Origin: Candidatus Altimarinota bacterium
Lineage (GTDB): Bacteria > Patescibacteriota > Gracilibacteria > UBA1369
DNA length: 32,000 bases
Reading direction: 5' to 3'
Assembly (NCBI GenBank): GCA_041659405.1
Contig: JBAZYK010000004.1
Coordinates: forward strand, 1 to 32,000
Part shown: positions 1 through 32,000 of the stretch, in pieces
How positions within the stretch are numbered: position 1 is the stretch's first letter
How the letters are laid out: each line of letters begins with the position of its first letter
Notes under the pieces: generated by a model
Database searches by the model: none
What the model was told of the DNA's origin: nothing
The model's input: only the letters and a program-made list of their open reading frames with translations
Program-made: the position numbers and the translations under genes

Positions 1-6463: not shown

Positions 6464-8260
6464 CTACTCCCACTCAATCGTGCCCGGTGGTTTGTTTGTG
6501 ACATCGTAAAAAACGGCTGTAATTCCCGGAACTGTCATGATTTCTTCAGTCAGATTTTTCAAAAGTTTCAAATCCATTTCGTAAAAATTCGCAGTCATGG
6601 CTTCTTCTGAACACACAGGCCTTAGCACAATTGCCTCACCATTTTCACGATTAATGCTGACCGGAATCAACACAGTCGGGAATTGCCAAATTTGTCGACT
6701 AAGCGAATGTTTTTCCATAAATTCATTCACCTTGGCATCAGCCTGCTGCAAAAGCTTAATTCTTTCGCGCGTTAAATAAGAATTTTGCACTTTAACACTT
6801 TCAATTTTATTTGGATGTTGCAGCCAGATCACCCGATTGATTTCCTGAAACTGGTTAATCAACTTTGTCGCTAATTTACCCAGAGTCTTAAAATCGCTTG
6901 CACCCATCAAAACCAAAGGATGGCGATAAGTGCGGAAATCCCCTTGAACGCCAACACTTTGAATCGGCAAAACCTTACCCTGCAAGCCAAATTTAGCCAC
7001 TTCTTCATTGATATTTTTTTCCAATGTTGATTGATGTTCAACCGGAACAGCTTCCTGAATACACAGGCATCTAACGGCCAGCCCCGGACCTGGAAAAGGG
7101 TGTCGCCATACCAATTTTTCCGGCAACCCAAGCTTCATTCCAACCTCACGAACTTCGTCTTTATAAAGCTGAGCAAGTGGCTCAATTACCTTACCTTCCT
7201 TCATCAGTTTTTCGATTTGTTCAACGCGATTATGATGAGTTTTGATTTTAGCCGCATATTTTGTTCCACCGGTTTCAATTGTATCGGGATAAATAGTTCC
7301 CTGACCCAGAAGCCATTCTTCCGGATTTAATTTAAGTTCTTCAACAATTTCCGCTTGAGCTTTTACAAAAAGATCACCAATGATTTTGCGCTTCGCCTCG
7401 GGATCATAGCGGTCTTGTAACGCTTCAAAATAACGCTTGCTGGCATCACGCACATGCAGGTTATTAAAACCAAGCGATTTTAGGGCTTCTTCAACTTCTG
7501 TTCGCTCGTTCAAACGCAAAAAACCGGTATCCACAAAAAGTCCAAAAACACGATCAGGTCCCAAAGCCTTTTCCAGAAGCGCAAAAGCCACGGTCGAATC
7601 CACACCTCCACTCACCATCATAAACACTTTTTTCTTCCCCACTTTTTTACGAACCAATTCCATTTCCGCAGCGATAAAATCGTCAATTTTCCATTCGCGC
7701 TTAACGTTACAAAGATTCAAAAAATTATTGAGCATCTTCATTCCGGCAGCGGTATGCGTAACTTCCAGATGAAACTGCACACCATAAAAATTCTTTTCAA
7801 AATTGGCAATTGCCGCATTCTCTCCGGGGCTTTCGCCAATAACTTCATAACCGGGCGGCAGCTCTTTCACAGAATCACCATGGCTCATCCAGACAATTTC
7901 CGTTGGATTTAAGCCGTCAAACAGCCCTTTTGCTTTTGTTATTTTCATCTCGGCCAAACCATATTCACGGAAATCAGCCGGTTCAACTTTTGCGCCCTGA
8001 ACATAGGCCAAAGCCTGATGACCATAACAAATTCCCAGCAGCGGAACGCCCAATTCCAAAATACCCGGATCACATTTTAATGAGTCCTCGTCATAAACGC
8101 TTTGTGGCCCCCCGGAAAGGATAATTCCCTTAAATTCACGCAATTTTTCGGCCGGAGTATCGCCTTCAAAAATTTCACTAAACACATTTAGTCTGCGCAC
8201 TCTGTTCGCGATCAAATGGGCATATTGTCCTCCAAAATCTAAAACCGCAATTTTGTCCAT
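6464..8260 (-). CDS. guaA: GMP synthase (glutamine-hydrolysing)
   Basis: GATase N-terminus MDKIAVLDFGGQYAHLI, the ATP-PPase P-loop VSGGVDSTV, and a C-terminal ...PPGTIEWE. The true ATG is at 8260; the ORF-track start at 8344 is an upstream extension. Confidence 0.93.
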   Translation of the reverse strand: MDKIAVLDFGGQYAHLIANRVRRLNVFSEIFEGDTPAEKLREFKGIILSGGPQSVYDEDSLKCDPGILELGVPLLGICYGHQALAYVQGAKVEPADFREYGLAEMKITKAKGLFDGLNPTEIVWMSHGDSVKELPPGYEVIGESPGENAAIANFEKNFYGVQFHLEVTHTAAGMKMLNNFLNLCNVKREWKIDDFIAAEMELVRKKVGKKKVFMMVSGGVDSTVAFALLEKALGPDRVFGLFVDTGFLRLNERTEVEEALKSLGFNNLHVRDASKRYFEALQDRYDPEAKRKIIGDLFVKAQAEIVEELKLNPEEWLLGQGTIYPDTIETGGTKYAAKIKTHHNRVEQIEKLMKEGKVIEPLAQLYKDEVREVGMKLGLPEKLVWRHPFPGPGLAVRCLCIQEAVPVEHQSTLEKNINEEVAKFGLQGKVLPIQSVGVQGDFRTYRHPLVLMGASDFKTLGKLATKLINQFQEINRVIWLQHPNKIESVKVQNSYLTRERIKLLQQADAKVNEFMEKHSLSRQIWQFPTVLIPVSINRENGEAIVLRPVCSEEAMTANFYEMDLKLLKNLTEEIMTVPGITAVFYDVTNKPPGTIEWE

Positions 8261-8434
8261 AACGCGAGCCGAAGGCCTGCTTATAAAGTAAAGTGAGCGA
8301 GCTTGCGACAAACAAGTTCGCAATAACCAGCGCCATCTTAACACAAAATTTTTTAATGAAAAATTTAAATTTCGTTAATGTCGATTTGTGATAATTACCA
8401 AGCAGCCCTTTACAGGAATAAATCCAGGCCATAC

Positions 8435-8461
8435 AATATTAATGCAAAAAGTATTAATATT
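8435..8461. promoter_or_regulatory. Inverted repeat, candidate operator of the toxin-antitoxin operon
   Basis: AATATTAAT (8435-8443), 9 nt, then ATTAATATT (8453-8461). Perfect 9-bp arms ending 14 nt upstream of the antitoxin ATG. A TACAAT -10-like hexamer lies at 8432-8437. Confidence 0.4.
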
Positions 8462-8474
8462 TAATGATAAATGT

Positions 8475-8687
8475 ATGACGTTGCTTCAACTCAAAATCGA
8501 TGAAAAATTAAAAAAGGCTATCCAGAAAAAGGCCGATTTGTATGGAGTTCCAGCCAGTTCTTTAATCAGGATCGTTCTTGTAAAATCATTCATTGAACAA
8601 CAAAATGGCCCCGGCAACGTTTTTAATGCCGATCGCGATAGTGCAGGGAAAGGGCTAAAGATTGATGATCTGATGGCCAAACTTTAA
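8475..8687 (+). CDS. Ribbon-helix-helix (CopG/RelB-like) antitoxin
   Basis: MTLLQLKIDEKLKKAIQKKADLYGVPASSLIRIVL fits a beta-strand plus two helices RHH pattern. 70 aa, 10 nt upstream of a RelE-like gene. The internal ATG at 8475 is preferred over the ORF-track start at 8388. Confidence 0.65.
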   Translation: MTLLQLKIDEKLKKAIQKKADLYGVPASSLIRIVLVKSFIEQQNGPGNVFNADRDSAGKGLKIDDLMAKL

Positions 8688-8696
8688 TCCAAAAAC

Positions 8697-8933
8697 ATGA
8701 CCGATAAAATCGAAAAATTTACAAAAAGCCTGGATGAAAAGACCAAAAAGAGACTGAAACAAAAGCTTCAGGCAATAAAAAAAGATCCCTATAATCAAAA
8801 AGATGTTAAAAAACTCCAAGGATTAGGCAAAGATATTTTTCGATTCAGAATGGGAAAAATCAGGATTATTTACCAAATAATCGATCAGGAGGTGATAATT
8901 CTCGATATTGATTACCGCGGGAATATTTATTGA
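8697..8933 (+). CDS. RelE/ParE-family type II toxin
   Basis: 78 aa. The sequence ...LQGLGKDIFRFRMGKIRIIYQIIDQEVIILDIDYRGNIY matches the RelE/StbE C-terminal pattern (R.R.G.yRiiY ... i..i.hR...Y). Confidence 0.75.
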   Translation: MTDKIEKFTKSLDEKTKKRLKQKLQAIKKDPYNQKDVKKLQGLGKDIFRFRMGKIRIIYQIIDQEVIILDIDYRGNIY

Positions 8934-10486
8934 GCTTTTTTTTCAGAAATATCTCGCTCCGCAAATTCCGTGTGTAAGGCTTTAAGCAGCTTATCCGCAT
9001 CTTCTTCCCGCACGATCAAAGTTTCATTTCGGTCCGAGTGGCCACTGGTAAAATCGATACTAACGCCGGCATCTTTTGCAACCGTGGTAATGCGCGATAA
9101 AAGCCCAACTATATTTTCCATATTTCTTCCGACCAAACAAATCAAAGCGCGATTCGACTTTTTATTAACCTTCGTAAATTTTGGTAAAGTTTCTCCTTCA
9201 TCGGTTTCATAGGTTAAGCTTTGCAGTTTTTGCATTAATTTATGTACCATTTCCTGATTAACACCAACACTAAAAGAAATCGAATTTTCAGATGTAGTGG
9301 TCGCATCCGAAGAAATCCCAAGCTCATCCAAAATTGTAAAAATTTCTTTATTAATGCCCGGACGATCATCAAAATCCCATTCAACGGTAATCATGGTTTG
9401 CCCCGATTTTTTGGCGATGAAAAGAACACCTTCTTCTAATTCTTCGCCTGGTTGCGGCTCCGCAATCAGTGTTCCCTGACTATCCAAATTATTGATATCC
9501 ATAACTCGAACAGAAACCTTTTTGCCGGCCAAAATCGGAGCAACAAGTTCATGCACGGCTTTCATTCCTCCCAATGTTGCAAGTTCACGCGCCTCGCTTG
9601 GCAGGACTCTATTTCTTGGTTTGGCCTTATTGCCGACAATACTCGGGTCCGCCGACATCAACGCTTCCACTTCTTTAATAATTTGTAATTGAATATCTTC
9701 AGGATTCAAGCCAAGTGCCAATAGTGCTCTTATTGCAAGTGCAGCTTGTGCATCGGTATATCCTCGCCCAAATTTTTTGAGTAGTCCACCTTCCACATAA
9801 CCGGAATAACCCGGAACAATTGGTGTATACCCAGCCGCCAATGTTTCTTGAATTGCTTCAGCCAATTTCGGAGTAATTAATTTACAAACATCACCTCTTT
9901 TCGGCAGTTTATCCGGATTCAAATTTTCTGGAATCACAAAAAAATCAGCAGAATCTACAACACGATATTTTCGCACGGAGTGACCATTTTTACCGCTAGC
10001 AGTGCGAGCAGCGACATTGGCAACTTCACTCAGAACATGCGCAGAGAAAACTTCTCCAAGGGCCATAATTCTATCTTCAAGCATCAATTTTTCTCCGGGA
10101 CTTAATTTTGGCTTACGCATAATCGCCAAAATTTCAGCCAAGGTACTATGATTCAAACCATCTAAAACCAATTCAAGATTATTTGTAATGTAACCCTCTG
10201 GTAGATATTTTCTAGCCATCGCCAAAGCATAATCAAGATTTGGTTCGGTGAATTCTTCAAAATCATCCACACCAAAATCAGGGCTGCCCTCTGCTTCCAA
10301 AATCTCATTAACTCTGCCTTTAATACCCTTCTTTTCATTTCCAATAAGATCATCAGTTTGGCCACTGAAAGCCGAAACTACCACAACCTGTTCTATTTCT
10401 GGATCATCCTGGTTAAGAGCCTGAGTAACCAGATCCATTCGGTCCATAGGTTTGCCTCCAAATTTTTTAACTACAGCTTTCAGCAT
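8927..10486 (-). CDS. Aspartate kinase-like protein (amino-acid kinase domain plus C-terminal ACT domains)
   Basis: AVVKKFGG..., VVVVSAFSGQTDDLI, GRGYTDAQAALA, MSADPSIV, and the ACT-like ALICLVGRNMENIVGLLSRI. 519 aa, with insertions compared with a typical aspartate kinase. Confidence 0.7.
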   Translation of the reverse strand: MLKAVVKKFGGKPMDRMDLVTQALNQDDPEIEQVVVVSAFSGQTDDLIGNEKKGIKGRVNEILEAEGSPDFGVDDFEEFTEPNLDYALAMARKYLPEGYITNNLELVLDGLNHSTLAEILAIMRKPKLSPGEKLMLEDRIMALGEVFSAHVLSEVANVAARTASGKNGHSVRKYRVVDSADFFVIPENLNPDKLPKRGDVCKLITPKLAEAIQETLAAGYTPIVPGYSGYVEGGLLKKFGRGYTDAQAALAIRALLALGLNPEDIQLQIIKEVEALMSADPSIVGNKAKPRNRVLPSEARELATLGGMKAVHELVAPILAGKKVSVRVMDINNLDSQGTLIAEPQPGEELEEGVLFIAKKSGQTMITVEWDFDDRPGINKEIFTILDELGISSDATTTSENSISFSVGVNQEMVHKLMQKLQSLTYETDEGETLPKFTKVNKKSNRALICLVGRNMENIVGLLSRITTVAKDAGVSIDFTSGHSDRNETLIVREEDADKLLKALHTEFAERDISEKKAQ

Positions 10487-10555
10487 AAATAAAAATAACG
10501 AGCCACAAAGCTAGCGAAAAATGGCCAAGGAGTCAATAAATAATCTAAAGCCTAA

Positions 10556-12313
10556 CTACTTAATCCTCTGCACCGCCGTAATCATTTTTGGATTTGGATC
10601 GATAATATTTCCATGCAGATCGCTGATATTTTTAAGGGTGACACCATAACGCTCTTCCGGCTGCGCAGTCATGCCCTTAACAAAAAGCTTTACGCCTTTG
10701 CCACTGTGTTCAATGTGGTCGATTTGGAGCTGATCGGTAACTTCGGAATGAGTCAGATTTAAGTCAGCTACCTGATAATTTAGCGGATCTTCTGTGGATG
10801 AATTCGAAACATTTGCATTGAATTCAATATCAATTCTGCCAAGTTGATCAAGCCCCTGATATATAATTCGTGGCGGAGTTTTATCCGTCGAAATATTCAA
10901 ATTTAAATCAACATCATTATCCAATTCTTGTTGATAGGTGCCGATATTTTCTTTCTGTTCAAACTGGCTGCCGTTAACCAAAAATCCCTGAGGCGCCTGA
11001 ACCAGCACAGTGTAATAATCTTCCTGCGCACCGGACTGTTTTGGAATATAAAGATGATAATTTTTATCAACTTTTGCCGGCAAAGAATATTGATAACGAA
11101 GCTCGGTATCCTCACCCGGCTGCAGTTTTATAATGTTCCCAAAAATATGAAAAAGTCCCTGATCTTCCTCGTGCAGGCTGTTTTTATAATCGGCTGAAAC
11201 TGCTAAAAGTTTGGCACCCTTTGGAACAAAAGTACGAATATAACCGGTATAAGACCCATTTAAAGGCACATTCTCAACTCCATAATGATAAATATTAATG
11301 CGCACATCAGAAACCAGATCAAAAGTTCCTTCACTATTTTCTTTCATGGTCACGTTATAGGTAACTTTTCTTTGAATATATCTATCCGATTTCATGCCAC
11401 CCAGATTTGCCTCATTTACAGCCAAAAAATCGGTATTGATCTGATCCGGCCAATTGCCGCCCCAGTCCTGTTCCTGCACCATTTTTTCTAAATTCGGACT
11501 ATTAAAATAAAGCTGAATTTCTTTGGTGGCCAAGCTGTGGACAATGGTATCGGCCACACGACGAAGCTTAAATGGACTGAAAGCAATCTTCTTAATTAGC
11601 GCATCAGCAAAAGGTTTCAGAATTGATTTGCGATTTTTGAGTTGGTCAACATTGTGCTTATCCACATTGTTAACTTGATCTTCCAGCATTTCAAAAAGCG
11701 AATTTTGACTAAACATTTTGCCATTTACGGTAACCGGACCGGTCGCGCCCAACAAATCTTCCAAAAAAGAATAATTCACGGCAATCACGCCATCCACTTG
11801 TTGATCAGGTTTTGTAATATGAAGCATACGCGTTAATTCCGCAGCAGCAGCCGGAAAATCAGGATTATAATTCGCGTCACGGAAGGTATAACCTTTGTAC
11901 CATTCATTCTGTAAAAGTTCTTTCATTGGATACGGTGGCTCAATATAAGAATGATTATCAATATCGCCATAAACATCGGACACATCCAGTTTTGTTAGTA
12001 TTCCATTTTGGAAATGGGCGATTCCATAAGCGGAAATAAAGCCGCCGCCCGGCCTAAGTTCGTGATTATTTTGAAAAACGAACAGATAATTTTTGCTGCT
12101 AAAAGGGAGTCCGGTAATTTCAGACAAGTACGGAAAAAAAATCCTCAAACTTCCCAAAACCGAAAAAATAAAAAGCAGCACAAAAAGCAAAAAAGCCGAA
12201 ACTCCCCAAAACCAGGGATGCCTGCGCGCCGAGCCATCTTTCTTCTTAAAAAAAGAACCGAAAGATGTGGCAAAAGAACTAAGACCGTTTTTAATTTTAT
12301 CCAGAAATTGCAT
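10556..12313 (-). CDS. DUF4012 domain protein with N-terminal TM helix and C-terminal Ig-like domain
   Basis: TM helix WFWGVSAFLLFVLLFIFSVLG, the DUF4012 signature NNHELRPGGGFISAYGIAHFQNG, and a beta-rich C-terminal tail (DPLNYQVADLNL...). Confidence 0.75.
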   Translation of the reverse strand: MQFLDKIKNGLSSFATSFGSFFKKKDGSARRHPWFWGVSAFLLFVLLFIFSVLGSLRIFFPYLSEITGLPFSSKNYLFVFQNNHELRPGGGFISAYGIAHFQNGILTKLDVSDVYGDIDNHSYIEPPYPMKELLQNEWYKGYTFRDANYNPDFPAAAAELTRMLHITKPDQQVDGVIAVNYSFLEDLLGATGPVTVNGKMFSQNSLFEMLEDQVNNVDKHNVDQLKNRKSILKPFADALIKKIAFSPFKLRRVADTIVHSLATKEIQLYFNSPNLEKMVQEQDWGGNWPDQINTDFLAVNEANLGGMKSDRYIQRKVTYNVTMKENSEGTFDLVSDVRINIYHYGVENVPLNGSYTGYIRTFVPKGAKLLAVSADYKNSLHEEDQGLFHIFGNIIKLQPGEDTELRYQYSLPAKVDKNYHLYIPKQSGAQEDYYTVLVQAPQGFLVNGSQFEQKENIGTYQQELDNDVDLNLNISTDKTPPRIIYQGLDQLGRIDIEFNANVSNSSTEDPLNYQVADLNLTHSEVTDQLQIDHIEHSGKGVKLFVKGMTAQPEERYGVTLKNISDLHGNIIDPNPKMITAVQRIK

Positions 12314-12337
12314 AAAAATTCCAAAAATTACTAATTT

Positions 12338-14056
12338 CTAATTAGTATCCGGCCTCATCAACGGAAACAACACCGTATCTTTCAAGTTGTCCTGATTTGT
12401 AATTAAAGCCATAAAACGGTCTATGCCCATTCCCCAGCCGGACATTGGCGGCATGCCGTGTTCCATCGCCATAATAAAATCTTCATCCATTGGCATGGCT
12501 TCTTCATCGCCCGCGGCCTTCGCATCGGCCTGGCGCATCAATCTTTCGCGCTGATCAACCGGATCAATCAACTCCGAATACGCATTCACAATTTCCCACG
12601 AGTTCACGAGTAGCTGAAAAGTGTCAGCAATTCGCGGATCCTGGTCATTTCGGCGAGCCAAAGGCTTAGTATCAACCGGATGTTTAATCACAAACGCCGG
12701 TTGAATTAAACTTGGACGGGAAACTTTTTTATAAAGCGCATCGCACAAATTGCCATAACCCATAGTTTCGGCCTTCTCTATGATGATTTTTTTGCGCTTG
12801 GTTTCTGCGCGCAAAGCATCGGCGTCGCCATAAAAATCCAGAATATTAATACCGCTGTCTTTCTTGATCAGCTCGGCAAAATTTAGACGTGGCCAAGGCT
12901 TTTTGCTGAAAGAAATAATCTGATCTTTTCCTTCATGATCTTTGCAAGTTATCTGGTAAGCGTCAGCCGTTTTTACGATTTTATCAGAGGTCATTTTTTC
13001 TAACGCATTCAAAATTAATTCCTGAGTGAAATTCATATTGTCCTCGTAGTTCCAGTAACTTCCATAGTATTCCAGCATCGTAAATTCCTGCAGATGTGAA
13101 GGGTCCATGCCTTCATTGCGGAAACATTTTGCAAATTCATACACTCGCTCAAAACCGCCAACCACTGCGCGTTTTAAGTAAGTTTCCGGCGCAATTCTTA
13201 AATACAAATCAATATCCAGCGCATGATGATGTGTAGTAAATGGCTTTGCCGCAGCCCCGGAAGGAATCGATGTCAAAATTGGCGTTTCAATTTCAATAAA
13301 ATTATGACTATCCAGAAATTTGCGAATCTCGGTAATCAGGCGTGTGCGCAACAAAAATCGGTCATACGTTTCCCGGTCGGTCAACATATCCAAATAACGT
13401 TTGCGATATTTAAGTTCGGTATCCGCAATCCCATGGAATTTTTCCGGCAGCGGACGCAGTGTTTTTGAAAGCAGTTGATATGATTGCACCAGCAAAGTTA
13501 ATTCGCCGTGCTTAGTCATAAAAAGCTCACCGGTAACACCAATAAAATCACCAACATCAATTTTGCGCAGCAGTTTATAAGCTTCCGGTGGGGCGATTTT
13601 TTTAGCTTCAGTCCGACCAGCGTCGCCCTTTTTGGCTCCACCGTCTGCGCCCTCCATATCCACAAAATCCTGCATAAACGCAATTTGCATTTTGCCGCTA
13701 AGGTCCTGCAGATGAGCAAAAGTCAGCTTGCCATGTGGACGCATCAGCATCACACGACCCGCCATACGCACCTTTGAATTTGGCTTAGCAACGATTTCTT
13801 CCACCGCTCTTAAGGTTTCACCCTCGGCTTCCTTTTTAATTTCATCAACCAGGTGAGTTCGCTCAAAACGTTCAGCATAAGGCAAAATTTTCAGATCTCT
13901 CAATTCCTGGAGCTTCTTTTTGCGCTCTTCAAACTCATCCGTTGGAGTTAGAATAGGCTCATTTTGCTTAGGAGCCTGCTGCTTATTAGCGCTCTGGCCA
14001 GCCTTCTGTTGGTGTTTCATCTGTTCCGTGTCGGTATTTTTTTTAATTGGTTCCAT
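12338..14056 (-). CDS. lysS: Lysyl-tRNA synthetase, class II
   Basis: OB-fold N-terminal domain. Class II motifs FIEIETPIL, FRNEG and GMGIDRFMALITNQDNLKDTVLFPLMRP. There is an insertion (EGADGGAKKGDAGRTEAKK) in the anticodon-binding region. Confidence 0.93.
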   Translation of the reverse strand: MEPIKKNTDTEQMKHQQKAGQSANKQQAPKQNEPILTPTDEFEERKKKLQELRDLKILPYAERFERTHLVDEIKKEAEGETLRAVEEIVAKPNSKVRMAGRVMLMRPHGKLTFAHLQDLSGKMQIAFMQDFVDMEGADGGAKKGDAGRTEAKKIAPPEAYKLLRKIDVGDFIGVTGELFMTKHGELTLLVQSYQLLSKTLRPLPEKFHGIADTELKYRKRYLDMLTDRETYDRFLLRTRLITEIRKFLDSHNFIEIETPILTSIPSGAAAKPFTTHHHALDIDLYLRIAPETYLKRAVVGGFERVYEFAKCFRNEGMDPSHLQEFTMLEYYGSYWNYEDNMNFTQELILNALEKMTSDKIVKTADAYQITCKDHEGKDQIISFSKKPWPRLNFAELIKKDSGINILDFYGDADALRAETKRKKIIIEKAETMGYGNLCDALYKKVSRPSLIQPAFVIKHPVDTKPLARRNDQDPRIADTFQLLVNSWEIVNAYSELIDPVDQRERLMRQADAKAAGDEEAMPMDEDFIMAMEHGMPPMSGWGMGIDRFMALITNQDNLKDTVLFPLMRPDTN

Positions 14057-14148
14057 ATAAAAAATCAGAGATAAAGCTTCAACACTTTAGCACAATGCAT
14101 AGTCGTTTAAAATGTCGTTTATATGTCGCTAAACGGTGCAGTCGCCCC

Positions 14149-15519
14149 CTACTCCATCGAAGCGTAATCATCCATTTTTCGACTCTTTTCCACGCTGATA
14201 AAGCGCATCTGTTCCTTCTTGAAGGCCAGTTCAATATGGCCGATTGGGCCATTTCTGTGTTTGCGGATGTAAATATCGGTAATTCCCTTTCTGTCGGTAT
14301 CTTCCTCATAATAATCCTCACGATAAATCATCATAACCACATCGGCATCCTGTTCAATCGCACCGGATTCACGCAAATCGGAAAGCTGCGGAATTTTGCT
14401 TGGTCTAAGTTCAACCGCACGACTAAGCTGTGACAAAGCCAAAATTGGGATTCTAAGTTCACGCGCCAAACCCTTCAGCGCACGTGAAATTTCCGAAATT
14501 TCCTGCACGCGGTTGGTTTGGAACGAAGACGCTTTTCCCGCACTCATCAGCTGTAAATAATCAATTACTAAAAAGTCCAAACCGTGTTCCATCTGAAGCC
14601 TTCTGGCCTTGGCCCTAAGCTCGGCAATTGAATTTCCAACCGAATCATCAATATAAATCTTCATCGCGTAAAGCTCGTCCATAACGCCACCAATACGCAT
14701 AAAGTCAGCCTCAGTCAGTTTTCCTGTGCGCAATTTCCAGGAATCAACCGCCAAAAGTGAGCAGAACATGCGCTCAACCAATTGTTCTTTGGACATTTCA
14801 AGTGAAATTATACCACAGCAATAACCTTTCTTGGCGATGTTTTGGGCGATATTCAAAGCAAAAGCGGTCTTACCCATGGAAGGACGCGCCGCCAATATAA
14901 CCAGATCCGCAGGTTGGAAACCGGACAAAAGGTTATCAAGATCGCGATATCCCGTTGGAATTCCACGATATTTATCCTTCATATTCGGATCATGCAGCTC
15001 CGTAATTTTATCGTAAGTAGTGTTAAGAACGTCTTTAATATGCACAAAACGATCCTTCAAAAAAGTTTGAGAAACTCCGAATAAAGATTTTTCAGCCTCT
15101 TCCAGCAAATTTTCCAAAGCCTCGGTTTGGTTATATCCAAGCGAAGAAACCAGGTCTCCCGCTTTAATCAAACGGCGCAATGTTGCCTTTTGTTTGATGA
15201 TCATCGCGTACTGAAACACATGAGTCGCAGTCGGAACTTCATTGGTCAGGGTAGCCAAATAAGATGCTCCGCCAATTTGTTCAAGCTGTTTGCGATCTTC
15301 CAAAATACTGGTAACCGTCAAAAGATCAATCGGATTTCGGCGATCAAACAGGTCGAAAATGGCTTGAAAAACCAGTCCATGGCTTTCATGATAAAAATCC
15401 TCAGCTTTCAAAAAATCCGCAATTTTGGTAATTGCATCTTTATCTATCAGCAAACTGCCCAGCGTTGAACGCTCAGCATCAAGGCTGTGTGGCGGTACTT
15501 TAAGAAACGGCTGATCCAT
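14149..15519 (-). CDS. dnaB: Replicative DNA helicase
   Basis: PPHSLDAERSTLGSLLID, Walker A ARPSMGKTAFALN, LSQLSRAVE. 456 aa, no intein. Confidence 0.95.
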   Translation of the reverse strand: MDQPFLKVPPHSLDAERSTLGSLLIDKDAITKIADFLKAEDFYHESHGLVFQAIFDLFDRRNPIDLLTVTSILEDRKQLEQIGGASYLATLTNEVPTATHVFQYAMIIKQKATLRRLIKAGDLVSSLGYNQTEALENLLEEAEKSLFGVSQTFLKDRFVHIKDVLNTTYDKITELHDPNMKDKYRGIPTGYRDLDNLLSGFQPADLVILAARPSMGKTAFALNIAQNIAKKGYCCGIISLEMSKEQLVERMFCSLLAVDSWKLRTGKLTEADFMRIGGVMDELYAMKIYIDDSVGNSIAELRAKARRLQMEHGLDFLVIDYLQLMSAGKASSFQTNRVQEISEISRALKGLARELRIPILALSQLSRAVELRPSKIPQLSDLRESGAIEQDADVVMMIYREDYYEEDTDRKGITDIYIRKHRNGPIGHIELAFKKEQMRFISVEKSRKMDDYASME

Positions 15520-15697
15520 GTGAACAGATATAAACGGATGATTCTTCGACTATGCACGAAGCACCAGCTCCACTGACCAAATCGAAAGGACCATTTGGAA
15601 TGCTAGTGTACACATTTTAAGAATTTTTTAAAACTTTTTTAACACCCGCGTGCTATGGTTGCTTTAACTCTTATATAAGCCATTACAAATCTTGCAA

Positions 15698-16126
15698 ATG
15701 AGTGAAAAAGGCATGTTTCAAAATTCCTATCAAGTCAAAAATAAAAAACTCGGACAGTGGGGTGAACAAGTTGCGTGCCAATTTCTGCTAAAGAAAGGCT
15801 ATAACCTGGTCGCCAAAAATTATCACATTTTTGGTGGAGAGTTGGATATTATCGTCCAAAAAAATGGTATACTAACGTTCGTGGAAGTAAAAACCCGCAG
15901 CACTCAAACTTTTGGAACAGCAGCGGAAAGCCTGAATCATCGTAAAATTCAAAAACTATATCGTGCGATTCTGATTTATCTGGAAAAAGAAGACGTCCAC
16001 CACTCGTCGACCGGGCACTACCCACTCTGGCAACTCGATTTAATTGCCATCGACATCAGTCAAAATCCCAAAACTTTCAAAAAACAGGCTACTATCAAAC
16101 ATTATAAAAATATTCTTCAACAATGA
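15698..16126 (+). CDS. yraN: YraN family (UPF0102) putative endonuclease
   Basis: GEQVACQFLLKKGYNLVAKNYHIFGGELDIIVQKNGILTFVEVKTRS. The ATG at 15698 is preferred over the TTG at 15692. Confidence 0.8.
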   Translation: MSEKGMFQNSYQVKNKKLGQWGEQVACQFLLKKGYNLVAKNYHIFGGELDIIVQKNGILTFVEVKTRSTQTFGTAAESLNHRKIQKLYRAILIYLEKEDVHHSSTGHYPLWQLDLIAIDISQNPKTFKKQATIKHYKNILQQ

Positions 16127-17526
16127 TTCCTGAAGAAAGCAAAAAAAGATTTATCATTGGATTACTCCTGACAGGGCTTGTCCTGGGGATCCTTTTTATG
16201 GTTTGGGCGGTTTTCCTGAATCGGGCAACCATTCAAATCAAGGCCAGGGCTCCTTATTTTATTACTATTCAGAATTTAAAAACCGTGCCATGTACAATGG
16301 ATGATTGTGAAACCGTTGTGGCTCCGGGTGATTATGCGGTTGTTCTTACTAAGCCCGGTTACCGCAATGAGCAGCGTCAAATCAAACTTTCTTTCCACGG
16401 GAATTATCAGGAAGAAGTTACATTTAATTTTGTTCCGGTGCTTTCCGCCCAGGCTCCGCGCCAACTTTTTGTTTTGCCTGCGACTACCCATTTTGCAAAC
16501 AACAAAGACACGGATCAAAATATTTTTAACACAAAAACTGCGGCTGTGGATTTAAATATTCAAAACAATCCTGTTCAAAATTTAACTAAACTTCCAGCCG
16601 GTATTACGGATTTAACTTTTGCGCCGGATGGCAAAACCGCAATAGTTTACGAAACCAATCGCATTTCTTTTTATGATCTGACAACCGATACCCTAACTCC
16701 TTTAATAACTCCGGCAGGCGCCAAGTTTTTTTATGATCAGGCGGGGCGATATGTGGCTTACATCAAGCGCAATGAAGGCAATTTCCTGCAGACGCTTTAT
16801 TTGCAGGCTTTGGACGAAAAAAATAATTTACAAACGGCAATTCCGGTTACTTCTTTTATTCGTGATCTGAATAATTACACTATAAGTATTTCGCCGGATC
16901 ACCAAAAAATTATTGTTGTTGATCAGGGAAGTCAAAATTCAAATTTATATTTTGTTGATCTGCAAAGCAAAAATCGCCAGAGCCTCTTACAGTATCCGGC
17001 AATTCGTGAAGTAAAATGGCTGCCCAACAGTAAGGATTTTATTTTTCAGGCACGTGCCGAAAATACTATAGATGATGGCCTTTTTCTGTACTCCGGCGAT
17101 ACGCAAAAAGTTATGACACTCATGCTTAAAACAAAACTGGCGGATGTTGCCATTGTTAATGATGATCGTATTTTAGCCGCTACAGTTCAACAAATTCCGG
17201 GGTCAAATGAATTGGCGAAAATCGAAGGAAATCCGGTGGCGCTCGGCGATAATTTGAATGTGTTGGATAAAGTTCAATCCACCGCGCAGGGCGTGCCTGG
17301 TTCTACCGCAAGCGGGGCGGGCATCATAAACAATCCAAATAGTCCGACCTCGGACATTCAACAAATGTTGTCATTCGTGGATTTTTCACTTCAAAATAAT
17401 GAAGCTGTTTTGCTTAAAGGTCAGCCCGGCGGAACTCTGCCCAATGCCATTAATTTAAGCCCGGATGGCAAGACTTTGTGGATACTTTCAGGTGATCAAA
17501 TTTCCGGTTTGCGCTTAGCTGAATAA
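16123..17526 (+). CDS. Membrane-anchored protein with a PEGA-like domain and TolB/PD40-like beta-propeller repeats
   Basis: TM helix FIIGLLLTGLVLGILFMVWAVFL, PEGA-like APGDYAVVLTKPGYRNEQRQIKL, and repeated xSPDGK motifs (FAPDGKTAIV, ISPDHQKIIV, LSPDGKTLWI). It overlaps yraN by 4 nt. Confidence 0.6.
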   Translation: MIPEESKKRFIIGLLLTGLVLGILFMVWAVFLNRATIQIKARAPYFITIQNLKTVPCTMDDCETVVAPGDYAVVLTKPGYRNEQRQIKLSFHGNYQEEVTFNFVPVLSAQAPRQLFVLPATTHFANNKDTDQNIFNTKTAAVDLNIQNNPVQNLTKLPAGITDLTFAPDGKTAIVYETNRISFYDLTTDTLTPLITPAGAKFFYDQAGRYVAYIKRNEGNFLQTLYLQALDEKNNLQTAIPVTSFIRDLNNYTISISPDHQKIIVVDQGSQNSNLYFVDLQSKNRQSLLQYPAIREVKWLPNSKDFIFQARAENTIDDGLFLYSGDTQKVMTLMLKTKLADVAIVNDDRILAATVQQIPGSNELAKIEGNPVALGDNLNVLDKVQSTAQGVPGSTASGAGIINNPNSPTSDIQQMLSFVDFSLQNNEAVLLKGQPGGTLPNAINLSPDGKTLWILSGDQISGLRLAE

Positions 17527-17531
17527 TTCAC

Positions 17532-18887
17532 ATGATCAATAAAATCGAAAAAACTCGTCAGGAAATTCTTAAAAAAGGCCAAAAAATTATCAATCTTTCT
17601 TCGGGGAATCCGGGAGAATTTGGCATTTTCTTTCCTGAAAAAATTCTTCAAAATGCATATGGCAAATTTCTAAAAAATCCCGCCTATCACCCCGAACCAA
17701 AAGGCGATTTAAAGGCCAGAAAAGCCATTGCCGGTTTTTATGCCAAACGAAATTTTAATGTTAATCCAGATCAGATTTTATTAACTTCCGGCACCAGCGA
17801 AAGTTATTTTGAAGTTTTTAAATTATTAAACCCGCACGATGCAATTTCGGAATCCTCCGGCCATGCTTGCACAAACTCCATTCCATGTGCCCCCGCGACC
17901 CGTTGTGAAATCTTGTTACCCAATCCTTCCTATCCACTTTTTGAAGAAATAGCCCGACTAGCCGAAGTCGATTTTTCCTTTTACAGACTGGATGAAAAGG
18001 CTGGCTGGCAAATTGACCTAAATGACCTGCGCGCAAAAATCCGTCCCGAAACCAGAGCGATTGTTTTGATTTCTCCAAGCAATCCAACCGGCGCGGTCCT
18101 TTCGGAAAAAACTTTGAAAGAAGTAATAAAAATCGCCGTCGAAAATAATCTGGCCATAATCAGCGACGAAGTTTTTTCGGAGTTCATGTTCGACCAAAAA
18201 GTTTTCCCAAGAGTCGCGCAAATCCATCAAAAAATGGCAGACAAAAGCGAAAAAGCAAGTAAGGCAAACAGCGCACTCACAAAAAAAAATATTCAAAATT
18301 CGTTTGAGAAAATCCAAAATCTGCGCATTTTTACACTCAGTGGGATTTCCAAAACCTACGCTTTGCCCGGATTAAAATTAGGCTGGATTGTGGTTACAGG
18401 AAGCCAAAACCAAAGCCACCATGGGCCCAATAATAATACCCATTTTTCGGAAACAGTTAACGAACTGGAACGCCTTGCCGATACTTTTTTGGCATGCAAT
18501 CAACTTACGCAAACCATGTTGCCGGACATAATTTCCAAAGGTGAATCTTTCATTAAAAAATATCGCAATCATCTCCAGAAAAATCGTGATCTGGCCATGA
18601 AAATTTTGGGCGGTTGTCCTAAAATTACTTTTCACAAATCCGAAGGTGGTATGTATCTTTTTGTCCGAATTGACGGCTTATTTAAAACAGAAAGAACCGC
18701 ACATGGGCCAAGGAAAAGACCGGTAACCGATGAAGAATTTGTGATCAAATTGCTCGAAAAACACAAAATTTTCGTCCACCCCGGTTATTTTTATGATTAT
18801 GATAACGGCCTTTATCTTCTGATCAGTTTTTTGATACCAAAAAAGGAGCTCGAAAAAAGTCTTAAAAGAATCATCGCAATTTTATAA
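17532..18887 (+). CDS. PLP-dependent aminotransferase, class I/II, with several insertions
   Basis: SPSNPTGAVLS and SGISKTYALPGLKLGWIVV (PLP lysine context). 451 aa, with low-complexity insertions. Confidence 0.8.
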   Translation: MINKIEKTRQEILKKGQKIINLSSGNPGEFGIFFPEKILQNAYGKFLKNPAYHPEPKGDLKARKAIAGFYAKRNFNVNPDQILLTSGTSESYFEVFKLLNPHDAISESSGHACTNSIPCAPATRCEILLPNPSYPLFEEIARLAEVDFSFYRLDEKAGWQIDLNDLRAKIRPETRAIVLISPSNPTGAVLSEKTLKEVIKIAVENNLAIISDEVFSEFMFDQKVFPRVAQIHQKMADKSEKASKANSALTKKNIQNSFEKIQNLRIFTLSGISKTYALPGLKLGWIVVTGSQNQSHHGPNNNTHFSETVNELERLADTFLACNQLTQTMLPDIISKGESFIKKYRNHLQKNRDLAMKILGGCPKITFHKSEGGMYLFVRIDGLFKTERTAHGPRKRPVTDEEFVIKLLEKHKIFVHPGYFYDYDNGLYLLISFLIPKKELEKSLKRIIAIL

Positions 18888-18958
18888 AAATTTCAGAAGT
18901 AGTTTAGATTTCCTTCATCATTTTTTTCTATGATGTGGTTGTTTTTTAAATTATTTCA

Positions 18959-20698
18959 ATGGCTATCAAGATTTTTTCCTGTATTAATCAAGGGTTGGAA
19001 GGCAAATTAGTTGAAGTTGAAGCGGATATCCTACAGGGACTTTCTGCTTTTTCTATTGTAGGCCTTGGCGATATGGCGGTTCAAGAAGCCAAAGAACGCA
19101 TCAGGTCAGCAATAAAAAACAGCGGATTTAACTATCCACAAACCAAGAAAGTTATTAATCTTGCGCCTGCGCACGTGCGTAAACATGGGCCGCAATTTGA
19201 TTTGCCCATGGCGATTGGCCTGCTGGCAGCCTCAAAACAAATTCCCGAAAATATTTTGCAGGAAATGCATGGTCTTTTGATTGTAGGAGAATTGGCTTTA
19301 GATGGAGCAGTTCGACCAATAAATGGGATTTTAACCATGGCGATTTTTGCTAAAAAAAACGGCTGGTCAAAAATCATTATCCCTAAAGAAAATGTCGCGG
19401 AAGCATCGCTGGTTAGTGGCCTGGAAATTATTCCATTAAGTCATTTAAACCAAATACGGGATTTGGATTCCGCCAAAAATATTTTCAACAGTGCGACAGT
19501 TTTTAATATTTCGGAGCAGGAATTTAGTCAGGAACAAAGTGGCGGAAATGGAAACGGCTCTCACGAGCCATTTTTAGGGCAAGAATCTGTGCGTGCGCAC
19601 AGATTGAATCCAGACACCTTCACCGATTTTTCCGATATTGTCGGGCAGGAGATTGCCAAAAGAGCGCTCACTATTAGTGCGGCAGGCAAGCACCATTGTC
19701 TTCTAATCGGGCCGCCGGGCGTGGGCAAAACCTTACTTGCAAAAGCTTTTCCGGGCATTTTACCGCCACTTTCAGAAGGCGAAATGTTGGAAGTGATGCA
19801 GATTTATTCCAGTGCCGGACTTTTGCAACACGCACAAAATTCACAAAAAAGTGTGCTCATGACGCAAAGGCCTTTTAGGCAGATTCATTCAAGTTCTTCA
19901 TTGTTGGCCTTAACCGGCGGAGGAATCCAATTAAAACCCGGTGAAATTTCACTCGCTCATCATGGAGTTTTATTTTTGGATGAAATCGCCGAGTTTCCAC
20001 GTTCGCATCTTGAATCGCTGCGACAACCATTGGAAGAAAAGGAAATTTACGTATCGCGCTCCTCCGGAACGGTTAAGTATCCAGCCAATTTTACGCTTAT
20101 TGCAGGCATGAACCCCTGCCCCTGCGGCTACTATGGTGATCCTGAGAAAAGCTGTATTTGTCCGGCAAATCAGGTAATTCGCTATCAAAAAAAACTTTCC
20201 GGACCACTGCGGGATCGAATTGATTTGGTAATAGAAGTTCCTCGGCAGTCCATCTCGAAATTTCAGGAAGCGGATAATGTTGAAACAAAAAATGCTCAAA
20301 GTTTATCTCAAAATTCGGCCGCAATTAAAGAGAAAATTATCAACGCTCGGCTTATTCAAGCCAAAAGATTCAGTGCAGATCCAAATGAGCTCTTCGATCC
20401 GCGCCAACAGTCCACCTCCACTTCATCTCCCAATCCACACTTCAACTCAAACGGTGAAGTTCCTTCTAGCAGCCGCACCAATAGCGAAATGACTCCTCCG
20501 GAAATAAAAAAATATTGTCCCATTAATAAAGAATGTCAGGATTTATTAAAGCTGGCTAACGAAAAATTCAATTTTTCCGGCCGCAATTATCACCAAATAC
20601 TCAAAACCGCCCGCACAATCGCGGACCTGGAAAATCACGAAAACATTCAACTGGAAGACCTAAGTGAAGCACTGCAGCTAAGGCACCGCAACCGCTAA
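18959..20698 (+). CDS. comM: YifB/ComM family Mg-chelatase-like AAA+ protein
   Basis: Lon-protease-like N-terminal domain (QFDLPMAIGLLAAS), Walker A GPPGVGKTLLAKA, VLFLDEIAEF, and the zinc motif CPCGYYGDPEKSCIC. 579 aa, with linker and C-terminal insertions. Confidence 0.9.
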   Translation: MAIKIFSCINQGLEGKLVEVEADILQGLSAFSIVGLGDMAVQEAKERIRSAIKNSGFNYPQTKKVINLAPAHVRKHGPQFDLPMAIGLLAASKQIPENILQEMHGLLIVGELALDGAVRPINGILTMAIFAKKNGWSKIIIPKENVAEASLVSGLEIIPLSHLNQIRDLDSAKNIFNSATVFNISEQEFSQEQSGGNGNGSHEPFLGQESVRAHRLNPDTFTDFSDIVGQEIAKRALTISAAGKHHCLLIGPPGVGKTLLAKAFPGILPPLSEGEMLEVMQIYSSAGLLQHAQNSQKSVLMTQRPFRQIHSSSSLLALTGGGIQLKPGEISLAHHGVLFLDEIAEFPRSHLESLRQPLEEKEIYVSRSSGTVKYPANFTLIAGMNPCPCGYYGDPEKSCICPANQVIRYQKKLSGPLRDRIDLVIEVPRQSISKFQEADNVETKNAQSLSQNSAAIKEKIINARLIQAKRFSADPNELFDPRQQSTSTSSPNPHFNSNGEVPSSSRTNSEMTPPEIKKYCPINKECQDLLKLANEKFNFSGRNYHQILKTARTIADLENHENIQLEDLSEALQLRHRNR

Positions 20699-20862
20699 GC
20701 TCAACTTTCCGGCAGAGTAACTCATTGAGCCCCCTAAGTATCCATAATGTCAAAAAATATTCTTAGTTTACCTAATTACCCAAAAAAGACTATAATAGCC
20801 CCCGCCATGCACAAAGTGCCTATTTTTATGAGGCCACGGGCCGAGTGCGAAGCGAGCTCAAT

Positions 20863-22164
20863 ATGATTAAAAAAATCCAAAAATTAGTAGTCCAGGGGCA
20901 AAAAAAGCTAAACGGCCACGTGCGCGTTAGTGGATCCAAAAACGCCGCTTTGCCAATTTTGTGCGCCGCCCTTTTGACCGATGAAATTTCCACGATTTCC
21001 AATGTCCCCGATATTGCCGACATTCACACGCTTTTAAATATTCTTGGAGAGCTAAACGTAAAAACAACTTTTCAAAATCATACTGTTACAATTGATCCTT
21101 CCGGGCTCAAACTAAATACAATCAACGAAAAATCCATTTGCAGCATGAGGGCTTCCATTCTTTTGCTTGGGCCTTTAATGAGCCGTTTTCCGGAAGTGAA
21201 TTTACCTTTTCCGGGAGGGTGCGTACTTGGTAAACGTTCCGCCGCGGCCCATACACATGTTTTGAAAACCCTTGGTGCGGAAATCTTAAACGAAACTCAA
21301 ACCCTGCACATTAAAGCCAAAAAACTCCAGCCGGCAACAATTATTATGCCCGAACAAAGCGTTACCGCCACCGAAAATGCGGTAATGATAGCTTCACTTA
21401 TCCCTGGAAAAACTGTAATTAAACTTGCAGCCGCAGAGCCACACGTTCAGGATTTATGCCATTTCCTCAACAAAATGGGATCCAAAATTAGTGGAATTGG
21501 AACTTCTGAACTCGTAATTGAAGGCCAGACAAAACTTCATGCAGCAACCCACGAAATCACCGGCGATTATCTTGAAGCCGGAACTTTTGCGATTGCCGCG
21601 CTTTTAACCAATGGAGAAGTCACAGTTGAAGGAATTGATCCGGGCCAACTCGACAGCTTTTGGCAAAAACTTGATGAAGTTGGTGCAAATTATGAGTTAG
21701 CCAATGGAACAAACAAATTTGCCGGCTTTAAAATTTTGCCAAACAATAAACCTTTTCAGTCCATTCCAATGTTAAGGACGGCAGTTTACCCAAGCTTCGC
21801 GACCGATCTGCAAGCCCCATTTGCCGTATTACTTACCCAGGCTCAAGGCCAAAGCAAAATTTTTGAAACACTGTTTGAAGGCCGCCTGAATTATCTTTTT
21901 GAACTCGAAAAAATGGGTGCCAAAATCGAAATGCTTAATCCGCATCAGGCCATTATTAAAGGCCCAACAACATTAAAAGGCGTTCCAATTGCCAGTTGCG
22001 ACATTCGTGCCGGAGCCGCCATGGTTTTAGCTGCGCTCTGTGCTCAAGGCCCCACCGAAATTTCCAATATTAATTACATCGATCGCGGTTACGAAAAATT
22101 GGACGAAAAACTGCGCAGTCTTGGAGCAGAAATTACACGAGTAGATGCGCAGGTCGGTGCATAA
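20863..22164 (+). CDS. murA: UDP-N-acetylglucosamine 1-carboxyvinyltransferase
   Basis: VSGSKNAALPILCAALL and the active-site Cys context PGGCVLGKRSAAAH. The ATG at 20863 is preferred over the ORF-track start at 20845. Confidence 0.93.
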   Translation: MIKKIQKLVVQGQKKLNGHVRVSGSKNAALPILCAALLTDEISTISNVPDIADIHTLLNILGELNVKTTFQNHTVTIDPSGLKLNTINEKSICSMRASILLLGPLMSRFPEVNLPFPGGCVLGKRSAAAHTHVLKTLGAEILNETQTLHIKAKKLQPATIIMPEQSVTATENAVMIASLIPGKTVIKLAAAEPHVQDLCHFLNKMGSKISGIGTSELVIEGQTKLHAATHEITGDYLEAGTFAIAALLTNGEVTVEGIDPGQLDSFWQKLDEVGANYELANGTNKFAGFKILPNNKPFQSIPMLRTAVYPSFATDLQAPFAVLLTQAQGQSKIFETLFEGRLNYLFELEKMGAKIEMLNPHQAIIKGPTTLKGVPIASCDIRAGAAMVLAALCAQGPTEISNINYIDRGYEKLDEKLRSLGAEITRVDAQVGA

Positions 22165-22220
22165 AGCGAGGCCTGCTATCTTGCCAATCCACCTCGAAAA
22201 TGTGCCCTCCGTCGCTGCGA

Positions 22221-23231
22221 TCACTTCCCCAAAGTCCGCACCTGCAAATCATTTCCATCGCTTACCGCTTCAATCATTCCATCCAAATCCGTTCTCAGGA
22301 TTTCGATTTTTCGTGCCATCAGGTGTTCAATTGTTTCAGCATGGGGATGCTTAAATTTATTTTGCAGACCATCAGAAATGGATGCATACAAAGGTTTCAT
22401 GCGATCAAGTAAAGCTTCACTGCTGCTTGTTTTACTTCCATGATGCCCAACTTTCAAAAAATCCGCGCGTAGATCAAGTCGCAGCGCATTGTTAGAACCA
22501 GGCTGCAGCCCGGCATTTGAACCAGGCCTTAGCTCATCATCTGGCCCAATCCGCGCAGCCAATATCTTCTCTTCTTCCTGAAGTTCCGCGTCTCCCGTAA
22601 AATAAAAAACTTTTTGCCCATAAATAAGCCTAAAAACAATTGAGCCATTGTTGTGATTTTCAAAAGTTTTCCCCTGTAAAGATTGCAGCGGAAAAATCAT
22701 ATCAAAAAACAGGTTCCCCAGGCGGTAATCAGCAGAGCCATTATTGGCGGAATTTTGCTTTCCCATCACTGAATTCAGGTCCTGCGCGCCGTTTGTGCCA
22801 ACATTCCGCGCCCCCGCAAATACAACCGGAATTTTTTGCTGATTTATTTGCTCCAAAAAAGCCAAATAACCGGCAAACTTATATAAAACTCCCGTCATCA
22901 TTACCTGTTTTACATCATAACGTTTTAAAACTTCCACCAGACCATTTACATGATCAGCATGCGGATGCGACAAGATCATTAAATCAATTCGCCTCTCATA
23001 AAATGGCATTACCCGGTCAATTTGAGCCACAACGGCAGCATCCGGCCCGCCATCAACCAAAATAAATTCACCGGTTGGCGCACGAATCAAAATTGAATCA
23101 CCCTGCCCGACATCCAAAACATACACATGTAATCGTCCATCCGGAAGCGACAAAAGGCAGGCCCCAAGCAGCAAACCAGCTATCATAACCGCCCCAAATA
23201 TCCAATAATAAAGCCTGGAAAAGTTTTTCAT
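22221..23231 (-). CDS. ComEC/Rec2-related metallo-beta-lactamase domain protein with N-terminal TM helix
   Basis: VYVLDVGQGDSILI, ILSHPHADHVNGL, VGHHGSKTSS. 336 aa. Confidence 0.8.
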   Translation of the reverse strand: MKNFSRLYYWIFGAVMIAGLLLGACLLSLPDGRLHVYVLDVGQGDSILIRAPTGEFILVDGGPDAAVVAQIDRVMPFYERRIDLMILSHPHADHVNGLVEVLKRYDVKQVMMTGVLYKFAGYLAFLEQINQQKIPVVFAGARNVGTNGAQDLNSVMGKQNSANNGSADYRLGNLFFDMIFPLQSLQGKTFENHNNGSIVFRLIYGQKVFYFTGDAELQEEEKILAARIGPDDELRPGSNAGLQPGSNNALRLDLRADFLKVGHHGSKTSSSEALLDRMKPLYASISDGLQNKFKHPHAETIEHLMARKIEILRTDLDGMIEAVSDGNDLQVRTLGK

Positions 23232-23416
23232 TTGAATTCAATATGATGAGAACGACATTTTCATGAGCAAACTATGCGATCTAAAAGTTACGCGAACTTC
23301 ATTGGCATAGTCGCGAATCTTTTAATTGAAAATACATGCCAGGCATTAAATTTTTCTAAACCGAATATGAAAAATAAATAAAATTTATCGGTTAGGCATG
23401 GAAAAATTTTGTAACG

Positions 23417-23512
23417 AATCATGTAATATCTCATCATACAATGAGGAAAAAATCGCGTAATATTACATCATAAAATGAGGAGCAAAATCATGTAATACTA
23501 CGTCACGAAATT
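23417..23512. repeat. About 2.7 tandem copies of a 34-35-bp unit, plus GTAATATTAC palindromes
   Basis: Units start at 23417 (AATCATGTAATATCTCATCATACAATGAGGAAAA), 23451 (AATCGCGTAATATTACATCATAAAATGAGGAGCAA) and 23486 (AATCATGTAATACTACGTCACG...). GTAATATTAC lies at 23457-23466, and a perfect 14-bp palindrome GTGTAATATTACAC lies just downstream at 23559-23572. Confidence 0.75.
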
Positions 23513-23873
23513 GCTGGATCGCAACGGTCGTTTTTGGTCTATTTATAGCGCTAAACCGGTGTAATATTACACTGCACTTTTCGGCTAATTTCAAGATGAA
23601 AAATTCGATTTTTTGCACTGCATTTGCTAGAGTTTTGGTGAACATGGATGTGGAAGAAAATATGTTCCGGCAATCTTCCTAAAAAGATTGTCACCCACTG
23701 GACGAACAATCTTCGCATCCGTTAATAATATTTTTTTGATCGGCTTTTCACGGGAAGTCCCAGCGGAAAAGTCGTAGAATACCCCTTTGGTTATTGACGC
23801 TCATCGCCTGGATGAGCAGTAATGTTTGGCCTTGTTCAAGCGACATTACGCCTATTCTTTAACCGATTTTTTT

Positions 23874-24941
23874 ATGATCGCAGAAAATAAAAATTCACCA
23901 AACGGGCTGGACAGAGAACAATTGGATTTCACCAAAATTGACGACGTGCAATTGTTTGCAATGTGCAAAAGATTTGGAGAGCAAGCCAGAATCTGGCGGC
24001 AGAAATTTGCGGGTCTGTTGCCAGAAGTGCTCAAAAGACGCTTGTACGAGCGCAAAGGTTTCGAATCAATCTTCGTATTTGCAAAAAAACTGGCAGGCAT
24101 GAGCGAAGAACAAGTTCGTCGCGTGCTCAATTTGGAGCAAAAATTTGAAGATAAACCGGTTCTTAAAAATTTATTATTGAATGGCGAAATCAGCGCAAAT
24201 AAACTCGCAAGAATCGCTTCAATTGCAACACCGGAAAATCAGGAATTCTTGGCGAATCAAAGCAAAATACTTTCGAATCGTGCACTTGAGACTTTGGTGA
24301 AAGATGAAAAATTCGCCCAAGAAACACTAAATCGCGACTTGCAAAACTTACCCGACCCAAAGAGTCAAAACGGCTCACAAGAGCCATTATTTGAACAGAA
24401 ATCTGTGCACGTGCACACAAATTCAACAGGTATTTTTGAAGACGTCAAACTGCTCCAAAAATTTTCTCCGGAACTTAAAACAAAACTAAAAGAGCTCGAT
24501 GAAAAAGGTCTCGACATCAACCAAATTCTGCTCGAACTTCTGCAAAAACGCGATGAAGAAATCGCAATGGAAAAAGAACAACTCGGTGAAGCTATAGTCG
24601 CAAAACAGCTAGCTGAAGAGGCTTTGGCCAAGCAAGCGGAAGATCAGGCTGCCAACGCCCAGGGAAATATTGTGAAAAAATCCATCGAACTTTCTGCAAA
24701 AAAGCCATCCAGCTACATCAACGTGGCAACAAAAAATCTCCTCAAAAAAGAATTTGGTGATAAATGTTCAATTCCCGGTTGCAACAATCTTGCAAAACCG
24801 ACTCATCACACGCAAAGATTTGGCCTAAGCCATAATAACGATCCTCGTTTTCTGGCTCCGGTCTGTGAACAACATCACGAAATTGCGCATTCCATCGACC
24901 AAAAATATCAATACAGACGTGCCAGGGCTATCGAGCTGTAG
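23874..24941 (+). CDS. HNH endonuclease with a DUF222-like helical N-terminal region
   Basis: C-terminal CSIPGCNNLAKPTHHTQRFGLSHNNDPRFLAPVCEQHHEIAH (CxxC...HH...N...CxxHH). The ATG at 23874 is preferred over the TTG at 23826. Confidence 0.8.
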   Translation: MIAENKNSPNGLDREQLDFTKIDDVQLFAMCKRFGEQARIWRQKFAGLLPEVLKRRLYERKGFESIFVFAKKLAGMSEEQVRRVLNLEQKFEDKPVLKNLLLNGEISANKLARIASIATPENQEFLANQSKILSNRALETLVKDEKFAQETLNRDLQNLPDPKSQNGSQEPLFEQKSVHVHTNSTGIFEDVKLLQKFSPELKTKLKELDEKGLDINQILLELLQKRDEEIAMEKEQLGEAIVAKQLAEEALAKQAEDQAANAQGNIVKKSIELSAKKPSSYINVATKNLLKKEFGDKCSIPGCNNLAKPTHHTQRFGLSHNNDPRFLAPVCEQHHEIAHSIDQKYQYRRARAIEL

Positions 24942-25319
24942 GACCCCACCAAAAAAATCATTTTAGTTTTTGCTAAAATTTGCGCAGCCCGCACTTGCCT
25001 GCCGAGCCTTTGTCACAGCGCATAAGCCATAGTAGCCGCATGTCATCCGCTGGGATCACGTGTGCCCCCGCCCTTATCCCGACTATTCACCCCACCCTTC
25101 GCACCTCGCCCGCGCACCAAAAAGGCCCTCTGCATTGGCACTTTGTTGTTCCCCTGCAGAAGACCTTATTGGAAGTTTTTCTTTCCCGCTTAAGCTTTTA
25201 CTTACGCGGACCATTTATAAGTTTATGTGCACCTCTTTCCATTTTCGCGGAGCTTTATGTGCCAGTAGGCCAAATCTTTTTGCTGACCCACGGCCCCATG
25301 CCGGCGCGCCCCTGCCCCT
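24942..25319. other. Orphan non-coding spacer with strong C-skew and high GC between convergent genes; candidate minus-strand G-rich transcript or G-quadruplex motif
   Basis: No credible ORF. Plus-strand C-tracts at 25065-25069, 25071-25073, 25078-25080, 25090-25093 and 25095-25097, with more runs at 25300-25318. At 378 bp it is far longer than typical spacers in this window. Confidence 0.3.
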
Positions 25320-26855
25320 TTATTTCTTTGCCACCCTCTTTTTTCTCTTCATAATCTTGCCTGCTACAAACGATCCAAACAGGACTAATCCAATTTCCGG
25401 ACCGGTAGCTGGCAAAGTAAATGTAGTCACAACACCCTGGCTTTCATTGCCGGTTTTGTCGCGAGCGGCCAATTTAAACCAGTATTTTACCTTTGGTAAG
25501 ATGTTTGTTACATCAAAAGTTTTTGCATCCGGGCTAACCAAAATTCCTTTGCCATAAGCCACGCCATCGGTGCTCATATAAAGAACATAACTGGCCAAAT
25601 CACCAAGAGTATTTGCGCTGCCTTTCCAAGATAGTGTGACAACCAATTTCTTCAGCATTTCCACCAATAAATTAGTTACATCTTCCGGAGCGGTTGTGTC
25701 TGCGCCTTGTGCATTAACTCCGGCAGCAGTTGTACTTCCCGTAAACTCGGCAGCATTTGAAGTCAAATCAAGCTTGTTACCATCTTTATCCTTAACATCA
25801 ATCGCCATAAGGCTGTATTTTACGGCATTTTGAGCCGCAGTTGTCAGAGTCGCAGTTGTTAAATCGGCGCTCAAATCAACCTTACTTATATCCAAAGTAT
25901 TTTCAGTTTTTTGCTTTTCGGTAATAATAAAATTTTCACGTGGATCAGTATTTAAAACCACCGGTTTAGAGAAAACAACCTGTAAATGTGTTGAATCCTG
26001 GGCGGTTACAGTGCTCACTTTAAGGGCATCTGCAGCCGGATGCGCAACTTCTTGAGTAACCGGTTCGGCACCACTTCCTGTAAATAAAGCTGTATCGGAA
26101 GTCCCGCTAATGATTGGATTTCCGGCAATATCCTTAATGGTACTGGAAGCCGTTAATACATAAGCAGTAGTTGCAGTTTGATTATCGGTTGTTAATAAAA
26201 CGGTTTTATTTAACGCGTCATTGCTGTCTAAAACCGCATCGGTAACATTCAAAGCCACCGAAGTCGCATCTTCTTTAATTCCAAATGCACTTTCCGGATG
26301 AGTTGCAGGAACCTGAACTGCTTCCGAGAAAACCACAGAAACATGCGCTTTATCCACCGCTACCGCCTTTGCAACTTTTGGAGCAACCGCATCTGGTAAA
26401 GCTACGACCGCACTTGGAGTCGCGCTGCCTTCCAAACTATAACTGTTACTTTCGTTGCCGGCTGCGTCGTAAGCTGTTACGGAAAAGTAATAGGTTGTAC
26501 CATTTTTTAAGGTCTTAACCTGATAAGTGATTACGTTTTTAACATCAACCGGTCCATATGTATAAGAATCGCCATCACCTTTTACGGGCTTTAAACCATA
26601 ATAAACCTTATATCCGCTCACTCCAACATTGTCTGTAGCCACGTCCCAGGTCAATGTGGCCATGGAATCTCCGGCAACAGCTTTCACATTTTCCACATCG
26701 GATGGAACCTGTGTATCTGCCACCGCCACATTTTTGTCGGGGACAATATTGGTTGCATGTCCAACCGGCATAAATGCCAAAAGCAGCAACACTCCAAGTG
26801 GAGCGATTGTAGAAAACAAGTGTTTACCAACATTTAAAAGTGTCTTTTTTTTCAT
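25320..26855 (-). CDS. Secreted surface protein with fibronectin-III/Ig-like repeats and a C-terminal LPXTG-type sorting signal
   Basis: Signal peptide MKKKTLLNVGKHLFSTIAPLGVLLLLAF. FN3-like TWDVATDNVGVSGYKVYYG and LSWKGSANTLGDLASYVLYMS. LPATG (25401-25415) is followed by a hydrophobic stretch and KRKKRVAKK. Confidence 0.8.
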   Translation of the reverse strand: MKKKTLLNVGKHLFSTIAPLGVLLLLAFMPVGHATNIVPDKNVAVADTQVPSDVENVKAVAGDSMATLTWDVATDNVGVSGYKVYYGLKPVKGDGDSYTYGPVDVKNVITYQVKTLKNGTTYYFSVTAYDAAGNESNSYSLEGSATPSAVVALPDAVAPKVAKAVAVDKAHVSVVFSEAVQVPATHPESAFGIKEDATSVALNVTDAVLDSNDALNKTVLLTTDNQTATTAYVLTASSTIKDIAGNPIISGTSDTALFTGSGAEPVTQEVAHPAADALKVSTVTAQDSTHLQVVFSKPVVLNTDPRENFIITEKQKTENTLDISKVDLSADLTTATLTTAAQNAVKYSLMAIDVKDKDGNKLDLTSNAAEFTGSTTAAGVNAQGADTTAPEDVTNLLVEMLKKLVVTLSWKGSANTLGDLASYVLYMSTDGVAYGKGILVSPDAKTFDVTNILPKVKYWFKLAARDKTGNESQGVVTTFTLPATGPEIGLVLFGSFVAGKIMKRKKRVAKK

Positions 26856-27046
26856 TTGTATTTTTGTTTAGAAATGTATTTTTTTTGTTTGATCAGAACA
26901 TATTAGCACAAATGGACGGATTTTTAAATACACAAGCCCTTATTGCTTGATAGATTAAGTTGACAAAAGTGTGAATTATATGGAAAATGCAAAGCCGGCA
27001 CACGTTGATCATTGTCCGATTTTAAATCGTACTTTATACTGCAGTC

Positions 27047-29875
27047 ATGAAAATACGCCTATCAGAACAGGTCATTCAAAAACTTCCCGCAATTGATGTT
27101 GCCGTCATTGTCATTAAAAACATCAACAACAAAAGGAAAAGCTCAATGGTTGCTCAGCTTTTAAGAGGTGTTTGCGCCAGCAAGAAACAGCAGTTAAAAA
27201 AAGAAGCGCCAGAACCAACCTTAATGGAGGGGTCAATTTTGGCTGAAACGTATTTGTTGGATAGCCTGCTTAAAAAGGTGGTAAAGGGGACCGAGATCAA
27301 AAGTGAAAACAACCTTTCGGACATGGTTCATCATTTAATGATCAAAAATTCAGTTCCAACTCTTGGCGTGGATCTGGATCAAATTGGCAAAGATATTGAA
27401 ATCAAATTCATTGTTCCTAAAAAAGGCAAAAAGGCACAGGACTTAAATTTCACACCGGAAACCCGGAATATTGTTCTTTGGTTGATGAATACCGATCATA
27501 ATTCACCGGAGGAATTTGAAGAATTGGTTCTGGAATTTTCAAAAACCATCCAGAAATATTGCAATGGTTTGTTGGATGACATCTACTATCTAACAGTCGA
27601 AAATCCGGAAACGGATCTTAAATATATTTCAGAAAGAGAGCTCCACCCTGAGGATTTTGAGGAAAAGGATGTAAAGGGTTCAACCACACGCAAAACTGGT
27701 TCGATTACCAACAAAGATGGTGCGATGGAAACTTCCGAAAAAATCACCCCGGAAAAACCACCAAAAAATATTTCACCTGATCAAAAATCACTGCTTGAAC
27801 CAAAAGAGCCAAAATCTTTTGTGTTTGAGCCTTCCATAAGAGATCAACTGCAACAGGAACTTGAAAAAGCGGTACAGTTAACTTTTGCGGGAAACGGCAA
27901 AATTGGCTCACAGATCAGCGAATTGCAGATTGAAATTGAAACTCCACGTGAAGCCGGGCATGGTGATTATGCCAGCAATATTGCTTTAAAACTTGCGAAA
28001 ATAGTTGGCAAAAATCCTCGTGAAATTGCCGAACAAATCCTGAAAAATATGCCGGTAAAGACGGAAACGGAGCAAAATCCGGTTGTGACAGTTGATTATC
28101 TGGAAAAAGCCGAAATCGCCGGAGCGGGGTTTATCAATTTTCATCTTTCCCAAAGTCATCTTAAAAAAGAACTTCAAAAAATTCTCGATTTCCAAAAAGA
28201 TTATGGCCGAATTGAGCTTGGTAAAGGGCAAAAAGCCGTTATCGATTTTTCTTCACCGAACGTTGCCAAACCTTTGGGCGTGCATCATTTGCTTTCCACT
28301 TTGATCGGGCAAACTGTTATAAATATTTTACGTTTCGCCGGTTTTGAAGTGATCGGTGTGAATTATTTGGGGGATTGGGGAACTCAATTTGGCAAACTGA
28401 TTTATGCTTACAAAAATTGGGGTGATCGCGCAGTGATAGAAACTGATCCTCTTAATGAACTCCTTAAATTATATGTCCGTTTTCATGATGAGGCCGAAAA
28501 ATACGCGCATCTGGAAGAAAAAGGCCGTGAAGAATTTAAAAAATTGGAAGAAGGGGACAGCGAAAATCGCAAAATTTGGGAATGGGTGCGTGAAATCAGC
28601 ATTAAAGAACTTGAACGTTTGTACAAAAAATTGGGCGTTCATTTTGACGAATATTTGCCGGAAAGCATGTACGAAGAAGGCATGAAAGACATTCTTAAAG
28701 AAGGCAAAGAAAAAGGCATTTTTGTCGAAGGCGAAAAAGGCGCATATATTGTTCAGTTTGATGAACCGCAGGCGGAAAAAGGCGAAAATTCCGAACAGGC
28801 TTCAGCCGCTGCTCCAGCACCAGCCACTGCCGCGCTTCCACCATATCTCGTCCAAAAAGGCGACGGCACCACGCTTTATTCAACTCGCGATTTGGCTTCC
28901 ATGAAGGATCGCGTTGCGCGTTTTCATCCAACTAAACTCATTTATGTTGTTGATATCGCCCAGTCTCTTCATTTTAAACAACTGTTTGCCACAGCCAAAA
29001 AAATGGGACTGGATCTTGATCCGGCTAACCCAGGGCAGGACAACATGGCGATTTCCAGCTCATCCGCCGCGGCTAATCCGGCCGCAGTTGATTTAACCCA
29101 CGTAATTTTCGGTCGCATGCAATTTCCGGAAGGCAGTATGAGCACCCGCAAAGGAAATATAATTTTGGTTGATCAGCTGATTAAAGAAGCGGAAGAGCGT
29201 GCCCAAAAAATCATTGACGAAAAGGGCGTGGAGATTATTCCCGCCGAAAGAAAAACGATCGCCGAAGGAATCGCGATTGGAGCAATTAAATATCAGATTA
29301 TTTCTCAAAATCGTGAAACCAACATGATTTTTGATTGGGATCGCATGCTGGCATTGGATGGCAACAGTGCGCCATATTTACAATATGCCTATGCGCGTGC
29401 CGCCAGTATTATCCGCAAAGCCGAAGAAAAAACTTTTGTGCCGGTGAATGATGGCCCGCAGACCAATATTTTTGAAATGGCTAGGGAAGCGGAAATCAGG
29501 GCCGCACAGGAAACGGAAAATCGCGAAAAAAACAACGAAAACAGTTCAGACACCCGCACAGAAACCGGCTCTGCAAAACCATCAGAAGCCGAATCCAAAA
29601 TTTATGGGTACCCAACTGAACAGGCGCTTTTAAGGGCGCTGGCCAAATTTCCCGAAGCCATAGAGATGTCTGCCAGGACCTACAAACCAAACCTGCTCAG
29701 CAATTACCTTTACGAACTTACTCAAACCTTTAACGGCTTTTATCAGGAGGTTTCCGTGCTAAACACACTGCGTGAAGACCTCAGAACTTCCCGCCTTGAT
29801 TTAGTTCACGGCTTCACCCAGGTACTAAAAAACGGCCTAACCATATTGGGTATTCAAACTTTTGAAAGGATGTAG
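27047..29875 (+). CDS. argS: Arginyl-tRNA synthetase with an N-terminal B3/4-like (COG3382-type) domain fusion
   Basis: ArgRS core from about aa 270: PREAGHGDYASNIALKLAK, SSPNVAKPLGVHHLLST, MSTRKG, ...YLYELTQTFNGFY, C-terminal ERM. The first ~200 aa resemble standalone B3/4-domain proteins (MKIRLSEQVIQKLPAIDVAVIVIKNINN...; LLKKVVKGTEIKSENNLSDMVHHLMIKNSVPTLGVDLDQIGKDIEIKF). Confidence 0.9.
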   Translation: MKIRLSEQVIQKLPAIDVAVIVIKNINNKRKSSMVAQLLRGVCASKKQQLKKEAPEPTLMEGSILAETYLLDSLLKKVVKGTEIKSENNLSDMVHHLMIKNSVPTLGVDLDQIGKDIEIKFIVPKKGKKAQDLNFTPETRNIVLWLMNTDHNSPEEFEELVLEFSKTIQKYCNGLLDDIYYLTVENPETDLKYISERELHPEDFEEKDVKGSTTRKTGSITNKDGAMETSEKITPEKPPKNISPDQKSLLEPKEPKSFVFEPSIRDQLQQELEKAVQLTFAGNGKIGSQISELQIEIETPREAGHGDYASNIALKLAKIVGKNPREIAEQILKNMPVKTETEQNPVVTVDYLEKAEIAGAGFINFHLSQSHLKKELQKILDFQKDYGRIELGKGQKAVIDFSSPNVAKPLGVHHLLSTLIGQTVINILRFAGFEVIGVNYLGDWGTQFGKLIYAYKNWGDRAVIETDPLNELLKLYVRFHDEAEKYAHLEEKGREEFKKLEEGDSENRKIWEWVREISIKELERLYKKLGVHFDEYLPESMYEEGMKDILKEGKEKGIFVEGEKGAYIVQFDEPQAEKGENSEQASAAAPAPATAALPPYLVQKGDGTTLYSTRDLASMKDRVARFHPTKLIYVVDIAQSLHFKQLFATAKKMGLDLDPANPGQDNMAISSSSAAANPAAVDLTHVIFGRMQFPEGSMSTRKGNIILVDQLIKEAEERAQKIIDEKGVEIIPAERKTIAEGIAIGAIKYQIISQNRETNMIFDWDRMLALDGNSAPYLQYAYARAASIIRKAEEKTFVPVNDGPQTNIFEMAREAEIRAAQETENREKNNENSSDTRTETGSAKPSEAESKIYGYPTEQALLRALAKFPEAIEMSARTYKPNLLSNYLYELTQTFNGFYQEVSVLNTLREDLRTSRLDLVHGFTQVLKNGLTILGIQTFERM

Positions 29876-29932
29876 GGACGCGCGCAGCCCTTGACGTTAG
29901 AAAAATACCTGACGGATTTGAATGTCCGGGCA

Positions 29933-30118
29933 GAGATTTGCAGCACATTATTTACACACAAGCAAAGTTATTGCATCCACTTGTGCACGTGCACAGATTT
30001 GCAGCCAAATAATGGCTACCGCGAGCCGTTTGATCGTAAAAAATAGGCGGGCGTACAAAAAGACTTGCGCAACATTTTTTACTTTCCCCACGCACGAAGT
30101 GCTTATTTTTTCTGCGAG
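29933..30118. repeat. Multi-hairpin repeat element, copy A (core palindrome TGTGCACGTGCACA at 29982-29995)
   Basis: 29947-30017 matches 30565-30635 at 68 of 71 positions. Weaker similarity resumes at 30091-30118 versus 30706-30728. Confidence 0.85.
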
Positions 30119-30526
30119 CTGACCGAGCTCCCCAGCCTGGTTTTTAGCAAAAAAATCGTATCACTGCGTAGTTTGGCTTTCACCCAGTCTTTCTGCTTTT
30201 CATCAAGTATCTCCCCCATTCCGGCCAGAATGCCCCGATCGCCAAGTTTTTCAAGTGACTTTATGCATTTTTTAAGAAAACTTTCGGTCATCATCCCAGT
30301 CCTGTCTAAAATGATTTTCTGATTGATTGGCCTTAAAATTTTTGAACGAATATGTTTGACCATCACAGACAATATTTTTAGTCTGATAAGAAGCGACAAA
30401 AATATTACCATAATATTGAAAAATTATGCCTTGGCGTATCATAATAAAAGCCAAATATAAGAAAAAACCTAACCTTTGACTCAAATTATAACAATAAATT
30501 GCCAGACCATTGCCCCGATCAGCCAT
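30103..30526 (-). pseudogene. Two overlapping small ORFs in different frames (about 56 aa, 30272-30442; about 63 aa, 30103-30294): a small-gene pair or a frameshifted remnant
   Basis: ORF-track entries 30272..30526 and 30103..30411 overlap out of frame. No domain was recognised. The locus is bracketed by repeat copies A and B. Confidence 0.25.
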
Positions 30527-30550
30527 TCGGCGGAGGAATCAGCGGACACA

Positions 30551-30728
30551 AGAATTTGCACAATATTATTTACACACAAGCAAAGTTATTGCATTCACTT
30601 GTGCACGTGCACAGATTTACAGCCAAATAACGGCTTGCGCAAGCCAATTCCATTTTTAAAATCGTCATTGGAAGAGCGGTGACTTTACACTGCAATTCCC
30701 TAAATTACGCCAAGTGCTTTTCTCGCAT
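30551..30728. repeat. Multi-hairpin repeat element, copy B (core palindrome at 30600-30613)
   Basis: Direct repeat of copy A, 618 bp downstream and in the same orientation. Confidence 0.85.
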
Positions 30729-30904
30729 ATACAAAAAATCATTCTAAAAATTGTCATGAGCAAAATGAGGAAATCTAAATTTTGGGTCTTGTGGGTCCCA
30801 AAAATTGGATTTCCGATTAACGCGAATGATAATTTTTAGAATTCACTATAGGGAAAAAGTTCCCCAAAAGAAAAAACCGACAGGTTTTGTCTTTTGATTT
30901 GCTT

Positions 30905-30980
30905 TGGAGGCGGCGATCGGATTCGAACCGATGCATAACGGTTTTGCAAACCGCTGTCTTAACCACTTGACTACGCCGCC
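30905..30980 (-). tRNA. tRNA-Cys (GCA) with encoded CCA
   Basis: The reverse complement folds as a cloverleaf: acceptor GGCGGCG/CGCCGCC, D arm GTCA-AGTGGTTA-AGAC, anticodon arm GCGGT-TTGCAAA-ACCGT, T arm ATCGG-TTCGAAT-CCGAT, discriminator U, then CCA. Confidence 0.93.
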
Positions 30981-31214
30981 CCGCCTTTTACACCGTTGAA
31001 TGATAGTGGGATAATTCGGAAAAAGCAATCCTGGAGGAGACCGCAAATGACCAAGCCATTCTTGGATCGGATCATCGGATTTTTTCTCTGCTCTCCAGCC
31101 AGACCCAGAGTGGGGATTCCAAATCTGTCAAAGCCATATCGCGATCCTTTATTGCGGCTAAACTTTATTGTAGTAGAATAAGCCTCGGTTTAAATTATTT
31201 AATCTCCCCAAAAT

Positions 31215-32000
31215 ATGGCACAAAAAATAAAACGACATTTTCTCAAACGGTTCATTACATCGATAACCCTGCTTTGTCTGGGGCTTCCATCGATATTACT
31301 TCTCACGAGTCAATTGGCCGTTGCGGGTGTGCCAACGGGAACCATGACCGGTTCAGCCCAAATATTGACTGTCGGCGTATCACCTGTCGCAATGAACGCA
31401 ATAACCGTTACCGATGATGCTCTTAGTGCACAAATTACTTCGGGGAATGATATTAGAATCAGGATCCCTGCGGCCGTAAATGCCACTTGGGACCCAGCAG
31501 ATGCCACAGCTACACTTACGCAACCAGCGGTAACAGGGGTAGTCAGCCCCGCTGTAAGCTTCGCTGACTCCAATAAAACTTTAATATTAGACGTAACAAC
31601 TGGCTTTGCAACTGGTGAATCTGTCGTAATTTCAGGTTTATATTACATCCCTACGGCAGCTTCAACTGCAACAGTATTGGATTGGGCGGTTGACGGTGCG
31701 GTGCCAACCTATCTGGCTGGTGATACCACTACCGGCATCACTGTCACCGCAGCGGACGCAGCAGCAACACTTACAAAAGCGAGTGCAATATCGGGTAGCA
31801 CAGGCGATTTGACATTGGTCATCAATACGGGCCGTATATTAGCAGTTGGAGAAAAAATCAATATAGATTTCCCTGCGTCTTATGCAGTAGCCGCCACGAC
31901 AGGAATCGTAGCCGGTTCAATAACACTCAATGGTACTAACGCGACGATGAGCGCATCAGTTGCCTTGCAGACATTAACATTGACTGTGGCAGACTTCGCT
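31215..32000 (+). CDS. Secreted Thr/Ala/Val-rich beta-rich protein, 5' partial (runs off the window)
   Basis: ATG at 31215, open frame to the window end (262 codons). Signal/TM segment FITSITLLCLGLPSILLLTSQLAVA. The rest is T/A/V/G-rich. It is absent from the ORF track only because there is no stop codon in the window. Confidence 0.7.
   Translation, partial: MAQKIKRHFLKRFITSITLLCLGLPSILLLTSQLAVAGVPTGTMTGSAQILTVGVSPVAMNAITVTDDALSAQITSGNDIRIRIPAAVNATWDPADATATLTQPAVTGVVSPAVSFADSNKTLILDVTTGFATGESVVISGLYYIPTAASTATVLDWAVDGAVPTYLAGDTTTGITVTAADAAATLTKASAISGSTGDLTLVINTGRILAVGEKINIDFPASYAVAATTGIVAGSITLNGTNATMSASVALQTLTLTVADFA

Follow-up and report, generated by a model that had tools for sequence, protein, structure and literature searches.

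A palindromic DNA module in the linker of a multi-copy HNH-type nuclease gene from a Candidatus Altimarinota bacterium: co-variation with the encoded N-terminal domain and dispersal as solo copies

The window analysed in this work is a 32,000-nucleotide stretch of a Candidatus Altimarinota genome (contig JBAZYK010000004.1, positions 1 to 32,000), in which a gene for a 355 amino acid (aa) nuclease stands alone between non-coding flanks of 642 bp (23232-23873) and 378 bp (24942-25319) that contain no credible open reading frame, as had been described for this locus. The start of the gene is corrected here to the ATG at 23874, giving 355 aa. The gene and the features within it are as follows.

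23874-24941, plus strand: coding sequence of the 355 aa nuclease (open reading frame with 612 homologues and an AF2 model)
23919-24353, plus strand: region coding for the N-terminal DNA-binding-like domain (residues 16-160; AF2 pLDDT 95)
24120-24122 (R83), 24210-24212 (R113) and 24276-24281 (N135-R136), plus strand: codons of the residues that track the palindrome
24365-24420, plus strand, in frame: the module (53 nt at 24365-24417), reading SQNGSQEPLFEQKSVHVHT, residues 164-182, within the disordered stretch
24372-24385, unstranded: IR1, the constant inverted repeat GGCT-N6-AGCC, with frozen synonymous sites
24386-24403, unstranded: A/T-rich spacer ATTATTTGAACAGAAATC, with a T-tract after IR1 and a conserved AAATC before the palindrome
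24404-24417, unstranded: perfect 14-bp palindrome TGTGCACGTGCACA, at which the N-terminal domain of the same protein is proposed to dock
24741-24938, plus strand: region coding for the zinc-finger nuclease domain of HNH type (about residues 290-355), with invariant Cys/His columns

The encoded protein consists of an N-terminal ParB/Noc-like helical domain, a disordered linker, a long helix and a C-terminal HNH-type domain. Its 612 homologues, all of them named 'hypothetical protein', are from the Peregrinibacteria/Gracilibacteria, and the precomputed Pfam field was blank for each of the 120 homologues listed. Scans of the protein against Pfam, NCBIfam and PADLOC matched no model even at E<10, including those for DUF222 (PF02720) and for HNH (PF01844 and its relatives). 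Of the DUF222/HNH label given earlier to this gene, the first half is thus not supported; the second is retained because the protein has an invariant C-x4-C...HH...C-x2-HH motif and a predicted beta-beta-alpha fold, and not on the basis of Pfam. An alignment of 119 sequences shows no variation at C298, C303, H311, H312, C331, H334 and H335, and hardly any at H339 and D342. The AF2 model of the full-length protein (pLDDT 88) places strands at 310-312 and 327-329, followed by a helix at 332-354. Among the fold matches, IscB chains were the only nuclease-related ones and scored weakly (probability 0.06-0.23), and a profile search of the PDB with the protein sequence returned nothing relevant.

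The N-terminal domain appears to fold like the DNA-binding domains of ParB and Noc, the match being a weak one. The top 9 PDB matches of the domain model in Foldseek are all ParB/Spo0J/Noc proteins (probability 0.75-1.00, E 0.2-1), with TM scores of 0.42-0.50 over about 100 aligned columns and none of them at E 0.001, and the full-length model likewise gives ParB/Spo0J/Noc matches that are weak by E-value. Neither HTH_ParB (PF17762) nor ParB_N (PF02195) was matched in the protein scan, and a search of the whole genome with both models detected no canonical ParB.

Comparisons with related genomes support the view, suggested earlier, of an island around the gene, in that the locus is variable.

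23232-25112 (approximate extent), plus strand: island missing from the relative G010
23442-23873, plus strand: 5' leader of the repeated gene unit, which blastn finds in common with the paralogues at C4:59843-60288 and C1:166313-166626

The MBL-FN3 spacer of G010 measures about 270 bp and lacks the HNH gene, and positions 25113-25200 of the window are homologous to the MBL-FN3 spacer of the sister genome. No clear target palindrome was found at the empty site of G010. The same-genus genome G001 was dropped as a second empty site, its spacer containing a 10-N gap that leaves the left junction uninformative. The position of the gene is not syntenic with that of the copy in the sister genome, and the family is a multi-copy one, with 12 full-length paralogues in the present genome (tblastn) and as many as some 39 matches in one relative.

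The sequence that had been quoted for the reverse strand of 24365-24417 is present there exactly. In the module, an A/T spacer separates the inverted repeat GGCT-N6-AGCC from the palindrome TGTGCACGTGCACA. The peptide encoded by the module falls in the sole disordered stretch of the nuclease (residues 161-190, AF2 pLDDT 50-63), where the family-wide motif is NG[LSF]x[EK]P[LK]Fxx[KE]S-X1X2X3X4-T. IR1 takes the form TGGCT/AGCCA in most relatives, and the distant paralogue C1_141 has it as well. The claim that two intergenic copies, A and B, share the module was likewise confirmed. The window contains three matches to the pattern GATTT-N6-AAATAAYGGCT-N6-AGCC, at 24372-24403 (minus), 29996-30027 (plus) and 30614-30645 (plus), and none of 100 shuffles gave a match. 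A repeat search paired 24368-24417 with 29982-30031 (82% over 50 nt) and with 30600-30635 (83%). The features concerned are the following.

29876-30899, unstranded: block of 1,025 bp that separates argS from tRNA-Cys, with copies A and B inside it
29885-29939, minus strand: HNH gene fragment and decayed second palindrome, adjoining copy A
29980-30033, minus strand: copy A, a solo module (IR1 30014-30027, palindrome 29982-29995)
30598-30652, minus strand: copy B, a solo module (IR1 30632-30645, palindrome 30600-30613)

Copy A contains an in-frame stop and is therefore not readable as protein. In G001 the whole argS-tRNA-Cys block is replaced by 12 nt.

Within the family, the module is constrained at the level of nucleotides. 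About 200 homologues, with identities as low as 28%, have a palindromic element at this point of the linker. In 77 of 84 homologues the palindrome is perfect over 10 bp or more (10-24 bp), and its sequence differs from one homologue to another. Its two arms are encoded by residue pairs whose codons are reverse complements of each other (viz. V..H, L..Q, HV, PG, and RA), which preserves the palindrome. The central residues form such a pair (HV, PG, RA, YV, RT or SG) in 184 of 202 proteins, and the outer pair is VH, LQ or VN in 159 of the 202. The Watson-Crick fraction of the palindrome is 0.82 (shuffle mean 0.63, maximum 0.66), with 2-3 pair types at each position. In IR1, by comparison with the rest of the same genes, the synonymous sites are frozen: Gly is encoded by GGC in 58/58 cases (34% elsewhere), Leu by TTR in 47/47 (39%), and the codons AAG (31/34; 19%), GAG (25/28; 27%) and CCA (35/44; 28%) predominate. 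Among the frozen codons of the element are also CTG (36/36; 14%), CCC (32/32) and GGG (32/33). With its frozen synonymous sites and covarying palindrome, the coding sequence does host a nucleic-acid-level element, as was originally proposed. No covariation was seen in IR1, where the Watson-Crick fraction is 0.708 (0.714 in shuffles), and the ATTT/AAAT pairing of the spacer is in marginal excess (0.454 against 0.417 shuffled).

The sequence of the palindrome co-varies with residues of the N-terminal domain encoded upstream of it. The palindrome centre shares 1.45 of its 1.54 bits (mutual information) with residue 135, where N occurs with ACGT, K with CCGG and Q with GCGC; the corresponding value for residue 136 is 0.97 bits. 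For the arm type the values are 0.75 bits at residue 83 and 0.50 bits at residue 113, and all remaining columns, the palindrome-encoding residues being excluded, give at most 0.36 bits. Phylogenetically independent pairs behave in the same manner: PG and K135 change in the same direction in 14-15 of 17 pairs and in the opposite direction in none, and the association holds in 16 of 19 pairs for RA with Q135 and in 8 of 8 for VN with K113. The codon of residue 135 lies about 130 nt from the palindrome, and recombination blocks could contribute to their association; however, this account is disfavoured because distant paralogues follow the same code, those at 28-30% identity combining K135 with CCCGGG in three instances and N135 with ACGT in one.

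Our analyses have also identified many copies of the palindrome outside of the nuclease genes. The genome contains 28 sites of the form TGTGC-N4-GCACA, against about 0.8 expected. Four close paralogues hold the site at the identical linker position, all four having N135, and about 20 solo copies are dispersed over the 1.5-Mb genome, most of them in spacers near gene ends and several 2-30 nt past the stop codons of convergent genes. Each solo copy corresponds to one discrete segment of the linker, with similarity ending at the palindrome. The arm type of the solo sites agrees with the palindromes of the genome's own HNH genes, there being 28 TGTGC-type and no TCTGC-type sites in the present genome and 15 TCTGC-type and no TGTGC-type sites in the relative G021, and the palindrome differs between paralogues of a single genome. 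A second subfamily, with the palindrome GTCCCCCGGGGGAC, has six solo copies of its own, whose similarity to their gene reaches from about 65 nt before the palindrome to about 25 nt after it. The module is patchily distributed among related genomes. When 40 relatives were searched with a strict pattern for full solo modules of TCTGC type (LQ type), there were six matches, at least four of which are inside HNH genes, and the burst of solo full modules may be special to the present genome. A second copy of the palindrome within 1.5 kb was found at one of 48 HNH loci.

Four of the 28 sites are in-frame inserts, in the codon phase of the HNH gene, in unrelated genes (viz. comM, murB, glpD, and a HAD hydrolase gene) whose relatives lack them. 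One of the four lies in the window.

19549-19605, plus strand: solo module NGSHEPFLGQESVRAHR in the linker of comM/yifB (palindrome arms 19588-19601)

The orientation as well as the codon phase of this insert is that of the HNH gene; the segment is absent from 16 orthologues of other genera, and the palindrome is absent from the same-genus orthologue. Two other candidates were rejected: the insert 'STLPGQ' in glpD of G001, the DNA of which is not palindromic, and the site C9:35889 in a cobalamin adenosyltransferase-like gene, which lacks the AAATC flank, lies in native conserved sequence and is regarded as the chance occurrence, about one in number, that is to be expected.

The distribution of the module may be explained in several ways. 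Our initial idea was that it is purely a mobile repeat of its own, a miniature palindromic element of the REP, MITE or Rickettsia palindromic element (RPE) type that lodges in permissive places, the HNH linker being one such place or the HNH protein being the mobilising enzyme. The solo copies close to gene ends, their patchiness among related genomes and the four in-frame copies in housekeeping genes are all in keeping with this. However, a passive lodger would not be expected at a fixed linker position in about 200 homologues or to co-vary with the host protein, and on these two grounds the idea was downgraded; the rarity of a flanking second copy further implies that the palindromes are not element termini as in RAYT/REP systems, and the relatives contain almost no LQ-type solo full modules by the strict pattern. 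We regard an independent repeat as unlikely. An explanation in terms of RNA, of which an antisense structured element was the form originally proposed, would see in the module an antisense or 3'-UTR structure, two intrinsic terminators placed back to back, or an attenuator limiting expression of the nuclease domain. It draws on the folding of the HNH copy, which beats shuffles on both strands (z -2.9 and -3.8), on a loose terminator scan, which is passed by IR1 with its T-tract in the sense direction and by the palindrome with GATTT in the antisense direction, and on the solo copies just past the stops of convergent genes. Nevertheless, Rfam gave no match for the module either at the gathering threshold or at E<=1; copy A has no folding advantage over shuffles (z -0.6 and -1.1), its preferred pairing being a different one; and the terminator scan yields 13 sites where shuffles yield 9.2 +/- 3.0. 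The stem originally read into IR1 shows no covariation. Mismatches of the G-T and A-C kinds occur at about the same frequency, neither strand being favoured, and the covariation of the palindrome shows no G-U asymmetry. Among 69 family members, nothing is left of the covariation suspected at pair five of the GGCTN/NAGCC stem (TA 26, TG 25, CA 10, CG 4), and the presumed loop within the palindrome is itself self-complementary through its centre in 91-96% of sequences, where a hairpin loop would vary freely. A hairpin, moreover, gives no reason for the sequence to follow residue 135, and a role as RNA seems improbable to us.

Two further proposals have still less in their favour. The first would derive every solo copy, copies A and B included, from dead HNH paralogues in decay; for copies A and B it was one of the alternatives originally raised, and it is true in part. 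The fragment at 29885-29939 contains, besides the decayed palindrome, about 30 nt of HNH coding sequence 3' of the palindrome (local alignment with 24399-24448 scores 37, shuffle maximum 26), so that homology to the gene extends beyond the palindrome next to copy A, as it does on both sides of the second-subfamily copies. As a general account it does not hold: the solo copies are one discrete linker segment with similarity stopping at the palindrome, four of them are in-frame inserts in intact housekeeping genes, and tblastn at E<=10 found, besides the 12 full-length paralogues, no isolated remnants of the N-terminal or HNH domain such as ordinary pseudogene fragments should include. We give this origin very little weight. 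The palindrome could also be the site of another host factor, such as a restriction-modification enzyme or a global regulator, that the nuclease gene merely tolerates, and short, GC-rich, dispersed and often intergenic palindromes with GTGCAC and CACGTG cores would suit such a factor. But the palindrome differs among paralogues in one genome, tracks residues of the protein that surrounds it, and in each genome has the arm type of that genome's own HNH genes, which makes a separate host factor highly improbable.

The explanation that we favour, and which we consider reasonably probable, is that the module serves the surrounding nuclease as a cis-acting DNA site in two parts. The palindrome is predicted to be bound, probably by a dimer, through the nuclease's own ParB/Noc-like helix-turn-helix domain, and TGGCT-N6-AGCCA, about 20 nt upstream of it, would be a second family-wide DNA signal at which the HNH domain or a partner may act, with nuclease action presumably taking place near the site. 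Both sequences lie in frame in the only disordered linker of the protein, where the nucleotides can be held constant and the peptide left free. Gene and site, because they are physically one unit, would diversify jointly and give rise to many specificities. Short pieces of linker with the palindrome at their centre would also be copied elsewhere, most plausibly during repair of breaks or nicks templated on a nuclease gene, and come to lie in intergenic positions, where small toxin cassettes begin or end, and in frame in loops of housekeeping proteins. Against a docking site stand the 17 solo TGTGC-type sites whose centres (GCGC, CCGG or GTGC) have no resident nuclease with a matching residue 135, the weakness of the fold similarity, and the lack of a ParB, DUF222 or HNH match in Pfam.

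A number of known systems resemble this arrangement in part. ParB-family helix-turn-helix proteins recognize palindromes of 14-16 bp, and the palindrome of the present gene belongs to this size class, its sequence depending, in statistical terms, on a few residues of the protein. The likeness to ParB-parS and Noc-NBS extends to perfect palindromes of at least 14 bp with a CACGTG or CCCGGG core and to the location of the site inside the gene, as parS is in or near parB, and it may extend to the fold of the N-terminal domain, whose best matches, weak by E-value, are of this kind; one family variant, TGTTCACGTGAACA, is close to parS. Unlike ParB and Noc, the protein has no Pfam ParB match, aligns through its DNA-binding part alone with no CTPase domain seen, is multi-copy and fused to an HNH-type nuclease, and carries its site in frame in a linker, accompanied by a second, constant inverted repeat. 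The RPEs are similar in being short palindromic repeats inserted in frame in unrelated genes and read through as extra peptide, and the comM, murB, glpD and HAD hydrolase inserts have a single orientation and phase. RPEs are longer than the present module, and no cognate protein is known for them; by contrast, the present repeat belongs to the linker of a nuclease gene and changes together with that nuclease. REP/REPIN-RAYT systems likewise tie dispersed short palindromes, mostly intergenic and near gene ends, to one protein family. The present protein differs in having HNH-type rather than HUH motifs and no Y1 transposase, and its palindrome in being located inside the gene, seldom flanked by a second copy and present in tens rather than hundreds of copies. 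Free-standing HNH homing endonucleases share the selfish-looking nuclease gene and the island missing from a relative, but here the recognition-type site is intact in the middle of the gene and not split by insertion. The DUF222-HNH/REP13E12 proteins of mycobacteria and other actinobacteria, which have been treated as repeat or mobile elements, are also multi-copy, of unknown function and variable in position, with a helical N-terminal part and a C-terminal HNH nuclease (PMC10589994); they are set apart by Pfam models that do not match the present protein. Our search of the literature found no paper on an internal co-evolving palindrome in the DUF222/REP13E12 family, nor one describing the present arrangement of nuclease and palindrome.

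It is conceivable, though we hold it doubtful, that the favoured two-part site belongs to a self-propagating system in which the gene carries a reprogrammable address (the palindrome) beside a constant action site (GGCT/AGCC), and the nuclease uses that address to seed and recombine portable chromosomal sites, as a nuclease-driven counterpart of the integron. Such sites could serve as borders for the shuffling of small cassettes such as toxin-antitoxin units, and essential genes would receive them in frame as well. Since no canonical ParB is detectable in the genome, the nucleases might even have taken over the marking of chromosomal sites.

The co-variation of protein and palindrome provides a handle on a nuclease family of unknown function that is multi-copy, abundant in the Candidate Phyla Radiation and similar to the 13E12/DUF222 repeats. 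If the code of residue 135 (N for ACGT, K for CCGG, Q for GCGC), with residues 83 and 113 associated with the arms, is true, the N-terminal domain would be a small, naturally diversified and programmable DNA-binding module. The gene also represents an unusual case of double coding, in which a disordered linker carries a DNA signal that is kept through reverse-complement codon pairs, and nuclease-linked palindromic modules of this kind constitute a new source of insertions in the housekeeping proteins of ultra-small bacteria.

Our analyses indicate that the nuclease gene of the window carries within its coding sequence a module consisting of an inverted repeat (GGCT-N6-AGCC), an A/T spacer, and a palindrome. 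The reverse strand of this segment reads exactly as the original prediction quoted it, and its claimed match to two solo modules lying outside of nuclease genes (viz. copies A and B) was recovered at the positions listed here and in 0 of 100 shuffled sequences. Both copies were also paired with the HNH segment by an independent repeat search, at 82% over 50 nt for A and 83% over 36 nt for B.

23874–24941: nuclease gene, an ORF of 355 aa
24365–24417: module within the nuclease gene, shared pattern at 24372–24403, reverse strand
29980–30033: copy A, shared pattern at 29996–30027, forward strand
30598–30652: copy B, shared pattern at 30614–30645, forward strand

Spacers of 642 and 378 bp, neither containing an ORF, flank the gene. 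Its description as "DUF222/HNH" holds as a resemblance only, because the protein has no match in Pfam, NCBIfam, or PADLOC, loose thresholds included; the HNH label is based upon an invariant C-x4-C...HH...C-x2-HH motif and a predicted strand-strand-helix. The genome (G000; assembly of 1.5 Mb in 21 contigs, 98.5% complete) contains three close paralogs (~70% aa identity) and eight distant paralogs (28–30%), and a protein search yielded 612 homologs, every one unnamed or "hypothetical"; homolog names place the genome among the Peregrinibacteria/Gracilibacteria of the Candidate Phyla Radiation. The 5′ leader of the gene (23442–23873) shares 74–86% DNA identity with two paralogs and is therefore part of the unit repeated among the paralogs, which extends from ~23442 to ~24917; palindromes of the GTAATATTAC type are present in this leader. 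The AlphaFold model of the protein (pLDDT 88) is confident except for residues ~160–190, which are exactly the module, and in this model the module peptide is a floppy linker joining an all-helical N-terminal domain to a long helix and the HNH-type domain.

The module is found at the identical place in 4/4 close copies, where it is read as N-G-x-Q-E/K-P-L-F-x-x-K-S-V-H-V-H-T, and an alignment of 119 of the 612 homologs shows a conserved linker motif, NG[LSF]x[EK]P[LK]Fxx[KE]S-X1X2X3X4-T, in which X1–X4 are variable, though confined to reverse-complement codon pairs. In a set of 202 proteins, the outer pair is V..H (GTG/CAC) in 72, L..Q (CTG/CAG) in 68, and V..N (GTT/AAC) in 19, while the inner pair is HV in 65, PG in 65, RA in 37, YV in 8, RT in 6, and SG in 3. 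At the DNA level (DNA of 80 homologous loci), a perfect palindrome of 10–24 bp occupies the linker position in 77/84 genes (e.g., TGTGCACGTGCACA, AAAGTCTGCCCGGGCAGACTTT, TCTGCGCGCGCAGA, GTCTGTACGTACAGAC, and TGTTCACGTGAACA); pairing across the palindrome is 0.82 (shuffle mean 0.63, maximum 0.66), with two or three Watson-Crick pair types per position. Synonymous positions are also frozen (bracketed percentages give the usage of that codon elsewhere in the same genes): Gly is GGC in 58/58 (34%), Lys AAG in 31/34 (19%), Glu GAG in 25/28 (27%), Leu TTR in 47/47 (39%), Pro CCA in 35/44 (28%), Leu CTG in 36/36 (14%), Pro CCC in 32/32, and Gly GGG in 32/33. Hence, constraint acts at the nucleotide level in both the GGCT/AGCC repeat and the palindrome. 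One distant paralog has kept TGGCT-TATTTG-AGCCA upstream of a different palindrome.

The original prediction considered it possible that the HNH gene hosts a structured element antisense to its mRNA, and in the HNH copy each strand does fold into two hairpins more favorably than shuffled sequence (z −2.9 and −3.8), both hairpins passing a loose terminator scan, one per strand. However, copy A folds no better than shuffles (z −0.6 and −1.1) and prefers a different pairing, the loose scan is not enriched overall (13 sites vs. 9.2 ± 3.0 in shuffles), and the module has no match in Rfam. The GGCT/AGCC repeat is conserved without covariation (pairing 0.708 observed, 0.714 shuffled), and the suggested covariation at the fifth pair of its stem is not borne out, the counts (TA 26, TG 25, CA 10, CG 4) being as under independence. 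Furthermore, the supposed loop within the palindrome is self-complementary, its two central pairs being paired in 91% and 96% of cases where a hairpin loop would vary freely, and no strand is favored, since G-T mismatches are roughly as common as A-C ones and wobble asymmetry is thus absent. We therefore regard it as quite improbable that the module functions as RNA, and a structured RNA element in the gene is not supported.

The palindrome is linked, with strong statistical support, to residues of the protein in which it is encoded. For its centre, mutual information reaches 1.45 bits (of a possible 1.54) at residue 135 and 0.97 bits at residue 136: ACGT centres (HV) occur with N (36) or C, T, or S at residue 135, CCGG centres (PG) with K (61) or R (4), and GCGC centres (RA) with Q (34/37). 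The arm type is related to residue 83 (0.75 bits; R for TGTGC and TGTTC, L for TCTGC) and residue 113 (0.50 bits; K only with TGTTC), and all remaining protein columns, the palindrome-encoding residues excepted, show ≤0.36 bits. On a tree constructed without the linker and without columns 83, 113, 135, and 136, the centre type switches at least 49 times, and phylogenetically independent pairs change in the same direction in 14–15/17 cases for PG with K135 (opposite 0; p ~1e-4), 16/19 for RA with Q135 (p 3e-5), ~10/20 for HV with N135 (p 0.002), and 8/8 for VN with K113 (p 0.008), the association of LQ with L83 being weak (p ~0.06). The centre code is still obeyed in distant G000 paralogs whose arms are quite different, viz. 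K135 with CCCGGG in three (AAAGTCCCCCGGGGGACTTT in two, CCGTCCCGGGACGG in one) and N135 with GGGACGTCCC in one, which argues against simple linkage of residue 135 to a palindrome 130 nt away.

The nine best PDB matches of the N-terminal domain modeled by itself (pLDDT 95) are all to ParB, Spo0J, or Noc, in several cases in complex with the cognate DNA site (probability 0.75–1.00, TM 0.42–0.50 over ~100 columns, E only 0.2–1), and the full-length model gave the same outcome; this predicted likeness to the ParB/Noc fold is suggestive. The Pfam models ParB_N (PF02195) and HTH_ParB (PF17762) have no match in the whole of this 98.5% complete genome at E ≤ 0.01, and the N-terminal domains of these nucleases are, as modeled, the sole ParB/Noc-like folds seen in it. 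The best-supported reading is that the N-terminal domain would recognize, as its DNA site, the palindrome encoded in its own gene.

G000 contains 28 TGTGC-N4-GCACA sites (~0.8 expected), with centres ACGT (9), GCGC (7), CCGG (5), and GTGC/GCAC (5), and AAATC adjoins one side of nearly every site. A profile search identified ~12 full modules and, in addition, shorter copies comprising just AAATC plus the palindrome. Each genome's sites have the arm type of its own nuclease genes: G000 has no TCTGC-type sites, its relative G021 has 15 of these and 0 TGTGC-type sites, and TGTGC-type sites are found in only 7/40 relatives. For 17 solo sites of G000 the centre matches residue 135 of no resident nuclease. 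TGTGC-N4-GCACA palindromes also occur within a different repeat family (…GAGTTCCGTTATTGTGCGCCATTACGCTGTTATTGCGCAC…) at C1:231728, C1:234165–234204, and C4:125026 (C4 being the contig of the window, C1 another contig). A 77-nt internally palindromic repeat (GGAAAGTATAACTTTC...GAAGTTATACTTTCC), unrelated to the module, has two copies, 88% identical, at window 1086–1162 and 2720–2796 and a partial inverted copy at 2656–2682.

The majority of solo copies lie in spacers, several just 2–30 nt past a stop codon between convergent genes. Solo palindromes at C4:96507, C1:224794, C1:155236, and C16:10887 follow a stop codon by 2–27 nt, mostly between convergent genes, and are followed by GATTT(T); such post-stop palindromes may have been co-opted as terminators, as is possible for some solo copies generally. 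Four solo copies are in frame inside intact housekeeping genes.

comM, window 19549–19605: peptide ESVRAHR; segment missing in 16 other-genus orthologs, same-genus ortholog without the palindrome
murB, C9:71449–72576: peptide QSVPGHS; insert missing in five relatives, same genus included
glpD, C1: peptide KSVPGHR; 29-aa insert missing in the same-genus genome
HAD-family hydrolase, C1: peptide ESVRAHT; 62-aa insert missing in the same-genus genome

In 4/4 the orientation and codon phase are those of the nuclease linker, the chance of which is ~1 in 1,300 for one of six possible readings, or ~1 in 250 counting four open readings (counted by eye from the sequence). At the HAD insert site, another genus has a module that has decayed and whose centre is CCGG.

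A second nuclease subfamily has GTCCCCCGGGGGAC eight times in G000, 2/8 in genes, and its solo copies have ~65 nt of upstream linker sequence in common with the gene. Three of them lie in the repeat unit of a tandem PIN-toxin array (C1:101900–104900, locus L186:6400–9400; three ~1-kb cassettes, GTCCCCCGGGGGAC at C1:102236, 103228, and 104208), whose module-cassette-module layout is that of copies A and B. The relative G030 belongs to a different family but the same order. It has ~39 matches to the nuclease and 17 ATCTGTGCACGTGCACA sites, many of which fall in the initial 150 nt of a contig; its assembly is broken by this repeat or by genes carrying it.

The block holding copies A and B separates argS from tRNA-Cys by 1,025 bp (29876–30899), compared with 12 nt in the same-genus genome G001. 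Beside copy A, 29885–29939 holds a decayed second palindrome, followed by ~30 nt that match the part of the gene lying 3′ to the palindrome (score 37; up to 26 in shuffles). Part of this locus therefore descends from a nuclease gene. To this extent the suggested origin from HNH paralog fragments is upheld; however, solo copies are discrete units, in which gene similarity starts near the GGCT repeat and ends at the far edge of the palindrome, and G000 was found to contain no orphan pieces of the gene's other regions. The proposed nuclease island is likewise upheld in part. In the relative G010, the gap between the MBL and FN3-surface-protein genes is ~270 bp without a nuclease gene, compared with 2,089 bp in the window, but part of the presumed 380-bp flank is ancestral, because the G001 spacer (uninformative on the left junction due to a 10-N gap) aligns with 25113–25200. 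The spacer 24942–25319 is thus composite (378 bp, GC-rich, without an Rfam match), only ~24942–25112 having arrived with the island; within 25113–25200 lies a hairpin (AAAAAGGCC...GAAGACCTT) resembling a terminator for the FN3 surface-protein gene. The G001 nuclease ortholog adjoins a different gene from every G000 copy.

A full-text literature search recovered no account of nuclease genes of this kind with an internal palindrome; among novel fusions, a 2025 preprint (10.1101/2025.10.10.680097) lists the ParB CTPase fold with HNH domains but gives no sites for them. For recognition logic, the nearest known parallels are ParB-parS and Noc-NBS; for gene type, mycobacterial REP13E12/DUF222-HNH repeats (a likeness only, the Pfam models being without match); for in-frame spread, Rickettsia palindromic elements; and for selfish-element logic, REP/RAYT and homing endonucleases, defining features of both having been sought and not seen here. 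An intact palindrome site is retained inside the nuclease gene itself. We infer that the protein may bind the palindrome, probably as a dimer, and cut near it, and the constant GGCT/AGCC repeat may be a second signal recognized by a conserved part of the system. Solo copies would arise, by the route that we favor, through repair of nuclease-induced nicks or breaks with a nuclease gene as template, which would copy the palindrome and a little flanking gene sequence, a pattern observed next to copy A and for the second subfamily. The linker would serve as the carrier of a DNA signal, a role open to it because the peptide sequence there hardly matters.

What the first reader, a model, noticed from the sequence alone, without database searches (positions are those of the whole stretch)
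29933..30728. Two ~190-bp direct copies of a multi-hairpin element bracketing a degraded small-ORF locus beside tRNA-Cys
Copies A (29933-30118) and B (30551-30728) share a 71-nt block with only 3 differences (29947-30017 versus 30565-30635), and weaker similarity about 105 nt further on. The block folds as consecutive hairpins:
- CACAAGCAA-AGTTA-TTGC..CTTGTG
- the perfect palindrome TGTGCAC/GTGCACA
- ATTTG-CAGC-CAAAT
- GGCT-N6-AGCC, with different loops in each copy
The motif GATTTGCAGC occurs at both ends of the block. The reading frames differ between the copies, so protein coding is unlikely. With 618-bp spacing and only two copies, it is not a CRISPR array. Candidates are a small structured RNA gene family, a MITE-like mobile element, or recombination sites delimiting a cassette.
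Basis: seen in the sequence. Interest (0 to 1): 0.72.

Follow-up and report, generated by a model that had tools for sequence, protein, structure and literature searches.

The report
Dispersed palindromic repeat flanking dead toxin-antitoxin
The two repeats are copies of a small palindromic DNA element that is scattered through the genomes of ultra-small (CPR) bacteria and also sits inside one of their gene families. Here they bracket a decayed toxin-antitoxin operon that was inserted between the arginyl-tRNA synthetase gene and tRNA-Cys.

Summary
The repeat is real: 92 nt at 90% identity, 618 nt apart. The stated 190 bp is overstated, and the "different reading frames" claim is wrong, since 618 = 3 x 206.

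- **The locus between the copies.** It is a decayed AbiEi/AbiEii toxin-antitoxin operon. It is intact in related strains and was destroyed here by three microhomology deletions.
- **An insertion.** A relative has only 14 nt between ArgS and tRNA-Cys, so the whole ~1 kb is inserted DNA.
- **A wider family.** The first ~50 nt of each copy (minus strand) is a module: GGCT-N6-AGCC, N14, AATCTGTGC-N4-GCACA. Two more copies lie in this window, in frame inside a ComM-like gene and inside an HNH-like ORF. The module matched 49 metagenome contigs (about 0.2 was my own estimate for chance).
- **Contexts.** About half of those sit mid-ORF in the HNH-like family. About half are solo, some as near-identical ~92-nt units at unrelated loci.
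- **Constraint on the DNA.** The palindrome centre covaries (A-T, G-C, C-G) while the encoded residues change (HV, PG, RA).

Best reading: a REP/MITE/RPE-like selfish palindromic element with terminator-like hairpins. The A/B pair arose from a segmental duplication or recombination tied to the cassette insertion, and gene conversion keeps the two alike. It is not an Rfam RNA, an attC site, a tRNA att site or a coding sequence. Its function has not been tested.

The parts
29936..30027 (-). Copy A of the ~92-nt element, read on the minus strand. It contains hairpin 1 GGCTCGCGGTAGCC (30014-30027), a 14-nt spacer (30000-30013), the palindrome AATCTGTGCACGTGCACA (29982-29999) and hairpin 3 CACAAG..CTTGTG (about 29957-29985).
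   Evidence: Repeat family D1. nhmmer hit at 6.7e-18. Model R1 scores 59.6 bits.
29891..29939 (-). Tail of copy A. It holds a degenerate second palindrome, AATCTCTGCCCGG-ACA, and then sequence matching the stretch that follows the module inside the HNH-like ORF (24399-24448). It includes the T-loop-like TTCAAATCCG.
   Evidence: blastn 76% over 50 nt, E 1e-5. This explains the apparent tRNA-like 10-mer as part of the element family rather than an att remnant.
30554..30645 (-). Copy B of the element: hairpin 1 GGCTTGCGCAAGCC (30632-30645) and the palindrome (30600-30617). It lies 255 nt downstream of tRNA-Cys and just upstream of the abiE promoter.
   Evidence: 66.3 bits. Hairpin 1 plus TTATTTGG is flagged as terminator-like on the minus strand.
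30103..30294 (-). C-terminal remnant (63 aa) of the AbiEii toxin gene.
   Evidence: It clusters with the intact 244- and 251-aa AbiEii proteins. PADLOC AbiEii match to positions 175-224 of 231, E 7.8e-12.
30314..30506 (-). Fragments of the abiEi antitoxin gene and its 5' region, with an extended -10 promoter-like TGT-TATAAT at 30485-30493. Three deletions relative to strain L003 have junctions with 7-9 nt microhomology.
   Evidence: blastn mapping to L003. Junction sequences. AbiEi identity of the intact gene, PADLOC E 1.6e-56.
30905..30980 (-). tRNA-Cys (GCA). The inserted region begins at its 3' end.
   Evidence: ARAGORN and Rfam. In relative L006 the same tRNA lies 14 nt from the ArgS stop codon.
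27047..29875 (+). Arginyl-tRNA synthetase gene, forming the other border of the insertion.
   Evidence: Pfam domains of the called gene. NCBI name for the exact protein.
24372..24417 (+). Third copy of the module, in frame (..NGSQEPLFEQKSVHVH..) in the middle of a 371-aa HNH-like ORF (23826-24941).
   Evidence: nhmmer 1e-14. R1 scores 70.2 bits. N- and C-domain HMM hits flank it. Its two-hairpin fold has z -3.1.
19556..19601 (+). Fourth copy of the module, in frame (..NGSHEPFLGQESVRAH..) in the inter-domain linker of a ComM/YifB-like Mg-chelatase ATPase gene (18959-20698).
   Evidence: nhmmer 8.4e-15. R1 scores 63.6 bits. The orthologue in L006 lacks it. Fold z -3.35.
30741..30842 (.). A separate long imperfect hairpin with 46-nt arms, inside the same inserted DNA. 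It is not part of the repeat family.
   Evidence: I1. Fold z -7.8 on the plus strand and -5.9 on the minus strand. No other copy found.

Best explanation
**What is shown.**
- Copies A and B are two members of a family of small dispersed palindromic DNA elements. The family is found in Gracilibacteria, Peregrinibacteria and related CPR bacteria.
- The family core, read on the window's minus strand, is a short G+C stem (GGCT-N6-AGCC), a 14-nt spacer, and a palindrome of up to 22 bp (AATCTGTGC-NCGN-GCACAGATT).
- The same module is a constant, in-frame part of an uncharacterised Cys/His-rich ("HNH-like") ORF family. It also occurs as solo units of about 90 nt between genes, next to tRNA genes, and in frame in other genes (ComM here).
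- In this locus, about 1 kb of DNA (about 2 kb when intact) was inserted between the ArgS stop codon and tRNA-Cys. It carries an AbiEi/AbiEii toxin-antitoxin operon bracketed by two elements.
- In this strain the operon then decayed through three short-homology deletions.

**What is inferred.**
- The A/B pair arose from one duplication of a ~190-nt segment. Equivalently, a circular or donor DNA carrying one copy recombined with a resident copy in a Campbell-type event. Two independent transpositions are less likely.
- The two copies keep exchanging sequence by gene conversion.
- The element is essentially selfish or structural DNA. Its hairpins followed by T-rich tracts can act as intrinsic terminators or insulators at gene and tRNA 3' ends. 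Its palindrome is kept symmetric either by a DNA-level process (template switching in quasi-palindromes) or by a dimeric protein. The associated HNH-like protein is the obvious candidate.
For: **Family membership.**
- nhmmer and the covariance model find exactly 4 module copies in the window.
- The fixed-spacing pattern hits 49 metagenome contigs, against about 0.2 that I estimated by chance.
- 22-23 of those lie between N- and C-domain homology of the HNH-like ORF family. 26-27 have no such homology within 1.2 kb either side.
- L020 and L022, from one contig, share a 92-nt unit at 91/92 identity with unrelated flanks.

**Constraint at the nucleic-acid level.**
- The centre pair of the palindrome is AU 20, GC 18, CG 12, GU 3, other 2 across 55 sequences. 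The covariation score is 0.127 against 0.066 in shuffles, with 0 of 500 shuffles as high.
- Watson-Crick pairing at that position is 0.90 against 0.34 expected.
- In a protein sample not selected by DNA pattern, the central dipeptides are HV 25, PG 19 and RA 15. The flanking residues pair as L..Q 42, V..H 19 and V..N 13.

**Insertion.**
- Relative L006 has the ArgS stop, 14 nt, then tRNA-Cys.
- The L006 ComM orthologue lacks the module.

**The cassette.**
- Intact abiEi-abiEii lies between A' and B' in L003.
- The deletion junctions have 7-9 nt microhomologies.

**Gene conversion.**
- At the palindrome centre, at CAATAAC/CAATGAT and at CTTGTG/CTTGCG, both copies within a genome agree with each other and differ from the other strain. 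Other sites are position-specific instead.

**One duplication of about 190 nt.**
- A second short motif (..GCAGAA..AAGCACTT..) precedes both copies at a similar distance.

**Terminator-likeness.**
- Hairpin 1 of copy B is flagged as terminator-like.
- In L028 both hairpins of two copies are flagged immediately after the stop codons at 4803 and 6198.
- 5 of 27 solo modules lie within about 140 nt of a tRNA gene.
Against: - No target-site duplication or clear terminal inverted repeats flank A, B, L020 or L022.
- No transposase or recombinase gene lies in the 32-kb window.
- Copy number could be measured only in about 40 kb of this genome, at 4 copies.
- A and B do not fold better than shuffled sequence.
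- Copy A's hairpin 1 has only 4 pairs and is not flagged as a terminator.
- A terminator role cannot explain why the stem sequence is conserved across distant lineages. It also cannot explain why the module sits mid-ORF in the sense orientation.
- Solo modules near gene 3' ends are roughly what compact genomes would give by chance.
- There are no expression data.
- The "HNH-like" label rests only on a Cys/His motif. Pfam, NCBIfam, PADLOC, PDB sequence and fold searches gave nothing significant.
Confidence: 0.6

Rival explanations
1. A and B are site-specific recombination sites (attL/attR-like). A module-specific recombinase or nuclease inserted the AbiE cassette through them and could excise it. 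The palindrome would be the core site, with two inverted protein-binding arms around a central crossover region.
For: - Direct repeats bracket an operon that carries its own promoter.
- The whole segment is absent from the empty site next to a tRNA gene.
- Locus content differs between close strains: L002 has an extra HepT/MNT pair.
- L040 has three same-strand modules in 1.2 kb, two of them preceded by orphan tRNA 3' halves.
- The palindrome has inverted arms around a 2-4 nt centre.
- As a loose analogy, phiRv1 integrates inside the REP13E12 repeat of M. tuberculosis (PMC9317374). That those repeats encode DUF222/HNH proteins is from my own recollection and was not checked.
Against: - No integrase or recombinase lies in the window.
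- AbiE homologues in other CPR contigs have no module within 4 kb.
- The HepT/MNT cassette in L002 replaces copy A and is not flanked by modules.
- Most solo modules are single copies.
- The centre (CG, usually inside a self-complementary 4-mer) gives no polarity for directional recombination.
- The repeats do not overlap tRNA-Cys.
Confidence: 0.15
2. The element is a gene for, or part of, a small structured RNA transcribed from the minus strand. It would have two or three hairpins, and A and B would be paralogous copies.
For: - The module folds as two clean hairpins in the intragenic copies and in L020, with z -2.6 to -3.4.
- The fifth pair of hairpin 1 is U-A 33, U-G 12 and C-G 2. This tolerates wobble only on the module-sense strand.
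- One A/B substitution turns G-U into A-U in hairpin 3 on the minus strand.
Against: - There is no Rfam family, even at E <= 10.
- A and B themselves do not fold better than shuffles.
- Half of all copies are translated in frame inside ORFs.
- The only strong covariation is at a pair that would enclose a 2-nt loop, which an RNA hairpin cannot form.
- The scan finds no promoter immediately upstream of A or B.
Confidence: 0.08
3. This is only a local segmental duplication with no function. The resemblance to other loci would reflect common descent from decayed HNH-like gene fragments.
For: - A and B resemble each other (90%) more than any other copy (82% and 73%).
- They share a second motif about 105 nt away.
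- Copy A continues into sequence that matches the HNH-like ORF downstream of its module.
Against: - The module is conserved with covariation in solo copies too, with 22 of 27 centres Watson-Crick.
- L020 and L022 share identical sharp boundaries at unrelated loci.
- No HNH-family homology flanks A, B or 26 other solo copies.
Confidence: 0.07
4. Copy B is the operator through which the AbiEi antitoxin autoregulates the abiE promoter, and copy A is a by-product.
For: - Copy B ends a few nt before the -35 region in L003 (TTGCTT-17-TGTTATAAT).
- From established knowledge of Streptococcus agalactiae AbiE, AbiEi proteins bind inverted repeats in their own promoters.
Against: - The same module occurs in dozens of loci without AbiE.
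- AbiE operons in other CPR genomes lack it.
- The palindrome centre lies about 60-70 nt upstream of the -35 region rather than over the promoter.
Confidence: 0.03
5. The repeats encode small Cys-rich peptides: either ..LFTHKQSYCIHLCTCTDLQPNNG.. on the plus strand, or ..NLCTCTSGCNNFACV on the minus strand, as a RiPP-like precursor.
For: - The copies are in register, since 618 = 3 x 206.
- The three internal substitutions are synonymous in plus frame 0.
- The minus-strand ORFs end at the same stop codon and have a Cys/Thr/Ser-rich tail.
Against: - The orthologous copy A' in L003 has a 4-nt insertion inside the block.
- In the minus frame, 0 of 9 differing codons are synonymous.
- None of these ORFs is present as a called protein in the 15-billion-sequence collection.
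- There are no Pfam hits.
- The N-terminal parts are unrelated.
- The block is explained by the DNA family.
Confidence: 0.02

Closest known systems
REP/BIME elements of Proteobacteria (with their RAYT transposases)
   Same: Both are short imperfect palindromes dispersed through the genome. Both are often found at gene 3' ends, sometimes as composite dimers, and can act as terminators or mRNA stabilisers. Copies within a genome are homogenised. A protein-coding gene is associated with the repeat.
   Different: The associated gene here carries the element inside its ORF rather than being flanked by it. That gene is a Cys/His-rich HNH-like protein, not an IS200/IS605-type tyrosine transposase. 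Copies here are also translated in frame inside genes. The sequence and host lineage are unrelated. Copy number per genome is unknown.
Rickettsia palindromic elements (RPE), 'selfish DNA in protein-coding genes' (reviewed in PMC2229807 and PMC3184786)
   Same: Both are small palindromic repeats found between genes and also inserted in frame in otherwise conserved genes. The insertion adds a short peptide in a tolerant region (the ComM linker here), and orthologues lack it.
   Different: The sequence family and host (CPR rather than Rickettsia) differ. The module here is shorter, about 50-90 nt. It is a fixed ancestral feature of one whole ORF family, and the codon-level covariation that preserves a DNA palindrome is especially clear.
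Bacterial MITEs such as Correia/CREE, RUP, BOX and ERIC (review PMC10969869)
   Same: Both are non-coding, about 100 nt long and multi-copy. Near-identical copies occur at unrelated loci, presence or absence varies between relatives, and there are possible promoter or terminator side effects.
   Different: No target-site duplication and no convincing terminal inverted repeats were found in A/B. Only some solo copies are symmetric around the palindrome. No parent IS element was identified.
Inverted pairs of DNA uptake sequences (Neisseria DUS, Haemophilus USS)
   Same: In both, a conserved 9-10-mer is arranged as an inverted pair forming a terminator-like hairpin at gene ends, and the sequence also occurs in frame in coding regions.
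   Different: AATCTGTGC never occurs as a singleton in this window. All 5 occurrences lie inside the 4 modules, so there is no genome-wide over-representation of the single word.
Integron attC sites and tRNA-linked att sites of integrative elements
   Same: In both cases direct repeats with internal dyad symmetry delimit a cassette, here beside a tRNA gene.
   Different: There are no R''/R' core sites (GTTRRRY), no integron integrase, and the cassette has its own promoter. The repeats do not contain the 3' end of the tRNA, and no integrase gene is present.

Membership tests
MITE | Terminal inverted repeats | tested here: inconclusive
   A and B have no matching ends. Some solo copies are symmetric, as hairpin-N14-palindrome-N14-hairpin (L036, L026, L041). 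The ends of the L020/L022 unit match at about 12 of 16 positions when read by eye.
MITE | Target-site duplication | tested here: not met
   No duplicated flank is present at A, B or at L020/L022.
MITE | Several near-identical non-coding copies at unrelated loci | tested here: met
   A and B are 90% identical. L020 and L022 are 91/92 identical with unrelated flanks. L028 and L040 each have three copies.
MITE | Related autonomous element encoding a transposase | tested here: inconclusive
   No transposase lies in the window. The only associated gene is the HNH-like ORF, which carries the module internally. Its activity is unknown.
REP/BIME | Short imperfect palindrome, mainly extragenic, in high copy number | tested here: inconclusive
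   The palindrome is present. About half of the copies are extragenic. Copy number is known for only about 40 kb of this genome, at 4 copies.
REP/BIME | Associated RAYT (IS200/IS605-like TnpA) gene flanked by REPs | tested here: not met
   No such gene was found among the window ORFs. The rest of the genome could not be searched.
RPE-like in-frame palindromic insertion | In-frame copy inside a conserved gene whose orthologue lacks it | tested here: met
   The ComM-like gene carries the module in its linker, and the L006 orthologue (64% identity) lacks it.
RPE-like in-frame palindromic insertion | Sequence homology to the Rickettsia RPE families | not tested
   No RPE sequences were available to compare. 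The host lineage is unrelated, so only the mode of occurrence is claimed.
Integron attC / gene cassette | R''-L''...L'-R' inverted core sites with GTTRRRY, an adjacent intI gene, and a promoterless cassette | tested here: not met
   No GTTRRRY/RYYYAAC pair was seen by inspection. No integrase is present. The abiE operon has its own TGT-TATAAT.
tRNA-targeting integrative element (attL/attR) | Direct repeats that include the 3' part of the tRNA gene, plus an integrase | tested here: not met
   The repeats lie 255 nt and more from tRNA-Cys. The T-loop-like 10-mer near copy A belongs to the HNH-ORF-derived tail. No integrase is present.
Intrinsic (Rho-independent) terminator | G+C-rich stem-loop followed by a T run, downstream of a gene | tested here: inconclusive
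   Hairpin 1 of copy B is flagged, but copy A is not. In L028 both hairpins of the copies are flagged directly after stop codons. There are no transcript data.
Any Rfam RNA family | Covariance-model match | tested here: not met
   Only tRNA was found, both at gathering threshold and at E <= 10 over 29800-31100. Nothing was found in 20 solo loci.
AbiE (type IV toxin-antitoxin / abortive infection) operon, for the DNA between the copies | Adjacent AbiEi antitoxin and AbiEii nucleotidyltransferase genes | tested here: met
   The intact pair in L002/L003 matches PADLOC AbiEi at 1.6e-56 and AbiEii at 4.6e-74, and Pfam PF08843. The window keeps only fragments.
HNH nuclease, for the ORF family that carries the module | Beta-beta-alpha-metal fold or significant profile match | tested here: inconclusive
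   The invariant C-x4-C..HH..C-x2-HH-x2-AH pattern is present. There is no significant Pfam, NCBIfam, PADLOC or PDB match. The AF2 model has pLDDT 76. Its best Foldseek hits are Cap5 proteins (HNH nucleases, from my own knowledge), but only at E > 2.

The most novel reading that the evidence does not exclude
The module is the cis-acting site of an unrecognised class of selfish element in CPR bacteria. The autonomous form would be the HNH-like gene, which carries its own recognition palindrome inside its reading frame. That arrangement would explain why codons co-vary to keep the DNA symmetric. The protein would nick or bind the palindrome and spread short non-autonomous copies. These copies would land in frame in host genes, beside tRNA genes and around defence cassettes, where they also provide homology for cassette gain and loss.
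Probability: 0.25. Interest if true: 0.8.

Novelty: new variant of a known kind. Interest (0 to 1): 0.6.

Why it matters
- **Little is known about repeats in these genomes.** CPR/Patescibacteria genomes are tiny and thought to be streamlined, and almost nothing is known about their repeats or mobile DNA. I found no Rfam family and no paper describing this element.
- **A clean example of double constraint.** A palindrome is preserved across more than a thousand representative clusters of one ORF family by compensatory codon changes. It also recurs as free ~90-nt units. This shows selection, or a mutational mechanism, acting on DNA symmetry inside a coding sequence.
- **A handle on CPR biology.** It offers a way to study how these genomes gain and lose defence cassettes, how they terminate transcription, and what this abundant unannotated Cys/His-rich protein family does.
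- **Practical use for annotation.** The model explains odd short insertions in conserved proteins such as ComM, and contig breaks near tRNA genes.

Tried and rejected
1. **Coding reading (Cys-rich peptides, RiPP-like).** Attractive at first because the copies are in register and the three substitutions are synonymous in one frame. Rejected because of the 4-nt indel in L003, the absence of any called protein and the absence of family hits.
2. **tRNA att remnant.** TTCGAATCCG, the T-loop of tRNA-Cys, recurs next to copy A' in L003. Rejected because this stretch matches the HNH-like ORF downstream of its module.
3. **The genome-contig hit L001.** I first dismissed it as chance. It later proved to be the same module inside an HNH-like ORF homologue, plus a partial intergenic copy.
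4. **A pattern built on the A/B-specific part.** It found nothing in viral or metagenome contigs. Only the shorter module pattern worked. Viral contigs gave nothing.
5. **Module as part of the AbiE cassette.** Rejected: close AbiE homologues in other CPR contigs have none.
6. **DNA-uptake-sequence idea.** Rejected: there are no singleton AATCTGTGC words.
7. **parS-like site.** Only the CACGTG core matches the canonical parS that I recall. Rejected by inspection.
8. **Module as the reverse complement of the HHTQRF-coding region of the same ORF.** Only about 9 nt are shared across the family, and the weak tblastn hits (E 0.06-0.2) overlap in different frames. Treated as chance.
9. **Naming the HNH-like family.** Pfam, NCBIfam, PADLOC, PDB profile search, AlphaFold2 and Foldseek gave nothing significant.
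10. **tmRNA or tRNA in the L040 array.** None was called.
11. **Alternative genetic code 25.** Excluded: TGA is never in frame in 21 long ORFs and ends 2 of them.
Full report
**1. The observation.** The window holds a direct repeat, 29936-30027 versus 30554-30645. It is 92 nt long, 90% identical, and 618 nt from start to start. Sub-blocks of 23 and 25 nt occur exactly twice in the window, against 0.00 expected in shuffles. Beyond about 96 nt the alignment collapses. The exception is a short ..AAGTGCTT.. motif about 105 nt further on, so "190-bp copies" is generous.

However, A and B do not fold better than dinucleotide shuffles: z is -0.1 to -1.6 and -1.3 / -0.1. The statement that the reading frames differ is wrong, because 618 = 3 x 206. 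The three internal substitutions even share one codon phase and are synonymous in plus frame 0. Coding is nevertheless excluded. The orthologous copy in a related strain carries a 4-nt insertion inside the block. None of the candidate small ORFs exists as a called protein or hits a family. No Rfam family matches, even at E <= 10.

**2. The DNA between the copies.** Exact-sequence look-up places the window in Candidatus Gracilibacteria MAGs. TGA behaves as a stop codon here, so table 11 is appropriate. The 63-aa ORF at 30103-30294 (minus strand) clusters with 244- and 251-aa proteins. These are AbiEii toxins (Pfam PF08843; PADLOC 4.6e-74), each preceded by an AbiEi antitoxin (PADLOC 1.6e-56).

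Contig L003, from a strain about 91-95% identical, shows the intact locus. Its order is copy B', a promoter-like TTGCTT-17-TGTTATAAT, abiEi, abiEii, copy A', and then the end of ArgS. The window strain lost three internal pieces of about 246, 208 and 529 nt. The junctions carry 7-9 nt microhomologies. In strain L002 copy A and its surroundings are replaced by a HepT/MNT pair that is not flanked by the element.

**3. The whole region is an insertion.** The closest other ArgS (64% identity, contig L006) is followed after 14 nt by an identical tRNA-Cys on the opposite strand. There is no repeat and no AbiE. Window 29876-30904 is therefore inserted DNA. That stretch includes both copies, the operon remnants and a separate 104-nt hairpin at 30741-30842.

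**4. The repeat belongs to a family.** Sensitive comparison found that the first ~50 nt of A and B (read on the minus strand) recur twice more in the window on the plus strand.
- One copy is at 24368-24417, inside a 371-aa ORF.
- The other is at 19552-19601, inside a ComM/YifB-like ATPase gene.
- Both are read in the same frame: NGSQEPLFEQKSVHVH and NGSHEPFLGQESVRAH.
- The ComM orthologue in L006 lacks the stretch.
- The 371-aa ORF is itself absent between its orthologous neighbours in L006.

The module is GGCT-N6-AGCC, then N14, then AATCTGTGC-N4-GCACA. The single hit of my first genome-collection scan (L001, a Peregrinibacteria MAG) had looked like chance. It turned out to be the same module in a homologue of the 371-aa ORF, with a partial intergenic copy 4 kb away.

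Scanning the metagenome collection with the fixed-spacing pattern gave 49 contigs. From the pattern's information content I estimated about 0.2 chance hits. Viral contigs gave none.

**5. Two kinds of context.**
- HMMs of the N- and C-terminal parts of the ORF family flank the module in 22-23 of the 49 loci.
- The other 26-27 loci have no such homology within 1.2 kb on either side. The same holds for A, B, the ComM copy and the L003 copies.
- Solo copies lie between genes, often within a few nucleotides of a stop codon in either orientation.
- Five of 27 solo copies lie within about 140 nt of a tRNA gene.
- The covariance model found further diverged copies. L028 has three on one strand. L040 has three within 1.2 kb of non-coding DNA, two of them preceded by orphan tRNA 3' halves. 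Several solo elements are symmetric around the palindrome.
- Two loci of one contig (L020, L022) share a 92-nt unit at 91/92 identity with unrelated flanks. That is the same size as A/B, and it cannot be explained by independent decay of two genes.

**6. The constraint is on the nucleic acid.**
- In the 55-sequence alignment, the pair at the palindrome centre is A-U 20, G-C 18, C-G 12, G-U 3 and other 2. T-A never occurs. The covariation score is 0.127 against 0.066 in shuffles, with 0 of 500 shuffles as high.
- That alignment fixes 22 positions by ascertainment. I therefore also took a sample that does not depend on the DNA pattern: the 150 best of 1,285 representatives of the ORF family.
- Nearly all of these carry the peptide at the same place. 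The central dipeptides are HV 25, PG 19 and RA 15, which correspond to CAC-GTG, CCC-GGG and CGC-GCG. The flanking residues pair as L..Q 42, V..H 19 and V..N 13, corresponding to CTG/CAG, GTG/CAC and GTT/AAC.
- The amino acids change while the DNA stays palindromic.
- The covarying centre pair would enclose a 2-nt loop. This argues for a duplex-DNA or templating constraint rather than an RNA hairpin.
- Hairpin 1 varies less informatively: U-A 33, U-G 12 and C-G 2 at its fifth pair.

**7. Anatomy of A and B.** Each copy is a composite. It consists of the module, a third hairpin (CACAAG..CTTGTG), a spacer resembling the first spacer, and a degenerate second palindrome (AATCTCTGCCCGG-ACA, compare AATCTGTGCCCGGGCACA). 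In copy A, about 45 nt then follow that match the ORF sequence just after its module. This also accounts for the T-loop-like 10-mer that I had first taken for a tRNA att remnant.

Comparing A, B, A' and B' shows two kinds of site.
- At some sites the two copies of one genome agree and differ from the other strain. These are the palindrome centre (ACGT/ACGT versus GCGC/GTGC), CAATAAC versus CAATGAT, and CTTGTG versus CTTGCG.
- At other sites the difference is position-specific (A matches A', and B matches B').

This is the signature of gene conversion between the two direct repeats after the strains diverged. A second short motif precedes both copies at a similar distance. This suggests that one ~190-nt segment was duplicated, or recombined Campbell-fashion with a cassette-borne copy, rather than two elements inserting independently.

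**8. Function.** This step is inference. In the antisense orientation both hairpins meet the tool's intrinsic-terminator criteria and sit directly after stop codons in L028. In the sense orientation, hairpin 1 of copy B is flagged. The canonical solo form, A-tract, G+C stem, T-tract, looks like a bidirectional terminator. On this reading copy B would insulate the abiE operon from tRNA-Cys read-through, and copy A would separate the convergent abiEii and ArgS genes.

A terminator role does not explain the conserved stem sequence, the symmetric centre, or the mid-ORF position. For those features, a dimeric protein or quasi-palindrome template switching is the more likely cause. The obvious protein candidate is the Cys/His-rich one that always carries the site. 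That protein family could not be named. It has invariant C-x4-C..HH..C-x2-HH-x2-AH. It has no significant Pfam, NCBIfam, PADLOC, PDB or fold match.

**9. Comparison with known systems.**
- The element behaves like REP/BIME, MITE and especially RPE elements, which also occur in frame with orthologues lacking them (PMC2229807, PMC3184786, PMC10969869). It fails the MITE criteria of target-site duplication and, for A/B, of terminal inverted repeats.
- It is not an attC site: there are no core sites, no integrase, and the cassette has its own promoter.
- It is not a tRNA att site: the repeats do not overlap the tRNA.
- It is not a DUS-like word: there are no singletons.
- It is not part of AbiE cassettes in general.
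- Literature searches found nothing on such elements in CPR bacteria.
- The integration of phiRv1 inside the REP13E12 repeat of M. tuberculosis (PMC9317374) is a loose analogy only.

**10. Verdict.** The locus itself is ordinary: a dead toxin-antitoxin islet beside a tRNA gene. The element family it exposes is an undescribed variant of the small-palindromic-repeat kind. Its unusual feature is a codon-level covarying DNA palindrome kept inside an abundant ORF family.

Noticed in passing
window 30741-30842: A long imperfect inverted repeat (46-nt arms, 76% complementary) lies between the tRNA-Cys terminator and copy B. It folds as one ~104-nt hairpin, at -44.8 kcal/mol (z -7.8) on the plus strand and -33.3 kcal/mol (z -5.9) on the minus strand. 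No other copy exists in any held sequence. It lies within the DNA that is absent from the empty site.
   Followed up: partly
L003 976-1019 and 1524-1567; window 30088-30131 and about 30700-30728: A 44-nt motif (CTCGC.GCAGAA..AAGCACTTCG.GCGTGG) occurs in frame inside abiEii, in a segment that the ~231-aa homologues lack. It recurs at the gene's 3' end (82%, E 7e-7) and, degenerate, upstream of copy B. It may be a second small in-frame repeat.
   Followed up: partly
window 23826-24941: The 371-aa Cys/His-rich (HNH-like) ORF is absent between the orthologous Lactamase_B and fn3 genes of relative L006, so the gene is itself an insertion. Its family has 1,285 representative clusters but no Pfam, NCBIfam, PADLOC or PDB assignment.
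   Followed up: partly
L040 1380-2600: A 1.2-kb non-coding stretch between tgt and an HD-domain gene holds three same-strand modules. Two are preceded by orphan tRNA 3' halves (GGGTTCGATTCCCGGTGGTTCCACCA). It also has internal direct repeats. No tRNA, tmRNA or Rfam family is called there.
   Followed up: partly
window 29931-29990 (+) and 30549-30608 (+): The plus-strand translation of A and B (QRFAAHYLHTSKVIASTC) weakly resembles the HHTQRFA..H..LAPLC motif of the HNH-like family (tblastn E 0.06-0.2). A second weak match lies in an overlapping frame. This is probably chance, but it is odd given the palindrome's link to that family.
   Followed up: partly
L002 1441-2336: In a strain about 95% identical, a HepT/MNT (HEPN toxin / nucleotidyltransferase antitoxin) pair replaces copy A and the last 8 codons of abiEii. 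This ArgS/tRNA-Cys spacer is therefore a fast-changing toxin-antitoxin islet.
   Followed up: partly
window, several genes (for example 27047-29875, 16123-17526, 17532-18887, 18959-20698): Housekeeping proteins are consistently longer than their L006 orthologues: ArgS 942 versus 903 aa, ComM 579 versus 521, an aminotransferase 451 versus 403, and an unnamed protein 467 versus 372. The extra residues include low-complexity insertions. One example is a 26-aa Ser/Thr/Pro-rich insert near the ComM C-terminus. ArgS also has a G+C-rich stretch at about 28700-29100.
   Followed up: no
window 30865-30904: Directly after tRNA-Cys on the minus strand lies an A/U-rich stem-loop followed by a T run (CAAAACCTGTCGGTTTTTTCTTTT). 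It looks like the tRNA's own terminator, so copy B is not needed for that role.
   Followed up: no
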